A DNA stretch of 64,000 bases from the NCBI GenBank assembly GCA_963668425.1, contig OY764332.1, positions 188,943-252,942 on the forward strand, given 5' to 3'. The DNA comes from Minisyncoccota bacterium (GTDB lineage: Bacteria; Patescibacteriota; Minisyncoccia; Phycocordibacterales; JABAAK01). Positions 1 through 64,000 of the stretch are shown one piece after another; positions within the stretch are counted from its first letter, which is position 1; every line of letters starts with the position of its first letter. Position numbers and translations under genes: made by a program. The notes beneath the pieces were generated by a model. It did not search any database, had not been told where the DNA came from, and was given only the letters and a program-made list of their open reading frames with translations.

Positions 1-1012
1 CTGTAATAGAACGTGTCCAATTTGGGTATTTTTTTTGTTTTAAAAGAAAGTTGCCGAGGTCTTTTGTTTCATAGGTCGGTAAATCTTGTGAGTTAATAAA
101 TACTCGTGTATGTAACCCGTTTTTTTCTCCTTGGAAAATTATTGCTCCATCGTCTTTTTCAAAAATGCCGTACTTGCCACCGGTATGTTTGTGTACTAAT
201 GCATATCCGATTGGGCTCGCTTCACTTTCAAAAATTACTGCATCAAACCGTGTCCCCAGTTGACGGCATAGTTTATCTAAATGTGCAAGTGATGTCTCTT
301 TGCCCTGCTGCCATAGAGCGGTAATCTTTGTATTATCATTTGTATACAATGACTGGTTCACTGCCTCAATACCTCCCTTTGCTTCCTCGTCAAGTTCATA
401 TGTTTCATTTCCAAAGCGATATGCAGACCCTAGGTCGTTAATGCTTTTTGGATCACCGTCTGATTCCTGGAGACCCCATACGCTTTTTGCAACTGTTAGT
501 CCGATATCAGATGGGTAGTTGATCCGCCGTAGAGTTGCCCCCTGTGTCTCAAACAAGCGTGCTATTGACTCTCCAATGATATTACCGACTAGATTTCCGA
601 CATGTAACGGTTTGAATAAATTCGGACTTGTGTACTCAAGCAATATCTCTTCTCCCGCAAAACTGTCTCCCCACCCCCATCGCTCAGACAACGCATGCAC
701 TCGCATAATTTGCCTTGAGAAAAACTTTCTTTTTGCATAAAAATTCAAAAAACCTGGACCTGCAATCTCAATTCGATCAATTTCTGAAAATTTTCCTTCC
801 AGTTGTTCTTGAAACTCTTTTGCGATTTCTAATGGATTTTTTCTAATTTTTTTTCCGACTTCCATTGCTATGGCACTCGCATAGTCACCGTGCTCGTTGT
901 TTTTTGGGTAGTTTAGTTTTGTGTTTGTAATATCTGTATCAAAATTACTTCTCACCACACTCATAATTTCTCGTACTATTATTTCCTTGATCGTTGTATT
1001 ACTTGTACTCAT
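1..1012 (-). CDS. argS: arginine--tRNA ligase, N-terminal ~337 aa (gene continues beyond window start)
   Basis: Reverse-strand ATG at 1012 reads MSTSNTTIKEIIVREIMSVVRSNFDTDITNTKLNYPKNNEHGDYASAIAMEVGKK... then ...EYTSPNLFKPLHVGNLVGNIIGESIARLFE... (class I HVGH-type motif, here HVGN) and ...HTRVFINSQDLPTYETKDLGNFLLKQ... The frame is open to position 1 with no stop, which is why it is missing from the supplied ORF track. Confidence 0.75.
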   Translation of the reverse strand, partial: MSTSNTTIKEIIVREIMSVVRSNFDTDITNTKLNYPKNNEHGDYASAIAMEVGKKIRKNPLEIAKEFQEQLEGKFSEIDRIEIAGPGFLNFYAKRKFFSRQIMRVHALSERWGWGDSFAGEEILLEYTSPNLFKPLHVGNLVGNIIGESIARLFETQGATLRRINYPSDIGLTVAKSVWGLQESDGDPKSINDLGSAYRFGNETYELDEEAKGGIEAVNQSLYTNDNTKITALWQQGKETSLAHLDKLCRQLGTRFDAVIFESEASPIGYALVHKHTGGKYGIFEKDDGAIIFQGEKNGLHTRVFINSQDLPTYETKDLGNFLLKQKKYPNWTRSIT

Positions 1013-1084
1013 ATGCCAATAACCTACGGTGAGCAACAGTAGGGTTCCCTACTGTTGCTCTGTTTTCATGTCGCGATAACAACA

Positions 1085-3784
1085 CTATTCAACTACTATT
1101 GCTGTAGGGACGTTGCCAGAAGGAGTGTCACTGGAAGCGGGAAGGATGTTGCTATCACTGCTTTCTGTGGTAGTGTCTCTGGTGGTACTGCTTACTTCTT
1201 CAGTTCCTGCTGATGAATCTTGAGTGGGCACAGTTGGTGGTGCAGGAGGGGTGGTAGAAGTAGGAGGAGATGTACTATCTATAGCGACCACTATAGAAAG
1301 TAGCTCGAGTGCCTGTTGTAACAATGAAAGTGCCTCTTGGAGCCTTGCCTCTCGGAACTCTTCACTAGCTTGGATAGATGGATTTGACGTATTGACAATG
1401 ACTGATGAAGTCAGTAACGCGAAAGGAGAGGTTGCCATGAGATGAGAAAAGAAGTCATCAAGTGGTGGTGGTGTTCCTGTGTCTACTGAGAAGGTGGCAT
1501 TGAAGGATACCCCTCGTGCTTTGTCAGCGTTGTAATAATCGCCTGAGATAGCTACATATACCGCACCATCTTGTAGTGTATTCATCGGATTAATGGTTAT
1601 GGTCATGTTGTCATTGCTCATATTTGCTTCAAACGGTATGCCATATCCGTATACGTCATCGGTACGTAACACTACAAAACTTGCTAGGTCATTTGTAGTA
1701 AATAGTGTTTTATTGATATCTCTATATGCTGCTTGATTAAAGGTTATGGTAATGTTTACTGCATTGTCCTCAATAATTGTGCCATCTTCGGGAGTAGAAG
1801 TTACAACAAACCCTGTTGAAACTGCAATAGTGAATGTGTTAGTAGCTGTGGCACCCTGATTGTCAGCAGCATCGTAGTAGCCATTGCTTACAGCGACATA
1901 TACTGTACCATTTGCTAGGTCATTAGTCGGATCAATGGTAACCTTCGTGTTACCTGCATTTATGGAAGCGCTGAACGGAATGTCTGTTCCGTTTGCGTCA
2001 GTGCTTTTTAGTGTTATGAGGCCTGAGAGTGCAGTGGTGTCAAATGCTGTCTCGCTGGTGTCCTGATATATCGCTTCATCAAATGTAAGCACTACATCGG
2101 TACCTGCATCAACAACCGTAGCACCACTTACTGGAGAGAATGACACTGTTGGTGCGGTGGTGTCTGCTATTGGAACTGCAATAGTGAATGTGTTAGTAGC
2201 TGTGGCACCCTGATTGTCAGCAGCATCGTAGTAGCCATTGCTTACAGCGACATATACTGTACCATTTGCTAGGTCATTAGTCGGATCAATGGTAACCTTC
2301 GTGTTACCTGCATTTATGGAAGCGCTGAACGGAATGTCTGTTCCGTTTGCGTCAGTGCTTTTTAGTGTTATGAGGCCTGAGAGTGCAGTGGTGTCAAATG
2401 CTGTCTCGCTGGTGTCCTGATATATCGCTTCATCAAATGTAAGCACTACATCGGTACCTGCATCAACAACCGTAGCACCACTTACTGGAGAGAATGACAC
2501 TGTTGGTGCGGTGGTGTCTGCTATTGGAACTGCAATAGTGAATGTGTTAGTAGCTGTGGCACCCTGATTGTCAGCAGCATCGTAGTAGCCATTGCTTACA
2601 GCGACATATACTGTACCATTTGCTAGGTCATTAGTCGGATCAATGGTAACCTTCGTGTTACCTGCATTTATGGAAGCGCTGAACGGAATGTCTGTTCCGT
2701 TTGCGTCAGTGCTTTTTAGTGTTATGAGGCCTGAGAGTGCAGTGGTGTCAAATGCTGTCTCGCTGGTGTCCTGATATATCGCTTCATCAAATGTAAGCAC
2801 TACATCGGTACCTGCATCAACAACCGTAGCACCACTTACTGGAGAGAATGACACTGTTGGTGCGGTGGTGTCTGCTATTGGAACTGCAATAGTGAATGTG
2901 TTAGTAGCTGTGGCACCCTGATTGTCAGCAGCATCGTAGTAGCCATTGCTTACAGCGACATACACTGCACCATTTGCTAGGTCATTAGTCGGATCAATGG
3001 TAACCTTCGTGTTACCTGCATTTATGGAAGCGCTGAACGGAATGTCTGTTCCGTTTGCGTCAGTGCTTTTTAGTGTTATGAGGCCTGAGAGTGCAGTGGT
3101 GTCAAATGCTGTCTCGCTGGTGTCCTGATATATCGCTTCATCAAATGTAAGCACTACATCGGTACCTGCATCAACAACCGTAGCACCACTTACTGGAGAG
3201 AATGACACTGTTGGTGCGGTGGTGTCTGCAGGACCTACCGTAGGCACCACATCGGTACCTGAATTAATAACACCAACAACACCAACAGCACCATTTACTG
3301 GAGAGGGTAATGCCGTTGGTACGGCGGTGTCTACAGGTTCTACTACTGTAGCAATAGAGAAAATTGCGCTTGCAGCATCACCTTGCAAGCCATTTTTGTC
3401 ATAATACGCATCACTTATCGCAATATATACTGCCCCACCTGAAAGAGTGTCAGTCGGATCAATAGTAATTTCTGTGTTGCCTGCATCTATAGAAGCAGCG
3501 AACGGGATAGCGGTGCCGTCTGCATCGGTGGTGTGTAGTGAAACTACATTTTTAAGTGTTGTGTCAGTAAACACTCCTCCTTCAGCATCTACATACACTG
3601 CCCGATCAAATGAGATAGTAATAGTAGTATTTGCATCCTGCTCTACTGCATCCGCTGCAGGAGAAAATGAAGCATTGAAGTCAGCGGCGTATACAGAACT
3701 CACCATCACTAAGAACGACGCTGTGAAAGCAGCTATACCGATTACAATGGTATACAAACTCCTTGATATTTTTTTTGGTCTCAT
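1085..3784 (-). CDS. large secreted cell-surface protein with six Ig-like domains (SbsA/Big-like; S-layer- or adhesin-like), four of them near-identical
   Basis: ORF 1085..3841. The likely start is the internal Met at 3784 (MRPKKISRSLYTIVIGIAAFTASFLVMVSSVYA, a signal peptide). A ~118-aa unit (TAPTVSFSPVSGATVVDAGTDVVLTFDEAIYQDT...NTFTIAVPIAD) recurs four times, flanked by diverged copies. The C-terminal tail is PT-rich. Confidence 0.8.
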   Translation of the reverse strand: MRPKKISRSLYTIVIGIAAFTASFLVMVSSVYAADFNASFSPAADAVEQDANTTITISFDRAVYVDAEGGVFTDTTLKNVVSLHTTDADGTAIPFAASIDAGNTEITIDPTDTLSGGAVYIAISDAYYDKNGLQGDAASAIFSIATVVEPVDTAVPTALPSPVNGAVGVVGVINSGTDVVPTVGPADTTAPTVSFSPVSGATVVDAGTDVVLTFDEAIYQDTSETAFDTTALSGLITLKSTDANGTDIPFSASINAGNTKVTIDPTNDLANGAVYVAVSNGYYDAADNQGATATNTFTIAVPIADTTAPTVSFSPVSGATVVDAGTDVVLTFDEAIYQDTSETAFDTTALSGLITLKSTDANGTDIPFSASINAGNTKVTIDPTNDLANGTVYVAVSNGYYDAADNQGATATNTFTIAVPIADTTAPTVSFSPVSGATVVDAGTDVVLTFDEAIYQDTSETAFDTTALSGLITLKSTDANGTDIPFSASINAGNTKVTIDPTNDLANGTVYVAVSNGYYDAADNQGATATNTFTIAVPIADTTAPTVSFSPVSGATVVDAGTDVVLTFDEAIYQDTSETAFDTTALSGLITLKSTDANGTDIPFSASINAGNTKVTIDPTNDLANGTVYVAVSNGYYDAADNQGATATNTFTIAVSTGFVVTSTPEDGTIIEDNAVNITITFNQAAYRDINKTLFTTNDLASFVVLRTDDVYGYGIPFEANMSNDNMTITINPMNTLQDGAVYVAISGDYYNADKARGVSFNATFSVDTGTPPPLDDFFSHLMATSPFALLTSSVIVNTSNPSIQASEEFREARLQEALSLLQQALELLSIVVAIDSTSPPTSTTPPAPPTVPTQDSSAGTEEVSSTTRDTTTESSDSNILPASSDTPSGNVPTAIVVE
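1822..3237. repeat. 4 x 354-bp near-perfect tandem direct repeats inside the surface-protein gene
   Basis: Identical 60-aa shadow ORFs on the plus strand at 1884, 2238, 2592 and 2946 (period 354). Long identical DNA blocks such as ctgcaatagtgaatgtgttagtagctgtggcaccctgattgtcagcagcatcgtagtagcc recur at 1827, 2181, 2535 and 2889. Confidence 0.9.
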
Positions 3785-4011
3785 AAATATAATTAACGTA
3801 TAAAAGATAATAATGAAAATATCTGAACACAAAACACACACACCAGATATGTCTGTAGTGTACCAACATAAAATGCTTTATATTGCTTCCTATGGCGTAT
3901 TTTGTGTATAAGTCGTGGAAATATTAGAGCCCTTACTAGAATAGGGGAAGAAATCCTCAAACAAGTGGAAATATGCTGAAGGTGGGACGTATGTGGTGCT
4001 GTGTCGGGAGG

Positions 4012-4587
4012 TTATCCAAGCATTACCCCTTCCTGTTGTAGTACTGTCAATAGTGCTTGGAATACTTTTAAATGTAACTCCGCATCATATAGTGCTGAAT
4101 GTCGCTTTTCTTCTTCTTCTTCAATCCCCAATGCCTCCAATGTGCTACTCATCCCTGCCACACCCAATGCTGCCAGAGACAAGGTGGTGACATCCATCAT
4201 TCGGCGTGATAGTGGTAGTGCGGTATCATTCCGATAGGTGTCCCACAAACGCTCTAACATTATATAATCAAAATGCGCGTTTGCGGCGACGATGTGTAGT
4301 TCAATATCTTCAGCAATACCATACTGCTTCACGATTTCTTGCTCAAACTCTTTTAAGAAAACTTCTGGATTAACCCCATGTGTCTTTGCCTGTTCCATAC
4401 TGATGCCGTGTACCTCTTCTGCTGCACTATCCCATGAAAACCTCTCTGGCATATAGGTGATATTCCATTCTCGTGTGTTGACCGGCTGTATTTTTTCATC
4501 TAAAAATATTGCTCCACATTGAATCACTTGCGATGAGCAAAAATCTACGCCTGTTGATTCCACATCTAATGCTATAAATCTGTGCAT
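4012..4587 (-). CDS. DEDDh 3'-5' exonuclease (DnaQ / DNA pol III epsilon-like)
   Basis: The Exo I motif FIALDVESTG lies close to the N-terminus. The start was chosen at Met13 (MHRFIALDVE...) so it does not overlap proS. An acidic EEEEE stretch lies near the C-terminus. Confidence 0.7.
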   Translation of the reverse strand: MHRFIALDVESTGVDFCSSQVIQCGAIFLDEKIQPVNTREWNITYMPERFSWDSAAEEVHGISMEQAKTHGVNPEVFLKEFEQEIVKQYGIAEDIELHIVAANAHFDYIMLERLWDTYRNDTALPLSRRMMDVTTLSLAALGVAGMSSTLEALGIEEEEEKRHSALYDAELHLKVFQALLTVLQQEGVMLG

Positions 4588-4591
4588 ATAT

Positions 4592-5845
4592 CTATGATAT
4601 AGCGTGTAGTAACCCTTCAACAACGGTATCCAGCATTTTTTTCTCGTCTGTCGCCCGGTCTTTGTATTCTATTTTTCCTTCTGCGCATGTTTTCTCTGAT
4701 ACTATCAATTGTTGCGGAATACCGACAATATCACTCTCAGCGAATTTTTCTCCGGCAGATATGTTTCGATCATCGTACAGCACTTCAATCTTTCGCTCGG
4801 TTAGCTGTGTGTACACATCATCTGCTGCCTTTGCTACTGTATCAGAATTTCCTAATGCAATAAGATGCACATCAAACGGCGCGATACTTGCGGGCAACAC
4901 CATCCCTGTATCTGATCCAACCATCTCAACCACAACTCCGAGCAGTCGTGCTGGGCCGATGCCATATGATCCCATATACACTGGCACTTGAGTACCCGTG
5001 CCGTCTGTATATAGTAATCCAAGCGCGTCAGAAAACCGCATTCCGAGTGTGAAAATATTCCCCACCTCACACGCAGGATGTTCCTCAAGCTCCTCCCGTT
5101 GCAATTCCAGTCGTGCAAGCACTTCATCTGTATACACTTCTTTATTTAAAGCAATCTTTTTACCTTTGTGTACATAAATAACATCCTCACCCGCAGGCAC
5201 TATGGTTTGAAACTCGTCACTGAATTCAGAAAACGCTCCTCCGCTTGCAAATGTCCGATAGGTATTTTTGCCGATACCAACCCGTTCAAACACGCGCAGA
5301 TATGCTTCCGCGCATTGTTCATAAAACACCTTGTGTTGCTCTTCATCAGTGCAAAAAGAGTATAAATCTTTCATAATAAATTCTCGTGTTCGCAAGATCC
5401 CGCTCTTTGCTCGCTCTTCATTACGAAATTTTGTTTGAAACTGATACAAATAAAATGGCACATCACGATATGAGTTGACATGCTGTCGTGCCAAATCAGT
5501 AATCGGCTCTTCGTGCGTCCATCCAAGCCCTAATTCACCGCCAACTCGTAGCTGTGTCCGAAACCACACCTCATCGGCATCACCCTTCCACCGTCCTGAC
5601 TGCTCCCACACTTCTGGATTTTGTAACCCGTTCAGCAGTACTTCCTGCCCACCGATGCTGTCCATTTCTTCACGAATAATTTTGATAATCTTATTTAATG
5701 ACCGTAATCCAAGCGGTAGAAAACTATACACTCCTGCCATTGCCTTGTGGATGTACCCTGCCCGTATCAGTAGCTGTGCATTCAGTGCCATCTCATCAAC
5801 TGGCACTTCTTTTCGCACCCGTGTCGCCAAAAATGATTGTCGCAT
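4592..5845 (-). CDS. proS: proline--tRNA ligase (compact form, no large editing insertion)
   Basis: MRQSFLATRVRKEVPVDEMALNAQLLIRAGYIHKAMAGVYSFLPLG... matches the ProRS N-terminus. Class II motif 2 is FRNEERAKSGILRTREFIMKDLYSF. The ORF track starts 6 codons upstream at 5863. Confidence 0.85.
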   Translation of the reverse strand: MRQSFLATRVRKEVPVDEMALNAQLLIRAGYIHKAMAGVYSFLPLGLRSLNKIIKIIREEMDSIGGQEVLLNGLQNPEVWEQSGRWKGDADEVWFRTQLRVGGELGLGWTHEEPITDLARQHVNSYRDVPFYLYQFQTKFRNEERAKSGILRTREFIMKDLYSFCTDEEQHKVFYEQCAEAYLRVFERVGIGKNTYRTFASGGAFSEFSDEFQTIVPAGEDVIYVHKGKKIALNKEVYTDEVLARLELQREELEEHPACEVGNIFTLGMRFSDALGLLYTDGTGTQVPVYMGSYGIGPARLLGVVVEMVGSDTGMVLPASIAPFDVHLIALGNSDTVAKAADDVYTQLTERKIEVLYDDRNISAGEKFAESDIVGIPQQLIVSEKTCAEGKIEYKDRATDEKKMLDTVVEGLLHAIS

Positions 5846-6030
5846 ATATACAAAGTATACCACCTACATGCAGTAGTAAAATTGCGTATGCTACACCATA
5901 CAATGCCTACACATCATAACCCCTTATGGCAAAGTCCGCTGTATTTTGTTATACTACAGGCAGTATCGGAAATGTTTTCCGAATTGCTATTTGTTGAGCT
6001 ATATACATCTAATTGTATTGGAGATTTGAA

Positions 6031-6768
6031 ATGATGCAAAAAAATTTTGTGGTACTTGTTGCGTTTTTGGCAGTGAATATGGTCACGCCATTTGTTGGGT
6101 ATGCGGACACTCTTGATGTGTACCTTGGTGTGTTTTCCGAAAGTAAGGGTGTTTCAGGATACCTAACACCACATTTTTCAAGTGATCCTGCTGTTGGAGG
6201 ATCTCTTGCAGCAGAGTGGCGTGAGTATGTGTTTGGTGTTGAAACCGCAAAGTTTGTCGGACTGCGCTCTATGTTAAGCACTTCTGGGCATACAACAATT
6301 TTTGTTAACACACAAAGAAAGATTCGTGGCTATGATGCGGATGTACAGTACAACTATATTCGTATGCAATCTATGATGCCGAGCTGGTGGCCGTGGAATG
6401 ATAATAACTGCCACGAAGTGGCTGTGAAAATAAGATACCCTAAAACAGATAAGTGGCATCCATATGCCCTCACTGGAATTGCAGTTGCTGAGGATGCTTG
6501 GCTGGACACCTTTACAATAGTTGGTGGGGCTGGATCTACAGCAACCTTTCCGGTTACTCAGCGTATCAACTTTGTTGTAGATGCATTTGTTGCTACCTTT
6601 TTGTTCTCAGTTAGTCAGGATTGGAAAGTTTTTGGGAAGGCGGATGGGTCTTTCTTATTTGATCTTAAAACACTACCACTCTCGTTTGAAGCCGGGTTGC
6701 ATGCATTTAAAGAGCTTGGCGATAAACACAGAACATGGACTGATCTTTCTCTGCTATACACTTTTTGA
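6031..6768 (+). CDS. secreted hypothetical protein (signal peptide)
   Basis: A GGAGAT SD lies 6 nt before ATG 6031. The N-terminus MMQKNFVVLVAFLAVNMVTPFVGYA is signal-like. An intrinsic terminator follows. Confidence 0.6.
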   Translation: MMQKNFVVLVAFLAVNMVTPFVGYADTLDVYLGVFSESKGVSGYLTPHFSSDPAVGGSLAAEWREYVFGVETAKFVGLRSMLSTSGHTTIFVNTQRKIRGYDADVQYNYIRMQSMMPSWWPWNDNNCHEVAVKIRYPKTDKWHPYALTGIAVAEDAWLDTFTIVGGAGSTATFPVTQRINFVVDAFVATFLFSVSQDWKVFGKADGSFLFDLKTLPLSFEAGLHAFKELGDKHRTWTDLSLLYTF

Positions 6769-6788
6769 TAGTGTAATCGTTTTCATTG

Positions 6789-6827
6789 TCGGGATACCTA
6801 AAGGTATCCCGACTTTCTTTTTTTATT
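6789..6827 (+). terminator. rho-independent terminator
   Basis: The stem is gtcgggatacc / ggtatcccgac with loop taaa, followed by tttctttttttatt. Confidence 0.8.
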
Positions 6828-6856
6828 AGGATTGGGCATCTCAAACATACTGTTTT

Positions 6857-7951
6857 TTAATGCTCGCTACTGTGCGGTTTATCTAATAACTCTCGACTAT
6901 ACTCACCTCCCTTTCCGGTAATTTTAAATACATCCTTATCAATTAAATCGTATTTCTGTTCCGCGCTGTTGTAATGATTTACTGCCGCAGAAAGTGATTT
7001 TCCGACACCGTGAAATGCTTGCATATGGTTTTCAAGTCGCTTCCGCAACACCTCAACTCGTTTAATAATCTCCTGTGCATGTTCTTCAACTTTGAGTGAT
7101 CGTAATCCGAGATTCACCGTTTGTAAATATGCTAACAGAGTAGTTGGTGAGACGATTACTACTTTGTGTTGCTTAAACGCATACTCCAACATATTTTCCG
7201 CACTCTCTCCAGTACCAATTTTTTGTGTCAACAGGTCATAATACAATGACTCAGATGGAATAAACATAAACGCATAATCAAGTGTTCCTTCTTTCGGCAA
7301 AATATACTTTTCTGTCTCCTGAATCCGTGCCTTAATATCCTCTTTTAACCTGCGCTCTGCTTCAGTGACTTCGGCATTTTTAAGATCACCATCTAACAGC
7401 TTCGTATAGTTATCGAGTGAGAACTTTGCGTCAATACTGATCATCTGCTTGTCCCGTAAAAATACCACTGCATCCGCCCGTGCACCATTTTTGAATGAGT
7501 GCTGCATTGCGTATGTATTTGGCGGTAGTACATTAGCAATCACCTGCTCTAATACATACTCTCCGACTACACCCCGCCGTTGTGGATTTTTTAGTGTCCG
7601 CTCAAGTGACTGTAGCTGATCTGTGAATGACAGCATCTCCCGCCCAGTTGTCTTCACCTCCGTTAACTCTTTCGTGATATCCTCCACCAACTGCTTTGAT
7701 GAGTCAAACTGTGCGCGCATTTGTTTGTGCATCACTTCTGCTTGTGACTGCATCTGTTTGTTCACCATCTCAGACCCCTGGTGTAGTCGTGTATCAAGGG
7801 TCTCACGAAAATCACGCAATTGTGCTTCAAGTGTTTTTGTGTCATTAGCTGATTTTTCCCGACGTATAATTAGCCATATCATCACCCCAAGCACAATACA
7901 TGTGATAAGTAGGGATACTAAGCTAAGCAATATACTGACCTCCATTGTCAA
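6857..7951 (-). CDS. rmuC: DNA recombination protein RmuC
   Basis: N-terminal TM segment, coiled-coil region, then a conserved RmuC-like core (GEYVLEQVIANVLP...AFMFIPSESLYYDLL...VVIVSPTTLLAYL). Confidence 0.75.
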   Translation of the reverse strand: MTMEVSILLSLVSLLITCIVLGVMIWLIIRREKSANDTKTLEAQLRDFRETLDTRLHQGSEMVNKQMQSQAEVMHKQMRAQFDSSKQLVEDITKELTEVKTTGREMLSFTDQLQSLERTLKNPQRRGVVGEYVLEQVIANVLPPNTYAMQHSFKNGARADAVVFLRDKQMISIDAKFSLDNYTKLLDGDLKNAEVTEAERRLKEDIKARIQETEKYILPKEGTLDYAFMFIPSESLYYDLLTQKIGTGESAENMLEYAFKQHKVVIVSPTTLLAYLQTVNLGLRSLKVEEHAQEIIKRVEVLRKRLENHMQAFHGVGKSLSAAVNHYNSAEQKYDLIDKDVFKITGKGGEYSRELLDKPHSSEH

Positions 7952-8042
7952 GTAGTATACAACGGCTTGCCAAACGTGTATACTGCATGCGAGGGTTATA
8001 TTTTTGTAAAACTACACATCAGTCACTATCAGGAGGTTACAC

Positions 8043-8705
8043 ATGAAATTGTTACCCCATTTTGCTTCTTTGTTACTCATTGTTTCCGTAGGGTTACTCC
8101 CCTCTGTTGCGCAGGCGACTCATGCTACAGAAGGACGTCCCACTGCCTGGGAAAGTGCAGTTGTTGCGGTTGAGTCAAATGTCCTGAAAAGCATGCATGA
8201 TCTCGCCTCAAAGAAACAATGGGATTCGGCAAAGGCACACCTCATTGTATATCGAGACATTGGTTCTTGCTCGAACGCAGCAGAAACAATTGGCAAAATG
8301 CTCATTACTAAGAATAAAGACGGAGCCCTTGCAGTTATTCAACTTACTCTCGATGAGTTAATCAATCCACATAGAGGTCCGATAACCTCTACGCGACAGG
8401 TGAAGCGCTCATTTATTCGGGCAATACAGGCGTCAAAAGGTGAAAAATCAAAAACTACCCTGATTGTAACTTTTTTTAATGTGTTTTCTTTAGATGGCTT
8501 AACGCCATCAGAGAAAGTTACCATTAATGAACTTCAAAGAATGGTCGGGGAAGGTCTTCTAAAAACCGCTGCTACTATAGAGAAAATATTTGCAGTGGTG
8601 ATTGAGGAAGTCGGAAATCTTTCTCCTTTGGATGAGAGAGGAATGCTATCCCCGATATCCCATTTGACTACTGAACCTCAACAACCTGTAGAACCTAATC
8701 CATAG
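8043..8705 (+). CDS. secreted hypothetical protein
   Basis: A caggagg SD precedes the ATG. The N-terminus carries a signal peptide (MKLLPHFASLLLIVSVGLLPSVAQA). No recognisable domain. Confidence 0.55.
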   Translation: MKLLPHFASLLLIVSVGLLPSVAQATHATEGRPTAWESAVVAVESNVLKSMHDLASKKQWDSAKAHLIVYRDIGSCSNAAETIGKMLITKNKDGALAVIQLTLDELINPHRGPITSTRQVKRSFIRAIQASKGEKSKTTLIVTFFNVFSLDGLTPSEKVTINELQRMVGEGLLKTAATIEKIFAVVIEEVGNLSPLDERGMLSPISHLTTEPQQPVEPNP

Positions 8706-8714
8706 CCCTGCTTA

Positions 8715-8754
8715 AAGGTTGCACGACACTATACTTGCGTGCAACCTTTTATTC
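8715..8754 (+). terminator. rho-independent terminator
   Basis: The stem is aaaggttgcacg / cgtgcaaccttt with a 12-nt loop, followed by tttattc. Confidence 0.65.
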
Positions 8755-8772
8755 ATACTTAAAACATACTGT

Positions 8773-9636
8773 ATGTTTACAGATTTCCCTATTCAAACAC
8801 TTGCCCGAGAACACTATCCGGCACCTCTCATAGAGATACCGCAAGTGCCGGAAAAACTATATGTCCGAGGTGAGCCGATAGATGCCACGAAACGAATGAT
8901 TGCCGTGATTGGTGCTCGCCGTTACTCAGAGTATGGCAAAAAATCGTGTGAAAAAATTATTGCTGATCTCGCTCCTTACCCTATCACCATCGTTTCTGGG
9001 CTTGCTATCGGTATAGATGGCATAGCGCACCAGGCGGCTCTCAGCGCAGGACTTACTACTATTGCTGTCATCGGTTCTGGACTTGATGAAGATGTTATGT
9101 ACCCGAGCACTAACAGAATGCTCGCTAAATGTATTTTGGAGCAAGGTGGCACTCTTATATCAGAACTTGAGCCACATGTTCGCGGCGCGAAATATACTTT
9201 CCCCTCTCGCAATAGGATAATGGCTGGGCTTTCAGAAGTCGTTATAGCCGTAGAATGCACAGAGAAATCTGGTACTCGTATTACCACCCGTCTTGCTCTT
9301 GACTATAACAAAGAAGTCGGCGCTGTCCCTCATGTTATTTTCTCAGAAACTGGGGCTGGGGCTAATGCCCTTATACATGCAGGTGCACACGTCATCAGGA
9401 GTGGTCAAGATATCGTAGAAATTCTTGGATTAGAACCTGTGGAACAACAAACACTTGATCTCACCACCCTTACTGACGATGAGCAGAAAATATACCGCTT
9501 GCTCACTAGCCCAAAAACGAAAACCAACCTTTCTCAAGAGAGTAACCTACCCCCTCACAAACTTTCCGCCGTTCTTGCCGGGCTGGAGATGAAAGGACTT
9601 ATTACCGAAATTCTTGGCACCATTCAACGCATATAA
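8773..9636 (+). CDS. dprA: DNA processing protein DprA (Smf), competence / recombination mediator
   Basis: Rossmann-fold DprA signature ...RMIAVIGARRYSEYGKKSCEKIIADLAPYPITIVSGLAIGIDGIAHQAAL...GSGLD.... The start is moved to Met19 of the ORF (8773), downstream of the terminator. Confidence 0.8.
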   Translation: MFTDFPIQTLAREHYPAPLIEIPQVPEKLYVRGEPIDATKRMIAVIGARRYSEYGKKSCEKIIADLAPYPITIVSGLAIGIDGIAHQAALSAGLTTIAVIGSGLDEDVMYPSTNRMLAKCILEQGGTLISELEPHVRGAKYTFPSRNRIMAGLSEVVIAVECTEKSGTRITTRLALDYNKEVGAVPHVIFSETGAGANALIHAGAHVIRSGQDIVEILGLEPVEQQTLDLTTLTDDEQKIYRLLTSPKTKTNLSQESNLPPHKLSAVLAGLEMKGLITEILGTIQRI

Positions 9637-9659
9637 ATATTTGCATGTGTCATAGTCAC

Positions 9660-10661
9660 TCAAGATAGCAAAGGATACTCAAGTGGCAAGGTCTTAATGT
9701 AGGATCGTTGAATGTCGTATGATGCGTCAATGAGGGTTTTTAGAAGGTCAAGCGTTACCATTTCTTTCTTGGATAAATGTGTGATAAAGGATGCATCCTC
9801 CTCACTATACTCATTTATTATATTTGCAATACCGCCGCGTAGTAATAGTGCTGATCGTAGCTTACGAATGCATAACTTCGCGAAAAGTGGCACATTTGCC
9901 CCTGTCTCGGCAATGGTCTCTAATGCGGCAATTCCTTTGGTAACATCTTTCTCGGACAACGCTTCTAAATACTCATTTACCACTTGATGTCGTGGCGCGC
10001 CAAGTACCTCTTCAACTGTCTCGTGTGCGATCTCTCCTGTATCTGCTACAAATAATACTTTTTGTACCAATGTTAACGCGTCTCGAAATGATCCTTCTGC
10101 CATTAAGGCGATTAGTGCCGCTGATTGTTCATTTATTTTGTATGTTTCTTTTTCTGCGACTGATTCAACTACTTTTTGCAATGCGGTGAGGGAGGGCTGT
10201 CGAAATTGTAGTGAAATGCACCGTGATACAATGGTATCTGGCACCTTGTCTGCCTCAGTTGTTACCAGCATAAAAATAGCATATGCTGGTGGCTCTTCAA
10301 GTGTTTTTAAGAAAGCATTAAATGCTGCTTTTGATAACATATGCACCTCATCCAAGATATACACCTTATACTCTGATTCAACCGGCTGTGTATATACCGA
10401 TTCTGTTATCTCCCGTATGTGTTCAACACTCGTATGTGATGCCGCATCAATTTCAAACATATCTATACCCTTACACCCTAATGATTGCGCAAATATGCGT
10501 GCGACACTCGTCTTACCGATTCCTCTCGGTCCGGTGAATAGGTAGGCATGTGCAACCGTGCCTCCGGCGACTGCCTTTTCAAGCACCGATACTACTTGTG
10601 GCTGCTCTATAATATCTTTGAAATGTTGTGGTCTGTGTTTCTGATATAATGCTCGCTCCAT
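9660..10661 (-). CDS. dnaX: DNA polymerase III subunit gamma/tau (short form)
   Basis: AAA+ clamp-loader motifs: HAYLFTGPRGIGKTSVARIFAQSL, YKVYILDEVHMLSKAAFNAFLKTLEEPP, SRC. Confidence 0.85.
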   Translation of the reverse strand: MERALYQKHRPQHFKDIIEQPQVVSVLEKAVAGGTVAHAYLFTGPRGIGKTSVARIFAQSLGCKGIDMFEIDAASHTSVEHIREITESVYTQPVESEYKVYILDEVHMLSKAAFNAFLKTLEEPPAYAIFMLVTTEADKVPDTIVSRCISLQFRQPSLTALQKVVESVAEKETYKINEQSAALIALMAEGSFRDALTLVQKVLFVADTGEIAHETVEEVLGAPRHQVVNEYLEALSEKDVTKGIAALETIAETGANVPLFAKLCIRKLRSALLLRGGIANIINEYSEEDASFITHLSKKEMVTLDLLKTLIDASYDIQRSYIKTLPLEYPLLS

Positions 10662-10744
10662 ACCCTCTATAGTACCCTACCTATATCAAACACAACATGG
10701 ATTTTACCTTGTGCCACATTATATCTGGTTATACTACTTACCTG

Positions 10745-11293
10745 CTATACCTCTTCCTGCTCCGTCCGTTTTTTTACCTTCTGTACACCGTCTAAAATTG
10801 TTCTGCGAACTTTTGCATACTCTGGCAATTCTTCAACTTGCTGTATGCCCAGATGTAATAAAAATTCAACAGAAACTGATAGTAATCGCTTCCGTGCATT
10901 CGGCGTATCCTGAATTAACCCTCGCATCATTAATCGTCGCAGTGTGTACTGCGTGTTCACTCCGCGCAGAAAATCTAAATCTACCTTTGCAATTGGCCCT
11001 GCGTATGCGATGATGGATAGTGCTTCCTGCATTGCCCTGGAGAGTGGAGCCGCCTCCTCCTCTTTTCGTAACCCTTCTATAACATCCACCAGTGATGGAT
11101 TTGTCGCTAATGCTACCTGTGTGCCATCATCAACTATAATCACTCCACTGTCTGCCCGTTGTTGCCGTAGATGCCCTAACAGTCGCTCCAACTCTTTGCT
11201 GTCACACTTAACTTGCTTTGCGAGTTGTTTTTTTGTTACTCTGGCACCGCTGGTAAATAATATCGCCTCTAATTTTTGCAGTGCATCCTTCAT
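10745..11293 (-). CDS. scpB: segregation and condensation protein B
   Basis: LEAILFTSGARVTKKQLAK...LSRAMQEALSIIAYAGPIAKVDLDFLRGVN is typical of ScpB winged-helix repeats. Confidence 0.75.
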   Translation of the reverse strand: MKDALQKLEAILFTSGARVTKKQLAKQVKCDSKELERLLGHLRQQRADSGVIIVDDGTQVALATNPSLVDVIEGLRKEEEAAPLSRAMQEALSIIAYAGPIAKVDLDFLRGVNTQYTLRRLMMRGLIQDTPNARKRLLSVSVEFLLHLGIQQVEELPEYAKVRRTILDGVQKVKKRTEQEEV

Positions 11294-11566
11294 GTGCTAT
11301 CAGTATACTCTGTGTGAGCAATATCTTGCTGCGCTTTATGCGCTCCAACCTGCGCCATGAACATTAAGCATTGGGCTGGATATACCTCTTTTGAGCATCT
11401 CCACTCTTTCTGCAAATTGCTTTTGTAACTTTTCTGGTAATTTTTTATAACACAAATAGAAAACCGAACCGATGCACAATCTCTTTCTTGTATGTTCTGA
11501 TATCTACAGATGTCTTCATGTCGTTAATGATATACAGCCCCCATAAAAACATCAATTGCGACACTC

Positions 11567-12277
11567 TTACCTCTTACTAACAACAATATCGTCAAAATGC
11601 TTGTTTTGTGTTGCTGTTAACATATCTTTTCGTATCAATTCTAATACCGCAAGAAAAGAAATAATTTTTTCCTGCTTGTCTGCTTTTGCGGATAACGACT
11701 GAAACGATACTGACACCCGTTTTGTTACTGCGGCAAGCACTCGCTCAATTATCTCCTCTATCCGCACTTTTGCTCTGACTTTTTTCTGTGGTGGCTCCCG
11801 CAGAAATGATAATCCTTGTAATACAGCATCCGCATTGCGTTGTAACCCTTTCACGGTACATGAGTTATCAGGAAGAAACATAACCTGTTTTGTCGTGCTC
11901 TGTATTGCTACTACGGATGACCGTTTTTTCCAGCTGTTCAGTGCCGGCACTACTTGCATGCGGATGAAGTCAAATAATTTCATTCTGTCTTCTAGCTCGG
12001 CAACATCCACCTCTTCTTCTTCAGTATATTCCAAAACTGGCAACAGTGACCTTGACTTGATTACTATCAAGATAGATGCGATATGAATAAAGCGCGCCAC
12101 TTCCTCTGCCGGTACTGCTGCCATCTCACGAACATATCTCATATAGTCAGCTGTTATTTTTGCTAATGAGATCGTGTTGATTTGCAGTTTTCGTTTTTCT
12201 ATTAACTGGTGCAGTAAGTCCAGCGGACCTTCAAACTGCTCCAACGACACGATGTACTCCTGCTGTTCATTGCTCAT
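11567..12277 (-). CDS. scpA: segregation and condensation protein A (kleisin)
   Basis: LEQFEGPLDLLHQLIEKRKLQINTISLAKITADYMRYV is an ScpA N-terminal signature. The start was chosen at Met20 of ORF 11567..12334; it overlaps the 3' end of aspS by ~10 nt. Confidence 0.75.
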   Translation of the reverse strand: MSNEQQEYIVSLEQFEGPLDLLHQLIEKRKLQINTISLAKITADYMRYVREMAAVPAEEVARFIHIASILIVIKSRSLLPVLEYTEEEEVDVAELEDRMKLFDFIRMQVVPALNSWKKRSSVVAIQSTTKQVMFLPDNSCTVKGLQRNADAVLQGLSFLREPPQKKVRAKVRIEEIIERVLAAVTKRVSVSFQSLSAKADKQEKIISFLAVLELIRKDMLTATQNKHFDDIVVSKR

Positions 12278-13607
12278 ATAGACGAGTATCAATTCGGTTT
12301 CTGTCTCTCGGGAAAATCGCCGCTTCTTTTGCATTTGCTAATCCGAGTATCTTTGCGGTAAGCCGTTCTAGCCCAAGTCCCATACCTCCATGTGGTGGCA
12401 TTCCGTACTTGAAAGATTGTAAATAAAATCCGAATTCTTTTTCTGGATCTATGTTCGGTAACTTTTCTTTGATTTTTCGCACCAATTCTTCGTATTCGTG
12501 CACTCGCTGTCCGCCGCTTGTAATTTCCACCCCACGAAACAACAAATCAAAACTTTTTGTGTACCCTGGGTCATCCGCATCGTCATAGGTGTACCATGGT
12601 CGTTTTTCAGTTGGATAGTGTGTTACAAAAATAAAATCTGAATTGTGTTCTTTTAGGGCATGCTCGCACAACTGTCGCTCATGTTCTGGTGTTAAGTCCG
12701 GCTCCCCTACGCAGTCATCTCCAAATTGCGTCTTAATAATCTCCTGTGCTTCAAGTAACTTTATAATTGGAAACGGCTTTTCAGGTAGTGTCGGCATAGT
12801 TGCGCCGAGGATGGCAGTTTCCCGTTTCGCCTTTTCCGCGATAGAGGTGACAATATGTCGCACACACCCCTCTAACATGTTCGTGACATCAGTGTGATCG
12901 GTAATATATCCCATCTCAAAGTCCATACTTGTATACTCATTCAAATGTCTTGAGGTGCTGTGTTTTTCCGCGCGAAACACGTTCCCAATACAAAATGCTC
13001 GTTCAAACACTCCTACCAATATTTGCTTATATAGTTGCGGACTTGTCGCCAATGATGCTTTAATATCAAAATAATCAACTGGAAATACCTCTGCACCACC
13101 TTCCGCATCACCTCCGACAATCTTCGGTGCCTGAAACTCAACAAATCCTTGTGAGGTCAGATACTCCCGAAACCCTTGTGCAATTAACGCTTGCACCCGA
13201 AAAACCGCTCGGTCATCATCTCGCCGCAGTGTCAGTGGACGATAGTCAAACCGTGTGTCTAAGTTCAAGTCCGCCATTTCTAAATCAAATGGCAATTCTT
13301 GTGCTTTTGCTAACACCGTCAGTGTCTTCACTACAAATTCAATGTCCCCGTTTTCTCCTTCAGTGCGATTCTTTTCCGGTCGCTCCTGCACCTCCCCAGT
13401 CAGAGAAAGTACGCTTTCTGGTGATAGTTTCTGTGCATCGGCAAACTTGTCGTGTGCACTCGGCACAAAGCACTGTACTGACCCTGTCCGGTCGTATAGG
13501 TCAATAAACAATAATTTGCCGTGATCCCGCACCGCCGCAATTTTCCCACTGACAAGAACCTCCTGCCCCTTTTTCTCACCAAGATTTTCCATCAAACACC
13601 GCTCCAT
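12267..13607 (-). CDS. aspS: aspartate--tRNA ligase, archaeal/eukaryal-type (possibly non-discriminating) class IIb synthetase
   Basis: Length 446 aa. N-terminal OB fold (VLVSGKIAAVRDHGKLLFIDL). Motif 2 is FRAEKHSTSRHLNEYTSMDFEM and motif 3 is GMPPHGGMGLGLERL. AsnRS cannot be fully excluded. Confidence 0.65.
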   Translation of the reverse strand: MERCLMENLGEKKGQEVLVSGKIAAVRDHGKLLFIDLYDRTGSVQCFVPSAHDKFADAQKLSPESVLSLTGEVQERPEKNRTEGENGDIEFVVKTLTVLAKAQELPFDLEMADLNLDTRFDYRPLTLRRDDDRAVFRVQALIAQGFREYLTSQGFVEFQAPKIVGGDAEGGAEVFPVDYFDIKASLATSPQLYKQILVGVFERAFCIGNVFRAEKHSTSRHLNEYTSMDFEMGYITDHTDVTNMLEGCVRHIVTSIAEKAKRETAILGATMPTLPEKPFPIIKLLEAQEIIKTQFGDDCVGEPDLTPEHERQLCEHALKEHNSDFIFVTHYPTEKRPWYTYDDADDPGYTKSFDLLFRGVEITSGGQRVHEYEELVRKIKEKLPNIDPEKEFGFYLQSFKYGMPPHGGMGLGLERLTAKILGLANAKEAAIFPRDRNRIDTRLYEQ

Positions 13608-13823
13608 ATATGTATTTTATGTATATAACAGAAATAGTATATCACACTATCTTATCTACCTTTAATCTCCTATTTTGTCATCTTGAGTGTTCTGATTGCT
13701 GTTGTGATAAGTTTGGGGATTGGGATGCCTGCTTGCACGGTTAATACTCCACCGAGTAATAATCAGTATCTGACAACTCTTCCAGATCTATTGGACTTCC
13801 ACCTGCATTTCGGAAACCTGTTG

Positions 13824-14084
13824 TTATATTTTCTTGAGTGTAGTCTTATATCCAAAATAATCTTCTATCGCCTTCAGCATTCTTTTTGCCGATACAACAC
13901 TACCACTCATAATGTATTCGTCAGTGTTCCGTGATTCAAATACATCGTCAATAATAATATCAACCCCTTGTTTAATTTCTTCTATAATTACTTGCGATAA
14001 CAGATCACGCTCTTCCCGCCTAAAAGGGCTAGTCGCACATATAGTCATTGAAAATTTCTTTTCTAGTTTCTTTTTATACTCCAT
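13824..14084 (-). CDS. hypothetical protein (island cargo)
   Basis: 86-aa ORF in an AT-rich block with no recognisable motif. Confidence 0.35.
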   Translation of the reverse strand: MEYKKKLEKKFSMTICATSPFRREERDLLSQVIIEEIKQGVDIIIDDVFESRNTDEYIMSGSVVSAKRMLKAIEDYFGYKTTLKKI

Positions 14085-14118
14085 ATGCCTTCGCTTACTA
14101 TAATTTTACCCTGTCTTT

Positions 14119-14301
14119 TTAGAGTTTGCTGAGCACCTCTAACCAAATGCTTCCATTTTTTTCATCACTAAGCATATTCATTTTATCAATGCATTCTTTC
14201 ACTGTTTTACAACCATACTCTTTTTTCATCTCTTCCATAAAGGCATCTTTGTAATTTTTAACATGTAAGAAATATAGTAAAAGCGGAACTGCCTCCAGCA
14301 C
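14119..14301 (-). CDS. hypothetical small protein (island cargo)
   Basis: 60-aa ORF; weak. Confidence 0.25.
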   Translation of the reverse strand: MLEAVPLLLYFLHVKNYKDAFMEEMKKEYGCKTVKECIDKMNMLSDEKNGSIWLEVLSKL

Positions 14302-14347
14302 CCGCCTTACCTGAATATAACCCTCATTTTATTGCTATACTAAAAAC

Positions 14348-15208
14348 ATGACCAAAATGACAAGCACTGCCGGCAAGCAGAAAGTGTGTCGGGAAAGGAA
14401 GGTGTTGATAAATGAAGTGTTGTGTGGGCGGGCGGAAATTGTGTTGAATGATATCCCTAATAATGCGGTAGACATTGTTGTAACATCACCGCCGTACGAT
14501 GGTATCAGGGATTATAATGGCTTTGATCTTGATTTGCATGCAATTGGACGGGAAGTGTTCCGTGTTTTGAAGGATGGTGGTATTGCAGTAATGGTGATAC
14601 AAGACCAAACGAAAAATTTTGGGAAGACACTGACCTCTTTTAAGACAATTATAGACTGGTGCGACAATATCGGCTTTAAGTTGTTTGAGACGGCTATTTA
14701 TAGAAAACACGGGGCGGAAGGTGCGTGGTGGAATAAGCGGTTTCGTGTTGACCATGAATACATACCAATTTTTTTGAAAGGAGAAAGACCTGCTTTTTTT
14801 GATAAGGAGAGCTTAAAGATACCATCAAAGCATGCCGGCAAGACAATACGAGGTGGCGGGACGAGGTTGACCAACGGTAAGAGGATTGATACGCGACATA
14901 TAACAATCAACCCAACAAAATGTCGTGGTACTGTGTGGGAATACTTGACTGCTGGAGATGGCACACGATTGAAGCATAAACATCCTGCAACATTCCCTGA
15001 TAAATTACCGATTGATTTCATACAATGCTTTTGTCCGGAAGAAGGTGTTGTCTTGGATCCGATGTGTGGCAGTGGCACCACTCTCATGGCGGCAAAAATG
15101 TTGGGGAGGGACTATATAGGTGTAGATGTATCGCCAGAATATTGTGATTTATCTCGGAAACGATTGTTGGAAGAACTACCTAATCAAACACTCCGCTTTG
15201 AGGAATAG
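14348..15208 (+). CDS. beta-class DNA methyltransferase (N4-cytosine or N6-adenine)
   Basis: Motif IV VVTSPPY comes before motif I VLDPMCGSGTT (beta permutation). HPATFPDKLPIDFI precedes motif I. The SPPY form favours N4C. Confidence 0.85.
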   Translation: MTKMTSTAGKQKVCRERKVLINEVLCGRAEIVLNDIPNNAVDIVVTSPPYDGIRDYNGFDLDLHAIGREVFRVLKDGGIAVMVIQDQTKNFGKTLTSFKTIIDWCDNIGFKLFETAIYRKHGAEGAWWNKRFRVDHEYIPIFLKGERPAFFDKESLKIPSKHAGKTIRGGGTRLTNGKRIDTRHITINPTKCRGTVWEYLTAGDGTRLKHKHPATFPDKLPIDFIQCFCPEEGVVLDPMCGSGTTLMAAKMLGRDYIGVDVSPEYCDLSRKRLLEELPNQTLRFEE

Positions 15209-16154
15209 TGTACTCAACCCTGTTTGTTGCCGTTATTGCAAAAGAAATGGGATTTTTTGTTAATAATTCGTTTCTTCTCCTGAAACTCGTTGTGTTGTCT
15301 AAGACACTTTTGGAAAACTGTATGCATTCAAAATTGTCCCAACACCAGGACTGACTGTTGTATTCCCAACCTGTAAGATCAGATAGCATTTGTAAAATCC
15401 CTTCGCTTTTTTTGACCTCCTCCTTCTCTATATATGCTTGGTTATCACTTCTCACAATGTTTGCCGTCTCTCCGCCACCTCTCTCGGATATCTTTACTTT
15501 TTCTCTACCTCTTCCACCACCTATCTTCTTTATTTTACCGAATAGTTCTTTCATCAATTCCATACTTTCTGCTATAGGTGTGTGTTGTGTGAAAAATACA
15601 TCGTTCAATATGTCATTTCTTGTTGCTTGTAGGAAGTGAAACCAACTTAAACTATTTTCTGGGTATCCGAATATGTTCTTGAAGGTACCGTCGGCATACA
15701 GTAGCGGTGCAACAATACTTGGACTCTTCTCTAACTGCATGGCACTGCCGACAATCGCAATGAGCAGATGTATTGTTCCAAATGGGTATTTGTTTTGAAA
15801 GTCATTTTTAGCGTCAAATCCTCTTAGGTTGTTTGCGGAAATGCAGTTTTTAAAATTATCCCAATTTTCTGGAATCTCATTTTTGTTTGGCAGTAGCATG
15901 TGTTGCCCAACACTGCGTATATTTTTTCTGTACATCTCTACGTCAAGATACACAACAGAAGATGGATCTGTGTTTTTTTCTATTAGCAAAACTTTGCCGT
16001 CATACAATCCTTTTACTTTCCAGTTTAAGTGCTGAGACATGAAAAGTGCGCCTAACAATCCGTCGCAATCAGGGCTTATTACACAGCTTTCTTCTTTTGA
16101 GACAATCCATGGAAACTGTTGTATTATTTTTTGATAGTTAAGAGCATTATCCAT
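15180..16154 (-). CDS. hypothetical protein convergent with the methyltransferase (candidate restriction-nuclease partner)
   Basis: ORF 15180..16247. The first 31 codons of the track ORF read through the tRNA-Ser gene, so the start was moved to Met32 (MDNALNYQ..., 16154). Its 3' end overlaps the MTase 3' end by 29 bp. It contains SPDCDG...VYLDVEMYRK, loosely PD-(D/E)xK-like. Confidence 0.45.
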   Translation of the reverse strand: MDNALNYQKIIQQFPWIVSKEESCVISPDCDGLLGALFMSQHLNWKVKGLYDGKVLLIEKNTDPSSVVYLDVEMYRKNIRSVGQHMLLPNKNEIPENWDNFKNCISANNLRGFDAKNDFQNKYPFGTIHLLIAIVGSAMQLEKSPSIVAPLLYADGTFKNIFGYPENSLSWFHFLQATRNDILNDVFFTQHTPIAESMELMKELFGKIKKIGGGRGREKVKISERGGGETANIVRSDNQAYIEKEEVKKSEGILQMLSDLTGWEYNSQSWCWDNFECIQFSKSVLDNTTSFRRRNELLTKNPISFAITATNRVEYTIPQSGVFD

Positions 16155-16198
16155 GTTGTTTTTGATATGACTTACTCTTGAAATGCAAATATTTTTAT

Positions 16199-16290
<92 letters not shown>

Positions 16291-16338
16291 TGTATCTATA
16301 CGATACCACAATGCAACGCATTGGTCAGTTTGCCTTAC

Positions 16339-16734
16339 TCAATCAAAATCAATATCTTCTTCTTTTCCTCTATTTTTTTGATCAAGATAGCTTTGTAAAA
16401 TGATTGTTGCCGCTTCTGCATCAGTTCCTTTTCCGAGTCGTTTTGCTGCTTGTGTGGAGAACTGTTCCGGCTCAAATAGCACTTCTGCTTTTTCGCGCAC
16501 CGCATTTGCAACTTTCTGTACATCTGTCATAATTGGGTTTTTTTTACCATCTAAATCAAGTGACTCACCAAACACCACTGCTTTAATACCCCGTTCGGTA
16601 ATTAATGCCAGCAACTGTTCAATACATCTCTGACGTTTCAATGCTGTAAGTGGAAATGCTATAGACCCTTCGTCGTCGGAAATCGCCACTCCGACTCGTT
16701 CCTGTCCGATATCAACACCCAGGTATTTTTGCAT
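16339..16734 (-). CDS. ruvX: Holliday junction resolvase-like RuvX/YqgF
   Basis: MQKYLGVDIGQERVGVAISD is the canonical YqgF N-terminus. The start is Met24 of ORF 16339..16803. Confidence 0.8.
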   Translation of the reverse strand: MQKYLGVDIGQERVGVAISDDEGSIAFPLTALKRQRCIEQLLALITERGIKAVVFGESLDLDGKKNPIMTDVQKVANAVREKAEVLFEPEQFSTQAAKRLGKGTDAEAATIILQSYLDQKNRGKEEDIDFD

Positions 16735-16744
16735 GTGCTCACTG

Positions 16745-17008
16745 TTAGGACTGGACATCAATTGTAACTTTGCCGGCGGCGCGCACCACTCGTCCTTCAG
16801 CATCTTTCATGTTGCCGGAGACAATGATAATCAGATCAACAAGCCACCAAACCCCAAAGCCACCTAAAGTAATAAGTTTTAGTACGCCGGTGCCGATTTT
16901 GCCTAGATAAAATCGATCAATGCCAAGACCACCGATGAAAATTGATAATAAAAGTAAAATAATAAAATTTTTGTCACTTGTGTTTGACGTAGTATTTTTT
17001 TCATTCAT
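16745..17008 (-). CDS. TM2 domain membrane protein
   Basis: GGLGIDRFYLGKIGTGVLKLITLGGFGVWWLVDLI matches the TM2 domain signature. Confidence 0.7.
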   Translation of the reverse strand: MNEKNTTSNTSDKNFIILLLLSIFIGGLGIDRFYLGKIGTGVLKLITLGGFGVWWLVDLIIIVSGNMKDAEGRVVRAAGKVTIDVQS

Positions 17009-17046
17009 ATGCTTTCACTATACCACAATGTATACCATGTCAAACC

Positions 17047-18039
17047 CTATACAATACCGAGAACCTGCTTTACTTTTGTTAGCTGTTTAGTGAAAAGGGT
17101 GCTTACTTTTTTCCTGTTGCGTTCTAGCACTTTCTCAAGATATCTTGTATCTTTGCTGATTTTTTCATATTTTTCTCGTGCATCTTTAAAGTATGTCAGA
17201 TACTGCTCCACCAACACCTCTTTTAGCTCTTTATAGGTACTGTCCCCCTTGCTACAGCGATTTGCTATCGTGCCATACTCCTCTCGTGGCATTATTTTCT
17301 CAAGATATATACACGGCAAGCAGGTTTCTGTATTGATGGGCTGACCCTGTGGCGTTGAATCGGTAACAATGCTCATTATCCGTTTGCGTATTGTTTCCTC
17401 ATCAGCAAAAATTGGTAGAGTGTTTCCTTTTGATTTACTCATCTTTTCACCATCAAGACCGGGAATAATAGCAACCTCCTTCTGTATTTGCTCCTGTGGC
17501 TCTGTAAAATAGTCCTCATGAGCAATATGATTAAATTTTCGTGCTATTTCTCGGGTTAATTCTACATGCTGTGCCTGATCCTGCCCTACTGGCACCACCT
17601 GTGCGTCGGCGATTAAAATGTCTGCCGCCATCAATGCAGGGTATAAAAATACTCCTAACCCAACATCTTGTTTTTCTTGCGCTGCATCTTTATATGCGTG
17701 TCCTGTTGTTAAAAAATTATGTTTCAACATACAACTGATAATCCACATCAGCTCTGCAATCTGTGGAAAATCTGACTGTCTATACACAATTGATTTTTTC
17801 GGATCTATTCCTAATGCAATACTCGCGGCGAGCAGATGTTGGCTGTTTTCTTTTCGCTCTGTGGCACTGTGCTGCGCCTGCTCGTTACTTATATCTGTTA
17901 GTGCGTGCAAATCAGCAATAAAAAAATACATTTCCCCTTCATCCTGCGCATCAGTCATTTGTCTGAGAGCACCAAAGTAATTTCCCATATGCAGTGCCCC
18001 TGTCGGCTGCAATCCTGTTAAAATCCTTTTTTTATTCAT
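17047..18039 (-). CDS. trpS: tryptophan--tRNA ligase
   Basis: LTGLQPTGALHMGNYFGA (HIGH-type) and KMSKSKGN (KMSKS). Confidence 0.9.
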   Translation of the reverse strand: MNKKRILTGLQPTGALHMGNYFGALRQMTDAQDEGEMYFFIADLHALTDISNEQAQHSATERKENSQHLLAASIALGIDPKKSIVYRQSDFPQIAELMWIISCMLKHNFLTTGHAYKDAAQEKQDVGLGVFLYPALMAADILIADAQVVPVGQDQAQHVELTREIARKFNHIAHEDYFTEPQEQIQKEVAIIPGLDGEKMSKSKGNTLPIFADEETIRKRIMSIVTDSTPQGQPINTETCLPCIYLEKIMPREEYGTIANRCSKGDSTYKELKEVLVEQYLTYFKDAREKYEKISKDTRYLEKVLERNRKKVSTLFTKQLTKVKQVLGIV

Positions 18040-18065
18040 ACTACAAGTTAGTATAGCACCGCCTG

Positions 18066-20417
18066 TTACTCAATTTTGTATATTTTTTCTGCTACATATA
18101 TCCCTTCTTCAGTATTGGCGACAACACGAACAGTTGTTTCCTGTTCATTTTTATCCAATAACTTACTTGGATCAAAGCTCAGCATCGGCAAGTGTGATGA
18201 TCCGATAAGTGTGCCATTCACATAAAATTCATACTGTACTCTTTCTGCCGGTATTTTCTTCACTGCAATGGTGGTTATTTCATCTATATATATTTTTGAT
18301 TGTGGTGATTGTATAGAAAAGTTCTTCACCAAGCTTTCTCTGTTGCGACTATACTCCTCCTGTATCTCATTTCCCTCAAGCCAGTACTGTACTCCATACT
18401 CCCAATGCTCATACTGCGGCTCTTTAGAAGGATCATGAGCGTGCTGTGTTGGCTTATTCCTTTGAATGTAGTGCAATATTGTGTGTGGATCATCAGTATC
18501 TATCCTACCGAGCACTATATCTGGAGACAATTCTGGTGGAATGGTGTTTCGTGTAAAGTACGTCCCTTGCTCGCCATATTGCTCGGATACTGTTGTAACA
18601 ATTTGTCTTAGTAGTGGCGCAAGATGAAATCCGGCAGCGTTGTTCTCCAGCGGCGTGTTATCTGAATTCCCTGCCCACACCAGTACTACAATATCTGGAG
18701 AATATCCAACTATCCAAATATCACGAGCGTTGTTTGTGGTGCCGGTTTTTACTGCAACCGGTGGGTTGGTTATATACATTGCTGAACCCCTGCCGAACAC
18801 CGGTGCTCGTGCATCATCATCAAAGAGCATGTCAGTGATGTCTTGTGTTACATGTCGCTCCAGCACTTGTTTTTCAGATTTCTCTTCTCCATATTGCCAT
18901 ATGTACGGCACAAGCGTGCCTTCATTTGCAAATACACTATATGCCTGTGCCATTTCCAGTGGTGTTATATCTGCTCCGCCGAGTACTAAACTTAACCCGT
19001 AGTGGTTTTGGTTTTGCGTCAATGATGTGATGCCCATTTTTCTTGCCTGTTGAATTACATTTGCCACACCTGCTATATACAGCACTTTTACTGCTGGTAT
19101 GTTGATGGATTGTGCAAGCGCATCACGTAACGATATTGGTCCCACAAACCTTCCAGTGTAGTTAACTGGTGCATAACAACCGCGCTTGGTACTTTCAAAT
19201 CTATCTTTCTCACAATTCGCGTTGAATTGAGTCGGCGTATCATAAATAATAGTTTGTGGCGTGAGTCCTTTTTTAATTGCCTCTGCATATGCTATCGGTT
19301 TAAAGGTTGAGCCTGGTTGTCGAAGTGAGGTAATGATGTTTACCCGCCCGTCAATTTCATTGTCAAAGAAATCTCGCGAACCGACCATTGAAAGAACCTC
19401 GCCGGTCTTTGCTGAAAGTACGACGGATGCGATATTGCCAACCTTAAATTGCTCTTCCAGTTTTGTCTCTAAAAATTCCTGCGTCATTTTTTCAATTTCT
19501 TCCTGCATCTCAATATCAATAGTTGTTTGTACACGCTGCCCTTCAAGATTTCTCAGTCCGGCGCCATGCTCTTTTTCCAGCTGTTCTTTTGCAAAAAATA
19601 CAAAATGCGGTGCGCGGATTGAAAAGGTGTCCTGACTTTGGAAATACACCTCTTCTGCTCGTGCTCTGCGATATTCGTCCCTCGTTATTAAATTGTGTTT
19701 TAACATTAGTTGGAGTGTATGATTTTTTCTTGCCTCAAGTGCCCTTCTGTTTTGCCCATATGGTGAATAGTACGTTGGCGCTTTTGGAATTGCTGCGAGA
19801 TATGCTGACTCTGCGATTGTTAGCTCGCTTGGCTTTTTGCCGTAAAATGATTTGCTCGCTTCTGCTATACCATATGACACTCCGCCGTATGGTATGGTAT
19901 TAAGATACATCTCAAGAATTTCCTCTTTGTTTAATTGTTTCTCTAACTTTATTGCAAGTAAAAACTCTTTCATTTTTCGTTCTATTTTTTTCTCTGTGGT
20001 GAGGAATACATTTTTAATCACCTGCTGTGTGATTGTTGACCCTCCTTGGCTAAAAGACAGTGTGCGTATGTTGTTAATAAGCGCGCGTAAAAATGCATCA
20101 ATGCGAACACCGCCATGCTCAAAAAAGAGATGGTCCTCTATTGCAATGGTTGCGTTGATAACATTTTTTGATATTTCCTCATATGGAACAAAGGTTCTTT
20201 TTTCATTCACTGAAAAATCAAATAGAAACTTGTCATTCCGATCAGTCAATATGATGGACTGCTTAGATACGACGTTTTGTATGTCTACACCCGGCAGTGG
20301 GGTGAAGGTGTAAAAAAGTGTTATGTATCCTGCAGTAAAAAATGCCACTGACAGTGACAAGAGAATGATATTTTTTATTGTAAAAAAATTTTTCACAGTA
20401 TTAACAGGATACTCCAT
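18066..20417 (-). CDS. class A penicillin-binding protein (glycosyltransferase + transpeptidase) with C-terminal extension
   Basis: N-terminal TM. GT51 motifs (EDHLFFEHGGV, GGSTITQQVIKN). TP motifs (STFKP, SIN, KTGT). ~170-aa C-terminal domain of unknown function. Confidence 0.85.
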   Translation of the reverse strand: MEYPVNTVKNFFTIKNIILLSLSVAFFTAGYITLFYTFTPLPGVDIQNVVSKQSIILTDRNDKFLFDFSVNEKRTFVPYEEISKNVINATIAIEDHLFFEHGGVRIDAFLRALINNIRTLSFSQGGSTITQQVIKNVFLTTEKKIERKMKEFLLAIKLEKQLNKEEILEMYLNTIPYGGVSYGIAEASKSFYGKKPSELTIAESAYLAAIPKAPTYYSPYGQNRRALEARKNHTLQLMLKHNLITRDEYRRARAEEVYFQSQDTFSIRAPHFVFFAKEQLEKEHGAGLRNLEGQRVQTTIDIEMQEEIEKMTQEFLETKLEEQFKVGNIASVVLSAKTGEVLSMVGSRDFFDNEIDGRVNIITSLRQPGSTFKPIAYAEAIKKGLTPQTIIYDTPTQFNANCEKDRFESTKRGCYAPVNYTGRFVGPISLRDALAQSINIPAVKVLYIAGVANVIQQARKMGITSLTQNQNHYGLSLVLGGADITPLEMAQAYSVFANEGTLVPYIWQYGEEKSEKQVLERHVTQDITDMLFDDDARAPVFGRGSAMYITNPPVAVKTGTTNNARDIWIVGYSPDIVVLVWAGNSDNTPLENNAAGFHLAPLLRQIVTTVSEQYGEQGTYFTRNTIPPELSPDIVLGRIDTDDPHTILHYIQRNKPTQHAHDPSKEPQYEHWEYGVQYWLEGNEIQEEYSRNRESLVKNFSIQSPQSKIYIDEITTIAVKKIPAERVQYEFYVNGTLIGSSHLPMLSFDPSKLLDKNEQETTVRVVANTEEGIYVAEKIYKIE

Positions 20418-20906
20418 TTATCCTTGGTCCGTAAGAAATGGCACCGCCGCCAGATGAGTAATGCCAATGGCAATGGCATCATACTCATCATCATGTCGCT
20501 TCTTCTCATTTAATGCAATGAGCCGTGGCACCATACGAATAATATCTTTTTTGGTGGCGTTGCTGTTCCCGGTAATTGCGTTCTTTACCTGATTTGGTGT
20601 GTATTCAATTACCGTTAAACCATACTCTTTTGTGGTGTAGATACATACTCCGCGCACTTCTGCTGTCTGCAAGGCGGTCTTTTTATTTTTTGAAAAAAAA
20701 AGTCGTTCTATTGCTGCACAGTTCGGCTGATATGCTTGTATAATACTTCGTATCCGACCACCTATCTGGGTCAATCGGCTTTCAAATGCCGTTTCCTTCT
20801 CGGTCTCAAAACATTCTGAAAAAAGTAGGTTGGTTTTCCCGTCTTTTTTTGCTACTACTGCAAACCCTATGCGTCCGTATCCTGGATCTATGGCGAGCAC
20901 TTTCAT
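20418..20906 (-). CDS. ruvC: crossover junction endodeoxyribonuclease RuvC
   Basis: MKVLAIDPGYGRIGFAVV, RNase H-like fold. Confidence 0.85.
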   Translation of the reverse strand: MKVLAIDPGYGRIGFAVVAKKDGKTNLLFSECFETEKETAFESRLTQIGGRIRSIIQAYQPNCAAIERLFFSKNKKTALQTAEVRGVCIYTTKEYGLTVIEYTPNQVKNAITGNSNATKKDIIRMVPRLIALNEKKRHDDEYDAIAIGITHLAAVPFLTDQG

Positions 20907-20907
20907 A

Positions 20908-21438
20908 CTATGCTTTGTTTGTAACTATTTCTTGTGTGTCCTCCTGTTCATGCAGATCAGCCACAAGTGTATTCAGTTTTGCTGCATCTGTTTCTGATAA
21001 TGATACTGTTGTGTTCGGTGTGATGCTACTTCCCTGGTTGCTGAATACCCATGCTGCTGATCCTGGTGCGCCAACGGTGTATCCGTTTTTTGTGGCAATG
21101 TGCCGAATCTCTGCCGCGGTGCGGTTTTTGTTGTCAGTTAATGCCTTGATGAGAATGGCACACCCACCTGGACCGTACATCTCATAGGTAATTGTTTCTG
21201 ATGATTCCGCATCATTTTCAATGCCTCGCTTAATTGCTCGGTCTATGTTTTGTGACGGCATGTTCGCTGCTTTTGCCTGCTCTATTGCCGATTTTACTGC
21301 TGGTGCGTTGCGATTGCCATCATGTTTTTTTGATTCTACTGCCAGCAGTTTTGCCAGCCGAGAGAATGTCTTACTCTTTTGTGCATCAGTCCCTGCTTTT
21401 TTATGCTTAATTTTAGACCATTTATTATGTCCCGCCAT
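20908..21438 (-). CDS. yebC: YebC/PmpR family DNA-binding regulator (short)
   Basis: MAGHNKWSKIKHKKAGTDAQKSKTFSRLAKLL is the YebC N-terminus. At 176 aa it is shorter than the usual ~240. Confidence 0.75.
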   Translation of the reverse strand: MAGHNKWSKIKHKKAGTDAQKSKTFSRLAKLLAVESKKHDGNRNAPAVKSAIEQAKAANMPSQNIDRAIKRGIENDAESSETITYEMYGPGGCAILIKALTDNKNRTAAEIRHIATKNGYTVGAPGSAAWVFSNQGSSITPNTTVSLSETDAAKLNTLVADLHEQEDTQEIVTNKA

Positions 21439-21449
21439 ACGATATGATA

Positions 21450-22442
21450 TTAAAGAGATCTCAGATATGCTGCTCCTTTTTCGGTGATACTTCTGCCGCG
21501 AGGGGTGCGCTCTATGAGTCCTGCTTGAATGAGGAAAGGTTCGTATACTTCTTCAATGGTACCCACATCCTCTGAGAGAGTGGTGGCGAGCGCTTGGATA
21601 CCGACTGGACCACCATTAAACGATTCCTGGATTGTTCTGAGCATTGCCCTATCTTCTGCAGTAAGCCCATATTCATCTATATCACGCTCTGAGAGAGCGC
21701 TCTGCACTATATCAGATGTAATATCTACAGTATGCACTTGTGCGTAATCTCGCACTCGCTTAAGAAGGTAGTTAGCGATTCGTGGTGTGCTGCGCGCTCG
21801 CCCTGCAATATTGCTCGCGGCTTTCTCTGGCAGGGTAATGCCCAGCACTGATGCCGATCGCATGATGATCTGCGCAATCTCATCTTCTGTGTACGGGATC
21901 AATCGCATAACGCCGCCGGAAAATCGTGTGCGCAGTGGCGTAGACAATCTTCCCACTTGCGTTGTCGCGGCAATGATAACAATCGGTGGCAAATTGATCT
22001 CGACTGAGCGAGCGGTCGGCCCTTTTCCGACAATGATAGAAATATTACCGCTTTCCATTATTGGATATAACACCTCTTCTATATTTTTGCTCAATCTATG
22101 TATTTCGTCTATAAACAATACGCCGCCATTTTCCATTGCTGATGCAAGAGAAACAATATCTCCTGCACGCTCTATCATTGGTCCGGATGTAGTGTGTACT
22201 GGCACTTCCAACACTGAGCCGATGATATACGCTAATGTTGTTTTCCCTAAACCTGCGGGGCCGTATAACAGGATATGTTCTGGCATTTGCCCTCTTTCTT
22301 TTGCTGCCTCTATAAGGATGTGTAGGTTTTTCTTTATCATCTCCTGTCCGATATAGTCATCCCAGTGCTTAGGACGCAGCAAACTATCCAAAGAATGCTC
22401 TAGTGATTGTTTATTTTCTATAGCAATATCATTTATACTCAT
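21450..22442 (-). CDS. ruvB: Holliday junction branch-migration helicase RuvB
   Basis: ILLYGPAGLGKTTLAYIIG (Walker A), IDEIHRL, C-terminal winged helix. Start at Met4 of the ORF. Confidence 0.9.
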   Translation of the reverse strand: MSINDIAIENKQSLEHSLDSLLRPKHWDDYIGQEMIKKNLHILIEAAKERGQMPEHILLYGPAGLGKTTLAYIIGSVLEVPVHTTSGPMIERAGDIVSLASAMENGGVLFIDEIHRLSKNIEEVLYPIMESGNISIIVGKGPTARSVEINLPPIVIIAATTQVGRLSTPLRTRFSGGVMRLIPYTEDEIAQIIMRSASVLGITLPEKAASNIAGRARSTPRIANYLLKRVRDYAQVHTVDITSDIVQSALSERDIDEYGLTAEDRAMLRTIQESFNGGPVGIQALATTLSEDVGTIEEVYEPFLIQAGLIERTPRGRSITEKGAAYLRSL

Positions 22443-22451
22443 ATATAACAA

Positions 22452-24137
22452 TTAGATAACAATACCAATAACACGTGACACCTCTTCTAAGGAGGTCATA
22501 CCTTTCAATACCTTCCACAACGCGTCATCTTCCATAAAAGGAAACCCTTGTTTGCGTACCTCTGTGCGTAATGCGGTAATGCCGCCCTCTTCACGAATAA
22601 CTCGCTCAATTTCATCATTAACCTCAAACACCTCAAATACACCGATTCTTTTTTTGTATCCGTCATTACACTCCTGACAATTTTGTGACGCCTCACTTGG
22701 TCTTCTGATGGCATTCAAGTCAAAATCTTCTTTATATTGCTCTGGAAACTTTTCTATCATTTGCTGTATTACTGTTTTCTGACTGTCCGTTAACGGGTGT
22801 TGCTCTGAACAGGTCGGGCATATTCGTCGTACCAGTCGTTGCGCAATAATAATGTTAATTGCCCGTGAAAATGTTTGTGGATCTGTGTCAAATTGCAGAA
22901 GTCGTGGTAGTGCTCCGAGCGCATCATTGGTGTGTAATGTTGAAAAAACCAAATGCCCGGTTAGTGCCGCCTGTATAGCGACTTGTGCGACTTCAGCGTC
23001 GCGAATCTCCCCCACTAAAATGACATCAGGGTCCTGCCGAAGGATAGCACGCAATCCTGTGGCAAATGAGTACTCTCCATCAATCTCTGTTTGCACGATA
23101 CCTTCAAGGCGGTATTCTATTGGGTCTTCCAGTGTAACGGTCTTGATGTGCTCACCTTTTACTATACTAAGAAATGAGTATAGCGTTGTTGTTTTTCCTG
23201 AGCCAGTTGGTCCGGTGTTTAAGATCATGCCATTCGGTCGTTTGATATGCTTCATAAAAACCTCAAGCATCATTGGATGAATCCCTAATCGCTCAATACT
23301 ATGCACAATATTCTTCGGATCAAGGAGCCGTATCACAAATGAGCCACCTTCGTCCTCTGGTATCACAGATGAACGAACACTGAGTGTTCTCTTCGGAAGA
23401 TGCACCACAAAACCTCCGTCTTGTGCCCCTTTCGCAGTTATTTTCATACTGGAAACCAATTTCATTCTGGTAACCACCTGTTTATACTCTAGTTCTCCGA
23501 GTTCAGTTATATCAGTGAGTACACCATCTATACGATACCGCACCACTCCACCGTCTGATGACGGTTCAATATGTATGTCTGATGCGTTTACCGCAATTGC
23601 AGTCGCCACAATATATTCAACATTCTTTGATATTCGCCGTGTCCGGCTCATTTTTTTGAGATCACGCAACATATCGCGAACTGCCTCAATTGATTCTATG
23701 CTTTTTATTTTTTGTTCTAATTCTTCGTTTGCGATAGAGAGTGTTCCTGGTGAAGTTGCACTCGTTGTAATAATATCTTTGTAATACATCCATATTTGCT
23801 CCAGCGTTTTTGTTGAAGCAAGGGTTAATTCGTGTGAATATCCTTTCTCCTCAAGATTGCGAAGTATTTCTGCTAGTTTCTTATTATTAGGCTCATTCAC
23901 TGCTATTGTCAATACTCCTTTTAATCGCTTATATGCCGCCATTTTTGCTTCTCGCGCATCAACCTCTTTGACGAGCTGGAGTGCATTAGGATTTACTTGT
24001 ATATCGGCAATATGAATGGCAGGGTGGTGATATTTACCAGAAAGATATTCCATCAATCGTTCTTCTTCCTCTTCCTTGTACTCTTTCAAGTCCTTTTGAA
24101 ACTCTTGTACTGGTGTATTAGTAACAGTCATTGTCAT
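22452..24137 (-). CDS. pilB: type IV pilus assembly ATPase PilB (GspE family)
   Basis: NGMILNTGPTGSGKTTTLYS (Walker A), TLEDPIEY, tetracysteine CPTCSEQ...CQEC. Start at Met17 (MTMTVTNT). Confidence 0.85.
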   Translation of the reverse strand: MTMTVTNTPVQEFQKDLKEYKEEEEERLMEYLSGKYHHPAIHIADIQVNPNALQLVKEVDAREAKMAAYKRLKGVLTIAVNEPNNKKLAEILRNLEEKGYSHELTLASTKTLEQIWMYYKDIITTSATSPGTLSIANEELEQKIKSIESIEAVRDMLRDLKKMSRTRRISKNVEYIVATAIAVNASDIHIEPSSDGGVVRYRIDGVLTDITELGELEYKQVVTRMKLVSSMKITAKGAQDGGFVVHLPKRTLSVRSSVIPEDEGGSFVIRLLDPKNIVHSIERLGIHPMMLEVFMKHIKRPNGMILNTGPTGSGKTTTLYSFLSIVKGEHIKTVTLEDPIEYRLEGIVQTEIDGEYSFATGLRAILRQDPDVILVGEIRDAEVAQVAIQAALTGHLVFSTLHTNDALGALPRLLQFDTDPQTFSRAINIIIAQRLVRRICPTCSEQHPLTDSQKTVIQQMIEKFPEQYKEDFDLNAIRRPSEASQNCQECNDGYKKRIGVFEVFEVNDEIERVIREEGGITALRTEVRKQGFPFMEDDALWKVLKGMTSLEEVSRVIGIVI

Positions 24138-24231
24138 AATTGTACCATGCTTGCCTCTGGTACCCGAAGAGAGCCATTTTTGCATGTGGTGTTATGCGTT
24201 TTGCAGATTGCTTCGTGTGGTGGTGTGTGCA

Positions 24232-25569
24232 CTATAATCGTAGCATCCAAAGAGCCATGTCATATTTATTTATAAAAAACAGAAATTCTCCGTCTGTGCT
24301 TATTTGAGGGTGAACAACGTCAAATGTAGTGTTGTTAGAAAGGAGTTGAATTTCATCCTGATCAGGTGAGAGTGGTAATTGCTTTTCTCCTGTTGCTGCA
24401 TTCACTAATATAATCACATCGTTCAAAGAAATGTCCCCCTGGTACCACGAGTCAGGAAACATTGTTTCATACCCAGAAAGGGTTTCTGCAGGGACAGATT
24501 TCGGCACGGCACATACAAATACTCCATTCACTGTATCACATTTTTCAGGTAGCGTTATTGGTAGGTCAATAGAAACGCTTCGGTCTCGATTAGTAATGGA
24601 TGCTTTTCCGGCGAAATTATCCGCCTTTGTTTCAAACAACATAAAATATCCTGTTGTTGTGTCCATCAAAGCCGATCCACCTGAGTCAAGAGAAACGAAT
24701 TGCTCATCGGGCAGAACACCTTTCGGATCAATAAGATACACAAACCCTTTCATGAGATCAGTGACAGGGGTGTGCAATGTGATGTGCGTGCCATTACCCC
24801 ATCGCGGAATCCAAGAGGTGAAATCTGATCGCCAAATCACTTGTGTCTTTGATGGATTTGAGACATCAACAATGACACCAACTGATTTGTCATCAATCAC
24901 CTGAATAAAAAAGAGGAGGTTTTTATTATTTGTTGCGACACGAATGTTGTCCTCAAACCGCTGGACACTTGGACTGGTGTTGACTGTAGAAAAAGGAACA
25001 AATGCAGATCGTATTACGGATTCGTCATCGGCACTTTCATATAGCACAAGCACCTCACCATTTTCAAACGGATACCCCTCAACCGCTCGGGTAAATTCAC
25101 CACGCGCAGTCAGTGTTAAAGAGTACGGAATAGCTTGTACTGCATACCGATTTCCCCGCCCTTGCTCAACAACCTGCACTTCCCAGCCATCTCCTTTCTT
25201 CGCGACACGATACCCTGCTGTTGGACCCTTAAAGAGTCGTATTAGCCGTGGTATGTTTTCCTTGTCTTCGGTGATAGTGTCATTAATATCATTACGCTCA
25301 TCGGATAGTGGAATTGTACGCACCCGATCATCCCGCTGCCCCACCTCATCATTAGAAACAGAGCGCTCAAAAGAGATTTGATTCGGTTGTGTTGCTTCAA
25401 GGTTATTAAGACCGAGAGATGGCACTTGTGGAAGAGTGGGTGTAGTTGTTTCCGGCGGCGCAGGAGTAGGTGGCTCTGCGGAGAAATATACATAAATACC
25501 GGCGAAAAGTAATGCGAGAAACACTAAAAAAACAATTACAGCAATAGTAAACCTTTTTATAGGAGTCAT
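24232..25569 (-). CDS. membrane-anchored hypothetical protein (PT-rich linker, beta-propeller-like C-terminus)
   Basis: N-terminal TM MTPIKRFTIAVIVFLVFLALLFAGIYVYF, then PPTPAPPETTTPTLP. C-terminal PQISTDGEFLFF resembles TolB-type blades. Confidence 0.5.
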   Translation of the reverse strand: MTPIKRFTIAVIVFLVFLALLFAGIYVYFSAEPPTPAPPETTTPTLPQVPSLGLNNLEATQPNQISFERSVSNDEVGQRDDRVRTIPLSDERNDINDTITEDKENIPRLIRLFKGPTAGYRVAKKGDGWEVQVVEQGRGNRYAVQAIPYSLTLTARGEFTRAVEGYPFENGEVLVLYESADDESVIRSAFVPFSTVNTSPSVQRFEDNIRVATNNKNLLFFIQVIDDKSVGVIVDVSNPSKTQVIWRSDFTSWIPRWGNGTHITLHTPVTDLMKGFVYLIDPKGVLPDEQFVSLDSGGSALMDTTTGYFMLFETKADNFAGKASITNRDRSVSIDLPITLPEKCDTVNGVFVCAVPKSVPAETLSGYETMFPDSWYQGDISLNDVIILVNAATGEKQLPLSPDQDEIQLLSNNTTFDVVHPQISTDGEFLFFINKYDMALWMLRL

Positions 25570-25595
25570 ATGATACTAGTATATCGCGACAAGAA

Positions 25596-27215
25596 CTATT
25601 TATCACACTTAATCCCACCCTCATATGTTTTATCGCCTTGTGTTATATCTCCCCATGTAATATCAAAGCAGTGTGTTGTACTAAGAGGTATTTGTATGGC
25701 ACTGTCTTTATCAAGTAGCGGACCTGTATTTGCCGGTATTATGAATACCATACAAAACTTTTGAACATTCTTGTTAAAGTAAAAATCAACAGTAAACCCA
25801 TCTCCTAGTTTTTTCACCCTATTTTGAATTGAAAAAGCAAAATCACTATTAACGACCTTTGATGATTTATCGTATGCTGTGTATTCTGCAAGAATACCAT
25901 TTGTACCATTGTAGGTGTGATCAATAAAGTGAATCTTTTGATCAGACCTTGCACTCTTAAGATTGTCTACACCACTAATTTTAAAATTAAATTGAGCGCC
26001 GTGCTTTTTTCCGTAAGCAGCACTTAACTCCTCCCCTTTGGGTGGATGAATAAGGTATTGTGTATTTGGACAATTTGTAACAGATGATTTGATGAATGAT
26101 TGTATCTGAGAGGTTAGGTGTGCATCTTCATTTTTATTTTTCCATGGTAGTCCATGCCAAAATTTCTTCTGCACAACTTTTGTTTCAGTTTGGTCTGTAT
26201 TTGGTACTTTCTCAGATTCTTCAACTCCAATAGATACAGCAGGAAAAGCAACAACAATCTCTACGTCATCTGGTAGTTGTATTACTGATTCATCGGGTTT
26301 GTTTGGTGGCGTGCAGTTAATAACCTTCGCCCCTTCATTTTCATTCTCCTCATTATAGGTATATACCCTATCACTCACCGCTCTTGTATATAAAACCTGA
26401 TAAGAATACTGCAATGGAATGGGTGATGTGTCATGCTGCAAAGATTTTTTAATGCTATTTAATTGATCTCTAAAATTAGTGTCAACGATTTCAGGGCAGC
26501 GAGTTATGGTTAGTTTTTTACTTGATTTGTCAAATTCAATACCATTTTCTGGAATTTCCAGATTGTTTGAGTATAATTCAGAACCTTGTCCGACTTCCTG
26601 TAGACCTGTGATTGTTTGAAATAACCTAGGTCGCAGGAGGGATGGAGCAATAAAGTTTAAGATAACCCAAGAAAGTAGCAGAATAGCGGTGCCGATTGCA
26701 GCACTTTTTACTCGCCCTTTTGCGTCAGAAAAAACTGCAACATTGCCTCCAAACTCGGCATAGATCATCCGAGTGCCATGCACTGCCAGCAGTATGACCA
26801 TAAGTATCCCAGAAAGTGTGAAAATGATACTAAAAAAACGACCAAAAATTCCTTGGATTGTTCTACTTACAGACTCCCTGTCATTGTTACTTGCTTTAAT
26901 TTCTTTTCCTGCGCCAAAAATACTGCTGTATAGGTGTAATCTCAACGGCTCTTTCCCTGCTATACTCTGCTGAGCAGGATTAACGGTTGTTGGTGGCGAT
27001 GTTTCGTTTTCATTATCTTCGCCATCTTTGTCATCTTCGCTATCTTTGTTATCGTTGGTGTTTCCTAGATTATCAGGTAATTCAACATCGGCTGCATTGG
27101 TTTCCTGTATGTCAACTATCGGACCTTGTGCAAACAAGACACCACCAAAAAGACCCCCTATACTACAGACGAAAAGTAAACTGAATATCAGATTGTTGTA
27201 AATCTTTGTTTTCAT
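25596..27215 (-). CDS. membrane protein with acidic low-complexity region and a VirB2/TrbC-like two-helix hairpin, plus a large extracytoplasmic domain
   Basis: The start was moved to Met20 (27215). The hairpin is IQGIFGRFFSIIFTLSGILMVILLAVHGTRMIYAEFGG...AKGRVKSAAIGTAILLLSWVIL. There is a paralogous hairpin in the CDS at 44701..45870. Confidence 0.5.
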   Translation of the reverse strand: MKTKIYNNLIFSLLFVCSIGGLFGGVLFAQGPIVDIQETNAADVELPDNLGNTNDNKDSEDDKDGEDNENETSPPTTVNPAQQSIAGKEPLRLHLYSSIFGAGKEIKASNNDRESVSRTIQGIFGRFFSIIFTLSGILMVILLAVHGTRMIYAEFGGNVAVFSDAKGRVKSAAIGTAILLLSWVILNFIAPSLLRPRLFQTITGLQEVGQGSELYSNNLEIPENGIEFDKSSKKLTITRCPEIVDTNFRDQLNSIKKSLQHDTSPIPLQYSYQVLYTRAVSDRVYTYNEENENEGAKVINCTPPNKPDESVIQLPDDVEIVVAFPAVSIGVEESEKVPNTDQTETKVVQKKFWHGLPWKNKNEDAHLTSQIQSFIKSSVTNCPNTQYLIHPPKGEELSAAYGKKHGAQFNFKISGVDNLKSARSDQKIHFIDHTYNGTNGILAEYTAYDKSSKVVNSDFAFSIQNRVKKLGDGFTVDFYFNKNVQKFCMVFIIPANTGPLLDKDSAIQIPLSTTHCFDITWGDITQGDKTYEGGIKCDK

Positions 27216-28167
27216 TTTGAGCAAATACACGAATAGGTATTTCGGTGTTCTCACCCTGAACAGAAATATCAAGCTTTCTACCCTCCTTTAGATGGCTTGT
27301 TTCGTTATTTACAAACCACCTGTATTGTATCGCATTTTTTTCAAAATCGGACTGATTGAAGTAAAATGGGTACACTGAAGCCGTAATTTCCTCACTCCCG
27401 AGAGAAAGATTTTTGGAGAAAACCCGATCTCGAGCAAGTCCATATAGTAAGGTGTGTGGATATACTAATAATCGCGGTTCAATGATAGGAACATTAATGA
27501 TTTTTTCAAAGGCAACCTTGCCGCTTTTAATGAGTGTTGCTTCAACCTGTACAATGATATACCTATTCAAATAACTTCCACCATCTTCATACACCACACT
27601 ACTAACTCCGGGACCCCGACTGCTATGATATCGTGATTCAATCATCCAACGAAATGAAAAGTCCCTCTCGGTATATATAACACCATCTTGGTCAACATAC
27701 TGTATTTTTGCTGAAAGCTTTATCGGTGTCTGTGGTCCTGCGAGCCGATGTCCCCGATATAGTGGCGTGACTACTGAATCCGCCTCCCACAACACATCAA
27801 AAATAACTGGTCGTATCCATCTGGAAATATCTATAAATCTTTTGTCGCCTTGTGAATCAAAGTAATGTATTCGTGCGTTCACTCGCTTTGGTGCGCTGCT
27901 GGCAATTTCGGTAATCTCCATCTTGTTTGTGTACTCTGCCCGCTCAGTGCCGTCAACATACCATGTGACCAATTGAATACTGGAGATAAATGATTTGTTA
28001 GATCTGATGGTGAAATCAACATACTTACCTGGTGACGGGTACGACTCACTTACAACAATTTCATATGCATCATAACTCCCTTGCACTTGCGCGAATGCAG
28101 TGTGAGAAAGCATTAAAAATCCACTCAAAAAAACAATGTATGCATAGAAAAGAAATAGCGTTCGCAT
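27163..28167 (-). CDS. secreted hypothetical protein
   Basis: Signal peptide MRTLFLFYAYIVFLSGFLMLSHTAFAQ. No recognisable domain. Confidence 0.5.
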   Translation of the reverse strand: MRTLFLFYAYIVFLSGFLMLSHTAFAQVQGSYDAYEIVVSESYPSPGKYVDFTIRSNKSFISSIQLVTWYVDGTERAEYTNKMEITEIASSAPKRVNARIHYFDSQGDKRFIDISRWIRPVIFDVLWEADSVVTPLYRGHRLAGPQTPIKLSAKIQYVDQDGVIYTERDFSFRWMIESRYHSSRGPGVSSVVYEDGGSYLNRYIIVQVEATLIKSGKVAFEKIINVPIIEPRLLVYPHTLLYGLARDRVFSKNLSLGSEEITASVYPFYFNQSDFEKNAIQYRWFVNNETSHLKEGRKLDISVQGENTEIPIRVFAQNENKDLQQSDIQFTFRL

Positions 28168-28228
28168 ATGGTGTCAAGTATACCCTGAAAAACCACTACC
28201 ACACGCATAAGGTGCTTGACCTGTGCTG

Positions 28229-28969
28229 TTATAGGAATTTTTGTAAAAACTCTGGCGGCCCTATCTTACTGAAAACCGACAGATCTCCGATGAGGAAAAA
28301 TACCCCTAGCGCAATAAACAATAATCCGCCGATAATTCGCATGCTTGGGAGAAATTTTGGTATGTCTTGTAGCCGTTCAGCAGCTTTTGTGTATATGAGT
28401 GCAAGGATAGTGAGCGGTAGCATAATACCTAGAGCAAATGCAGATAATAGCAACATTCCTGTTATTGTTGACCCTGAACTTGCTGCTAATGTTAGTACGC
28501 CACCAAGTACTGGACCGATACATGGCGACCATCCGGCGGCAAATATTGCACCGATCAGCACAATGCCCCACCACGAATGTACCGAGAGTGCTTTCGGTAT
28601 TGGAAATGATTTATTGTTGAGCAACCTTTCTGGCAGTGGTACCGCACGTAATAATACCAGTCCGACAATGATAAAAAATATTGCCCCAACAATTATTACT
28701 ATCGGCTTTATTTCGTTGAATAGCGCCGTCGTCTCACTAAACTGCCCAAATAAGCCAGCAACGCCACCAAATATGGCGTATGTTATTGCAAAACCGATAA
28801 AAAACCAGGTTGTTGTGGTGAGTGTGTACGGGATGTTATTACTATCTTCATCGCCGATGATAAGCGCAATGTATCCTAACACCATCGGATATGTACATGG
28901 CAGAAAGACGGTGATAATTCCTGCAAATATGGTTACTGCAAAACTTATTAAGGATAATTGCTCTATCAT
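28229..28969 (-). CDS. ccdA: cytochrome c-type biogenesis / thiol-disulfide transporter CcdA (DsbD family)
   Basis: Six TM helices with the two conserved Cys motifs FLPCTYPM and GWSPCIGP. Confidence 0.8.
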   Translation of the reverse strand: MIEQLSLISFAVTIFAGIITVFLPCTYPMVLGYIALIIGDEDSNNIPYTLTTTTWFFIGFAITYAIFGGVAGLFGQFSETTALFNEIKPIVIIVGAIFFIIVGLVLLRAVPLPERLLNNKSFPIPKALSVHSWWGIVLIGAIFAAGWSPCIGPVLGGVLTLAASSGSTITGMLLLSAFALGIMLPLTILALIYTKAAERLQDIPKFLPSMRIIGGLLFIALGVFFLIGDLSVFSKIGPPEFLQKFL

Positions 28970-29676
28970 TGTATTGCCTTCAGCATATTTCGCACCTGGT
29001 CTACTGGCAGTGCACCTGGTATAGATTGTACTCCTTTGGTTTTTGTATTGACTAAGAATGATCCCGGCGTACCATTGACACCCATTTTCTGTGCATCTTG
29101 TATATCCTGTTCAACACTTCTTTGCTCATTACTATCTGTCGCGAGACAGCCGTCTATTTGCGCTTCAGAAATGCCAATATCCTGCGCAAGCGCTTTATAT
29201 GTTTCAAGATTTAAGGTGCTTGCAGCAAATACATTATTTGTGTATGTCCAGAATGCTTCCGATCCTCTGTGTGTTTTAACACATTCCCCAAGTACCGCAC
29301 CATCTTTGGCGGTTGCGTGAAATGGTAATGGTAGGTGTCGATATATCCATGTTACTTCCCCACTGTCTACTAGTGCCTGTGCTGTCTTGTGGAATTGTTG
29401 GCAGAACGGACATTCATAATCTGAATACTCTATCAATACTATATCTCCATTGCCCTGGGGTGCATCGCTGTCACGTATCGCTAATATGTTAAGATCCGGT
29501 GCTACTTGTGGCTCAGATGGCGCTACTTCTCCTCCTCCTCCACCTGCAGGAGGTGCTACTGCTACAGTTCCGCTTTTTCCATGCATTAGTCCAGCGTAGA
29601 AGACCGCTGCTATAGCAATGAGTACCGCAAAGGCAGTGATCATACTATTAGTGGTATTTTCTTTTTCTTTGTTCAT
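28966..29676 (-). CDS. membrane-anchored DsbA-family thiol:disulfide oxidoreductase
   Basis: N-terminal TM, GGGGG linker, thioredoxin-fold active site YECPFCQQF. Confidence 0.8.
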   Translation of the reverse strand: MNKEKENTTNSMITAFAVLIAIAAVFYAGLMHGKSGTVAVAPPAGGGGGEVAPSEPQVAPDLNILAIRDSDAPQGNGDIVLIEYSDYECPFCQQFHKTAQALVDSGEVTWIYRHLPLPFHATAKDGAVLGECVKTHRGSEAFWTYTNNVFAASTLNLETYKALAQDIGISEAQIDGCLATDSNEQRSVEQDIQDAQKMGVNGTPGSFLVNTKTKGVQSIPGALPVDQVRNMLKAIQ

Positions 29677-29741
29677 ATTGTTTATGTATTATATAACTTA
29701 CTAAATAATTATGTCTATACTATACCATATTTTTAATGCGG

Positions 29742-30449
29742 TTATGGCCTTGCTTTTGCCACCAATACTTTCACCCGTTCCAAAAATTTGCTGTATTCGT
29801 TTGCGTATGAAATCCCAACTGGTCGATCTTTGTACACTACCACGATATATGGTGTTCCGCGAGAACCTAACCGCCACCCCTCACTGCTGTCCTCTTCTAT
29901 GCGATCACGCACTTTCATATCAGTTGCTATGCACTCCTGAAACTCCTGTGCATCCGCTCCGAGGTCAATCGCCTTGCTTTCCAACATTTTTGTATCGCTA
30001 ATATTTCTTTGATTTTTGTATACATATTGAGTAAATAGGAAAAAGGGTTCTTCACCGGCATGCTTTGCTACACATTCAGCAGCAACTGCCGCTTCAAATG
30101 CAGCTCCTTTTTTATGTGGATAGAGGTGCCGTGACACCAACATAATACCTTCTTCCCGTACAATTTTCTTAAAATTTTCCTGCATTGCCGCGCACATGAT
30201 ACAACCCAGGTCTGAGTACTCAATGAGTACTACGTCAGCATCAGCATCTCCTCGAACATGGTCAACAGAGCGGATATCTTGCATACCAACTACCGTGTGT
30301 TGTGAATCAACAATGCCGACACCTGCTGCAACGTGTTTTACTGAACGCAGTATCGGGTGCTCCACATATAGCAGCACTCCTATTACCATCACTATGGCAA
30401 TACCTATCACTACTCTCCGTCTGATATTCATACCTTGCTTGCTTTGCAT
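29742..30449 (-). CDS. second DsbA-like thioredoxin-fold protein (atypical CIMC active site)
   Basis: N-terminal TM, then VVLIEYSDLGCIMCAAM, parallel to VLIEYSDYECPFCQQF in its neighbour. Confidence 0.65.
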   Translation of the reverse strand: MQSKQGMNIRRRVVIGIAIVMVIGVLLYVEHPILRSVKHVAAGVGIVDSQHTVVGMQDIRSVDHVRGDADADVVLIEYSDLGCIMCAAMQENFKKIVREEGIMLVSRHLYPHKKGAAFEAAVAAECVAKHAGEEPFFLFTQYVYKNQRNISDTKMLESKAIDLGADAQEFQECIATDMKVRDRIEEDSSEGWRLGSRGTPYIVVVYKDRPVGISYANEYSKFLERVKVLVAKARP

Positions 30450-30515
30450 ATAGTTATAGTATATCTTTATAAACTATCCCTCAGCATATCCCTCTTTGTG
30501 CTCTTGTGGCGATCT

Positions 30516-31634
30516 CTACCCTTCCAGAGCTCGTAGCGCTGCCCCCACTGCCACTGAAAACTCCGACCCGCTCTCTTTTAATGTCTCAGACAGCAGTGCT
30601 GGATGCCGCAGGCGCGCGAACGGGTTTGCTATCTCAACGCCGATTTTCGTTTTTGCTTTTACCTCCTCCAGCAGCCCTGTCATAGATGCACCACCTCCGG
30701 TTAGTATAACCTTAGAAACGGACTGATGATATCGCTGTTCAAAATCAATGATTGCATTATTTGCTTCTGTGAAAATTTCATCAACAATAAGTGCCATAGC
30801 ATGTCGTGTGTCCTTATCTTCTATCTTGAAACCAAACTCTCGTTTTCTGTGTTCTGCCTCTTTGAACGGTATGTTTTCTGTTCTTGCTATTGCCTGTGAA
30901 ATACTTTGTCCTCCTTGGTTGATAAAGAATGACCGAAGAATAATACCGTGTTCAACAACATACAACTTTGTGGATCGCGCCCCTATATCAATAATAATAA
31001 TCGGTAATCCACCATCATACACTGAAGAGCGCAATGTGCTGAATATCTCAATCTCAAAGTATTGCGTGTTTAGTTTTGTTTTGTTTAAAATATTTTTATG
31101 TTTGATGAGTTCGTGATTGTGAATGGCAATCAAAAGCACCTTTCGTTTATCGTCTTGTTGGCTAATGGGTGTAATATCATCTTCAAAAATAGGTGCGTTA
31201 TCTTTGCTCAGCAATGCTTGCGGCACCACAAACCAATCCAGTGATACATCTTCAAGTGGTACCGGTATATATCGTTTTGCTTCAAACGGAATTGTCTGTG
31301 CTATTTTTTCATCAGAGAGTGCTGGTACCTCAATAAGCGATATTAAACTGGAGTGAAATGGTATAGAAACACACGCCAATGATGTAGTAACTTTTGCTTC
31401 CTGTAATAATGCTGATAGCACAGTATATAAAACTTCTTCACTAGCGTTTGCGTGCTGTCCAATCTCCGCACCTTCAACATAGGGCCCTATTGCTAATGAT
31501 CCGTAGGTTTCCAGAACGGCAATTCCTTTTTCTTGTCGAATCTGTACTACCTTTATTGAGGATGATCCAATGTCTATCCCTATAACACTATGCTTTCCTC
31601 CCTTTAAGAATGAAAGAAATTTTGGTATTGGCAT
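30516..31634 (-). CDS. pilM: type IV pilus assembly protein PilM (actin-like ATPase)
   Basis: VIGIDIGSSSIKVVQI...; ASKHA-fold segments throughout; no TM helix. Confidence 0.8.
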   Translation of the reverse strand: MPIPKFLSFLKGGKHSVIGIDIGSSSIKVVQIRQEKGIAVLETYGSLAIGPYVEGAEIGQHANASEEVLYTVLSALLQEAKVTTSLACVSIPFHSSLISLIEVPALSDEKIAQTIPFEAKRYIPVPLEDVSLDWFVVPQALLSKDNAPIFEDDITPISQQDDKRKVLLIAIHNHELIKHKNILNKTKLNTQYFEIEIFSTLRSSVYDGGLPIIIIDIGARSTKLYVVEHGIILRSFFINQGGQSISQAIARTENIPFKEAEHRKREFGFKIEDKDTRHAMALIVDEIFTEANNAIIDFEQRYHQSVSKVILTGGGASMTGLLEEVKAKTKIGVEIANPFARLRHPALLSETLKESGSEFSVAVGAALRALEG

Positions 31635-31671
31635 TGTATTTAAAAGTATTTAGTATATAGTATACATCATA

Positions 31672-32331
31672 ATGACAGTAAAATATCGGCTCATTGCGTG
31701 TTTGAAGGTGTTGTTTGAGATAGTATTTCCGAAGAAAAAACACAGTGCCGCAGTAGAGAAACGAGGTGTTCTGATGATCACTCGTCAGAAAGAGCCAATA
31801 CAAAACAAGGGGCATTTTGCTTTGCTGTCGTACAATAGTGCTTCAGTGAAAGATTTCCTGTACGCGATAAAATATGAGCAGCACAGAGAGAGTATTGAAG
31901 TGGCAGCGGATATGTTGCGGGAATATATATACGATGAAATACAAGAGATGGAGGTGCTTCAGAAAATGCATTATGCGCTCTGTGCTATCCCAATAACGGA
32001 AGAACGAAAAGTGAGTAATGGCTATAACCACCTACATGTCATATTTGATGTACTTTATGCACATCTGTCGGACAGTACACTGCCCATACAGGACAAAAGG
32101 GATTTGCTCACATGGACACGGCAGGTCAATAGGCAAAGCAGGTTGCGAAATCGGTCCGATCGGTTCAAAAATGTGAGTGGTGCTATGGCTACAACTGATC
32201 AACTTTTTTCAAATACGATTTATTTTGTTATAGATGACATAACCACTACCGGTGCAACACTCGCTGAGGCTCGTCATGTACTTATCGCAAACGGTGCGCA
32301 TACTGTTATCACCCTTGCCCTTGCACATTAG
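31672..32331 (+). CDS. comFC: ComF family protein (phosphoribosyltransferase domain; ComFC-like)
   Basis: C-terminal PRTase motif YFVIDDITTTGATLAEARHVLIANGA. Confidence 0.7.
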   Translation: MTVKYRLIACLKVLFEIVFPKKKHSAAVEKRGVLMITRQKEPIQNKGHFALLSYNSASVKDFLYAIKYEQHRESIEVAADMLREYIYDEIQEMEVLQKMHYALCAIPITEERKVSNGYNHLHVIFDVLYAHLSDSTLPIQDKRDLLTWTRQVNRQSRLRNRSDRFKNVSGAMATTDQLFSNTIYFVIDDITTTGATLAEARHVLIANGAHTVITLALAH

Positions 32332-32497
32332 GCACCATATGAACATATAAATCCTGCATTTGTGTCGGTGTAGCGAATTTTCTCTGGTGCACAGACTAGA
32401 AAGACGATATCCATAGATTCAATGCGTGGCATCAATGTTCCTCCCTTTACATTTTAGATTCTTTTAGCAGTATACAAAAAAGCAAAGAATAGGCAGC

Positions 32498-34825
32498 TCA
32501 TCGAACCTCATACCCATTTTGTTTTAACGCCTCATACACGATGTTCATCTGCTTGTTTACCACTTCGTCGTCAAGGGTTTTGCTGTCTGACTGAAACACC
32601 AAACGGAACGCGTGTGACTGCTTGCCATCTTTTTCAAATGAATCAAACAAGTTTATTTTTTGTAAGTAGTCCCCACCGCTCTTCTGTAGCAGTGCTTCAG
32701 TGTTTGTTACGCTTGCTCCATTTGGTACAAACACTGCCACATCCCGTAATATAAATGGATACTTTGATGGTGATACATATTGCACCGTGCTGATAGGCGA
32801 TATGGTGCTGTCAGGTTTATGTACTTGCACTTCTTCCAGAGCCACCTCCCATACCCCATTTTCAAAACTGCCGGGCATGCTTACTACTTGTCGTATCATC
32901 TTTTCAATAGTAGTTATATTTGCCTTTGCTCGTCCTACTGTTTCCTGAACCCCAAGCGCAAGGTGCACTTTTTCACCCTCTTCAGTAAATATGCTTCCGA
33001 TTTCTGCGATTTGTATTGTGTCCAAACCTACTAGTTCGCCATTGTATGCATTCTGTACTAATGCTCTTTCTATTCCTGGTCGCAGTGATGACCGCAAACA
33101 CCCTTTATCTTTTGCGACTGGATAGGAGACACATATCTTATCTTTCACACAAAATGATGAGGTCATCACCTCAGAAAACCCGATTTTTTGCAGCGCTCGC
33201 AACACTAAAAATCGTTTTGTATGTGTCTCGCTGCTCTTCGGGAAAAAACGATTACGTATTTGTATCCACATTGAATGCAACCCACCACCTGTGGGTGTAG
33301 TACTTGGTATTGCATCATATCCAAGTATACGCCCTACTTCTTCAATTACATCGTTTTCATCTTGTATATCAGGCCGTTCAACTGGAACAGTAACGGCAAA
33401 TCGTTTTTTATCATCCCAAATTTGTCCGAACCCGACAATATTTTCATCAGTAATTTTAGAAATCATGACTTTTTTACCCCCTTGGGCACCAATATATGAA
33501 TCAGTGTCAAGTAGGATACCGACGTGACTTATTCCTGCGTCACTCTTTCCTGGCAGTACTGGAAACCCTTCCTCAAACACACTTTCATTGCGTGTAATTG
33601 CCTTTTTATCAGATGAAACAGAAAATACGATATCCCCTGGTTGTGGATCAGTGGTTGGTGTGGCAAAAAAGTACTGATTAATTGACATTCGTGGTATTGA
33701 CTTTCCCGCTTGCGCCGCACACCAGCATACAAATGAAGAGCAATCAAACGTGTCGGGGGCATCTCGAGAAACAGACGCACCCCATTTGTATGGTTTGCCG
33801 CTTTGTTTTTTTGCAGCTGTAATAAATTGTTTTCGTGGATCAACATATTCATATGAAAAACCGAGTCGATCCAGGACACTGGCAATTTCTTTTTGTGTGT
33901 AGGTGCTGCCAAGTAGATTATTTACTTCTGTTATTGAAACACCAGTTTTTCGTTGTTTCGGTAATGACACACGGTGGTGATCTACAGAGTTAATGATGGA
34001 GCCGTATGCACCAAACACCTCAGCCACTCGTTGTGCGGTATAGCCAATCACTACCGGAGGAAGTCCTTGCGAAAACCGTAGTGCGGCATCAGATGTGTGC
34101 CCTGTACGTCGCATTGTTCTTCGCACACTTACACTATCAAAAGAAGCGATTTCTATATATATATCTTTTGTGTTTTCATCTACTTTTGTCTTTTCTCCAC
34201 CTTTTATCCCAGCGAGTGCGATGGCACGATTGTCAGCCGCGTCAGCAATTACTACATCACCAACTTGCAATACTATCTCTTCATTGCCGAGTAGTACTAT
34301 CGTCTCTTCTTTTTGTGCCTGTCGCACTCTAAATTGTCCTGATGTTTTTTGTGCATCAAATGTGTGTATTGGTTGGCCAATGTCAAAAAGAATGTAATTT
34401 GATAAATCAACAATCGGATTGATGCATCGCTGTCCGATTGATTCAAGGTGTTTTTGTATTTCTGCCGGCGTCTCAGAAAGTGATATATTTTCAACTTTTA
34501 ATATTGTATATCTATCACATTTTTCTGTATGTATGTATTCTGCGGCACTGTTATATGAAAACTGTTCCTGAAAGTATTGCTTTTTGAGTGGTAGTGAAAA
34601 TATTGCTGCAATTTCTTTTGCAATACCGTAGTGTGCAAGGCAGTCAACAGATCGATCTGGCAGAATATCCAGTTCATACACCGCGTCATTACTGCCTGTT
34701 TTCCGCACTTCTTCTACTTCAAATGAGTGCTTTAGTAATTTTTCTGAAACCTCTTCTGGTGATGGCAATTGTTCATCAAAGAATGCTTGTAGCCATTGAT
34801 GGCTATATATACTTTTCATAGTCAA
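32498..34825 (-). CDS. pheT: phenylalanine--tRNA ligase beta subunit carrying an inserted NlpC/P60-like papain-fold domain
   Basis: Canonical PheT N-terminus (SIYSHQWLQAFF), B3/4 domain (INPIVDLSNYILFDIGQPIHTFD), B5 domain, then TVPVERPDIQDENDVIEEVGRILGYDAIP and a C-terminal FDX-ACB domain. Between B5 and TVPVERPDI sits a ~140-aa segment YKWGASVSRDAPDTFDCSSFVCWCAAQAGKSIPRMSINQ...PGDIVF...SHVGILLDTDSYIGA. Confidence 0.85.
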   Translation of the reverse strand: MTMKSIYSHQWLQAFFDEQLPSPEEVSEKLLKHSFEVEEVRKTGSNDAVYELDILPDRSVDCLAHYGIAKEIAAIFSLPLKKQYFQEQFSYNSAAEYIHTEKCDRYTILKVENISLSETPAEIQKHLESIGQRCINPIVDLSNYILFDIGQPIHTFDAQKTSGQFRVRQAQKEETIVLLGNEEIVLQVGDVVIADAADNRAIALAGIKGGEKTKVDENTKDIYIEIASFDSVSVRRTMRRTGHTSDAALRFSQGLPPVVIGYTAQRVAEVFGAYGSIINSVDHHRVSLPKQRKTGVSITEVNNLLGSTYTQKEIASVLDRLGFSYEYVDPRKQFITAAKKQSGKPYKWGASVSRDAPDTFDCSSFVCWCAAQAGKSIPRMSINQYFFATPTTDPQPGDIVFSVSSDKKAITRNESVFEEGFPVLPGKSDAGISHVGILLDTDSYIGAQGGKKVMISKITDENIVGFGQIWDDKKRFAVTVPVERPDIQDENDVIEEVGRILGYDAIPSTTPTGGGLHSMWIQIRNRFFPKSSETHTKRFLVLRALQKIGFSEVMTSSFCVKDKICVSYPVAKDKGCLRSSLRPGIERALVQNAYNGELVGLDTIQIAEIGSIFTEEGEKVHLALGVQETVGRAKANITTIEKMIRQVVSMPGSFENGVWEVALEEVQVHKPDSTISPISTVQYVSPSKYPFILRDVAVFVPNGASVTNTEALLQKSGGDYLQKINLFDSFEKDGKQSHAFRLVFQSDSKTLDDEVVNKQMNIVYEALKQNGYEVR

Positions 34826-35529
34826 AATTGAGTAACCAGTCGCATATCTCCTTTATACAGCAGTCGTACATCATCAACCGCATGTCGTAGCATTGCAATT
34901 CTGTCAACTCCCATACCAAATGCAAATCCGCGATATTTTTGTGAATCTATCCCAACTCGCGCAAGTACTTGTCGGTGTACCATTCCACATCCTAGTATCT
35001 CAAGCCACTTTTTGTCACTCTCCCGTTTCATATCCACTTCTAAGCTTGGTTCTGTAAACGGAAAGAAACTCGGACGGTACCGTATCTGCACCTTGTTGCC
35101 AAACAACTTTCGTAACAATACGCTGAGCACTCCTTTCATTTGTGCCAATGTTGCGTCTTCGGTAACACACAATCCCTCCACCTGATGAAATTGCACCTCA
35201 TGTGTTGCGTCAGTTGCTTCATTTCGAAATACCTTACCCGGTACCACTACTTGAATTGGTGGTTTGTGTTTTTCCATATATCGCACCTGCACTGGTGAAG
35301 TATGTGTCCGTAGTAATTTTTCTTCTTGCCCTTTAATCCAAAAGGTGTCCCACATCTCCTGTGCTGGATGCCCTTTGGGGATATTGAGTGCTTCAAAATT
35401 ATAATATGCTGTTTCTAGCTCAGGCCCTGAAGCAACTTCATACCCAAATCTCTTAAAAACACTCACAATTTCCTGCATCAGTGTTGAAATCGGATGCACG
35501 CTTCCGTATTTTTTTTTCCCGCCACTCAT
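34822..35529 (-). CDS. pheS: phenylalanine--tRNA ligase alpha subunit (core-only short form)
   Basis: Class II motifs FRNEATDATHEVQFHQVEG and GFAFGMGVDRIAML. It overlaps pheT by 4 nt. Confidence 0.9.
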   Translation of the reverse strand: MSGGKKKYGSVHPISTLMQEIVSVFKRFGYEVASGPELETAYYNFEALNIPKGHPAQEMWDTFWIKGQEEKLLRTHTSPVQVRYMEKHKPPIQVVVPGKVFRNEATDATHEVQFHQVEGLCVTEDATLAQMKGVLSVLLRKLFGNKVQIRYRPSFFPFTEPSLEVDMKRESDKKWLEILGCGMVHRQVLARVGIDSQKYRGFAFGMGVDRIAMLRHAVDDVRLLYKGDMRLVTQF

Positions 35530-35603
35530 GGCTCGTAGTATACCACATTACCCTTTCCTAAGATCTGTCATGTAGGACAGGCACATCTGTACTACTATAT
35601 AGT

Positions 35604-36071
35604 ATGGCAATTATTCTTTTGGAAAACGTCCGTAGTGTGTTGAATGTCGGTGGTGTGTTTCGAATTGCGGATGCTGTTGATGCAGAAACAGTTCTGTTGA
35701 TTGGTTATACTCCCGCACCAGTAGATAGGATGGGTCGGGAAAATAACAAGATTGCAAAAACCGCGCTTGGTGCGGAGCGATCTGTTTTATGGCAGCAGTA
35801 TGCAACAGCAAAAGATGCCCTTGATGCACACCCAAATCATACACCTGTAGTCGTGGAACAAACACCCACCTCTATTCTCTATACTGAACATTCTCCACTT
35901 GCAGATTCACTGTATATTTTCGGCAATGAAACAGAGGGTGTGTCATTTGCTATTCGTGATACTGTTTCAACGCATGTCCATCTTCCCATGCATGGCATTA
36001 AAGAGTCCCTTAACATTACAACTGTTACGGCAGTAATTCTCTATCACCACCTTGCTTACAAAAAAATATAA
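35604..36071 (+). CDS. SpoU/TrmH-family RNA 2'-O-methyltransferase (SPOUT)
   Basis: LLENVRSVLNVGGVFRIADAV...IFGNETEGVS...LPMHGIKESLNITTVTAVILYH. Confidence 0.75.
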   Translation: MAIILLENVRSVLNVGGVFRIADAVDAETVLLIGYTPAPVDRMGRENNKIAKTALGAERSVLWQQYATAKDALDAHPNHTPVVVEQTPTSILYTEHSPLADSLYIFGNETEGVSFAIRDTVSTHVHLPMHGIKESLNITTVTAVILYHHLAYKKI

Positions 36072-36099
36072 GGGGTCGTTTAATTATAGGGAGTATGTT

Positions 36100-37524
36100 T
36101 TACTCATTCTCTGGTTTTTCTTGGTCTGGAGCACATCTATGGTGAGTATGCTGTATCTCAATTTTTATTTTTTCTTTGTTTGCCGGCAGTGTATTGCGCC
36201 ATGCGGGAAATATCTCTGGTGTTGTGTGCTGTGCTACCTGTGAATATTCACTGGTTAGAATGTCTGCGACTTCTTTGCGATTTTTCCCCGCAATATCATC
36301 GGTGAGTAATGCTGTGTCAATGTCCCAGCAGAGATCTGCTGAACCGCTCAGGCGAAAGCTGAACTCTGTTGAAGAAACAATTTTAAATTCATCCCCCTTC
36401 TCAATTTTCACAGAAAAATCTTTTGGCTTAACGCGCGTTGGTGCTGCTGACTGTATTGACGACGGTGTGTATTTTGCCAGCAGTGCGGCAAGTTCTGTTT
36501 CTCTGAATGCTATCGCATGGAGTGTTCCTTTTTCACGAATCATTGCCACGTTGCCATTTTGCTCATCTTCCAAGGACTCAAATTCAATAAATATTCCTTC
36601 TTCAAATACTGTTCGCTTAGTAAGTTGGTTTTCTGCTACTGATTGTGTCAACTCATCGCGAAGATTTTTCTCTATATCTCTTCGTAATTGTTGTCGTATT
36701 TTTGCTTCTTCATCTTGGTCAGGAATAAACCGTTCGCCACTGAAACCACCAACAATTCTACTTGAGGTTACGGCATATGTTTCTGCAAACTCTTTCCATT
36801 TTGCAAGCCCCGGTATAGAGAGTCGCGTACCTTTATTCGGCAAATTAAAGTCATCACCAAAATCATTTGCCTCTATTTTTACTTCTTTGCTGCCTGGCAC
36901 AAATGTACCTCCTGTTGTTTTGCCTCCTGGAATAATGTGTTTTCCGATGAGGCGATATATCTTGCCGTTTTCAGATTGTAGTCGTGTGCGATTGATCAAA
37001 TCCAAGCTTTCACCAGAAGGGTTGACATTGTACAGTAGTACAGTGCCCTCTGCTCGTGTATTTTGTCGCTCTCGTGTCCCATTTGTTATTGGTGCTTCTT
37101 GTGTGACATCAAACGCACCAAGTCGTTGATATGAGATATCTTTTGATTGTGCCGGTTCACGAACTGCATGGAATACTCCATCTACAGAAACTTCAGCGCT
37201 GGAAAGTATTATGTCCAATCGTGCTGTTGCAAATACTGTTGTCAGTAAGAATACTACAATGATTGCAAGCAGTGTGAAGAATATTGCTGCTTTTTTTCCG
37301 GCGTTGGATTTTTTTCCTCGTTTCGGTTGTTTTTGAGCAGTCCTTACACTGATATTACTTTTTTTTCTTGCCTTTACTGACCGTCTTTTTTTTATGCCTG
37401 ATCGTGAAGTGGCTCCACGTAAACCAGATCGCTCAATGGCGTGCAGATTCTTATTTTCTTCTTCATTTTCATTTTCTTCATTTGATTTCATCTCTTCGTT
37501 TTCTTCGTTTATTTCTTCTTCCAT
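36100..37524 (-). CDS. membrane-anchored hypothetical protein with highly charged cytoplasmic N-terminus
   Basis: MEEEINEENEEMKSNEENENEEENKN..., then a K/R-rich stretch, a TM (AAIFFTLLAIIVVFLLTTVFA), and a ~380-aa outside domain. Confidence 0.5.
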   Translation of the reverse strand: MEEEINEENEEMKSNEENENEEENKNLHAIERSGLRGATSRSGIKKRRSVKARKKSNISVRTAQKQPKRGKKSNAGKKAAIFFTLLAIIVVFLLTTVFATARLDIILSSAEVSVDGVFHAVREPAQSKDISYQRLGAFDVTQEAPITNGTRERQNTRAEGTVLLYNVNPSGESLDLINRTRLQSENGKIYRLIGKHIIPGGKTTGGTFVPGSKEVKIEANDFGDDFNLPNKGTRLSIPGLAKWKEFAETYAVTSSRIVGGFSGERFIPDQDEEAKIRQQLRRDIEKNLRDELTQSVAENQLTKRTVFEEGIFIEFESLEDEQNGNVAMIREKGTLHAIAFRETELAALLAKYTPSSIQSAAPTRVKPKDFSVKIEKGDEFKIVSSTEFSFRLSGSADLCWDIDTALLTDDIAGKNRKEVADILTSEYSQVAQHTTPEIFPAWRNTLPANKEKIKIEIQHTHHRCAPDQEKPENE

Positions 37525-37617
37525 ATATACTTTTTATTATATAGGTAAAATTGCCGTTTGCACACCTGCTGTGGAATATAATTGGGTGATTTTAAGGCAC
37601 TATGCAGCAAAGATGCT

Positions 37618-39780
37618 TTATATATCTACTGTCGCATATGTTGCATTTTCCTGTATAAATGCTTTTCGTGGGGCAACTTCACTACCCATCAACATATCAA
37701 ATGTTCTATCTGCATTTTCAGCGTCTTCTATAGATACTCGTTTGAGCACCCTGTTTTCAATGTTCATAGTAGTGTCTCGTAATTCCTCAAAATTCATTTC
37801 ACCAAGTCCTTTGTACCGTTGCACTGTTGCACCACTTGTGTTTGCCTCTTCTCCATCGGCAGGGCTTGTTTTTTTACTTGCTGTTTTTGTTGTTTTCTTC
37901 TTTACAAACTCTTTAAGTGTTTCATCCCGTTCCTGATCTGAATATACATACCGTACTTCCTTTCCTTTTACTACTTTGTAAAGCGGTGGTTGTGCGAAAT
38001 ATACATTTCCATTATCAATGAGCGGTTTAAAGTGGCGGAAAAACAAAGTCAACAGCAGTGTACGAATGTGTGCTCCATCAACATCTGCATCTGTCGCAAT
38101 AATGATTTTATCATACCGTAATTTTTCTATATCAAATGAGTCACCGATAGAGGTTCCTAATGCGATGGCAAGTGCTTTTATTTCTTCTGAGGACATCATT
38201 CGGTCTATGCGTACCCGCTCTACATTCAGTATTTTACCGCGTAATGGTAATACCGCCTGTATCCTTCTATCTCGCCCTTGCTTTGCCGTACCTCCTGCCG
38301 ACTCTCCCTCAACAATAAATAATTCAGAATCACTTCTATTTCTTGATTGACAATCTGCCAGCTTGCCCGGTAAAGTCATTCCGTCAAATGCGCCTTTTCG
38401 CAAAATACTGTCTTTCACTGCCCGCGCTGCTTTCCGTGCTTGTAGTGCTAATGACACCTTTGTTATAATGTTTCTTGCATCAGCAGGGTGTTCTTCTAAA
38501 AATGTATTGAATGCTTTATTGAACACACTCTGCACAGCTGATCTTGCTTCTACACTTCCTAATTTTGCTTTTGTCTGTCCTTCAAATTGAATTTCTGGTA
38601 ATTTTACTGAGATAATAGCAGTGATGCCTTCAAGCACATCTTCGGCAGTAAAACTGTCGGTATCTTTGGTTAACTTTTTATCTTTTGCGTATGCGTTGAT
38701 AGTTCGTGTTAGTGCGGTCTTAAAGCCGGTTACATGTGTTCCTCCTTCGGCGTTTGGGATGGTGTTTCCGAACGCGAATACCCTTGGTGATATGTCATCT
38801 ACATACTGTAGCGCAACTTCAACTCCGACATCACCAACCTGTTCTTCAATGTAGAAAATGTTTTGGTGTATCGGTTTTTGACGATTGTTGTAGTGTCGTA
38901 CAAATGAGGTTAAACCGCTATCATAGAAAAATGAGTAGGTCGGTGCCTCTGGTAATTCTTCATGTATAAAGAGTGAATCTTCCAGAATGTTTTTTGTTTC
39001 TGCTTGTCGTGCATCAATGATTCGGATATGTAGTGATTTTACCAGAAATGCTTGGTTGCGCATATGGTCTTTGATTCGTTTTGTATCAAATACTTCTCCA
39101 TTAAAATCTGTGCTGGTAAAAATTGATGCGTCCGCGCGAAACTGCACTACTGTCCCCTGTTTGTTTGTGGAGCCGACTTGTTTTACTTTTGCGATTGGTT
39201 TTCCGAGGTGATATTCCTGTTGGAATAATGTTTTTTCCCGATGCACCTTCACCGACACCTCAGTTGAAAGTGCGTTTACAACCGACACACCCACTCCATG
39301 TAATCCGCCAGACACCTTGTATCCTCCGTCACCAAACTTTCCCCCTGCGTGTAGTGTGGTCATGATTGTCTCAAGTGCAGAAACTTTTGTCTTTGGGTGG
39401 GTGTCAGTTGGGATACCTCGTCCATTGTCTGCAACCCGCACCACGTCCTCTGGCAGTAAGGTGATTTCAATCTCGCTTGCGTGCCCTGCCATTGCTTCGT
39501 CTCGTGAATTGTCAAAAACCTCCCAAATTAGATGATACAGACCGTCAACTCCGGTTGTCCCGATATACATCCCGGGTCGCCGTCGTACTGCTTCAAGTCC
39601 TTCTAATACTGTAATATCACTTGCGCTGTATCCATTTTTTTTACTACTGCTTTCGGCAGATGTCTTGTGTGTCGTTTTTTTGACTGCACTTTTCTTTTTG
39701 ATCGCCTTTGTTGTTGGTTTTTTAACTGTTTTTTTGCTGATTACCTTTTTCTTTTTCGGCATATGGTAGGAGTATACCAC
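37618..39780 (-). CDS. gyrB: DNA gyrase subunit B (type IIA topoisomerase ATPase subunit) with lysine-rich N-terminal tail
   Basis: GHKL ATPase (LHAGGKFGDGGYKVSGGLHGVGVSVVNALS), Toprim (LFIVEGESAGGTAKQGRDRRIQAVLPLRGKILNVE), and a ~50-aa K-rich N-terminal extension. parE cannot be excluded. Confidence 0.8.
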   Translation of the reverse strand: MVYSYHMPKKKKVISKKTVKKPTTKAIKKKSAVKKTTHKTSAESSSKKNGYSASDITVLEGLEAVRRRPGMYIGTTGVDGLYHLIWEVFDNSRDEAMAGHASEIEITLLPEDVVRVADNGRGIPTDTHPKTKVSALETIMTTLHAGGKFGDGGYKVSGGLHGVGVSVVNALSTEVSVKVHREKTLFQQEYHLGKPIAKVKQVGSTNKQGTVVQFRADASIFTSTDFNGEVFDTKRIKDHMRNQAFLVKSLHIRIIDARQAETKNILEDSLFIHEELPEAPTYSFFYDSGLTSFVRHYNNRQKPIHQNIFYIEEQVGDVGVEVALQYVDDISPRVFAFGNTIPNAEGGTHVTGFKTALTRTINAYAKDKKLTKDTDSFTAEDVLEGITAIISVKLPEIQFEGQTKAKLGSVEARSAVQSVFNKAFNTFLEEHPADARNIITKVSLALQARKAARAVKDSILRKGAFDGMTLPGKLADCQSRNRSDSELFIVEGESAGGTAKQGRDRRIQAVLPLRGKILNVERVRIDRMMSSEEIKALAIALGTSIGDSFDIEKLRYDKIIIATDADVDGAHIRTLLLTLFFRHFKPLIDNGNVYFAQPPLYKVVKGKEVRYVYSDQERDETLKEFVKKKTTKTASKKTSPADGEEANTSGATVQRYKGLGEMNFEELRDTTMNIENRVLKRVSIEDAENADRTFDMLMGSEVAPRKAFIQENATYATVDI

Positions 39781-39782
39781 AT

Positions 39783-40436
39783 TTATAGTTGTACAGTAAT
39801 CTGTACAATTTCATCAGATACTGCATCATCTTTATAAAATTCAGGGTGGTGCTGTACTGGCTTGTTGGTGTTGGTGTCTATGTCTATAATTTCTGCCAGG
39901 ATTCTCTCCTGCTGTGTTTGGTTATTTTTTGCGTCATAGGGTGGGTATCCGTTTAACCACACTACACCGTTGTTGGTTTCTGCTATCTTTGCCATGTAAC
40001 TTATGAGTGTATTACCTGTATTGGCATATCCCTCTTTGTCTCTGATACTAGAGAGTGGGATGGTTATCTCTTGTGTTGTTCCTGGCTCAATTGCGGCGAT
40101 CTCAAACACGTTACTTACACCAGAGGTTTCTGTTAGTAGTGCGATAGTTGCGTACGGATCACCAATTTCGGCGAGCGATTCGTATGCTTTCGGTGGTCGT
40201 GTTCCCAAAAAATTCATAGAGAAGTCGCGATTGTGTACTACAAGCACGCCCGGAGAGATGGAGTATTCGGAGATATTTGCAAAACGAATAACCGGATCGG
40301 ATTCTTGTTGTGTTACTGTTTCGCTGTTGGTAGGGTCAACTTTATATGAAGAGGCATAGTTTGTAAAAAGGTTTGCACCCACGCCGATCACAGAAACCAC
40401 TATAACAACGATGATAAAAATAATCCACTTATTCAT
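39783..40436 (-). CDS. membrane-anchored hypothetical protein
   Basis: N-terminal TM MNKWIIFIIVVIVVSVIGVGANLF. No recognisable domain. Confidence 0.45.
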   Translation of the reverse strand: MNKWIIFIIVVIVVSVIGVGANLFTNYASSYKVDPTNSETVTQQESDPVIRFANISEYSISPGVLVVHNRDFSMNFLGTRPPKAYESLAEIGDPYATIALLTETSGVSNVFEIAAIEPGTTQEITIPLSSIRDKEGYANTGNTLISYMAKIAETNNGVVWLNGYPPYDAKNNQTQQERILAEIIDIDTNTNKPVQHHPEFYKDDAVSDEIVQITVQL

Positions 40437-40584
40437 ACATACTGATAAGGAACGTTAGTAATGATGTAGTTAGTATATCACATTTTAATTGATCGGATGG
40501 ACTTTTGATACAAGCCCCTGTGCAATAGTAGGTATTGTGTTTGTTTGGTGAGATCTCAGTTTGGTGGATGATTCTGTATCACCA

Positions 40585-41844
40585 TCACCCTATTCTTTCT
40601 TTCGTCTTCCGACATACATCTAAAATAATATGCACGATAATCAGAGCCCCTGTTCCGCTGATTGCGAATATAAAGGTTCCCGTTGTTGAGCCGGTTATCA
40701 TGTATGGCAATGCTGCAACTGCAACTAAAAAGATTGCTGCATATAGCAGGATGTGCTTCAATACCTTGTTAAAGTGTGCTTCGGTTTCCTCTCCTGGACG
40801 TACGCCGGGAATAAATGCTCCCTGGTTTTGCAGATTTTCAGCAATCTTTTTTGTATTGAATACAATCGGCGTATGAAAATAGGTGAAGAATAGGGTGAGT
40901 AGTGCTACTGGTATTGCGTAATAGAAACCGTTTGCCAGCAGCCCGTCTACATGTGCACTTATTGACTGTACTATACCCCATCCCTCAAGATCACTTAGAA
41001 ACTTGAAGCCGTATTGAAAAAATGCCATTACTGTCAGTGCAAAAATGATTGACAATACGCCGATTGGGTTTACTTTAATAGGAATGTAGGTTTTTGCTCG
41101 TCGTTCGCCTGATCCATATCCCATGCCATACCGGGCATAGGTTATCGGTATCGGTCTATCTGCCTCATTCATCCATACCGCAATCATGCAGCCGATCAGA
41201 ATACCAATTGCGCCGAGCACGTATGAAACAATTAATGCCGGTGAGTAGGTTGTTATCATTTGTGTTATTAATGTTGGAATATTTATCACAATGCTGGCGA
41301 ATATAATAAATGATATGCCATTTCCTATGCCAAACTCAGTGATTAATTCTCCAATCCACATTGTCAGTATGGTACCTGCGACAATGAACAACACGCTGAG
41401 TGTGAAATCAGGAATGGGGAGATTTGTGATTGCTCCCTGTGTTTGTAAATAGTAGAGAATACCTATCGCATTTACTGTCGCCACCGGAACGGTAATAATC
41501 CGAGTCCATTGTCCTATTTTTTTTCTGCCGATTTCCCCTTCTTCATGGTAGAGCGAATGTATTTTAGCAGACACCGAAGTTAATAATTGCACCACGATTG
41601 AAACGGTAATGTACGGAAACACGCCGAGCATAGCTATGGAGAAGTTTGATAACCCGCCGCCGGAAAATATATTAAACGCTCCAAGAATTTGGTTTTGATG
41701 TAGTAGAGCACTGATAGTTGATTGATCTATCTGTGGTATCGGCACCGATGCTATTAAACGAAATACTACTAGACCGATGATAACTGCTGCATAGCGTTTT
41801 AACAGTACTGTATCAGAGAAAAAAGATTTGAGTCCCTTAAGCAT
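40585..41844 (-). CDS. secY: preprotein translocase subunit SecY
   Basis: 10-TM protein; N-terminal LKRYAAVIIGLVVFRLIASVPIPQID and SecY-like segments throughout. Confidence 0.9.
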   Translation of the reverse strand: MLKGLKSFFSDTVLLKRYAAVIIGLVVFRLIASVPIPQIDQSTISALLHQNQILGAFNIFSGGGLSNFSIAMLGVFPYITVSIVVQLLTSVSAKIHSLYHEEGEIGRKKIGQWTRIITVPVATVNAIGILYYLQTQGAITNLPIPDFTLSVLFIVAGTILTMWIGELITEFGIGNGISFIIFASIVINIPTLITQMITTYSPALIVSYVLGAIGILIGCMIAVWMNEADRPIPITYARYGMGYGSGERRAKTYIPIKVNPIGVLSIIFALTVMAFFQYGFKFLSDLEGWGIVQSISAHVDGLLANGFYYAIPVALLTLFFTYFHTPIVFNTKKIAENLQNQGAFIPGVRPGEETEAHFNKVLKHILLYAAIFLVAVAALPYMITGSTTGTFIFAISGTGALIIVHIILDVCRKTKERIG

Positions 41845-41846
41845 GT

Positions 41847-42284
41847 TTATTGTATTGTACCACCTGCCGCCTCTACCTTTTGTTTTGCGTTTGCTGAAAT
41901 TTTACATTTTTTGAGCGTTATCGGAGTGGTTATGTCTCCACGTGCGACTATCTTTACTGATGGCACACGCCCCTTTACTTTTGTGACAATTTTTCTTTCA
42001 GTCAGTACTTTCGGTGTAATGATACTCTTTTCCTGAAAGTTTTTTTCTAGCACCCCTAAGGTTACACTTCGTACTGCATCCCTGTTCCGCACACCTCGTG
42101 CACGATTTTTGTTGTGACCTCGTCGTTTCGGTATGCGTGCTAATTCATCCCGTATAGCAGGGCGAATGCGTCGCCCTGCGCGTGACCGTTGCCCTTTATT
42201 ACCCCGCCCGGACTTTGCGCCGCGTGCACCACCTCGCCCTATTTTCTTTTTCTTTTTCTTTTTTGTTGAGAGTTCGTGAAGCAT
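41847..42284 (-). CDS. rplO: 50S ribosomal protein L15
   Basis: KKKKKKKIGRGGARGAKSGRGNKGQRSRAGR. Start at Met14 of the ORF (MLHEL...). Confidence 0.85.
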   Translation of the reverse strand: MLHELSTKKKKKKKIGRGGARGAKSGRGNKGQRSRAGRRIRPAIRDELARIPKRRGHNKNRARGVRNRDAVRSVTLGVLEKNFQEKSIITPKVLTERKIVTKVKGRVPSVKIVARGDITTPITLKKCKISANAKQKVEAAGGTIQ

Positions 42285-42315
42285 ATGCCTTTTAGTATGT
42301 TGCCTGTAGTATATT

Positions 42316-42990
42316 TTACCCATTCATCAACGCGAATGCTTTTAGTGTTGCACGTGCATTATTGAGATGGCACTTGCTTCTGGATTGTATCTTTGCATTC
42401 ATATGTTCAATGCCGGCAAGTTCTGCAATAGTTCGTACCGCACCACCAGCGACAAATCCTCTATTCGGACGAATATGCACTACAGAAGCACAGTACTTAC
42501 CGGTCGCCTCGCTTGGAATACTTTTTTCATCTGTTATTCGCACTTCAATCATATTTTTTTGTGCTTGATTTCTCGCCTTTTCCATAGCTGCTGCCATATC
42601 AATCCCTTTACCGGTACCGATGCCAACCTTGCCTTTCCGATTACCAACTGCTACTGCAACAGACAAGCTGAATCGTCTACCTCCAGCAACCACACGAGAC
42701 ACTCTTCTTGCGGAGAGGACTCGTGTTTCAAATTCTGATTTTGGCTTGTCTCTACCGCGACCTTTTCCAGATCGCCCAAATGCGGATCGTCGTTTTTTTC
42801 CGCGACCGCCTTGACCGCCTTGACCGCCTTTGTTGCCCTCACCTCTTCTTTGTTGCCCTCTCCTGTTTCCACCCCTATCTCTATCACTGTTTTGTGATTT
42901 TTGAGGTTTCTCTTGTGTATCGGCACCACTTCTGCTATCGGTGACACTCTTTGTATCCTGTTGTGGTGTTTGTTTTGTATTTTCTTCCAT
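42316..42990 (-). CDS. rpsE: 30S ribosomal protein S5 with R/G/Q-rich N-terminal extension
   Basis: Core RVSRVVAGGRRFSLSVAVAVGNRKGKVGIGTGKG...GAVRTIAELAGI; ~70-aa low-complexity N-terminus. Confidence 0.9.
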   Translation of the reverse strand: MEENTKQTPQQDTKSVTDSRSGADTQEKPQKSQNSDRDRGGNRRGQQRRGEGNKGGQGGQGGRGKKRRSAFGRSGKGRGRDKPKSEFETRVLSARRVSRVVAGGRRFSLSVAVAVGNRKGKVGIGTGKGIDMAAAMEKARNQAQKNMIEVRITDEKSIPSEATGKYCASVVHIRPNRGFVAGGAVRTIAELAGIEHMNAKIQSRSKCHLNNARATLKAFALMNG

Positions 42991-42992
42991 AG

Positions 42993-43343
42993 TTAAAATT
43001 CTAACCCACCTTCTCGTGCAGCATCAGCAAATGCCTTTACTGAGCCAGTGTACATAAAACCACCCCTGTCAAATACTACTTTTTTTATTTTTTTCTCTTC
43101 TGCCTGATTTGCCAGATTACTACCCATTTGCTTTGCGTTCTCCATTGCACCTTTTTTGTTGCTTTTAAGGGAGGAAATGCCAATGAGTGTTTTGCCGACA
43201 GTGTCATCAATAATTTGTGCATAGAGATGTTTGTTTGAGCGAAAAAATGCGAGGCGTGGTTTCTCCTGCGTTCCGAATATTTTTGCGCGAACTCTGCGGT
43301 GTCGCTGTACTCTCCTCAACATTTTTTTTGCTGTTTGTTTCAT
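42993..43343 (-). CDS. rplR: 50S ribosomal protein L18
   Basis: [31 protein letters not shown]. Confidence 0.9.
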
Positions 43344-43355
43344 ACTTTGTTTTTA

Positions 43356-43898
43356 TTAATCTGCTGTTTCAGCTTTTTTACCCTGTTTTCTTCGTACCAC
43401 CTCACCAACATATCGTATGCCCTTGTCTTTATATGGATCAGGTTTTTTCACCCGTCGTACCTTTGCGGCAAATTGTCCGACTTTTTCTTTGTCAAAACCT
43501 TCAATGGTTATAGTAACATCTTGTACCTGTACCTGCAAACCTTCTGGCACATCAAATACTACTGGGTGTGAAAAGCCGACATGGAGTACCAGTTGCGCCC
43601 CCTTCATTTCGGTTCGGTAGCCGATACCTCGCACCTCCAGTTCTTTTTTATATCCTTCAGTCACACCGGCAATCATATTCTTTGCGTGTGAAGCGTAGGT
43701 ACCCCATAGCTCGTCTGCAAGTCGGGTTTTTGCTTTTTTCTCTACACCTATTTCTTTATCTTTGATAGTGAATGAGATTTCATCCCGCACTTTTCGTGTT
43801 AATTCTCCTTTCGGACCCTTTACAGTTAGCATACCTTCCTGAAAGGCGACCTGCACGCTGTCGGGTATTATTATTTTTTGTGATCCTATTCTTGACAT
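43356..43898 (-). CDS. rplF: 50S ribosomal protein L6
   Basis: MSRIGSQKIIIPDSVQV...VKGPKGEL. Confidence 0.9.
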   Translation of the reverse strand: MSRIGSQKIIIPDSVQVAFQEGMLTVKGPKGELTRKVRDEISFTIKDKEIGVEKKAKTRLADELWGTYASHAKNMIAGVTEGYKKELEVRGIGYRTEMKGAQLVLHVGFSHPVVFDVPEGLQVQVQDVTITIEGFDKEKVGQFAAKVRRVKKPDPYKDKGIRYVGEVVRRKQGKKAETAD

Positions 43899-43906
43899 AC
43901 TAGTAA

Positions 43907-44302
43907 TTACCAAATTGAAAAAAGCACTTCCCCGCCGACATGTCCTTTACGTGCTTCGCCTCCAGTTAGGATTCCTTTTGGCGTTGAAAGAAATAAGGTG
44001 CCGTGATTGTTTCGAATTGGATGAATGTCTTGTACTTTGAGATACACCCGTCGTCCTGGCTTTGAAATTCTTTTCACATCGTTTACTTTATGTCTACCCT
44101 CTTCGTTGTACGCCAAGGTAATAACCAATTGTTTTTTTGTACCGTGTCCCTGTGTTTCAATATTTTCAACATAGTTTGTAACACGCAATTTTTGCGCTAT
44201 GCTGTTTCTTTTTTTTGAATACGGTACTTCAATTTTTTCTTTACGCACCATACCGGCGTTTTTTATTTGGATGATGAGATCCGCGACAATGTCTGTTACC
44301 AT
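43907..44302 (-). CDS. rpsH: 30S ribosomal protein S8
   Basis: [30 protein letters not shown]. Start at Met38 of the track ORF. Confidence 0.9.
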
Positions 44303-44565
44303 GATGATTTCTTTAATCCGGGAATGTATCCTTTCTGCACTTGTTCCCGTACACATATTCGTGATAATCCGAATGCCCGAATGTATCCGCGAGATCGCCC
44401 GGTGATGAAACAACGATTACGCACTCGGACTGGAGAAGCATTCTTCGGTAATTTTTGTAATCCCTCCCAGTCACCTGCTGCCTTGAGCTCTGTCCGTTTT
44501 TTCGCGTATTTTTTTGCTAATCGTATTCTTTTTTGATTACGTGCTATAAGTGATTTTCTTGCCAT
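44296..44565 (-). CDS. rpsN: 30S ribosomal protein S14 (long, non-zinc type)
   Basis: [24 protein letters not shown]...[24 protein letters not shown]. Confidence 0.9.
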
Positions 44566-44700
44566 ACTTCCTATATAACCGAAGCAATATCACACAACGT
44601 TGTCTTTGTCCAACATTCAGCAATGACATAGGACATAGAAAACCTTGTGGATTAACTCCGTGGTGGTAGTATAGCATACTCTATGCTATGAAAAAGTGTC

Positions 44701-45870
44701 TCATTGACTATATAGTGAAAAATGATCCGCGCCTATAGTGGAAATGTGATCAATCCTTTTTTGGGCTTCACTTTCACTAAACCCTTCTGCCTCTAATCCT
44801 TTTGTCACAGGACCTTTGAGGTTATCATATCTACTTTTATTTTTTACTTCATATACAGCCTTGAATCCGCTGTCTTTTGCTGCTCGTATGAACGCAACGA
44901 TGTTTGTCGCGTTCGGGGTTGTGGTGGTAAAGTTTGCGTCAACACAGGTGCAGTTTTCTGGTTTATGGCAACTGTTCTGGTGAGTGAGTGTTGGTGGACA
45001 CGCTTCAGTAACACGCCATTTCGCACTACTCTGCCCGGCAAGTTTCTGTAACTTTTCCCCAACACCCTTACTGACCCAGCATGCGTCTGTTTGATTGAAC
45101 TCATTATTTGGTTTATTTTTTTTATTGGTACACAGCTCGTGGGCATCCTTAAAACTCACCCCAAGAATACTTGCTGTTTCTGTCTGACAGCCGGGACATC
45201 TCTGCAAACTTGTAGGTTGTTGCTGTTGACCCGGATCTGGTCCCGTGGACTCTGTTGGCTCTATCGGATCATCTGTGGCTTCTGTTGGTTCCGCTGGCTC
45301 AGGTGCTGTAGGTTCTGTTGCAGGCGTTGTATCTACGGGCTCTGTTGGTGTAACTGGATCAGGAGTTGGGGACTTTGTCAGATTTGCAACATCTGGGGTT
45401 GGTAGTGATGACTCATCATATTTAAATGGATCACCATCGTTTAGATTGTAGCCGATAATATCAAAGCCGGCCTTGACAATGAGATATGCGCTGAGAATGA
45501 AGAGAAGTCCTACTAATGTTGCTCTGAGTGCATCCTGCACCTCTTTTCTTGCCTGCTGATGCCCACCTTTTGTAAACACATTGACTGCTAATTTTGTTCC
45601 TTTGTAGAAAATAAGCAACCCTGCCCCGGTAATTGCGACCCAAAGAAGTAGTTTCATCACATTATTTGCCAATTGAAAAAAATGCTTAATACTACAATCC
45701 TCCTTTCCACTTTCACCAAAACTACAATCTATTATTAGATTTGACTGTTCTGGTGTTTTTGTCACTAATGCGTTGTTTGTTTGACCAAGTACGACTGTAC
45801 TACTTATGATTGAACTTGCCACAAACACTACCGCCACAACAAGAAAATATGCCGTCTTTTGTTTGTACAT
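44701..45870 (-). CDS. membrane protein with VirB2/TrbC-like hairpin, PT-rich linker and Cys-rich extracytoplasmic domain
   Basis: Start at Met25 (MYKQKTAYFLVVAVVFVASSII). Hairpin NVMKLLLWVAITGAGLLIFYKGTKLAVNVFTKGG...ARKEVQDALRATLVGLLFILSAYLIV. PT-rich PTPDPVTPTEPVDTTPATEPTAPEPAEPTE. At least 12 Cys in the C-terminal domain. Confidence 0.5.
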   Translation of the reverse strand: MYKQKTAYFLVVAVVFVASSIISSTVVLGQTNNALVTKTPEQSNLIIDCSFGESGKEDCSIKHFFQLANNVMKLLLWVAITGAGLLIFYKGTKLAVNVFTKGGHQQARKEVQDALRATLVGLLFILSAYLIVKAGFDIIGYNLNDGDPFKYDESSLPTPDVANLTKSPTPDPVTPTEPVDTTPATEPTAPEPAEPTEATDDPIEPTESTGPDPGQQQQPTSLQRCPGCQTETASILGVSFKDAHELCTNKKNKPNNEFNQTDACWVSKGVGEKLQKLAGQSSAKWRVTEACPPTLTHQNSCHKPENCTCVDANFTTTTPNATNIVAFIRAAKDSGFKAVYEVKNKSRYDNLKGPVTKGLEAEGFSESEAQKRIDHISTIGADHFSLYSQ

Positions 45871-45950
45871 GCTGCTGTCAGTATACCGCACGTCAACGTT
45901 CCTTATTCTGCTCTTGTGGTGTCTATACGGCTGTGTTATCATGTACTCTA

Positions 45951-46634
45951 ATGATATTAACTGATCAACAAATAGCTCCGATAGATGTAGAAAAGCGGCG
46001 TAAGAGTGGTTTTGATGTGGGAGATACTGTTCGTGTCCATCAAAAAATTACTGAAAAGGATAAAATTCGTATACAGGTTTTTGAGGGTACTGTTATAGCC
46101 CGCAAACATGGCACTGAGCCGGGTGCAACATTTACTGTCCGTCGTGTTGGTACTGACGGCATAGTGGTGGAAAAGATATTCCCTCTGTATACCCCCACCA
46201 TAGATCGCATAGAAATATCACAAAAAATTAAAACTCGACGTGCAAAATTGTACTTCCTTCGCGGAAGAACACCAAAACAAATCCGAGAAAAACTTCGTAA
46301 TACCGTGGCATCTATAAAAGATGCTGTGGTGCCAGAGCCAAGACAGCAGGAGAAGACGAAGGAGGGGCGTGAAGTACAACAGCATGAAGGTGAAGAAGGG
46401 TCGGAAAAACAACCTACAGCACAGCAAGAAGATCTGCCAGAGCAGGAGAAGGAGGAAGAAGTGGAAAAACAACCTACAGCACAGCAAGATGAACAACAAA
46501 AACAAGGAAAGGAAAGTGCTTCAAAGCAGCAGGAAGAGGTGCCGAAGGCACAGTCAGATGTACATAGCGCTTCGGAATCTGAACAAACAAAACAAACGGC
46601 AACACCTCAACAACCTGGTACTACTGATGCATAA
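45951..46634 (+). CDS. rplS: 50S ribosomal protein L19 with ~110-aa E/K/Q-rich C-terminal extension
   Basis: MILTDQQIAPIDVEKRRKSGFDVGDTVRVHQKI...RRVGTDGIVVEKIFPLYTPTIDRIEI. The tail has tandem EKQPTAQQ(E/D) units. The track ORF starts at 45810, but that extension overlaps the divergent gene. Confidence 0.85.
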   Translation: MILTDQQIAPIDVEKRRKSGFDVGDTVRVHQKITEKDKIRIQVFEGTVIARKHGTEPGATFTVRRVGTDGIVVEKIFPLYTPTIDRIEISQKIKTRRAKLYFLRGRTPKQIREKLRNTVASIKDAVVPEPRQQEKTKEGREVQQHEGEEGSEKQPTAQQEDLPEQEKEEEVEKQPTAQQDEQQKQGKESASKQQEEVPKAQSDVHSASESEQTKQTATPQQPGTTDA

Positions 46635-46645
46635 ATGGTCAGTTG

Positions 46646-47617
46646 TTATTGTTGCAAAAATGCATCCACAATCTGCTCAACATCGGTGGCGTTTTGTGCT
46701 TCGTCCATGAGTTTCATGCGGAGTTGTTTAGCACCGACAAAGCCCTCAATATATGCTTTGTAATGTTTTTTCATCAGGTTAAATGATTTTGTTGGCAGTT
46801 TTTCTTCAAACAGCTTGGTGTGTTCAACCATTACCCGCAACTGCTTTTTGATTGGTACTGCGCTTCGTGAAACCTTTTTGTTAAAAAGCCATGGATTACC
46901 AAACATACCCCTTCCTATCATGATTCCGTCGCACCCGCTCTCCTGTGCTTTCTGCTCACCATCTGCTCTATCCATCACATCACCATTACCAACCAACAGT
47001 GTCTTTGGCGCGAGTGTGTCTCGCAGAGCAACAATACGACTCATTGCCTCCCAGTGTGCTGGCACTTTTGACATTTCTTTTCTTGTGCGTAGATGTACTG
47101 ATAGTGCAACAATGTTTGTTTGTAGTAATGTTGGTATCCATGAGTCAATTTCATCTTGATTGTAGCCCATTCTAGTTTTTACCGACACAGGCAAACCGGT
47201 TTGCATTGCCGCCTCTATAATGGTAGTTGCTGCTTTTGGGTTTCTAATCATATCGCATCCACATCCTTGTTTTTCAATTTTTCGATCAGGGCACCCCATA
47301 TTAATATCTAATCCGTCAAAACCAAGCTCTTTTACCAGCATTCCTGCTTTATACATATTCTTTGGATCGCTTGTAAATAATTGTGCAACAATCGGTCGCT
47401 GATTTTCTTCAAATAGCAAATCAATTTTAAGTGACTCCCGCCCAGGTGAACACAATCCATCAGCAGATACAAACTCTGTCCAAAATACATCTGGCTTTCC
47501 ATACTTTGCAAACATCGTGCGGAAAGAGGTATCTGTTACATCTGCCATGGGTGCAAGCGCAAAAAACGGGCGTGGTAATGTATCCCAGAAAGAATCTTTT
47601 TTTTCATATTTTTTCAT
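46646..47617 (-). CDS. dus: tRNA-dihydrouridine synthase
   Basis: FALAPMADVTDTSFR...DINMGCP...TIM barrel, Dus family. Confidence 0.85.
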   Translation of the reverse strand: MKKYEKKDSFWDTLPRPFFALAPMADVTDTSFRTMFAKYGKPDVFWTEFVSADGLCSPGRESLKIDLLFEENQRPIVAQLFTSDPKNMYKAGMLVKELGFDGLDINMGCPDRKIEKQGCGCDMIRNPKAATTIIEAAMQTGLPVSVKTRMGYNQDEIDSWIPTLLQTNIVALSVHLRTRKEMSKVPAHWEAMSRIVALRDTLAPKTLLVGNGDVMDRADGEQKAQESGCDGIMIGRGMFGNPWLFNKKVSRSAVPIKKQLRVMVEHTKLFEEKLPTKSFNLMKKHYKAYIEGFVGAKQLRMKLMDEAQNATDVEQIVDAFLQQ

Positions 47618-48422
47618 ACAGAATACTTAATGGATTGCGGACATCAACGGATATAATTTCCGCCAGTTTTTCTGGATTAGAAAACACTTCTTCAAACACG
47701 ATGTGGAGTGCTCGGGTTGTGTCGTGTGTTGACTCACTGATATCAAGCCAAATACCAATACTGTTTTCAAGTTCAATATGTACCACCTTTGTATCCCGTC
47801 GTAGTGATATCTTTTTTACTAAAAAACCACCATTTTCAAGATACTGCACTATCTCAGGTATTTTTTGAAAATCTGTTATCGCTGAGATACCGTCATCAAA
47901 TATCTGATCACTGAGATGTAGTGTATTAGAGACGGCAATGGTAGTGCCAACCTGTATGTCTGTCTTCATAAAGGCAACTCCTTCTGTGTCAATAATGAGA
48001 CACTGTGTGTCTGAGCAATAGGTACCGAACGATGTTCTTTTTTTTGCCACGATCTGCCATTTATTTAAGAAATTTGATTTTACACTAACGGCGTCTGCCT
48101 GTAAAAAATTTGTTCGTACCATATTTTCAAATTCTTGTTTTTTGAAAAAGTATCGTGTTTTTCCCGGCACTCCATAGACCTTATCACTGAGCGCTTTCTT
48201 TGCATACGTAAGTATTTTTGTTCGTACTGTCTGATCTATATCAGATTCTGGCGCTATAGCAATTGACTGCACTGAAATAAATGGTAGATGTAATGCAGTT
48301 GCTGCAATGATGATTATGATTGCTGTCCCTAGCACAATGCGAATAGTTATCCGTAGCAATTTTTGTGTTGACTTACGGAGAAACCAAATTTTTATTTTAC
48401 TCTTTAGTCCTCTCTTCCTCAT
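47604..48422 (-). CDS. cell division protein FtsQ/DivIB-like (POTRA)
   Basis: Basic N-terminus, single TM (IVLGTAIIIIIAATAL), then a POTRA-like region. Confidence 0.5.
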   Translation of the reverse strand: MRKRGLKSKIKIWFLRKSTQKLLRITIRIVLGTAIIIIIAATALHLPFISVQSIAIAPESDIDQTVRTKILTYAKKALSDKVYGVPGKTRYFFKKQEFENMVRTNFLQADAVSVKSNFLNKWQIVAKKRTSFGTYCSDTQCLIIDTEGVAFMKTDIQVGTTIAVSNTLHLSDQIFDDGISAITDFQKIPEIVQYLENGGFLVKKISLRRDTKVVHIELENSIGIWLDISESTHDTTRALHIVFEEVFSNPEKLAEIISVDVRNPLSILYEKI

Positions 48423-48564
48423 TACTTAAATGGTACAGCACATCTTCACGTATCCAAACAATGAGTATCGTTTGTTAAAACTGTGGTGTACTCATTGCAG
48501 AAAGAGATGGGTACCATCTTTACTTTTGTGTTCTGCGGTATGTAGTACTGCATGTGAACAATTC

Positions 48565-50631
48565 TTATGGTGTCGGTCTTTTGTCCCGAAACCCTACCCC
48601 GTGCAATCGCACTATATCAAGCCCTCCAGTTGGTCCGGCTGTTGTCGGAAGGTGGTATCGCTCAATGTGGTCAGTATCGCTGCAAACGGTATTTAACTCT
48701 ATGCCGCTATATTGTTCTTTTGCTCCTGTCGTTGGCTCCAGGAGATACACTTCGTCAACCTTCCCAGAAATGAGCGAGGTTCCTATCACAGCTACAATAT
48801 TTTTACTTGGGTGCTTATTGGAAAGACGGTTAAAGACAACCTGCTGATCATTTTCTGCGGTTGTATCACACAAGACTCTTTGCTTGTTGTTTGGTGCCTC
48901 GTTTTTGTTGAACACTGAGATGACTGTCGCGGTATCCGATGCTCTCACACCGCTAAAATATACCAGTCGCCCATTTTTATTAATAGCTATAGGTAGGTTC
49001 CTGAAATGCAGATGATCAGTGAGTGGTGATGTATCACTTGTTGCGATTGTGGTTACTGTGGTATCAAGTATGCTGTCAATGGCACAAAGGGCGGTGCCAT
49101 CTGAGCATAGTATGGTGTATGTATTCAACCCATTGCCGTATGCAAAAATATTTCCGTTGGCAATTGCGTCACTTCGCTTTAATTTTGATGCTCTTGAGCC
49201 GGCCGATACCACGTGCTTACCGGCGCTGTCCCGATACCAGAGTGAAACTGTGTTGTTGATAACCTGCAATGCATCAAGGAATCTGAAAGACACATTGTTA
49301 ATTTCACTCGGTGTGATGTTGGTGTTGTTGTCTGGGTTTGGGTCTGGGTATATCTGTCGACAACGATTACTGGATGTGTTGTTCGGCACATACTCAAATT
49401 CACTACACCCGCCGTTAATATCACCTGAGGAGATAGGGGCGTTGCCACTGAATAGGCGAACCGTTCGATTGCCGGCAGTATTTCTGAAGTATATAAGCAC
49501 TCGATTAGCATCACTGTATATGTGTCGTACGGTGTTCTTGCTGACACCACCCTCTACGATACGGGTTGAGGAAGCATTATCAATTCTATAGAGCACACCA
49601 CTGTATGATCGTGCGTATAGGAGCCCTCCTGAAGGGTGGATGGACACAATGCTTCGCGGATCGTTTGTGCAAAAGCGACAGGTGCTGAGGTTTGACTTCC
49701 CCAGTACCCGAACAACAGCATCCTGTATCCTGGAAGACACTTTATACACCGCATCTTTTACTCCAACAGACCCGCTTGCAGTTAGCGCTTCATCTATGGA
49801 TGTCTGTGGAATGAAAAAGAGTAGTCCATTATCTCCGAGGATATAGAGCCCATCGTTAGTAAATTCAGCTGCGATTATTTTTGCACTCTCTTCACAAAAA
49901 CTATCCACAAAGGTGTTTCCTAATCCATCCCGACATACGATTTCAGCATTCTCTGGATTAGTGACGATACTGCCGTTCTCATCAAGGTACTGCCCTGACT
50001 CATCCACTCTTGGGCCATATGCATAGTGATACACAACTGAGGCATCTTCATTTTCGGAGCTGCTGACAAAGGTGCTCAGAATATTTTGACCTGGCTCAAG
50101 TATGCGGCTGGTAATCTGTGTCTTGAATGAGATTTGTTTTGTATTGCCGTCAATGACATATTCCGCATCAATTTGTGCCTGTACTCTCGGTTGCTTTGTA
50201 GTGTCATTTTCTAGTTCAAAGGAGAGGTTTGTTACCGAAACGGACTTGTCAGTAAACGGCACCCATCCATCAGAGGAGCTGCATGTATTCGGGTCTGGAT
50301 CAAATAGTTTTTTTGCTCGCTTTACCTGCTTATTTGTACTGTCATACCAAATTTTTATTCGTGCATTTAATTGATCAGTAAATGCCAGGCAGTGGCATGT
50401 GTTTCCTACCGTTTGCCCACAGGTGTAGTCATACCCGAAATAGGTCTCGCGTGATAACTCAGAGAACAGAAACCGAACGGTCTCAAGTGCAACTCTCTCA
50501 TCCTGTACCCGCACTTGCTGCCCAATAAATGTGGTAAAAAAGCTTAACATAGTGGTCAACACAATACTCGCCAATCCGATAGCGACAATGAGTTCAATGA
50601 GTGTAAAGCCCCGTGTATGTGAAGACCTCAT
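48565..50631 (-). CDS. very large type IV pilin-like protein (prepilin N-terminal methylation motif + ~650-aa domain)
   Basis: Start at Met14. RGFTLIELIVAIGLASIVLTTMLSFF is a class III signal / N-methylation site (G|FTLIE), followed by a large Cys-containing domain. Confidence 0.75.
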   Translation of the reverse strand: MRSSHTRGFTLIELIVAIGLASIVLTTMLSFFTTFIGQQVRVQDERVALETVRFLFSELSRETYFGYDYTCGQTVGNTCHCLAFTDQLNARIKIWYDSTNKQVKRAKKLFDPDPNTCSSSDGWVPFTDKSVSVTNLSFELENDTTKQPRVQAQIDAEYVIDGNTKQISFKTQITSRILEPGQNILSTFVSSSENEDASVVYHYAYGPRVDESGQYLDENGSIVTNPENAEIVCRDGLGNTFVDSFCEESAKIIAAEFTNDGLYILGDNGLLFFIPQTSIDEALTASGSVGVKDAVYKVSSRIQDAVVRVLGKSNLSTCRFCTNDPRSIVSIHPSGGLLYARSYSGVLYRIDNASSTRIVEGGVSKNTVRHIYSDANRVLIYFRNTAGNRTVRLFSGNAPISSGDINGGCSEFEYVPNNTSSNRCRQIYPDPNPDNNTNITPSEINNVSFRFLDALQVINNTVSLWYRDSAGKHVVSAGSRASKLKRSDAIANGNIFAYGNGLNTYTILCSDGTALCAIDSILDTTVTTIATSDTSPLTDHLHFRNLPIAINKNGRLVYFSGVRASDTATVISVFNKNEAPNNKQRVLCDTTAENDQQVVFNRLSNKHPSKNIVAVIGTSLISGKVDEVYLLEPTTGAKEQYSGIELNTVCSDTDHIERYHLPTTAGPTGGLDIVRLHGVGFRDKRPTP

Positions 50632-50949
50632 GTACTTATAATACCACCCTGCTGTGGTGGCATAGGACACTGTATTGCCATTATAATTAGGTAGATATAT
50701 TCTAATGTGTATGCAAAAAGGGACTTAATTTGCCCTTAAACATGCTCTGCAGTTATCAAAAAACCCTATAAAATAAGGATTTTTCTTATATTTTCTCTTA
50801 AAATTGACGAAATTTGATAAATATTGTATACTATATATAGTTTTTCTTTGACACACAATCCACATAAGGCAATCTATATCTGATACAAATGGTTGTTTTG
50901 TGTGGGTTGTGTGTTGTAATTTAACTAAATAACTAAAAAAGGAGAATGT

Positions 50950-51273
50950 ATGTTAGGAACTGGAATTTCTGTAAATGGAGAGCGTGTGTTGCTGAGCCCT
51001 GAACCTCAGGAAACGGAAGCGATTGATGGTTCCGCTGATCGTGGGATCATTTTGGTTGACAACCTCGGCAAGAGATCGGTTTTTATGCCGAAGGGCACCT
51101 CCCGGAGAGATCGTGCACGACATAGGAGCAAGAGACCGATCCGATCTTGGGTGTCCCGCTTTTGCTCAGAGGCACGTGGGCAGATATCTGCCCACACGTA
51201 CTTGCGGGTAAATGGCACTGTAACCATATATCCCGCCTCTGAAGATCTTAGACGAATGCTCCTAAGTGATTAA
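50950..51273 (+). CDS. small hypothetical protein (or non-coding structured RNA) in a GC-rich block
   Basis: AAGGAG lies 6 nt upstream of ATG 50950. The 107-aa ORF is Arg-rich, local GC is ~55-58% against ~42% for the surroundings, and a strong terminator follows. Confidence 0.3.
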   Translation: MLGTGISVNGERVLLSPEPQETEAIDGSADRGIILVDNLGKRSVFMPKGTSRRDRARHRSKRPIRSWVSRFCSEARGQISAHTYLRVNGTVTIYPASEDLRRMLLSD

Positions 51274-51308
51274 ACTTTAAAGGCAGTGAGGATTTGCCTG
51301 AAACCTCA

Positions 51309-51350
51309 ACCCAGCAGTTTACTAAACACTGCTGGGTTTTTTGTTTTTTA
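51309..51350 (+). terminator. rho-independent terminator
   Basis: aacccagcag / ctgctgggtt stem followed by ttttttgtttttt. Confidence 0.85.
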
Positions 51351-51379
51351 TACAAACTGTGCTCAGTACGTTGCTCTGT

Positions 51380-52966
51380 TTATATCGGTGGTGTTCGGTA
51401 GGTAACCGCTTCCAGAATATGATCCGGCAAAATATCTGCACTTTCCGCTAAGTCGGCAATGGTTCTTGCACATTTGATTGTGCGATGATAGCCACGTGGA
51501 GACAGTGAGAGTTTTGTTGCAGCTGATTGAAGTATAGAGACCGATTCAGATGGCATCGCAAGATGACTTTCAATAATCCGTGCATCGGCTTCACTGTTGA
51601 GATGTATGTGGGTGTTCGTATACCGATTTGCCTGTGCTTTCCGTGCTTTATGTACTGCTGCTTTGATACTGTTTGTTTTTGTGGCATCTTGTGGCACCTG
51701 CTTCTTTTCTAGTTCATCAAAGTTGCTTGCCTCCACTGCTATCCATACATCAATACGGTCGGCGATTGGTCCGGTGAGTTTTCGGCGATATGCTGTTTTT
51801 GACGATGGCGAACAAGAACATATTTTATCGGTACCTGTATTGCCGCACGGACATAGATTAAATGCAATCACCAGAGTGCATGATGCTGGGAATCTGACCG
51901 ATCCACTTGTTCTGGTGACAGTGATAGCATGCTCTTCAAGTGGCTCTCGTAGTGATTCAATAACCCGTCTATCAAACTCAGGAAACTCATCTAGGAACAG
52001 CACACCACGATGTGCAAGGGATATCTCGCCTGGACGTAGCGCTCTGCCACCACCTGTAATTGATGCATATGAAGAGGTGTGGTGTGGGTTGCGAAATGGT
52101 GGTGTACTAATCGGCTCGGAAGGGATGCTATGAGAGATTGAATGTAGAGATGTCACTTCAACACATTCATTTTTTGTGAGTGGTGGTAGGATACTGATAA
52201 GTGCTTTTGCTAGTAATGTTTTACCGGCACCTGGTGGTCCGTATAGTGCGATATTGTGTCCGCCTGCGCCGGCAACGGTAAGTGCTCGTTTCACACTTTC
52301 CTGCCCTTTTACACACTCAAAGTCAACATAGTTGTTGGTGTTTTTCTCGGGGATATATGATGGCATAGTTGGGGGTATGTTTGTCTCGGACTGCAGGTGT
52401 GCTATAACTACCTGCAACGATTTACATGGAATGATGCTTATGCCGTCAATCAGTGCTGCTTCTTTTGTATTGCCGAAAGGGATGTATACTTCTTCAAATC
52501 CATTTTTCTTTGCGTGTTGCAGGATTGGTAGTATCCCTCGTGTTGATTGAATACTGCCGTCTAATGCTAATTCGCCGATGAATAGTTTTTTCTCTGGGTT
52601 AAAATAGAGTTTTTTTATGGCAAGTAAATAGGTGAGGGCGACTGGAACATCAAATAGCGTGCCGGTTTTTTTCAGATCACCTGGTGCAAGTGAGACAACA
52701 ATTTTATGATTTTGTTGTTTTGGTGAGATGAGTCCAGAATGTTTGATTGCCGCGGCTACTCGTTCTCGTGCCTCATCAACTGCTTTATCAGGCAGCCCGA
52801 TGATGGAGAATGTATGAATACCGGGGGAGATATCAACCTCAACTCGCACTGTTTGTGCTGCCAGAGATATTCGTTGGGCACTGTAGGTGTATGCGTGTGT
52901 TGTGTTTTGTGTATTTTTTTTCACATACTCACTATAGTACAGTCGCGTGAAAAAGTAAAAAATCAC
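51380..52966 (-). CDS. comM: YifB/ComM family Mg-chelatase-like AAA+ ATPase (competence protein ComM)
   Basis: N-terminal Lon-protease-like domain (VEVDISPGIHTFSIIGLPDKAVDEARERV). Walker A (IALYGPPGAGKTLLA), Walker B (VLFLDEFPEF). The start codon is uncertain. Confidence 0.8.
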   Translation of the reverse strand: MIFYFFTRLYYSEYVKKNTQNTTHAYTYSAQRISLAAQTVRVEVDISPGIHTFSIIGLPDKAVDEARERVAAAIKHSGLISPKQQNHKIVVSLAPGDLKKTGTLFDVPVALTYLLAIKKLYFNPEKKLFIGELALDGSIQSTRGILPILQHAKKNGFEEVYIPFGNTKEAALIDGISIIPCKSLQVVIAHLQSETNIPPTMPSYIPEKNTNNYVDFECVKGQESVKRALTVAGAGGHNIALYGPPGAGKTLLAKALISILPPLTKNECVEVTSLHSISHSIPSEPISTPPFRNPHHTSSYASITGGGRALRPGEISLAHRGVLFLDEFPEFDRRVIESLREPLEEHAITVTRTSGSVRFPASCTLVIAFNLCPCGNTGTDKICSCSPSSKTAYRRKLTGPIADRIDVWIAVEASNFDELEKKQVPQDATKTNSIKAAVHKARKAQANRYTNTHIHLNSEADARIIESHLAMPSESVSILQSAATKLSLSPRGYHRTIKCARTIADLAESADILPDHILEAVTYRTPPI

Positions 52967-52980
52967 CGAACAACGTTGTC

Positions 52981-54693
52981 TTAAAAGGTATTTGTGGAAC
53001 GGATTCTTGCGTTTATGAGTGGTATAACGGATTCTTCACCGGCAATAAACACTAGGATGGATCGGCCAAAGAAGTAATAGAAAATCTCTTTTTGACTTGA
53101 CGGGTTTCGTATCACACGAACATCTTGGTTATCAATAATACGAGATTCAACAATCACATTACTTACTTTTGACTGTTGGAAGAAGTTCGGAAAAACAGCA
53201 AGGAAGGCGTTGATTGCATTCTTTTCCCAGTTCCGTATCCACACAAATGCATCACCGTATTTTTTTACTGATGCAATGAATATGCCGTTTACTTCAGTTT
53301 GTGTCAGATATTTTCCGACGAAATAGTAATCGTCAAAGGCGTTTTGTAACCCTCCTGGAAAACGCACATTGAAAGTGTCGGAAAAATCCTCAAAGCTGAT
53401 TTGCAATTCTTTTTCTTCAACCGGCTTATACGGCACATACTTTGTTATTGTGTCCTGTTCACCTTTTTTTTCTGTGATAGATTGCCATGTATCAGATAGG
53501 GCTATTGTATCTGATGTATCTACAAATACTTGATTTTCACTGTTGAGCACATCGGATACCAGAGTTATATCTGCTGTGCCGTTGCTGTTTTCGATCGGTT
53601 TTTCTGCAGGAGACAGTGCGAGGAATATAATAGAAAAAAGCAACCCGGCGAGTAGGAAAAAGACGATGGCAAGTAATAACATATTTTGTCTCCGAAGTGG
53701 CTTGTTCGGTACCGGCTCATCCGAAGAAGTGGCATATGACCGGACATCCCGTGCTTTTAATCCTATTTGTTGTAATTTTTTCTTTTTTTGCTTGAAATCT
53801 TTCCATGCGTCCTGGATTGCTCCCTTTTCAATAACTTCCTGCTGCTTCTGCTTTAGTGACTCCCTTTTTTCTTTTGTAAAAACATCTTTGGGGCGTATTC
53901 TGCCTTGGGCTCGTGCAAAAATACCCTTCCTTTCTGCTGTTGGATCGCTTGATTTTTCTGTGCTGCTTGGTGCCCTTGTATCAGGACTCTTAGTTGGCGT
54001 GGCAGGTTTTGACTGTTCTCCTTTTGGGGTACTTGCTGTACCGGAGACAGGTTTTCCTGATGGCTCTTTTTGTTGTTCTTTGGTAGCATCATGCGCTGAT
54101 TGCATGTATGCAGTTGCTCCAGAGAGAATACGAGTTATGTTTTCTTGATCGATGGATTTTGCATCGGCATTAATGGTGGATGCTTTTGGTGTTTGTGTGC
54201 CAACGCCCTGCTTTTGTTTTCCTTGGACGAAATTTTTATACCTGTCCCGCAACACCACTGACTCCTTCATGACGTCTTTAGTTTTTCTGAGATACTCTTC
54301 CTGCGCTTGTCGCTTTTCTTCTGCCTCTTTTGCTAGTATGGTGCGTAATTCGGCACCACCTTTTGTTTGTGCCATGTCTCTTGTGTCCTGATGATAGGTT
54401 CGCAAGACGGGTACCATGTACTCTTTTTTGTTTTCTTTGTCTTTTTTTGGAAGTTTTTCTGTCGTTGTGTTTTTATTTTGTATCTCTTGCTCAACGGTAT
54501 TTTTTTTGTGCTCATTTTTTTTACCCTCTCGCATAAATTCACCGGACTCATCAACAGCTGAAGCGTTAATAGACGCGAGGTCAATGGTGTCTTTTTGCGG
54601 CAGGTTTGTCGCTTTCTCATTACCTTGCAAGGAAGATGTGTCAGATTTTACTTTATTTTTATCACTGGGTATCTGTTTTTTATCTTGTGCCAT
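52981..54693 (-). CDS. membrane-anchored hypothetical protein with long K/E/Q-rich cytoplasmic N-terminus
   Basis: ~340 aa of low complexity, a TM (LLLAIVFFLLAGLLFSIIFLAL), and a ~200-aa outside domain. Confidence 0.5.
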   Translation of the reverse strand: MAQDKKQIPSDKNKVKSDTSSLQGNEKATNLPQKDTIDLASINASAVDESGEFMREGKKNEHKKNTVEQEIQNKNTTTEKLPKKDKENKKEYMVPVLRTYHQDTRDMAQTKGGAELRTILAKEAEEKRQAQEEYLRKTKDVMKESVVLRDRYKNFVQGKQKQGVGTQTPKASTINADAKSIDQENITRILSGATAYMQSAHDATKEQQKEPSGKPVSGTASTPKGEQSKPATPTKSPDTRAPSSTEKSSDPTAERKGIFARAQGRIRPKDVFTKEKRESLKQKQQEVIEKGAIQDAWKDFKQKKKKLQQIGLKARDVRSYATSSDEPVPNKPLRRQNMLLLAIVFFLLAGLLFSIIFLALSPAEKPIENSNGTADITLVSDVLNSENQVFVDTSDTIALSDTWQSITEKKGEQDTITKYVPYKPVEEKELQISFEDFSDTFNVRFPGGLQNAFDDYYFVGKYLTQTEVNGIFIASVKKYGDAFVWIRNWEKNAINAFLAVFPNFFQQSKVSNVIVESRIIDNQDVRVIRNPSSQKEIFYYFFGRSILVFIAGEESVIPLINARIRSTNTF

Positions 54694-54808
54694 ACACTTA
54701 TCATACCTTGATTTTGCGGTATGTATTGGTGATGTATATCATATACCAATGACTTGTGTTGTGTAGTTATTTTGGTATACTGTTTCTGATTACGGTATAC
54801 ATCTATAC

Positions 54809-55429
54809 ATGTTTCAATACAAAAAAGCAGTCCAAGTACTTAATTTTTTTGCTCGCAAGGCAGAGGAGGAGGGGGTTTCGCTGTATAAGACGAATATGCT
54901 GAAGTTGGTATACTTTGCTGACAAAAAACACCTCAGGGAATCATTGCGGACTATTACCGCGGACAGTTATATTGCAAAACAGAAGGGACCTGTGGCACGA
55001 GATACCTGCGCCCTCATTGAAACTCAGGCAGGTACTACAGAACAGGAATCGGAAACTGTGCAATATGCGAATACATTTATTATTTCTGAGGAAAAATGGC
55101 GACCATGGAATAGGAAAAAAGGTATAAAAATAATGTCAAAAAAGGAAGTTGATAAAAAGGTGCTTTCAGCGTCAGACATAGAAACACTTACTTTTATATG
55201 GAGTGTATGCAAAGCGGACTTGCGGGACTTATGGAAAAAAACTCATTTATATCCGGAAGGGAAAAAAGCAGAGGGAGGGAGGGCATGGGCGGAAATTAAG
55301 GAAGAAGAGCTTTTCAGTACAATTGAGAATGATCCACTCGGTGAGCAAACTGTTGCAGAGATTAAAAATGCTGAAGAGTTGTACCGAGAGCGGAAGGAGG
55401 CGAAAATGGCATTCGGAATAACAACCTAA
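54809..55429 (+). CDS. Panacea/DUF4065-domain protein (SocA/GepA-like putative antitoxin)
   Basis: MLKLVYFADKKHLRESLRTITADSYIAKQKGPVARDTCALIE fits the DUF4065 core (KLqKLLYyA...GPV). Confidence 0.65.
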   Translation: MFQYKKAVQVLNFFARKAEEEGVSLYKTNMLKLVYFADKKHLRESLRTITADSYIAKQKGPVARDTCALIETQAGTTEQESETVQYANTFIISEEKWRPWNRKKGIKIMSKKEVDKKVLSASDIETLTFIWSVCKADLRDLWKKTHLYPEGKKAEGGRAWAEIKEEELFSTIENDPLGEQTVAEIKNAEELYRERKEAKMAFGITT

Positions 55430-55455
55430 ATGGCAGTATGAAGGTAGGAAGTGTT

Positions 55456-55770
55456 ATGGTCTCAAGTTTGGGTGGCAAGCAGCATAGGGCGGTCTGTGTT
55501 GGGGTGGATTCAAACGGTTTTGTTGCTCTGGTATTAGCGACATCAAAAGTAGCGAAAGTAAAAGAGCTTGCATCCCGTAGGCAAAATTTGCGTACTGCGG
55601 AATCTGTCGTTGAAGTTACGCAGGAGGAGTATCAAAGCGGTCTACATCCAGATATTTGCTCACTTACCAAACATACTTGTTTTGATTGTAATGAAATAAT
55701 TACTCATCATGTTGACTTATTACTTGAAAAAATACCCCCCCTTGTGATCCACTGCCGATGGATATTTTAG
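55456..55770 (+). CDS. small protein downstream of the Panacea gene; candidate toxin (weak MazF/PemK-like pattern)
   Basis: An AGGAAG SD lies 4 nt before ATG 55456; the track ORF starts at 55438. GGKQHRAVCVGVDSNGFVALVLATSK loosely resembles the MazF RPALVLS...VIVAPITS pattern. Confidence 0.4.
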   Translation: MVSSLGGKQHRAVCVGVDSNGFVALVLATSKVAKVKELASRRQNLRTAESVVEVTQEEYQSGLHPDICSLTKHTCFDCNEIITHHVDLLLEKIPPLVIHCRWIF

Positions 55771-55893
55771 ATACAATCCGACAAGTGATTATTCTTTCTC
55801 CTGAGATAGAGACATATACTAAAGAACGATTCAAAATAACATGATCATTTTCCTCCTCTTTACAATGTCTGTCGTGCAGTAGCTATGTGCATA

Positions 55894-58188
55894 TTAGTTT
55901 CGTCCGTGCCTCCTTTCTTTTTTGCCAAAAAATCCTCTATCTTTACCTCCCCTATCTCCTCCACCTCCCCTGCCCCCTCTACTATCTCCTCTGTCTCCTC
56001 TGCCCCCTCTACTATCTCCTCTGCCCCCTCTGTCTCCTCTACCTCGCCTATTGTTGTGTGATTTTTGATTTGGCGATTGAGTATGGTCAGCATTCTTCAG
56101 TACTGCATCAAAAAATGACGGATCTCTATCTTTTACACTAAGTGCAATTCGTCCATCAGGACGAACCTCTTTTACTACAACTGGCACTATATCTCCAGAG
56201 GAAACCACACTATCTACCGTATCAATTCTCTGTGGAGAGAACTCAGACACATGAATCATGCCATCTTTACTCGGTGAGAGCTCCGCAAACGCGCCAAAGT
56301 CGGTAATATTCTTGATGGTGGCATCAATTGTGTCACCAACTTCAAATGAGCGAGTCATGTCGTGTATTTTCTGTATTACTGAGGCAACTGCTTCTTTGTT
56401 GCCACTCACTGAAACTGTTCCGTCGTCTTCAATATCAATACTATCAACACCAGTATCAGTACGAATCTGCTTGATGGTTTTTCCTCCAGTGCCAATAACC
56501 ATACCGATACAGTCAGGATCAATAGTAATTGTTTCTATATGTGGCGCGTGTGGTGAAAGTGAAGTACGTGGTTCAGGTAACTCTTGCGTGATAGTTTCCA
56601 AGATGTGTAGTCGCGCATCTTGCCCTTTTTTCAGTGCCTCAGAAAGGATCGGGAGTGTGATACCTTCAATTTTTACATCCATTTGGATTGCAGTTATACC
56701 ATTTTTTGTGCCGGCGACTTTAAAATCCATAGCACCGTGATGATCTTCTGGGCCCTGTATGTCAGTAAGCAAAACGTGCTTATCCCCTTCTTGCATCAGC
56801 CCGATGGCAATACCGGCAACCGGCGCGGTAATCGGTACACCACCGTCCATTAGTGCGAGCGTAGAAGCACAAACAGAACCCATTGAGGTGGAACCATTTG
56901 ACGCGAAGCATTCAGAAACTAGACGCATTGTATATGGAAAATCATTCTGAGAAGGCAATACGTTACGTAGTGCCTTCTCAGCAAGTGCTCCGTGTCCGAT
57001 TTCTCGTCGCTTTGGACTGCCGATCCGCCCAACTTCACCCGTTGAATATGGTGGAAAGTTATAATGATGCATAAATCGCTCATCAGTTTCTGGGTCTTCA
57101 ATAGTGTTCAGTGATAACGCGTCTCCCGGACTGCCGAGCGTTAATGCAGTAAACACATGTGTGCCTCCTCGGTAAAAGATACCGCTGCCGTGCAATCGCG
57201 TGGACATACCACCAGCTTGTGCATATAGTGGCCTTACTTCGTCCATACTTCTTCCGTCGACACGCCGGCTATTTTTGACTGCCTCACTGTGTACCAGAGC
57301 ATCAGTCATCTCCTCAAAATATGAATCGGTGACCTTTCTTTCGTCAGGGATGCCTTTTTCCTCAAGGAGTTTCATCCATTCTTCCTGTACTGAGCCCAAA
57401 CTCATTTCAGAAGAAAACATTGCCTGCTCTATTTTTGGGCGGATGATGGTATCAAAAATTTGTTTTGCCTCGGCGGACAGTTCGGTGACGGAAATTTCTT
57501 TTTTCTCCTGTCCGACCTGTGTGATGATATCTTGCTGAAATTTTTGTAAGTCGGCAAGTGTGTGCACTGCCTGTTCGCTGACCTGCATAATCTGTTCTTC
57601 TGAAACCTCTTTACCCTCCATCTCTATCATGGTGATTGTATTTTCTTTGCCGCACAAAAGAATATGGTCGGTTAGATCTTTTGCTTCTTCAAAGTTGGTG
57701 AATGGTTGCCAGTTATTCGTGGTTTGTGAAAACCGAACAGCGGATATCGGTCCGTTCCACGGGATAGATGAGGTGCCGAGTGCAAGCGATGCTCCAATGA
57801 CCGCAAGTACATCGGGGTTGTATGAGCCGAATGAAAGTACCATTGCCACAACCTGTACTTCTTTGTGGAGTTCCTTCGGGAAGAGAGGGCGGATGGTTCG
57901 GTCTATAATCCGTGCGTTCAGCACTGCTTCCTGTGATGGTCGCCCTTCCCGTCGCACAAAGCGACTACCTAATATCGCGCCGACTGAGTAGAATCGCTCT
58001 TCAAACTCAACAGAGAGTGGAAAATAATTTTGTGTTGCTTCATGTTCTGACATAGTTGCTGATACAAACACAACTGTATCTCCTGCTTCTATAAAGACAG
58101 AGCCGCCGGCATTTTCGGCGAGGTTAGTGAATGTTGCAGTTATGGCAACATCGTTGATTGTTGTAGTAAAGGATTTTTTTTGTTGCAT
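55894..58188 (-). CDS. pnp: polyribonucleotide nucleotidyltransferase (PNPase) with RG-rich C-terminal tail
   Basis: Two RNase PH domains, KH and S1 domains. The tail is RRGRGDRGGRGDSRGGRGDRGDSRGGRGGGGDRGG. Confidence 0.9.
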   Translation of the reverse strand: MQQKKSFTTTINDVAITATFTNLAENAGGSVFIEAGDTVVFVSATMSEHEATQNYFPLSVEFEERFYSVGAILGSRFVRREGRPSQEAVLNARIIDRTIRPLFPKELHKEVQVVAMVLSFGSYNPDVLAVIGASLALGTSSIPWNGPISAVRFSQTTNNWQPFTNFEEAKDLTDHILLCGKENTITMIEMEGKEVSEEQIMQVSEQAVHTLADLQKFQQDIITQVGQEKKEISVTELSAEAKQIFDTIIRPKIEQAMFSSEMSLGSVQEEWMKLLEEKGIPDERKVTDSYFEEMTDALVHSEAVKNSRRVDGRSMDEVRPLYAQAGGMSTRLHGSGIFYRGGTHVFTALTLGSPGDALSLNTIEDPETDERFMHHYNFPPYSTGEVGRIGSPKRREIGHGALAEKALRNVLPSQNDFPYTMRLVSECFASNGSTSMGSVCASTLALMDGGVPITAPVAGIAIGLMQEGDKHVLLTDIQGPEDHHGAMDFKVAGTKNGITAIQMDVKIEGITLPILSEALKKGQDARLHILETITQELPEPRTSLSPHAPHIETITIDPDCIGMVIGTGGKTIKQIRTDTGVDSIDIEDDGTVSVSGNKEAVASVIQKIHDMTRSFEVGDTIDATIKNITDFGAFAELSPSKDGMIHVSEFSPQRIDTVDSVVSSGDIVPVVVKEVRPDGRIALSVKDRDPSFFDAVLKNADHTQSPNQKSHNNRRGRGDRGGRGDSRGGRGDRGDSRGGRGGGGDRGGKDRGFFGKKERRHGRN

Positions 58189-58209
58189 ATAGTGCTAGTA
58201 AGTATATTA

Positions 58210-58716
58210 TTAACGATTGCGAATAAGGTATTTCTTAGAGGCGCATAAATCTACAAAGTCATCAGCGGATTCCTGCAATCTTTGTGAGCAGGTCTTGCCG
58301 AATGCGACCACTTCAACCTGGCAGCCAAACTTTTTGACATATTCAAGTGCTGGCACAAAGTCGCCATCACCGGAAACCAGTGCGATGACATCCAACTTTG
58401 GAGCAAGACCGATCATATCAACCGCAAGACCAACATCCCAATCTGCTTTTTTTGCATTATCTTTGAAGACCTGCAGTTCTTTACTCTTGGTCTCTATCCC
58501 CATATTCACCAACGCATCAAGAAAGGCGGCTTCATCACCAGATTCGGTGTGTATCACATATGCGATTGCGCGAATAAGTGTGCGGCTGGCTACAATATTT
58601 TTCACAACGGCTTCAAAATTTACACGCGCACCATACAGGTTTTTTGCGCTGTGGTAAAGATTTTGTACGTCTAAAAATATGCCGACCCGCTGGTTAGCGT
58701 GTTTGATGATTACCAT
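58210..58716 (-). CDS. NYN-domain (LabA-like, PIN-related) predicted ribonuclease
   Basis: RVGIFLDVQNLYHSAK...DVGLAVDMIGLA...IALVSGDGDF matches the NYN signature. Confidence 0.7.
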   Translation of the reverse strand: MVIIKHANQRVGIFLDVQNLYHSAKNLYGARVNFEAVVKNIVASRTLIRAIAYVIHTESGDEAAFLDALVNMGIETKSKELQVFKDNAKKADWDVGLAVDMIGLAPKLDVIALVSGDGDFVPALEYVKKFGCQVEVVAFGKTCSQRLQESADDFVDLCASKKYLIRNR

Positions 58717-58872
58717 ATTGAAAGAAAGTTAGATACATAATGTGTTTAGAGGACCTGACTGTCGCAAGAGATATTGTAAACAGTTTGTAAAATGAAGCAG
58801 TTACATGCATTCGCTTTGATAAAAATGTGACTATAAAAATTCTGATGGTTGCTGACTGAGAAAGATTGCCAT

Positions 58873-59139
58873 CTATTTTCGTAAACCAAGTTTTTCAACA
58901 AGACCCTCGTATATTTTAGGATTTCTTCTTTTTAAGTAAGAAAGATGCTTACGTCGTTGTTCAACAAGTCCAACAAGTCCACGGCGGGAATGTTTATCCT
59001 TGTGGTTGCCTTTTAGGTGCTCGTTCACCTGTTGTATACGACTTGATACTATAGCGACCTGCACAGCAGACGACCCAGTGTCTGAGGTGTGCATCCGCCC
59101 TGTTTCAATTTGCTTTTGCTTTTCTTCTTTTGTAAGCAT
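58873..59139 (-). CDS. rpsO: 30S ribosomal protein S15
   Basis: MLTKEEKQKQIETGRMHTSDTGSSAVQVAIVSSRIQQVNEHLKGNHKDKHSRRGL. Confidence 0.9.
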   Translation of the reverse strand: MLTKEEKQKQIETGRMHTSDTGSSAVQVAIVSSRIQQVNEHLKGNHKDKHSRRGLVGLVEQRRKHLSYLKRRNPKIYEGLVEKLGLRK

Positions 59140-59180
59140 GCATATAGTATACAGGTTGAATGAATGCTCTGCAATAGAGC

Positions 59181-59211
59181 AAAAGAAAAGCCACGGCTGA
59201 GAAGCCGTGGC
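59181..59211 (-). terminator. rho-independent terminator of the 59226..59903 gene
   Basis: Minus-strand hairpin gccacggct-tctc-agccgtggc followed by ttttcttttgc. Confidence 0.75.
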
Positions 59212-59225
59212 GTTAAAGAAAGATC

Positions 59226-59903
59226 CTATTGCAAAACGTCATTAAAGTGCATACTCACCCCTAGCCACATTTTTGACCTTTGCTTGTCGGTCATGGTGCT
59301 AAAGGTGAGCTTGTAGAACTCCATCTCCTTGGACAATGTCCCGGTTACAGTTGAGGTTTCTCCCTTCCAGACATTGACACCCAGGTTGCACGTCAGTATG
59401 TCTATTGAGACACCGACTCTAACCAAAAACAGTGATGTGTGAAGAGGGTTGTAATTATAGCCCCCGCTTATCCTTCCTTCCATCACTCTTCCTATCACTC
59501 TCCATTTCTTTACGACACTTAAGGACGAAGCAAGGTAATTCATTCCCTGCCCCTCCTCACCATCCATTACTTCAAGGACATTTTCTACTTCTACGGCGAT
59601 ATTGGTGCCGTATGTTCTTTTGAGGGCATTTGACCCTCGGAGCCCTTGAGACATTTCCCCTTCATAGGAGGAGTAACCGATGAGATCAACCCTCCCTAAT
59701 AGGAAGCTGGAAAATGCCTCCCCATCTACCTGCAGTCCCATACTTGTCTGCATGGACTGCTTTTGCACCTCAATTGGGTACTGTGGGTGCATAGAGCTGG
59801 ACCTTATTCCGATCCCTATACCTGTCCCTATACCTGTGGTTTGAGATTGAATGTCTGTTGCCACAAATGCCGTTATTATTAAACAAAAAAGTATTTGTTT
59901 CAT
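59226..59903 (-). CDS. secreted hypothetical protein (Gly-rich N-terminal region)
   Basis: AAGGAGAGAGAA SD before ATG at 59903. Signal peptide MKQILFCLIITAFVATDIQSQ, then TGIGTGIGIGI. Confidence 0.55.
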   Translation of the reverse strand: MKQILFCLIITAFVATDIQSQTTGIGTGIGIGIRSSSMHPQYPIEVQKQSMQTSMGLQVDGEAFSSFLLGRVDLIGYSSYEGEMSQGLRGSNALKRTYGTNIAVEVENVLEVMDGEEGQGMNYLASSLSVVKKWRVIGRVMEGRISGGYNYNPLHTSLFLVRVGVSIDILTCNLGVNVWKGETSTVTGTLSKEMEFYKLTFSTMTDKQRSKMWLGVSMHFNDVLQ

Positions 59904-60003
59904 TTCTCTCTCCTTAAAGATTTTGCTGGTATAAATTATACCATAAAACTGTATTTTTATCAAGTTACGTGTTACGTACATAATAGACGTATATACTGGT
60001 GGT

Positions 60004-60885
60004 ATGAGGTTTACTCAGGCAAAACACTTGTTTTTAGAGCACATTGAGCTTGGGCTCGGAAGATCACTGAAAACGGTAGAAAATTACGATCGCTATTTGA
60101 GTCACTTTGCTGATCTCGTCGGCATAGAACACATTGGGCAGATAACTGAGCCGGCAGTGCACACCTTTCGTCTTAAGCTTAATCGCAAAGGAGCACTTAA
60201 AAAAACTACGCAGAACTACTACCTTATCGCGTTGCGAATGTTTCTGAAATATCTTGAGACCACTGGAAGAGAATGCCTTTCACCGAATGCAGTGGTGTTG
60301 GCAAAAACCGGCACACGGGAAATAGATATTATCACTGCGGATGAATTACAGCGGCTGTTTGATGTCACGAATGGAAAAACTATACAAGAGTTGCGCGATC
60401 GTGCAATTATTGAAACCCTCTTTTCAACGGGCTTACGTGTTTCAGAGCTGACAACGCTTAAGCGGGATATTGATCTGACAGCAAAAGAGGTGGCGGTTCG
60501 TGGCAAGGGAGAGAAGGTGCGAGTGGTATTTTTTTCTGACCCTGCAATAGCGGCAATACATACCTACCGAGACAAGAGGGAGGATATGTCTCCGGCATTA
60601 TTTGTGGGACGAGATGGCAACGGACATCTTACTACTCGCACTATAGAGCGTATCATTGCTAATCGTGCACGGCAGGCGGGTATTTCAAAAAAGGTGACCC
60701 CACATATTCTTCGCCATATGTTTGCTACCACCCTTTTGTCAAATGGCGCGGATATTCGCTCGGTTCAGGAAATGCTTGGACATGCTAATATTCAAACTAC
60801 ACAGGTCTACACACACATTACCAACAAGCGACTCAAAGAGGTGCATAAAAACTTTCATCAGAAGCCGAGTGATATGAGGAAATAA
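60004..60885 (+). CDS. xerD: tyrosine recombinase XerC/XerD family
   Basis: C-terminal catalytic box HILRHMFATTLLSNGADIRSVQEMLGHANIQTTQVYTHI (R...HxxR...Y). Confidence 0.85.
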   Translation: MRFTQAKHLFLEHIELGLGRSLKTVENYDRYLSHFADLVGIEHIGQITEPAVHTFRLKLNRKGALKKTTQNYYLIALRMFLKYLETTGRECLSPNAVVLAKTGTREIDIITADELQRLFDVTNGKTIQELRDRAIIETLFSTGLRVSELTTLKRDIDLTAKEVAVRGKGEKVRVVFFSDPAIAAIHTYRDKREDMSPALFVGRDGNGHLTTRTIERIIANRARQAGISKKVTPHILRHMFATTLLSNGADIRSVQEMLGHANIQTTQVYTHITNKRLKEVHKNFHQKPSDMRK

Positions 60886-60915
60886 AAAGGGGCAGGAATA
60901 CTCCTGCCCCAATGC
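60880..60915. terminator. bidirectional intrinsic terminator
   Basis: ggggcagg-aatact-cctgcccc, with an A-tract 5' (a T-tract on the minus strand) and cttttatc 3'. Confidence 0.7.
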
Positions 60916-61205
60916 ACTCTTTTATCTCTAATCTCTATTCGTCATCATCTGTGATAACGTCTATGAGCTCTTCAAAGGTCAGCTCTTTAAGCCTTGCCAT
61001 GATTTCTTTAGAGAGAAGTCTCTCAAGGCCATTTATTAGAGTGATTCTTAATCTTCTCTTTTTGATCATCATCAAGCGGGATTTCTTTCCCCCGCTTGAG
61101 AAAGGACTTAAAATCAATCGTAACACTCTCATCTTTCATGGCGACTTTATCTCCTTCACAATACTTATGTTGTAATTGTACCACAGAAAAAGGTATACTA
61201 CAACT

Positions 61206-62000
61206 ATGAACGTATATTCTTGGAATGTGAATGGCCTTCGGGCGGTATACAACAAGGGTGCGCTCGCGCAGTTTATTGCAAAAGAAGATCCTGACATTAT
61301 TCTTTTTCAAGAGATTAAGGCAAAAGAGGAGCAGTTGCCGGAAGAGTTGCAAAATGCTGAGTACATTCATTTTTATAACTCAGCGGAGAAACCCGGCTAC
61401 TCTGGCACTGCAATGTGGGTGCATGATCGGCATAAAAAGATTGTTACAGGTTTTTCAAAAGGAATGCCAAAATGGAGTGACACTGAAGGCAGAATAGTAC
61501 AATGTGCATTCGCTGATAAAAAAGTCATTATCACGGTGTATGTGCCGAACGGAGGAAAATCAGAAGAGGCGTATCAGGAAAAACTGCAGTTTCTCACTAC
61601 GCTTGCGAGCTATGCAAAAAAATTACAAAAAGACGGTTACCAGGTCATTATTGGCGGTGACTTCAATGTCGCCCGTAGTGAGCTTGACCTTGCCAAGCCA
61701 GAAAAGCATCGCGACCACACTCACTTTAATGACGAAGTGCGCTCCCACATGGAAAAACTCATAGCAGTAGATCTTGTGGACACATACCGTAGTCGCAATC
61801 CAGAAGAGGAAGGGGCGTATACCTACTGGGATAACTTTAGTTTTTCTCTCCCCCGTGGCACTAAACCTCGTGATGTTAATGAAGGGTGGCGACTTGATTA
61901 CCTCCTTGTAGATCCGAACACTGACGCAAAAATAAAACGGGTGTCCATTCATCAAAACATCTTCGGCTCCGACCACTGCCCTGTTTCTATTAGTGTATAA
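61206..62000 (+). CDS. xth: exodeoxyribonuclease III / AP endonuclease (EEP fold)
   Basis: MNVYSWNVNGLRA...ILFQEIK...SDHCPV. Start at Met11 of the track ORF. Confidence 0.85.
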   Translation: MNVYSWNVNGLRAVYNKGALAQFIAKEDPDIILFQEIKAKEEQLPEELQNAEYIHFYNSAEKPGYSGTAMWVHDRHKKIVTGFSKGMPKWSDTEGRIVQCAFADKKVIITVYVPNGGKSEEAYQEKLQFLTTLASYAKKLQKDGYQVIIGGDFNVARSELDLAKPEKHRDHTHFNDEVRSHMEKLIAVDLVDTYRSRNPEEEGAYTYWDNFSFSLPRGTKPRDVNEGWRLDYLLVDPNTDAKIKRVSIHQNIFGSDHCPVSISV

Positions 62001-62081
62001 CCTTGTTTGAGTGCAGGGATTCTGCATTGGAAAAGAATGTTTCTTGAAATATTGTTAATGTAAGGTATACTGTAAGGTATT

Positions 62082-62345
62082 ATGGCAGATGTCTCAACAG
62101 AAAAAATAGAGGAAGAGGTGAGGGAGAATTACACTTTCTTCAAGAAAAATCTTCCTGAACTTATTAAGGAACATAGAGATAAGTTTCTTATCATACGTGA
62201 TAAGAAGGTTGAGGATGTTTGCGACACTGGCGAGGAGGCAATAGTAAAGGCAAAAGAAAAGTTTCCAGACGAATTATACTCAATCCAACAAGTTAGTGAG
62301 AGAGAAGTTGACCTCGGCTCTATATCAGCGTATGCCGTATTTTAA
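62082..62345 (+). CDS. small acidic hypothetical protein, translationally coupled to the downstream protease
   Basis: 87 aa, KFLIIRDKKVEDVCDTGEEAI. Its last 14 nt overlap the next start (gtATGccgtattttaa). Confidence 0.5.
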   Translation: MADVSTEKIEEEVRENYTFFKKNLPELIKEHRDKFLIIRDKKVEDVCDTGEEAIVKAKEKFPDELYSIQQVSEREVDLGSISAYAVF

Positions 62346-62859
62346 AGTACCACTGAAAGATAATAGATTTATTATACGATCGGTGATTTTAGACATTCGG
62401 TCATTATCACCTAAAGAGGTAAAATCTTATATTGAACGTGTTAATTTCGAGGGTGAGAACCGGTCCGTAGTGAGTGCACTTATTGACACTGGTGCTACTA
62501 ATTGCAGTATAACCGAAGATCTTGCAGAACGATTATGCCTAAAACCAACAGGGCAATGTACTGTTGGTACTGCTGGTCATCCGATAGAATGCAATCAATA
62601 TTTCATTCTTCTTGGTATACCAGTATCAGAAGTGTATGGAATGCAAAAAATTTATGATGAGAAAAGTGGTCAACAAAGAGAAGTTCCCTATGGTGTTACT
62701 CACTTTAAAGCACATTTTGCTCAGGTAAGCAGTATGCCGAAACAGGAAAAGGTAAGGGGTTTTGACGTTATTATTGGCATGGACCTTCTCGGAAAAATGA
62801 TTTTTCACTATTCAGGTAACCCTGCTACCTCTCAAGGGGAATTGACTATAGGATTTTAA
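62332..62859 (+). CDS. retropepsin-like aspartic protease (clan AA)
   Basis: SALIDTGATNCSITEDLAERL (a D-T/S-G-A active-site loop) and later VIIGMDLLGKM, a retropepsin flap/dimer region. Confidence 0.6.
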   Translation: MPYFKVPLKDNRFIIRSVILDIRSLSPKEVKSYIERVNFEGENRSVVSALIDTGATNCSITEDLAERLCLKPTGQCTVGTAGHPIECNQYFILLGIPVSEVYGMQKIYDEKSGQQREVPYGVTHFKAHFAQVSSMPKQEKVRGFDVIIGMDLLGKMIFHYSGNPATSQGELTIGF

Positions 62860-62911
62860 GACACTAATTCAAAATATATACTGTTACTTGTTGTTGTGCG
62901 GGTGCCTTGGG

Positions 62912-64000
62912 TCACCTTTTTTGTATGACTTTTAGGAAGGTGTCGTGCGATACTGTTACTCGTCCCGCTGCTCCCATTTTCTGTTTTCCCTTTTTTTGTT
63001 TTTCTCGCAGTTTCATTTTTCTGGTGATGTCACCACCGTAGAGTTTTGCTGTAACATCTTTGCGTAGAGCAGGTAAGGTTTTAGAGGCAACGATACGCCC
63101 ATCCATTTTTGCCTGTATTTTGATAACAAATAATGCTCTGGGTATTGTTTCATGCAGGATGTTTACCATATCCCGCGCTTCACGCTCACCTCGCAAACGC
63201 GATACAATACTTGCAAATGCTGGAAATTCTTCCTCAGCAAGCAGTATGTCCAGCCGTGTAACATCCGCTTCCCGCTGCCCTATCCGTTTGTATGAGAGTG
63301 ATGCGTATCCGGAACTCACACTTTTTAACCTGTCAAAAAACTGTCGCATCATTTCTCGCAATGGCATTTCACCCTGTACGATAAAGCGATTGTTTTTAAA
63401 ATCATTAACCTGTAGCACATATCCTTCATATTCCTGCAATAGTTGTGATACTGTTGGTACATATTCCGCAGGAGCAATAATGTCTACCGCCACCCACGGC
63501 TCGGCTACCGCTTTTATTTCGTGTGTATCAGGAAACTTGGATGGTGTTGCGATGATCACTGTCTCATCTTTTTTTGTTGTTACGGAAAAATCAGTGCTCG
63601 GTGCAGTGACTACCAGATCTATTCCTGCCTGTCTTCGTACCCGCTCGGTAATAATTTCAAAATGTAGCATTCCTAAAAATCCACACCGAAATCCTTTTCC
63701 CAGCGCTGTTGACCGCTCCTCTTCATATGAAAATGCTGCATCTGTTAACCGCATTTCCTGAAGAGCATGGTGTAGTGCGTTATACTCATTCGCATTTTGT
63801 GGGTAGAGTGATACCCATATTACCGGCACTGCCTCCTGATACCCAGGAAACGGTGGTGCATTTGAGCGGGCGTGGGCAATGGTATCACCGACAATCGCAA
63901 TGCCCGGCTCTTTAATACCTGTGGTGAAATAGCCGATCATTCCTTCTTGTATGGATTCGGTAGATACCATATCTGGCTTGAATATACCAACATCTTTCAG
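62912..64000 (-). CDS. lepA: elongation factor 4 (LepA), C-terminal ~360 aa (5' part beyond window end)
   Basis: GFRCGFLGMLHFEIITERVRRQ and the LepA-specific C-terminal domain. The reading frame stays open through 64000 (LKDVGIFKPDMVSTE). Confidence 0.85.
   Translation of the reverse strand: MKDVGIFKPDMVSTESIQEGMIGYFTTGIKEPGIAIVGDTIAHARSNAPPFPGYQEAVPVIWVSLYPQNANEYNALHHALQEMRLTDAAFSYEEERSTALGKGFRCGFLGMLHFEIITERVRRQAGIDLVVTAPSTDFSVTTKKDETVIIATPSKFPDTHEIKAVAEPWVAVDIIAPAEYVPTVSQLLQEYEGYVLQVNDFKNNRFIVQGEMPLREMMRQFFDRLKSVSSGYASLSYKRIGQREADVTRLDILLAEEEFPAFASIVSRLRGEREARDMVNILHETIPRALFVIKIQAKMDGRIVASKTLPALRKDVTAKLYGGDITRKMKLREKQKKGKQKMGAAGRVTVSHDTFLKVIQKR

Follow-up and report, generated by a model that had tools for sequence, protein, structure and literature searches.

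A predicted small transcription unit beside comM

In a lineage of uncultivated Patescibacteria without a GTDB species representative, a small gene of 107 codons (ATG at 50950, stop codon at 51271–51273, forward strand) is flanked by a pilin-like gene and comM in the window, i.e., the whole 64-kb stretch of DNA analyzed here. The neighbors of this gene are related to competence or pili, with the pilin-like gene in divergent and comM in convergent orientation. The promoter, leader stem-loop, Shine-Dalgarno (SD) sequence and ATG, ORF, and terminator predicted across 50804–51349 are best explained as one small transcription unit (Table 1).

Table 1 Predicted features of the comM-adjacent locus, in window coordinates.
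Feature	Position	Strand	Remark
Sigma-70-type promoter: TTGACG (50804–50809), 17-nt spacer, TATACT (50827–50832)	50804..50832	+	Consensus scan, 10/12 matches
5' leader stem-loop, 25 bp, G.U-rich, −35 kcal/mol	50850..50915	+	z = −7.3 to −7.5
Shine-Dalgarno AAGGAG, 5 nt before ATG	50939..50944	+	Direct sequence reading
Coding sequence, 107-aa basic protein (pI 10.4) with arginine-rich center	50950..51273	+	Orphan family, nine known members
Stem-loop a, 11 bp, codons D26–I34	51025..51051	+	Equivalent stem in 7/9 ORFs
Six-site GATC cluster	51037..51146	.	Positions and density; genome-specific, not counted as a functional part
Stem-loop b, codons N38–G49	51063..51094	+	Equivalents: 23-bp stem of L003, 15-bp stem of L004
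Composite stem c, arginine-rich segment K48–S69	51093..51156	+	Strong hairpin at the same codons in L003, L006, L007, L088
Stem-loop d, 20-nt palindrome, codons R76–H82	51176..51195	+	Equivalent 6–8-bp stem in 8/9 ORFs
Stem-loop e, codons R86–P95	51204..51236	+	Best conserved stem
Stem-loop f, weak in the window (−1 kcal/mol)	51238..51252	+	Strong in relatives
Intrinsic terminator, 11-bp stem + U6GU6	51308..51349	+	31 nt from the convergent comM stop codon

The predicted transcription start falls near 50839–50841, and the ATTGAC...TATACT elements of the promoter are conserved between the window and the homologous loci L001, L003, L004, L006, L007, and L088. A preliminary description of this DNA had pointed to a TTGACA in the leader; this hexamer is present (50848–50853), but it forms the base of the 25-bp leader hairpin and is not a promoter element, the conserved promoter being the TTGACG/TATACT pair. 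A conserved palindrome, AAAAACCTTATAAAATAAGGTTTTT, is located upstream of the promoter, and a promoter scan of 50500–51500 found none on the minus strand.

The leader hairpin is sense-specific (−35.9 kcal/mol on the plus strand vs −19.6 on the minus strand) and was identified in 5/9 loci, with three compensatory pairs and invariant G.U pairs. It is missing or replaced in L003, L004, and L005, i.e., in three of the eight loci with an examinable leader, as the contig of the ninth (L089) includes only about 30 nt ahead of the ORF. In L001 and L088, the hairpin is followed by a U-run. Its arm occurs only once in the window, which led us to reject a repeated or mobile hairpin element. Pairing of the SD with the transcript's first 10 nt, which would sequester it, was likewise discarded: it is predicted in the window, not predicted in L001, and not conserved. 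Gene callers over-extend the small ORF through the leader hairpin.

Both the perfect AAGGAG and the ATG at 50950 reported earlier are in place, and SD-like GGAGG/GGGGG runs are found upstream of the aligned starts in homologues (L001, L003, L004). The 3' end is the clean intrinsic terminator that had been described: its stem is perfect (51308–51318 / 51328–51338, followed by TTTTTTGTTTTTT), and it is kept in 5/5 aligned loci, including two compensatory pairs in L005.

Divergence patterns indicate that the ORF is almost certainly a genuine protein gene under purifying selection. Indels among homologues (6, 9, and 6 nt) keep the frame, third-position differences are about twice as frequent as those at positions 1 and 2 (e.g., 31/23/58 by codon position), and dN/dS is 0.16–0.23 for pairs with unsaturated dS. 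Frame +1 is also the sole frame open in 9/9 ORFs. An overlapping antisense gene was considered and rejected, as frame −1 is fully open in merely four of the nine.

The AlphaFold model of the 107-aa protein (pLDDT 81.6, pTM 0.72) predicts a beta-rich, non-disordered fold. Homologues are 94–133 aa long and hydrophilic (GRAVY −0.4 to −0.8), with an acidic or neutral N-terminal part and a center of net charge +7 to +11 that includes a conserved (S/T)R(K/R)(E/D)RAR motif. Consistent with the earlier view of an Arg-rich peptide without recognizable family, searches of Pfam, NCBIfam, PHROG, PADLOC, and PDB returned no family match and no fold relative, and neither Pfam at E-values up to 10 nor PHROG up to 1 provided a hit. 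The product is most likely a nucleic-acid binder, to judge from its sequence; its basic center presumably recalls arginine-rich RNA-hairpin-binding peptides. The locus adds a confidently modelled, fold-orphan family of small basic proteins beside pilus and competence genes.

A search of about 15 billion public proteins identified nine homologues, with all nine sequences belonging to one narrow clade. The gene lies between the pilin-like gene and comM in all eight loci with enough flank; this count leaves out L089, a 1.4-kb contig on which a downstream gene in convergent orientation is the sole neighbor. When the family alignment was used in pattern and tblastn scans, GTDB species genomes, JGI metagenomes, and IMG/VR yielded no further relatives, and a family HMM had no match at 80 comM loci from more distantly related Patescibacteria. 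On these searches, the family is limited to a single clade and absent from more distant Patescibacteria. It is thus lineage-specific, yet its identical position in all eight loci argues against a recent arrival.

The gene is also GC-rich relative to its surroundings (ORF 50.6%; 51000–51260, 52.5%; best 200-nt window, 54.5%; whole window, 42.3%), the 51000–51260 interval being at the 99.6th percentile of 260-nt windows. The block at 55–58% GC described previously in a ~42% GC genome is hence real as an elevation, at 51–54% instead. This excess is shared by the six relatives checked (+4 to +9 points). The previous proposal of a horizontally acquired small gene accordingly divides in two: the small gene is borne out by its coding signatures, while recent acquisition or a mobile element can be rejected, given the single copy in fixed synteny, the shared GC excess, and the lack of relatives in phage, plasmid, and viral collections (IMG/VR, INPHARED, PLSDB) and of tblastn matches to the protein in phage and plasmid records. 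The cumulative GC skew of the window has a shallow minimum near 46–50 kb. A replication origin was considered and dismissed, as DnaA boxes show neither excess nor clustering and gene strands do not switch.

The 107-aa protein evolves far faster than its neighbors, with 36–63% amino acid identity between homologues and the window protein vs 65–89% for neighboring genes. Non-synonymous divergence is elevated (pN 0.375 vs 0.08–0.15), as is divergence at four-fold sites (0.625 vs 0.40–0.51), and synonymous sites of the small gene are saturated (pS 0.74). Folding of the gene is retained despite this raised divergence.

Predicted RNA structure within the coding sequence

We evaluated folding of the locus against several null models. 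The predicted transcript (50850–51350) reaches z = −8.3 relative to dinucleotide shuffles, and its counterpart in L003 reaches −15.3. Among 425 windows of 300 nt, the region supplies four of the seven most negative folding z-scores. When minimum free energy (MFE) was instead compared to synonymous-codon shuffles, the nine ORFs displayed z-scores of −3.5, −4.2, −8.8, −4.5, −4.5, −5.5, −4.6, −6.9, and −4.9, and none of 100 shuffles reached native stability in any of them; 22 control chunks from neighboring genes gave a mean z of −0.34 (sd 0.85, minimum −1.94). The hairpin-rich block noticed in the preliminary description is therefore real and conserved, folding beyond synonymous shuffles in 9/9 ORFs.

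The Rfam scan that had been suggested alongside RNA folding did not assign the transcript to a family. At gathering thresholds, the only hit across the whole window was a tRNA-Ser at 16202–16290, and a permissive scan of 50600–51500 returned sub-threshold chance matches only, the best being a rimP leader on the opposite strand (50714–50816; 30.4 bits vs a threshold of 47). ARAGORN detected no tmRNA, and Rfam no RNase P.

Roughly six stem-loops are found at corresponding codons throughout the homologues, with differing arm sequences and with shifts in register. For instance, the arms of stem a are GACGGCUCCGC/GCGGAGUCGUC in L003 and GGUGAUGCCG/CGGCAUCAUC in L001, whereas L004 and L007 have a weak stem or none. 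Stem b displays compensatory substitutions that change amino acids. In stem e, codons 87 and 94 covary by pairing (GUA/UAU, GUG/CAU or GUG/CAC, GAA/UUU). The equivalent of stem f reaches −14 to −21 kcal/mol in L003, L004, L005, L006, and L088, where GAGGAG pairs with CUCCUC. Stem d corresponds to a perfect palindrome, GTGGGCAGAT/ATCTGCCCAC, nested in a CCCGC...GCGGG stem; it had been described as a 16-mer and is in fact 20 nt long. It is perfect in the window genome only, and L001 has a shifted stem instead. Which stem is perfect differs by homologue, with this 20-nt palindrome in the window, 23 bp in L003, and 10 bp in L001, and many stems hold wobble pairs and bulges. A gcaagaga(t/c)cg repeat reported earlier was also recovered (GCAAGAGATCG / GCAAGAGACCG, at 51068 and 51128).

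These stems are maintained by compensatory substitutions, some of which change amino acids, as judged from the homologue alignment. The RNAalifold consensus energy was −27.8 kcal/mol vs −5.2 ± 2.7 for codon-column shuffles, and 23–24 compensatory pairs were counted vs 6.7 ± 3.2 in codon-column shuffles and 5–10 in slid controls. Pairing fell from 86% to 40–52% when partners were slid by 1–3 columns. The RNAalifold structure and the pair counts share one alignment, a dependence mitigated by the shuffle nulls. Across the nine sequences, the alifold z-score was −7.3 (−6.1 for gap-free columns), to be read against two gap-rich control windows at −4.8 and −5.4, which indicate that this statistic has fat tails. 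The covariation counts likewise reflect a small number of independent events, the clade being narrow and represented by only nine sequences. Codon periodicity lacking compensatory changes had been put forward as the mark of a plain protein gene; here, periodicity is clear, and compensatory changes are also abundant.

We also compared the two strands. In 9/9 ORFs, the sense strand folds more stably than its antisense counterpart and has the more negative z-score, and the sense MFE fold contains 2–5 times more G.U pairs in 8/9 ORFs. Most of the excess stability is nevertheless Watson–Crick and hence symmetric between strands, and the antisense strand still reaches significant z-scores of −3 to −8.4, which leaves some probability for a DNA-level or antisense explanation. 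Strand specificity is clear-cut for the leader hairpin only.

Possible roles of the stems

Our main reading, to which we assign a probability of roughly 0.6, is that the locus encodes an mRNA that is both translated and heavily structured, and is thus constrained twice, in its protein and in its RNA structure. The comparative patterns make it quite likely that a selected RNA or nucleic-acid structure is overlaid on the ORF, and bases selected for folding as well as coding would represent two overlaid codes in one sequence. The stems would then act in cis on their own mRNA: the 5'-terminal stem-loop, the nearly fully paired body, and the terminator hairpin could protect the transcript against RNases that depend on the 5' end or are specific for single strands. 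Gating of translation and read-through by the stems is also conceivable, as the leader stem precedes a U-run in two relatives. Such a message would live long or be dosed tightly. Such a cis role in stability or translation is possible, if doubtful. The arginine-rich product may in addition bind hairpins of its own message and thus autoregulate, a suggestion from its composition that we consider distinctly unlikely.

Coding regions in bacteria are generally regarded as escaping strong constraint from RNA structure, except locally, for instance at frameshift signals and attenuators or where the start site must stay accessible. At this locus, a whole cellular gene retains about six stems through saturating divergence, and amino acid replacements join base-pair compensation. 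If the stems are functional, the gene would offer a compact natural system for the mutual constraint of protein and RNA-structure codes, insight into the way ultra-small Patescibacteria build very stable mRNAs, and a possible origin of a new gene from palindromic intergenic DNA. An improbable extension of this is a self-referential RNA–protein module, born de novo from a terminator-type hairpin array downstream of comM, in which RNA stems and protein secondary-structure elements would co-evolve at the level of single base pairs, an amino acid replacement on one arm being offset on the opposite arm, and the product would bind its own hairpins or leader terminator, setting its own level. If true, it would represent a natural bacterial whole gene written in two interlocked codes, together with gene birth from palindromic intergenic DNA.

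The hairpins could alternatively be a relic or by-product, without RNA-level function, in a plain orphan protein gene. The ORF could have been born from the same kind of terminator-type array downstream of comM, or quasi-palindrome (template-switch) mutation could perfect imperfect inverted repeats, a process that would also speed sequence change. Several observations fit these routes. The 450 nt following comM are often very structured in distant Patescibacteria (mean z −2.3, down to −15), in L074 this stretch is non-coding and consists of four long, perfect hairpins in an array, and arms of 18–24 nt occur in L017, L025, L055, and L078. Each homologue perfects a different stem, the raised substitution rate extends to four-fold sites, significant structure is present on the antisense strand as well, and the family is confined to one clade. 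A broader category of structured small genes next to comM was rejected, the folded stretches in distant relatives being non-coding terminator-type hairpins. However, a relic should decay, and 9/9 ORFs retain a large folding excess despite saturated synonymous sites. Moreover, G.U pairs and extra stability favor the sense strand in 8–9 of the nine ORFs, a bias that DNA-templated repair would not yield, and many stems contain wobble pairs and bulges instead of being perfect palindromes. Overall, we consider this explanation unlikely.

A dual-function RNA or ribonucleoprotein, i.e., a transcript with its own job besides coding and possibly complexed with its own product, appears improbable. Such a job could lie in regulation, scaffolding, or decoy activity, or in serving RNase III as a substrate. 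Folding at this locus and in L003 is extreme for an mRNA, a short RNA could be released by the leader hairpin and U-run found in L001 and L088, and the basic center of the protein may resemble arginine-rich peptides that bind RNA hairpins. Yet the homologues share no conserved single-stranded seed or loop beyond amino acid demands, and the transcript has no Rfam relative and no known target or partner. In addition, the arms change quickly in sequence, in keeping with folding itself being what matters, more than specific RNA–RNA recognition.

Inverted repeats could also act at the DNA level, as cruciforms, as single-strand hairpins during replication or natural transformation, or as protein-binding palindromes. 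Significant structure on both strands, competence- or pilus-related neighbors, and the conserved palindrome upstream of the promoter would be in line with this. We nonetheless judge it very improbable, as the sense strand is favored in 9/9 ORFs, the leader hairpin depends on G.U pairs, the stems lie within a translated ORF and shift register between homologues, and neither an uptake-type repeated motif nor a DnaA-box cluster was found.

Two other proposals from the preliminary description have next to no chance of being correct. The first, a structured sRNA, retains its structural half, with structure overlaid on a coding sequence; a non-coding sRNA with a chance ORF would account for the strong folding and the lack of a protein family, but has no Rfam hit in its favor and does not explain codon-periodic divergence, in-frame indels, conserved SD and ATG, a frame open in 9/9 ORFs, and a confident AlphaFold model.

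The second, a methylation-sensitive (Dam/GATC) regulatory element, drew on a cluster of six GATC sites and a seventh at 51244, all of which are indeed present (51037, 51045, 51074, 51109, 51138, 51143, 51244). The six clustered sites span 107 nt and, counted per 125 nt, form the densest such cluster in the window (three or fewer in other 125-nt stretches), but the window-wide frequency of 2.9 per kb is not unusually high, and six homologous ORFs carry 0–3 sites vs seven in the window. All sites are inside the ORF, spread over all three codon phases, with none in the promoter, and two are paired arms of stem c. Both the cluster and the perfect palindrome are thus specific to the window genome and do not support a methylation switch; in switches of the pap, agn43, or oriC type, GATC sites are conserved and sit where regulatory proteins bind, which is not the case here. 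Striking GATC and palindrome features can therefore be strain-specific side effects of stem arms.

Comparison with known systems

Several characterized systems share individual traits with this locus. Type I toxin–antitoxin mRNAs such as hok/sok and symE/symR encode short membrane-peptide toxins. The present gene resembles them in its small size, heavily folded mRNA, and possible SD occlusion (in the window only). In contrast, its product is hydrophilic and 94–133 aa long, and the gene is single-copy in fixed synteny. We rejected this assignment, as the product is neither short nor hydrophobic, PADLOC and Pfam returned no match, and neither an antisense RNA gene nor, in the 50500–51500 scan, a minus-strand promoter was found.

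Arginine-rich-motif binders of RNA hairpins include the lambda and P22 N proteins and HIV Rev and Tat. Similar to these, the protein described here is small (about 100 aa) and basic with a (S/T)R(K/R)(E/D)RAR-type stretch, and its gene adjoins RNA hairpins, one of them terminator-like in some relatives. Unlike in these proteins, the motif is central rather than N-terminal, the predicted structure is beta-rich and folded instead of disordered, RNA binding of the protein is putative, and neither a sequence or profile match nor a boxB-type loop was identified. A lambda N-type antiterminator was specifically rejected, the protein having no Pfam or PHROG match.

Dual-function sRNAs such as S. aureus RNAIII/hld, SgrS/SgrT, and SR1/SR1P contain tiny ORFs (26–43 codons) that make up a minor part of the RNA, and regulate through conserved single-stranded seeds. 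AzuCR/AzuC is another dual-function (coding) bacterial sRNA (PMC8915982). The locus is similar in its short transcript with its own promoter and terminator and in its combination of an ORF with strong structure, all predicted here from sequence. However, its 107 codons fill about two-thirds of the transcript, and its structure is inside the ORF, with no conserved seed visible.

Stem-loops that stabilize mRNAs from the 5' end are known from the E. coli ompA leader and the B. subtilis aprE and ermC leaders. The locus is comparable in that a long stem, set back about 10 nt from its predicted 5' terminus, and a G+C stem with U-run at the 3' end frame the message, although a length of 25 bp and richness in G.U pairs are unusual and the stabilizing effect is putative here. 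These other mRNAs are also not paired throughout their coding regions. Finally, the coding regions of MS2, Qbeta, and RNA viruses are structured, with overlapping protein and RNA-structure constraints. The gene analyzed here differs in that it stands alone on the chromosome of a DNA genome, keeps a fixed synteny, and has no replicase or capsid context and no relative in viral collections; what it has in common with them is pervasive stem-loops kept by both synonymous and non-synonymous compensatory changes.

Locus and protein family

The interval between the ~690-aa pilin-like gene and comM (50680-51380) holds a small gene on the opposite strand, whose order is shared by seven related loci: Dus, a 250-280-aa hypothetical protein and the pilin-like protein (all -), the small gene (+), and comM (-), with contig L003 ending at its edge and showing the downstream side only. 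The 1.4-kb contig L089 includes only the small ORF and a convergent downstream gene. Since the pilin-like N-terminus MRSSHTRGFTLIELIVAIGLAS is conserved in six relatives, the true start of this gene is probably ATG 50631, which would give a typical prepilin leader and hydrophobic helix. In L005, an IS element (4965-5909; rve integrase-type transposase, HTH domains) lies between the pilin-like and small genes and replaces the usual leader. Farther downstream, an ORF with a SocA/Panacea antitoxin domain (Pfam PF13274, E = 1e-11) has a counterpart at the same place in L003 and none in L001, L004, or L088, and is therefore a variable toxin-antitoxin-type insertion. Across the window, cumulative GC skew declines steadily as far as ~46-50 kb, where it has a shallow minimum, and then climbs a little; DnaA boxes are neither in excess (17 vs 20.7 expected) nor clustered.

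Coordinates of features in the window
Feature	Position	Strand	Description
tRNA-Ser(GGA)	16199-16290		Sole Rfam-level RNA gene in the window
Pilin-like gene	48565-50670	-	Mechanical ORF, GTG start 50670; type IV pilin N-terminus MRSSHTRGFTLIELIV
Upstream palindrome	50758-50784		AAAAAACCCTATAAAATAAGGATTTTT; in the divergent promoter region, ~20 nt 5' of the -35 box
Promoter	50804-50832		TTGACG-17-TATACT
Leader stem	50850-50915	+	25 bp; conserved in the window, L001, L006, L007, L088
Small gene	50950-51273	+	107-aa basic protein; AAGGAG SD 5 nt 5' of ATG 50950
Stem a			Window-protein codons DGSADRGII
Stem b			Window-protein codons NLGKRSVFMPKG
Stem c			Arginine-rich segment of the window protein
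Stem d			Window-protein codons RGQISAH
Stem e			Window-protein codons RVNGTVTIYP
Stem f			Window-protein codons SEDL...LL
Coding-sequence palindrome	51176-51195		Perfect 20-mer
Terminator	51308-51349		11-bp stem, then U-run
comM	51383-52966	-	Stop at 51380
Panacea-domain ORF	54809-55429	+	206 aa; between a 570-aa hypothetical gene and PNPase

When 5.8 billion protein clusters were searched by word index, only the small protein itself and one relative were matched. Exhaustive profile searching (HMMER) over 1.84 billion representatives yielded four clusters, and after a second round the family counted nine members (94-133 aa). No family match was found in Pfam, NCBIfam, PHROGs, or PADLOC, nor any match in a PDB profile search. 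Frame +1 is the sole frame open in all nine ORFs, indels in the alignment to L001 measure 6, 9, and 6 nt, third codon positions carry about twice the pairwise differences (e.g., 31/23/58), and dN/dS is 0.16-0.23 in pairs with unsaturated dS. Judged from these alignments, the small gene does encode a protein, and one whose family is an orphan, as the preliminary description had allowed. The public gene call for the L001 homologue (P0002; L001 10001-10486, 161 aa) begins 55 codons too early and runs through the promoter-proximal leader hairpin; its aligned start is ATG L001:10166, preceded by AAGGGGGAAG.

The family proteins are basic (pI 9.1-10.9), with an acidic or neutral N-terminal 40 residues and a net charge of +7 to +11 over residues 41-80, where the motif (S/T)R(K/R)(E/D)RAR sits; the L005 homologue has a 27-residue C-terminal extension. 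AlphaFold2, run with the nine-sequence alignment (pLDDT 81.6, pTM 0.72), predicted a beta-beta-beta-beta-alpha-alpha-beta-beta-alpha pattern, with confidence lowest at the basic segment 51-60. This basic, arginine-rich protein is plausibly a nucleic-acid binder, and might bind its own hairpins.

Predicted base pairing in the coding sequence and its flanks

Strong folding was found for the transcript of the window (50850-51350, z = -8.3) and for that of L003 (z = -15.3). To control for composition and protein content, we permuted synonymous codons among positions encoding the same amino acid: the nine ORFs had z-scores of -3.5 (window), -4.2, -8.8, -4.5, -4.5, -5.5, -4.6, -6.9, and -4.9, and 0/100 shuffles were as stable as the real ORF in each. 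Twenty-two control chunks of 321 nt, taken from comM, dus and the ORF that directly follows it, the pilin-like gene, two hypothetical genes, and the Panacea-domain ORF, gave a mean z of -0.34 (sd 0.85, minimum -1.94). The RNAalifold consensus energy of the codon alignment was -27.8 kcal/mol vs -5.2 ± 2.7 in shuffled codon columns, with compensatory double changes at 23 pairs vs 6.7 ± 3.2. The codon-alignment z was -7.3 with nine sequences and -6.1 on gap-free columns, and sliding the 3' partners by 1-3 columns reduced pairing from 86% to 40-52%. Applied to alignments of comM, the pilin-like gene, and hypothetical genes, this test gave z of -2.6 to +1.5, except in two gap-rich N-terminal windows (-4.8 and -5.4). 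Compensatory pair changes thus accompany the codon-periodic divergence, two patterns that the preliminary description had opposed. Other low-z 300-nt windows in a plus-strand scan were 20401-20700 (-5.05), 33151-33450 (-4.94), and 6001-6300 (-3.80), all without an Rfam match; of these, the first two fall within long minus-strand ORFs or where such ORFs meet (18066-20417 / 20418-20906; 32498-34825).

In six regions (a-f), stems reappear over equivalent codons of the homologues, with arm sequences that vary while complementarity is retained. For stem a, the arms are GAUGGUUCCGC / GUGGGAUCAUU in the window, GACGGCUCCGC / GCGGAGUCGUC in L003, and GGUGAUGCCG / CGGCAUCAUC in L001, and an Ile-to-Val change (AUC to GUC) is matched on the opposite arm by a synonymous GAU-to-GAC. 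Stem b reaches 23 bp in L003 (GGUUGACAACUUGGGGCAAAGA / UCUUUGUCCCCAAGUUGUCAACC) and pairs ACCUGCGGGAAGAGA with UCUUUUCCCUUGCAGGU in L004; base pairing therefore ties the peptides NL...PKL and TC...LAG to each other. In stem e, codons 87 and 94 covary as GUA/UAU (Val/Tyr), GUG/CAU or GUG/CAC (Val/His), and GAA/UUU (Glu/Phe), the pair being kept in 8/9 sequences, and in stem f GAGGAG (Glu-Glu) pairs with CUCCUC (Leu-Leu), or CAAGAG with UUUUUG in L005. Thus, non-synonymous substitutions share in RNA-type compensation. What these comparisons support best is a statement of anatomy: the region is a small gene that is translated and that carries a second constraint on its bases, that of pairing.

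The promoter is kept in every locus with an intact upstream region; the TTGACA previously noted in the leader is a hairpin foot and not a -35 box. The leader stem includes three compensatory pairs and invariant G.U pairs, and is clearly sense-specific (-35.9 vs -19.6, -38.6 vs -16.8, and -31.8 vs -20.2 kcal/mol). In L001 and L088 a U-run 3' of the leader makes it terminator-like; L003 keeps the 5' arm alone, with a different hairpin before the SD, and L004 and L005 have short unrelated hairpins. The SD and terminator were correctly recognized from the start; all five aligned loci retain the latter, which shows two compensatory pairs in L005. The upstream palindrome, conserved in six loci and perfect in L001 (AAAAACCTTATAAAATAAGGTTTTT), may serve as the operator of a dimeric regulator or as a weak terminator acting in both directions; on the minus strand it is covered by a sub-threshold Rfam 'rimP leader' match (30.4 bits vs 47).

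With a long 5' stem, a mostly paired body, and a terminator hairpin at its end, the transcript would be expected to be long-lived, given the established action of 5'-end-dependent and single-strand-specific RNases. The leader stem and U-run could attenuate transcription, and the A+U-rich first ~10 codons would suit ribosome loading.

Evolutionary rate and possible origin

Homologues of the small protein share 36-63% amino-acid identity with the window protein, vs 81-88% for ComM, 79-89% for Dus, 72-83% for the pilin-like protein, and 65-81% for the 272-aa protein. Mean pN (0.375 vs 0.08-0.15 in neighbours) and four-fold-site divergence (0.625 vs 0.40-0.51) are likewise higher, and thus the fastest-evolving gene of the neighbourhood retains its folding. 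It appears unlikely that the stems have no function and persist as a relic, or that quasi-palindrome mutagenesis produced them.

The closest ComM among 185,579 GTDB release 232 species representatives was ~51% identical, vs 81-88% in the related assemblies, and these matches came from MAGs of Patescibacteria that carry the labels Nomurabacteria, Paceibacterota, or 'Saccharibacteria'; among those representatives the lineage seems to be absent. The family HMM had no match in 80 distant Patescibacteria comM loci, so the family is confined to one narrow, poorly sampled clade. Strong folding is frequent over the 450 nt that follow comM in these distant loci (z averaging -2.3 and reaching -15), which suggests that the small ORF could have arisen from a post-comM hairpin array. 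One such locus, L074, has a non-coding array of four long perfect hairpins (5468-5917; stems 13-22 bp) flanked by comM and a convergent M23-peptidase-like gene, and inverted repeats with 18-24-nt arms lie just after comM in L017, L025, L055, and L078; none of these hairpins matched Rfam.

Recent horizontal acquisition, another early suggestion, is not supported, as the GC excess is common to homologues (4-9 points in the six checked) and no relatives were found in phage, plasmid, or viral collections. GC is indeed raised above the whole-window value of 42.3%, at a level of 51-54% rather than the 55-58% first given.

Alternative readings

A trans-acting dual-function RNA or ribonucleoprotein is rather improbable in our estimation. 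Stems acting as DNA-level hairpins are more improbable still. The antisense strand is also significant (z -3 to -8.4), and the signal is therefore mostly symmetric Watson-Crick pairing, but with an extra sense-specific component. The sense strand had the lower MFE in 9/9 ORFs, 2-5x the G.U pairs of the antisense MFE fold in 8/9 (the exception being L004), and, against matched nulls, a more negative z in 9/9 and a larger energy excess in 8/9. We therefore favour an RNA-level over a DNA-level reading of the stems.

A GATC methylation switch is effectively excluded. The GATC cluster is real (seven sites, six within 107 nt, the densest in the window at 6 vs at most 3 elsewhere), as are the palindrome, reported earlier as shorter, and the GCAAGAGA(T/C)CG repeat. 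However, six homologous ORFs hold 1, 1, 3, 0, 0, and 0 GATC sites vs 7 in the window ORF, the palindrome is perfect in this genome only, and two GATC sites are both arms of a single stem, so the methylation-sensitive element once proposed is not supported; the matching L001 segment is no more stable than its shuffles (z +0.46). The proposal of a structured RNA holds for the conserved stem-loops, but these are overlaid on coding sequence, and a non-coding sRNA is effectively excluded.

For a translated small gene with paired bases, conservation of stems over the whole gene with amino-acid-level compensation is unusual in a cellular bacterial gene, and is seen here in one small clade. Structured or dual-constraint mRNAs are already known; what is new here is an orphan protein family carrying one.

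What the first reader, a model, noticed from the sequence alone, without database searches (positions are those of the whole stretch)
54809..55770. Panacea (DUF4065) antitoxin-like gene with a tightly linked downstream small gene: candidate toxin-antitoxin pair
The 206-aa protein carries the DUF4065/Panacea core (MLKLVYFADKKHLRESLRTITADSYIAKQKGPV). Panacea domains are established as promiscuous antitoxins that pair with many unrelated toxin folds. A ~104-aa ORF follows on the same strand, 9-26 nt downstream, with its own AGGAAG SD. It shows only a faint MazF/PemK-like pattern (HRAVCVGVDSNGFVALVLATSK), so it may be a toxin type not yet catalogued with PanA. The pair is wedged between a membrane protein gene and pnp.
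Basis: partly seen in the sequence, partly recalled or inferred. Interest (0 to 1): 0.65.

Follow-up and report, generated by a model that had tools for sequence, protein, structure and literature searches.

The report
PanA antitoxin with broken MazF-like toxin

Summary
The PanA gene (54809-55429, 206 aa) is real: Pfam SocA_Panacea scores 46.1 bits against a cut-off of 25.7. The downstream ORF is also a real gene, but its listed end (55770) is an artefact. A C7 run at 55735-55741 shifts the frame. Adding one C gives a 135-aa protein (55438-55844) that aligns end-to-end with intact 133-143-aa homologues.

PanA paired with MazF-like toxins is already published (Kurata et al. 2022, clusters T5, T6 and T25), so the toxin class is not new. 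The sequence family, seen only in metagenome assemblies and in Patescibacteria wherever a taxon could be inferred, is undescribed.

In the window's own lineage the toxin is decaying. It is frameshifted here and in a 97.6%-identical relative, and cleanly deleted in a syntenic relative that keeps PanA. A sequencing error at the only long G/C homopolymer in the window cannot be excluded.

Verdict: new member of a known kind; modest interest.

The parts
54773..54781 (+). Extended -10-like promoter element TGGTATACT (TGnTATACT), about 28-36 nt upstream of the PanA start codon
   Evidence: A (TG)nTATACT element lies 25-40 nt upstream of the PanA start in eight of the nine loci examined: the window, L001-L006 and L008, but not L009, in different genomic contexts. 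The consensus scan, which requires a -35 hexamer, did not call it. Promoter function is inferred.
54742..54800 (.). Inverted repeats built on GTATAC cores that overlap the promoter-like element; possible operator
   Evidence: TATACCAA/TTGGTATA at 54742-49/54772-79, and GTATACTGT/ACGGTATAC at 54775-83/54792-800. Short repeats; function is inferred only.
54809..55429 (+). panA: Panacea (DUF4065) domain antitoxin gene, 206 aa, intact
   Evidence: Pfam PF13274, 46.1 bits against a 25.7-bit cut-off, residues 31-146. Orthologues are 45-82% identical with a conserved C-terminal extension. AF2 model: pLDDT 90.4, pTM 0.89, with a C-terminal helix at 182-201. dN/dS 0.079 against L001.
55438..55844 (+). 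MazF-fold partner (PanT-like toxin) gene, 135 codons once corrected; frameshifted as sequenced. The open ORF 55438-55770 gives 110 aa, of which only the first 101 residues are native
55735..55741 (+). C7 homopolymer: the frameshift site. C8 would restore the reading frame
   Evidence: It is the only G/C homopolymer of 7 nt or more in the 64-kb window. Intact homologues have no homopolymer tract here.
55743..55844 (+). Out-of-frame remnant encoding the conserved C-terminal helices (CDP...SP...KERF), including the family-invariant residues S121 and K129

Best explanation
The locus is a two-gene PanA-PanT toxin-antitoxin module, type II as far as can be inferred. It was inserted between pnp and the downstream membrane-protein gene in one Patescibacteria lineage.

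The module appears to carry its own TGnTATACT promoter. It encodes first the antitoxin PanA: a Panacea domain plus a conserved C-terminal helical extension. Eight nucleotides downstream it encodes a 135-aa toxin with a MazF/PemK-type SH3-like barrel and C-terminal helices.

By analogy with the experimentally validated MazF-like PanTs, the intact toxin is most likely a sequence-specific endoribonuclease that blocks translation. PanA would neutralise it by direct binding.

The family's conserved residues are H16, T35-S36, D83-C84-N85, S121 and K129. H16 and T35 occupy the positions of the MazF catalytic residues Arg25 and Thr48.

In this window the toxin gene is inactivated by a -1 frameshift in a C7 tract, which removes the C-terminal helices including S121 and K129. 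PanA stays intact. This copy is therefore most likely a decaying module with a surviving (orphan) antitoxin.

Shown: domain and fold assignments, conserved gene pairing, the insertion, the frameshift, and the deletion in a relative.
Inferred: toxicity, RNase activity, neutralisation by binding, promoter function, and that the frameshift is biological rather than a sequencing error.
For: - PanA domain.
- Conserved pairing: a PanA gene lies directly upstream of every partner homologue examined, with gaps of -11 to +13 nt. Loci: L002-L009 and the distant code-25 loci L010-L013.
- The neighbours differ in each locus, so the two genes move as a unit.
- Insertion: none of 80 Patescibacteria pnp loci has PanA or the partner near pnp. 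In several, the membrane-protein homologue follows pnp directly.
- Profile comparison: hhalign of the 145-sequence family against BsMazF gives 92.6% probability, E 4.6e-7, over 97 columns, with H16 on R25 and T35 on T48. The BsMazF sequence was verified against 4me7_A.
- MazF catalysis: Arg25 and Thr48 are the catalytic residues (PMC7354611).
- Precedent: MazF-like PanTs are toxic, inhibit translation, and bind PanA (PMC8832971).
- Frameshift.
- Decay:
  - L001 (PanA 82% identical, fully syntenic) has a clean deletion of the partner ORF.
  - L007 (97.6% nucleotide identity) is also out of frame at the same tract, by a different indel.
  - Between the window and L007 the partner shows 6 nonsynonymous and 3 synonymous changes, against 12 and 36 in neighbouring genes (Fisher p = 0.02).
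  - The window otherwise has long intact ORFs despite about 75 A/T homopolymers of 7 nt or more.
Against: - No sequence library recognises the partner: Pfam, NCBIfam, PADLOC and PHROGs.
- The PDB sequence search found nothing at default thresholds.
- Toxicity and RNase activity are untested.
- The Arg that aligns with MazF Arg25 in the close subfamily is kept in only 16 of 145 members. Active-site equivalence therefore rests on His16 and a one-residue register difference between two profile alignments.
- A one-base indel in the window's only long G/C homopolymer is the classic signature of a sequencing or assembly error.
- L007 is visibly error-rich (15 gap openings in 5.4 kb, and broken genes that are intact in the window), so it is weak independent support.
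- The substitution counts are small.
- No terminator or -35 element was found.
Confidence: 0.7

Rival explanations
1. The module is an intact, active PanA / MazF-like toxin pair. The frameshift is a sequencing or assembly error: C8 read as C7 in the only long G/C homopolymer of the window.
For: - The defect is a single-base homopolymer indel.
- It is the only G/C run of 7 nt or more in 64 kb.
- Adding one C restores perfect end-to-end alignment, including all invariant C-terminal residues.
- Related assemblies such as L007 show many homopolymer indels.
- PanA is under strong purifying selection.
Against: - About 75 A/T homopolymers of 7 nt or more in the window break no long ORF.
- An independent assembly (L007) is also out of frame at the same tract.
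- The sister lineage L001 has really deleted the gene.
- The ratio of nonsynonymous to synonymous changes in the partner is raised.
Confidence: 0.3
2. The poly-C tract is a functional switch. Through programmed ribosomal or transcriptional slippage, or phase variation, full-length toxin is made only in a fraction of cells or transcripts.
For: - The tract is slippery: 7 C in the window, against a different length and composition in L007.
- Both close relatives are out of frame at exactly this site.
Against: - Intact homologues (L002, L003, L005, L006, L008, L009) read through in one frame and have no homopolymer there. Recoding is therefore not a trait of the family.
- No stimulatory structure was sought or seen.
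- The gene is deleted outright in L001.
- The raised nonsynonymous rate fits loss of function.
Confidence: 0.04
3. The partner is a PanA-associated MazF-fold protein but not a MazF-type endoribonuclease. It could be a CcdB-like poison of another target, or a non-toxic effector or sensor partner.
For: - The canonical MazF Arg is replaced by Tyr or Phe in most members.
- The family has its own invariant D-C-N, S121 and K129 signature, with no MazF counterpart identified.
- There is no sequence-profile membership in PemK.
Against: - The Thr48 equivalent is conserved in 142 of 145 members as T or S. An invariant His sits at or next to the Arg25 position.
- The experimentally studied MazF-like PanTs inhibit translation.
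Confidence: 0.12

Closest known systems
PanAT modules with EndoA/PemK/MazF-like PanT toxins (Kurata et al. 2022 PNAS, clusters T5, T6, T25; validated pairs from Pseudomonas moraviensis and Bifidobacterium ruminantium)
   Same: - A Panacea-domain antitoxin is encoded first. A small toxin follows within a few nucleotides (published gaps -8 to +9; here +8, and -11 to +13 in homologues).
- For T6, as here, the MazF-like nature of the toxin is visible only by remote-homology or fold methods.
- The expected mechanism is translation inhibition by an RNase, neutralised by direct PanA binding.
   Different: - The present family was found only in metagenome assemblies. Where a taxon could be inferred it was Patescibacteria, including UGA=Gly lineages. 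It was absent from annotated plasmids and phages.
- The published survey held only a few Saccharibacteria, with an HTH-PanA/T14 architecture.
- This copy is frameshifted.
MazF/EndoA/PemK/Kid endoribonuclease toxins (Pfam PF02452 PemK_toxin; CcdB/MazF superfamily)
   Same: - Profile alignment along nearly the whole length.
- Conserved Thr at the Thr48 position.
- A C-terminal helix.
   Different: - 8-19% identity, and no PF02452 hit at E <= 1.
- An invariant His (mostly followed by Tyr or Phe) where MazF has Arg25.
- An extra helical insertion after the T-S motif, and invariant D-C-N, S121 and K129.
- The antitoxin is PanA, not a MazE/PemI protein.
SocAB (type VI TA; SocA is the founding Panacea-domain protein)
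   Same: The antitoxin carries the same Pfam domain, SocA_Panacea.
   Different: - The NCBIfam SocA equivalog model scores 17.7 bits against a cut-off of 190.
- The partner is MazF-fold, not SocB.
- SocA acts as a ClpXP adaptor rather than a binding inhibitor (established knowledge, not tested here).

Membership tests
Panacea-domain antitoxin (PanA; Pfam PF13274 / DUF4065) | Match to the SocA_Panacea profile above the gathering threshold | tested here: met
   46.1 bits against 25.7, E 1e-11, residues 31-146 covering profile positions 2-107 of 113. Homologues are pre-annotated PF13274.
Panacea-domain antitoxin (PanA; Pfam PF13274 / DUF4065) | Conserved two-gene arrangement with an adjacent toxin-like gene | tested here: met
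   A partner homologue lies directly downstream of PanA in L002-L013, in varied contexts.
Panacea-domain antitoxin (PanA; Pfam PF13274 / DUF4065) | Neutralises and binds its cognate toxin | not testable with these tools
   Needs toxicity-neutralisation and pull-down assays.
SocA (type VI antitoxin, NCBIfam NF047745 equivalog) | Score above the equivalog cut-off | tested here: not met
   17.7 bits against a cut-off of 190.
MazF/PemK toxin (Pfam PF02452) | Match to the PemK_toxin sequence profile | tested here: not met
   No PF02452 hit at E <= 1 for the window ORF or for 10 family members. The profile search of PDB sequences also found no MazF.
MazF/PemK toxin (CcdB/MazF fold superfamily) | SH3-like barrel with a C-terminal helix, superimposable on solved MazF/Kid structures | tested here: met
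   [not shown]
MazF/PemK toxin (CcdB/MazF fold superfamily) | Catalytic Arg (BsMazF Arg25) and Thr (Thr48) | tested here: inconclusive
   The Thr equivalent is conserved as T or S in 142 of 145 members. In the window protein R17 aligns to Arg25 with the small profile, but Arg is present in only 16 of 145 members. With the large profile the invariant His16 aligns to Arg25.
MazF/PemK toxin (CcdB/MazF fold superfamily) | Sequence-specific endoribonuclease activity and growth arrest | not testable with these tools
   Requires expression and RNA-cleavage assays.
Type II toxin-antitoxin module (generic) | Two small co-directional genes, tightly spaced or overlapping, patchily distributed as an accessory unit | tested here: met
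   The gap is 8 nt here, and -11 to +13 nt in homologues. The module is absent from 80 related pnp loci and sits in different contexts elsewhere.
Published PanT clusters T5/T6/T25 (Kurata 2022) | Sequence homology to the cluster members | not tested
   Only accession numbers are given in the supplement. Family members here carry no accession numbers.

The most novel reading that the evidence does not exclude
The partner represents a previously undescribed branch of MazF-fold toxins, possibly specific to CPR bacteria (376 representatives, including UGA=Gly lineages). Its active site has been rebuilt: an invariant His in place of the MazF Arg, plus invariant D-C-N, Ser and Lys. It may therefore have a different catalytic chemistry or target from MazF.

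A further possibility is that the PanA antitoxin is retained under selection after toxin loss because it has a function of its own, such as anti-addiction against related toxins or sensing.
Probability: 0.2. Interest if true: 0.5.

Novelty: new member of a known kind. Interest (0 to 1): 0.3.

Why it matters
- It adds a Patescibacteria (CPR) branch to the PanA toxin-antitoxin network. It also shows that a MazF-fold toxin family of several hundred clusters is invisible to Pfam, NCBIfam, PADLOC and PHROGs, so it would be missed in defence and TA censuses of these reduced genomes.
- The family's His/Thr-Ser/Asp-Cys-Asn signature is a testable variant of the MazF active site.
- For this window the practical lesson is annotation. 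The gene is 135 codons with a frameshift, not a 104-110-aa ORF, and the locus looks like a TA module caught in the act of losing its toxin.
- None of this overturns current understanding.

Tried and rejected
- **Sequence profiles for the partner:** Pfam, NCBIfam, PADLOC and PHROGs gave no hits.
- **Profile search of PDB sequences:** only noise, with E > 0.05.
- **tblastn against annotated plasmids and phages:** no match.
- **Cluster look-up to link distant members to published accessions:** all are metagenome-only and unnamed.
- **AFDB50 fold search:** library unavailable.
- **Foldseek of the PanA model against PDB:** nothing meaningful, best E 0.19 and TM <= 0.27.
- **Consensus promoter and terminator scan:** no + strand promoter and no terminator. 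RNA folds of the convergent 3' region are not better than shuffles, with z +1.1 and -0.6.
- **Flanking direct repeats as insertion scars:** none convincing.
- **Programmed frameshifting:** rejected as a family trait, because intact homologues lack any tract at that site.
- **Start codon at 55456 with the AGGAAG Shine-Dalgarno:** rejected in favour of 55438, because the MKxG N-terminus is conserved.
- **First C-terminal dN/dS slice:** it had an off-by-one error, and was corrected.

Full report
**1. Observation**

The window holds a 206-aa ORF at 54809-55429 (+) and, 8 nt downstream on the same strand, a 110-aa ORF at 55438-55770. They lie between a 570-aa gene without family matches (52981-54693, -) and pnp (55894-58188, -). 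Beyond pnp come a NYN-domain gene and rpsO.

The first protein matches Pfam PF13274 SocA_Panacea at 46.1 bits against a gathering score of 25.7. It scores far below the SocA equivalog cut-off of NCBIfam, 17.7 against 190. The second ORF matches nothing in Pfam, NCBIfam or PADLOC.

**2. The small gene is longer than listed, and broken**

Word-based searching found only two homologues of the 110-aa ORF. I therefore fetched the genomic contexts of the PanA orthologues, and these showed a conserved downstream gene of 133-143 aa.

The window protein loses the alignment after CFDCNEI. Translating the other frames showed that the conserved C-terminus (CDPLPMDILDTIRQVIILSPEIETYTKERFKIT*) continues in another frame to 55844. 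The switch point is a C7 run at 55735-55741.

Adding one C gives a 135-aa protein that aligns end-to-end with the intact homologues. M1, K2 and G4 are invariant in that alignment.

**3. The pairing is conserved and mobile**

A PanA gene lies immediately upstream of every partner homologue examined.

| Locus | Partner state |
|---|---|
| L002 | intact, missed by the gene caller |
| L003 | intact |
| L004 | 1-nt insertion |
| L005 | intact |
| L006 | intact |
| L007 | frameshifted |
| L008 | intact |
| L009 | intact |
| L010-L013 (E about 1e-14 to 1e-17) | intact |

L010-L013 come from organisms that read UGA as Gly. The flanking genes differ in each locus: ribosomal proteins, rpoB, pilin-like genes, restriction enzymes, Fic genes.

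In 80 Patescibacteria genomes retrieved through pnp (identity <= 53%), neither gene is present near pnp. The pnp-NYN synteny is kept in about 70 of them, and in several the membrane-protein homologue follows pnp directly. The module is therefore a lineage-specific insertion.

A TGnTATACT element (TGGTATACT at 54773-54781) sits 25-40 nt upstream of PanA in eight of the nine loci examined. This suggests the module brings its own extended -10 promoter. That is an inference.

**4. What the partner is**

The family has 14 members by word search. By exhaustive profile search it has 376 representatives at E <= 1e-3. None has a Pfam domain.

An AlphaFold2 model of the corrected window protein, built with 13 sequences, is confident: pLDDT 90.7, pTM 0.85.

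- **Foldseek against the PDB:** the top 50 are MazF/EndoA/MoxT/Kid toxins, with one CptN entry. Probability is 1.00 for the top 44, and TM-scores across the list run 0.43-0.61 (query-normalised) and 0.45-0.74 (target-normalised) at 8-17% identity.
- **Profile comparison:** a 145-sequence family profile aligns to B. subtilis MazF (sequence verified against 4me7_A) with hhalign probability 92.6% and E 4.6e-7 over 97 columns.

MazF catalysis depends on Arg25 and Thr48 (PMC7354611). In the family, the Thr48 position is T or S in 142 of 145 sequences. The Arg25 position, or its neighbour, is an invariant His (143 of 145). The Arg present in the window protein (R17) is kept in only 16 of 145.

Further invariant residues are S36, D83-C84-N85, S121 and K129. 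The last two lie in the segment the frameshift removes.

I conclude that the partner is a divergent MazF-fold toxin, most likely an endoribonuclease with a His/Thr active site. The enzymology is inferred.

**5. PanA**

The PanAs paired with this family share one architecture. It includes a conserved C-terminal extension (THxYPEG ... EEELFS ... ND.LG ... ELY.E...A..AFG) beyond the Pfam domain. The model (pLDDT 90.4, pTM 0.89) ends in a long helix at 182-201. It has no solved structural neighbour.

Ernits et al. 2023 (PMC10440598) show that PanA neutralises either through the Panacea core or through appended elements such as two C-terminal helices. Which applies here is untested.

**6. State of this copy**

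As sequenced, the toxin gene is broken. Evidence that this is biological:

- The window is 87% coding with long intact ORFs, despite about 75 A/T homopolymers of 7 nt or more.
- The 97.6%-identical relative L007 is also out of frame at the same tract, by a different indel.
- The fully syntenic relative L001 (PanA 82% identical) has deleted the partner ORF. It keeps only about 14 nt after the start codon and the stop codon, while PanA remains intact.
- Between the window and L007 the partner has 6 nonsynonymous and 3 synonymous changes, against 12 and 36 in the neighbouring genes (Fisher p = 0.02).

Evidence for an artefact:

- It is a one-base indel in the only G/C homopolymer of 7 nt or more in the window.
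- L007 is itself rich in homopolymer indels.

I put about 0.6-0.7 on genuine decay. Programmed frameshifting is unlikely, because intact homologues have no tract at that site. PanA shows dN/dS 0.079 between the window and L001. Most of that divergence may predate the loss of the toxin, however.

**7. Comparison with what is known**

Kurata et al. 2022 (PMC8832971) established PanA as a hyperpromiscuous antitoxin. They list several PanT clusters (T5, T6, T25) that are EndoA/PemK/MazF-like by HHpred or CDD, in antitoxin-first order with gaps of -8 to +9 nt.

The P. moraviensis and B. ruminantium toxins were shown to be toxic, to inhibit translation and to be neutralised by their PanAs. Complex formation with PanA was shown by pull-down for the P. 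moraviensis pair.

What is new is modest:

- A sequence family that no curated library covers.
- It was found only in metagenome assemblies, and where a taxon could be inferred it was Patescibacteria, including code-25 lineages.
- It was outside the taxon sampling of the published survey, which held only a few Saccharibacteria with a different architecture.

Whether it is homologous to T5, T6 or T25 could not be tested.

**8. Verdict**

This is a real but ordinary toxin-antitoxin module: a new member of a known kind. Its toxin gene is probably decaying in this lineage. Interest 0.3.

Noticed in passing
window 55894-56060 (3' end of pnp, - strand): The PNPase ends in an Arg/Gly/Asp-rich low-complexity tail (...RRGRGDRGGRGDSRGGRGDRGDSRGGRGGGGDRGG...). 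It is encoded by a 30-nt tandem repeat of 3 copies at 86% matches (55952-56042). The L001 orthologue is 25 aa shorter. An RGG-like tail on a bacterial PNPase is unusual.
   Followed up: partly
L010-L013 (for example L010:1336-2335, L013:393-1441): These distant PanA-partner modules have in-frame UGA at conserved Gly positions, for example in the PanA GPV motif. The hosts therefore use genetic code 25. The database proteins P0048 and P0056 carry Trp at these sites because they were translated with code 4.
   Followed up: yes
L008:1515-5536: Three separate PanA genes lie within about 4 kb. One is paired with the MazF-fold partner and another with a 70-aa ORF. A DUF3800 gene lies among them, and giant 6589-aa and 2426-aa genes flank them. 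This looks like a small island of PanA modules.
   Followed up: no
L004:4629-5031: The partner gene of this PanA orthologue carries a 1-nt insertion in an A-rich stretch that is not a long homopolymer. It splits the gene, and the database protein P0035 is the C-terminal fragment. This is a second, independent disruption of the toxin family.
   Followed up: partly
window 54905-54914: A second exact copy of TTGGTATACT, the promoter-like element at 54772-54781, lies inside the PanA coding region (codons KLVYFA). It could be chance or an internal promoter.
   Followed up: no
L002:6087-7175 and L009:3721-4830: Fic-domain genes sit 0.3-1.5 kb from the PanA-partner module in two unrelated loci. This may reflect clustering of toxin or defence genes.
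   Followed up: no
window 11294-12266, 13608-14347, 27273-28031, 45943-46645: Four stretches of 0.7-1 kb have no ORF of 100 aa or more and no Rfam match. Only one tRNA (Ser-GGA, 16199-16290) is found in the whole 64 kb.
   Followed up: no
window 52981-54693 (-): This 570-aa protein has no Pfam match. It has a long Lys/Glu/Ser-rich N-terminal half, one hydrophobic segment, and a C-terminal domain that is weakly conserved downstream of pnp in other Patescibacteria (21-27% identity). It evolves fast: dN/dS 0.148, and 70% amino-acid identity to L001.
   Followed up: partly

Follow-up and report, generated by a model that had tools for sequence, protein, structure and literature searches.

In Escherichia coli, rpsO and pnp form an operon, and autoregulation of pnp via cleavage of its leader is established. 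LabA-type NYN proteins are widespread, and we know of no bacterial member of this type with a defined cellular substrate. In the 2017 classification of PIN-like nucleases, the NYN.COG1432 group was of unknown function and none of its members had been studied as a nuclease; the gene neighbourhoods mentioned for it included SpoU, RNase T and others, not S15 or PNPase (PMC5499597). The reference structure of this LabA-like group is 2qip (VPA0982 of Vibrio parahaemolyticus), and a regulatory role has been suggested genetically for cyanobacterial LabA (PMC5499597). Since 2017, only a CRISPR-associated LabA-type NYN has been characterised (PMC11346440). The NYN domain of MARF1 and the CRISPR-associated NYN RNase of B. 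fragilis, the two closest relatives of the window protein that have been characterised, are Mn2+/Mg2+-dependent endonucleases of single-stranded RNA with relaxed sequence specificity (PMC11346440, PMC6217404, PMC6294520), and the catalytic Asp residues D14/D92/D115 of VPA0982, D358/D426/D452 of MARF1 and D13/D118/D143 of the B. fragilis enzyme have been equated (PMC11346440). Rae1/YacP of Bacillus subtilis, a small NYN-type endoribonuclease whose gene lies in a conserved neighbourhood of translation and rRNA-processing genes, acts on ribosome-bound mRNA (PMC5499597) and sets a precedent, as to function, for a NYN RNase linked to the ribosome, but it belongs to another family (PF05991) and another operon (gltX...mrnC-yacO-yacP).

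The family of the protein described here is thus already known, and its gene is routinely annotated as "NYN domain-containing protein"; the clade-wide operon context is previously undescribed. In the literature library that was searched, no paper combined the NYN domain with rpsO, none of the papers listed for NYN/LabA in CPR mentioned NYN, and a search for an inventory of CPR RNases gave nothing useful.

The rpsO-NYN-pnp locus and its NYN protein

The window, that is, the whole 64-kb stretch of DNA that was analysed, carries the following features, listed in the order of transcription.

59190..59211, minus strand: closing hairpin of the gene for a 251-aa protein, intrinsic-terminator-like, GCCACGGC-TTCT-CAGCCGTGGC followed by a T-run; 9 pairs, 7 of them G-C
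58873..59139, minus strand: rpsO, ribosomal protein S15, 88 aa, first gene of the unit; PF00312 (Ribosomal_S15), E=1.8e-28
58717..58872, minus strand: spacer between rpsO and the NYN gene, 156 nt, AU-rich
58210..58716, minus strand: NYN gene, ATG start, NYN/LabA-like single-domain protein of 168 aa (PF01936, COG1432-type), predicted metal-dependent endoribonuclease
58669..58671, minus strand: GAC codon of Asp16, the first catalytic Asp, equivalent to VPA0982 D14, MARF1 D358 and B. fragilis NYN D13
58435..58437, minus strand: GAT codon of Asp94 in the DWDVG motif, equivalent to VPA0982 D92 and MARF1 D426
58360..58368, minus strand: codons of Asp117-Gly118-Asp119 in the GDGDF motif, Asp117 being equivalent to VPA0982 D115 and MARF1 D452
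58189..58209, minus strand: NYN-pnp junction, 21 nt
55894..58188, minus strand: pnp, polynucleotide phosphorylase, 764 aa; NF008805, E=2e-227

Open reading frames and profile matches, the latter far better than chance would give, bear out the arrangement described in the earlier note, in which a 168-aa NYN gene lies between rpsO and pnp on one strand, here the minus strand. The hairpin at 59190-59211 sets the 5' limit of the rpsO transcription unit. The rpsO product scored 100 bits against TIGR00952 (cut-off 63.65), and the PNPase has two RNase PH domains, a KH domain and an S1 domain, followed by a lineage-specific Arg-Gly-rich C-terminal tail. Just past pnp, the window also contains a Panacea/SocA-like module.

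The NYN protein matched positions 1-144 of the 145 positions of PF01936 with E=4.5e-34 and 118.5 bits (gathering score 24.2). At least 8000 homologue matches were obtained in a sequence search, the source names being "LabA/DUF88 family" and "NYN domain-containing", and a profile search returned 8,346 clusters (50% identity) at E<=1e-3 and 441 at E<=1e-30. Among the matches listed, the named homologues were from Parcubacteria/Paceibacteria (Kaiser-, Zambryski-, Azam-, Taylor-, Vogel-, Nomura- and Sungbacteria), and the closest named relative was from a Candidatus Kaiserbacteria MAG with 87% identity, which makes this lineage the probable source of the window. The nearest solved structure by sequence was VPA0982 (2qip), with E=5.6e-20 for the single sequence and 4.2e-31 for the profile.

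The AlphaFold2 model (21 sequences; pLDDT 85, pTM 0.83) has the strand/helix alternation of a PIN-like domain, and the predicted alpha/beta fold is PIN-like with no helical insert after strand 2. In a Foldseek search against the PDB, the best match of the model was again 2qip (TM 0.87, E=5.7e-16, 29% identity), followed by the human and mouse MARF1 NYN domains (6fdl and 5yaa; TM 0.65-0.67, E about 1e-6), and nothing convincing was found in the PDB beyond these. The full-length PF01936 match and the modelled fold thus confirm the NYN (PIN-like) identity proposed from the sequence, and the structural agreement extends to both VPA0982 and MARF1. The acidic active site is also intact. A gap-free alignment to 2qip, combined with the published residue mapping (PMC11346440), places D16, D94 and D117 on the known catalytic triad, and these three residues, together with D119, N19 and D92, the last lying two residues before D94 in the DWDVG motif, are conserved in at least 90% of the S15-linked clade and of the distant relatives.

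VPA0982 belongs to the same Pfam family and is likewise a single domain of about 165 aa with identical acidic residues, but it has no described rpsO linkage and no known function, and the window protein falls in a separate, much more conserved clade with its own N-terminal I-K-H motif (I4, K5, H6) and clade-specific conserved residues H22, T57, I74, V95 and Y126. The MARF1 and B. fragilis NYN enzymes share the fold (TM 0.66 to MARF1) and the three catalytic Asp residues with the window protein, but MARF1 is only 16-17% identical, has additional RRM and LOTUS domains and acts together with the decapping machinery of eukaryotes, and the B. fragilis enzyme is encoded in a type III CRISPR locus; in neither case does the context include a ribosomal protein or PNPase. 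Two other NYN groups were rejected for the window protein: TIGR00288, the archaeal-type NYN hypothetical equivalog, was matched only over residues 82-157 with 33.2 bits (cut-off 178.45), and PF05991 (NYN_YacP) gave no match at E<=0.01. The profile search detected no extra RNA-binding or accessory domain, and the protein is near-neutral (pI 6.4-6.8). By analogy with MARF1 and the B. fragilis enzyme, the chemistry to be expected is that of a metal-dependent single-stranded RNA endonuclease with relaxed specificity.

Linkage to rpsO across Paceibacteria

In a genome scan with one genome per species, in which the best 80 of 571 relatives were kept as loci, rpsO was found upstream of the NYN gene on the same strand in all 80 Paceibacteria species genomes, at a distance of up to about 500 nt in 78, and the median rpsO-NYN gap was 99 nt. 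Gene clustering across these loci gave the order of a conserved block, consisting of a CCA-adding/poly(A) polymerase-like gene (+), exonuclease III xth (-), an XerC/D-like recombinase (-), then rpsO, NYN, pnp where present, a membrane protein, a DksA/TraR-type zinc finger protein and ComM/YifB (all +), and a LysM-M23 peptidase (-). The window matches this order, and further members of the block in it are as follows.

61176-62000: xth (exonuclease III)
60004-60885: xerC
51380-52966: ComM

In the six close relatives, whose NYN proteins are 80-100% identical to that of the window, the order is rpsO-NYN-pnp throughout, and 3-21 nt separate NYN from pnp. Distant relatives (38-46% identical) were used to fetch 80 metagenome loci around that subfamily. 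Metagenome relatives at 37-50% identity to the window NYN never had S15 or pnp nearby, and a subset of those at 50-64% identity did. The unlinked relatives (37-58% identity) lay in unrelated contexts, their neighbours being Ctp and M23 peptidases, dnaX-recR, CBS proteins, a family-B DNA polymerase with a PD-(D/E)XK nuclease, and RNase III.

In a neighbour-joining (NJ) tree of 160 sequences, built from one 168-aa protein, the smallest clade holding all 96 S15-linked NYN proteins had 98 tips; of the two additional tips, one was unlinked and the other had no upstream sequence. The other 55 unlinked NYN genes all fell outside this clade. Because the unlinked relatives branch outside the clade and lie beside unrelated genes, the rpsO-linked NYN can be regarded as a distinct orthologous group, and its distribution indicates vertical inheritance across a whole CPR class, the Paceibacteria. 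The arrangement therefore recurs well beyond this genome, and the earlier proposal that the placement is not a random insertion holds, with rpsO linkage in 80 of 80 species genomes and a single clade. Neither of the two findings that the earlier note named as refuting it applies, since the arrangement is shared with other genomes and the catalytic Asp residues are conserved.

The same data bear on whether the gene is a selfish or conflict element, that is, a PIN-like toxin, a defence nuclease or a mobile insertion that landed in the rpsO-pnp operon. PIN-like domains are common as toxins, the PADLOC "NYN" model matched with E=2.8e-17, and a Panacea/SocA-like module lies just past pnp. However, the PADLOC match extends over the nuclease domain alone (150-295 of the 310 profile positions), the Panacea pair is missing from close relatives, and no antitoxin-sized partner is present, the neighbours being rpsO and pnp in every close relative. 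A constant locus in 80 of 80 species, monophyly and 60-70% identity are the opposite of what is seen for patchy, fast-evolving defence or toxin genes. An origin of this kind is extremely improbable, and the toxin, defence and mobile-element readings were rejected on the fixed locus, the monophyly, the conservation and the domain-level nature of the PADLOC match.

The NYN protein is more conserved than its neighbours. Mean identity to the window protein was 62% for NYN, 48% for S15 and 48% for PNPase, with NYN the highest in every locus. In all-versus-all comparisons of the 44 loci with all three genes, the means were 68% for NYN, 58.5% for S15 and 54.6% for PNPase, and the NYN identity was above that of S15 in 92% of pairs and above that of PNPase in 99%. 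Conservation of at least 90% within the S15-linked clade was observed at 73 of the 168 NYN positions. Constraint over the whole protein surface suggests, from these alignments, a conserved macromolecular partner.

This level of conservation also bears on the possibility that the protein is a LabA-like regulator, which would act on a few specific transcripts or bind RNA with no bulk nuclease activity, the rpsO site serving for growth-coupled expression. The protein shares its Pfam/COG1432 group with LabA, for which a regulatory role is known (PMC5499597), and it is small and free of accessory domains. Against this, the catalytic residues are conserved across 96 sequences, which points to chemistry and not to binding alone, and extreme conservation together with clade-wide presence is more in keeping with a core function than with a niche regulator. 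A role as a regulator is rather improbable.

Variable presence of pnp and transcription of the unit

The presence of pnp was surveyed in the 95 S15-linked loci other than the window, of which 85 were informative and 10 had downstream sequence too short to judge. In 52 of the 85 informative loci, pnp was found downstream of NYN on the same strand, directly after it in 32 and 0.45-3.6 kb farther downstream in 20; in the remaining 33, downstream sequence of 1.5 kb or more (5 kb or more in 24) contained no pnp. Synteny strings show pnp to be precisely present or absent between NYN and the next conserved gene. Parsimony on the NYN tree placed pnp at the root with at least about 13 changes, a rough figure since the tree is an NJ tree of a short protein. 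By gene order, rpsO is the constant partner of NYN, and pnp appears as the dispensable member of the trio; cooperation with PNPase therefore cannot explain the conservation of NYN. The link to an RNA-degradation operon suggested in the earlier note is thus upheld as to the fixed placement of the gene, while the constant partner turns out to be rpsO, with pnp adjoining NYN in 32 of 85 loci and missing from the flank in 33. The classic rpsO-pnp pair accordingly has a three-gene variant in which pnp, and not the inserted gene, is dispensable.

A partnership with PNPase in general RNA decay would have NYN make internal cuts whose unstructured 3'-OH ends are then degraded by PNPase, an endonuclease/exonuclease pair resembling RNase E-PNPase or RNase Y-PNPase, with the link to rpsO being historical only. 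It draws on the 52 of 85 loci in which pnp follows on the same strand, directly in 32, on the NYN-pnp distance of 3-21 nt in all seven genomes of the window's lineage, on the ancestral presence of pnp, and on the relaxed specificity of related NYN enzymes for single-stranded RNA. It is opposed by the 33 loci with an intact rpsO-NYN pair and no pnp in the flank, pnp having been lost or moved at least about 13 times, by the far higher conservation of NYN than of PNPase, and by one Paceibacteria MAG (PMX_810_sub, see below) that expresses NYN, has RNase Y and RNase J for the initiation of decay and lacks an annotated full-length pnp. Such a partnership as the main function is unlikely, if still to be taken seriously; PNPase would be an ancestral neighbour and a plausible downstream exonuclease.

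For the transcription of the unit, no terminator-like site was found between rpsO, NYN and pnp in the window. NYN and pnp are almost certainly on one mRNA, because a junction of 21 nt leaves no room for a leader or promoter belonging to pnp alone. The 156-nt spacer between rpsO and NYN had no stable fold (z=+1.42 against shuffles in RNA folding) and no Shine-Dalgarno motif before NYN. Among related loci such a motif was found in 5 of 79 and was missing from 74, the leader being AU-rich and G-poor. Rfam matches in 55000-60500 (searched at E<=1) and in the window as a whole (searched at the gathering threshold) were limited to a tRNA at 16202-16290 and an sRNA match due to chance. The spacer varied from -1 to more than 200 nt over related loci, and the spacers of the six close relatives (38 to 177 nt) were barely alignable, their alignment containing only a weak CATTAT-like motif about 20 nt before the ATG. 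A conserved leader element or structured RNA in the spacer was therefore rejected on the lack of an Rfam match, of a stable fold and of almost any conservation. An internal promoter is likewise not claimed, since canonical sigma70-type promoters were under-represented in the spacers (6 of 60, against 14.3 expected from shuffles).

A hairpin followed by a T-run lay within a few nt of the rpsO stop codon in 29 of the 64 spacers that were 40 nt or longer, against 2.2 in shuffles, and recalls the E. coli rpsO terminator. From these patterns we infer, as the simplest account, an operon transcribed from the rpsO promoter; in many lineages, hairpins after rpsO would terminate part of the transcripts or stabilise the mRNA, and the hairpin was probably lost in the lineage of the window. 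Given the terminator-like hairpin in 29 of the 64 related spacers, co-transcription of rpsO with the downstream genes may be only partial.

The E. coli-type operon shares rpsO and pnp, their order and their common strand with the window, but here a third gene is fixed between them, neither an RNase III-type leader hairpin nor a pnp leader is present, and pnp is often displaced or missing while rpsO-NYN persists. These differences weigh on the proposal, also made from the sequence, that NYN processes the rpsO-pnp leader and so autoregulates pnp in place of the RNase III of the E. coli operon. What recommends it is the position of a predicted RNase between the two genes. Only 21 nt separate NYN from pnp, however, the rpsO-NYN spacer has neither fold nor Rfam match and is not conserved even among close relatives, and NYN persists where pnp is non-adjacent or unannotated. 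Processing of the pnp leader was thus not borne out; it is a very improbable function, and this reading is already largely refuted.

Possible role of the rpsO-linked NYN protein

The explanation that we favour, at slightly less than an even chance for the statement as a whole, is a housekeeping metal-dependent endoribonuclease of the rpsO unit with a ribosome- or rRNA-related substrate; its generic part, an active and conserved RNase belonging to the rpsO unit, is considered likely. Transcription would start after the terminator at 59190-59211, run through rpsO, read through the spacer, which lacks a terminator here and in about half of the relatives would contain an attenuating or stabilising hairpin, and then enter NYN and, in the window, pnp 21 nt farther on. 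The product would be a Mg2+/Mn2+-dependent, single-strand-specific endoribonuclease of the LabA/NYN family (PF01936), in which the exposed acidic pocket of the PIN-like domain (D16, D92/D94, D117/D119 and N19) would bind metal and cleave RNA endonucleolytically. Its main substrate or partner would be a highly conserved ribosome-related macromolecule, such as a 16S/30S precursor or ribosome-bound RNA, with a role in rRNA precursor processing, quality control or ribosome-associated cleavage, and in genomes with PNPase that enzyme would shorten or degrade the 3'-OH fragments.

A ribosome-related substrate or partner is proposed because S15 is the constant genomic partner and NYN is, along its entire length, even more conserved than S15; gene order and the level of conservation are the basis of this part of the reading. 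The analysis establishes the family, the fold, the intact active site, the synteny across the clade, a conservation above that of the neighbours and transcription in one Paceibacteria MAG; catalytic activity, co-transcription and, most of all, the identity of the substrate are deduced for the rpsO-linked NYN. Since the rpsO-pnp pair is ancestral, NYN may have simply landed in a well-expressed operon and been kept there by its dependence on the rpsO promoter. The near-neutral pI and the lack of an extra RNA-binding domain also speak against the ribosome reading, being unexpected for a protein that docks alone on rRNA.

A more specific version would make the S15-linked NYN a dedicated small-subunit rRNA endonuclease of CPR bacteria that cuts the 16S precursor or the rRNA of defective 30S/70S particles, as a functional counterpart of Nob1. 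Nob1 is the archaeal and eukaryotic PIN-domain endonuclease for the 3' end of small-subunit rRNA. The likeness, a PIN-like metal-dependent endonuclease of the small ribosomal subunit, which is the sort of role that linkage to S15 would suggest, is an analogy only, and the window NYN differs in having no detectable sequence or family relationship to Nob1 and no zinc ribbon. If this version were true, the enzyme would be made together with S15 and its 3' ends handed to PNPase where present, which would explain both a conservation higher than that of S15 and the constant stay beside rpsO; it is quite improbable.

The clade combines a fixed position behind rpsO across a CPR class, a conservation above that of its neighbours and an expression like that of RNase Y in an enrichment culture. 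It is thereby a concrete candidate, open to testing, for a core enzyme of RNA processing or ribosome biogenesis in CPR bacteria, whose RNA metabolism is essentially unstudied.

The expression data are from the Paceibacteria MAG Ca. Yanofskyibacterium PMX_810_sub, for which 866 genes are tabulated (Table S2 of PMC10936435). Gene 00562 encodes S15 and is followed by gene 00563, a 504-nt NYN gene (PMC10936435). The gene table lists neither a full-length pnp nor K00962 but just a 189-nt S1-domain fragment, and the MAG may be incomplete; with this caveat, PMX_810_sub keeps and transcribes NYN without an annotated full-length pnp. Expression in the enrichment culture, given as log2(RPKM+1) on days 14/31, was 12.7/11.2 for S15 (00562), 10.2/10.3 for NYN (00563), 10.6/10.3 for RNase Y (00594) and 9.5/8.4 for RNase J (00249). 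Since NYN coexists with RNase Y and RNase J, it is not a replacement for the canonical decay-initiating endonucleases, and its transcript level is about that of RNase Y.

Signals at the rpsO and NYN starts and in the spacer between them

For rpsO, a promoter-like arrangement was read by eye between the upstream terminator and the ATG.

59140-59189 (-): TTGCAG-N17-TATACT, promoter-like

This arrangement was absent from the output of the promoter scan. The end of its -10-like hexamer, TATACT, lies only 6 nt from the rpsO ATG, and therefore the rpsO mRNA could be leaderless or nearly so, with no room for an S15-binding 5' UTR.

In the spacers between rpsO and NYN, a strong hairpin followed by a T-run was observed in 29 of 64 cases (including L006, L010, L017, L024, L027, L029, L037, L052 and L060, among other related loci), starting 0-11 nt past the rpsO stop codon, against a shuffling expectation of 2.2. 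This hairpin is lost in the window and its closest relatives; a remnant with a 5-bp stem, a 20-nt loop and a T-run is found at about 58830-58870.

Across the genome set (the best 80 loci of 571 relatives, one genome per species), the 40 nt preceding each NYN start codon contained a Shine-Dalgarno-like motif in only 5 of 79 sequences. Positions -15 to -1 are AU-rich and strongly depleted in G, with T at -1 in 57/79, and together with the near-absence of Shine-Dalgarno motifs this suggests that initiation in this Paceibacteria clade is SD-independent.

The PNPase tail and the genes flanking the locus

The window PNPase carries a disordered tail of RGG/RGD repeats, about 65 residues long, C-terminal to the S1 domain.

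55894-56091 (-): Arg-Gly-rich PNPase tail

The tail is also present in the near-identical strain L161 and, in weaker form, in the close relatives L162 and L166, and was found in 0 of 38 other Paceibacteria PNPases (criterion, an RG/GR count of at least 4 within the C-terminal 60 residues).

Three further features flank the locus.

54809-55770 (+): SocA/Panacea-domain protein (206 aa; PF13274, E=1e-11), then a 110-aa ORF with no family assignment
59226-59981 (-): 251-aa ORF between xerC and rpsO
62082-62859 (+): DUF5678 protein (87 aa) and retropepsin-like aspartyl protease ORF (187 aa; PF13975/PF13650)

The SocA/Panacea pair is convergent to pnp and looks like a strain-specific insertion of toxin-antitoxin type, since L162-L166 have a conserved membrane-protein gene immediately 3' of pnp instead. 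The 251-aa ORF, with no match in Pfam or PADLOC, is outside the conserved gene block; in the xerC-rpsO interval, L161 has a 219-aa gene and L163 and L165 have none. By eye, a hydrophobic, signal-peptide-like stretch was noted near its N-terminus. The DUF5678 gene overlaps the start of the protease ORF, and L161 also has a DUF5678 gene in the equivalent position.

NYN genes in other contexts

Among the nearest NYN relatives not linked to S15 (52-58% identity), some adjoin genes for a family-B DNA polymerase and for a PD-(D/E)XK nuclease. Their metagenomic contigs have 28-38% GC and are possibly of archaeal (DPANN) or viral origin. In another such subgroup, RNase III lies immediately downstream of the NYN gene. 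The loci behind these contexts were L120, L132 and L148 (low-GC metagenome contigs) and L092, L096 and L097.

In the gene table of the Paceibacteria MAG PMX_810_sub (Ca. Yanofskyibacterium), no full-length pnp is annotated, the name 'PNPase' is given only to a 189-nt gene for an S1 domain, and a second, longer NYN paralogue (gene 00305, 711 nt) is not near rpsO; the genes concerned are 00305, 00242 and 00563, the last being the rpsO-linked NYN (PMC10936435 Table S2).
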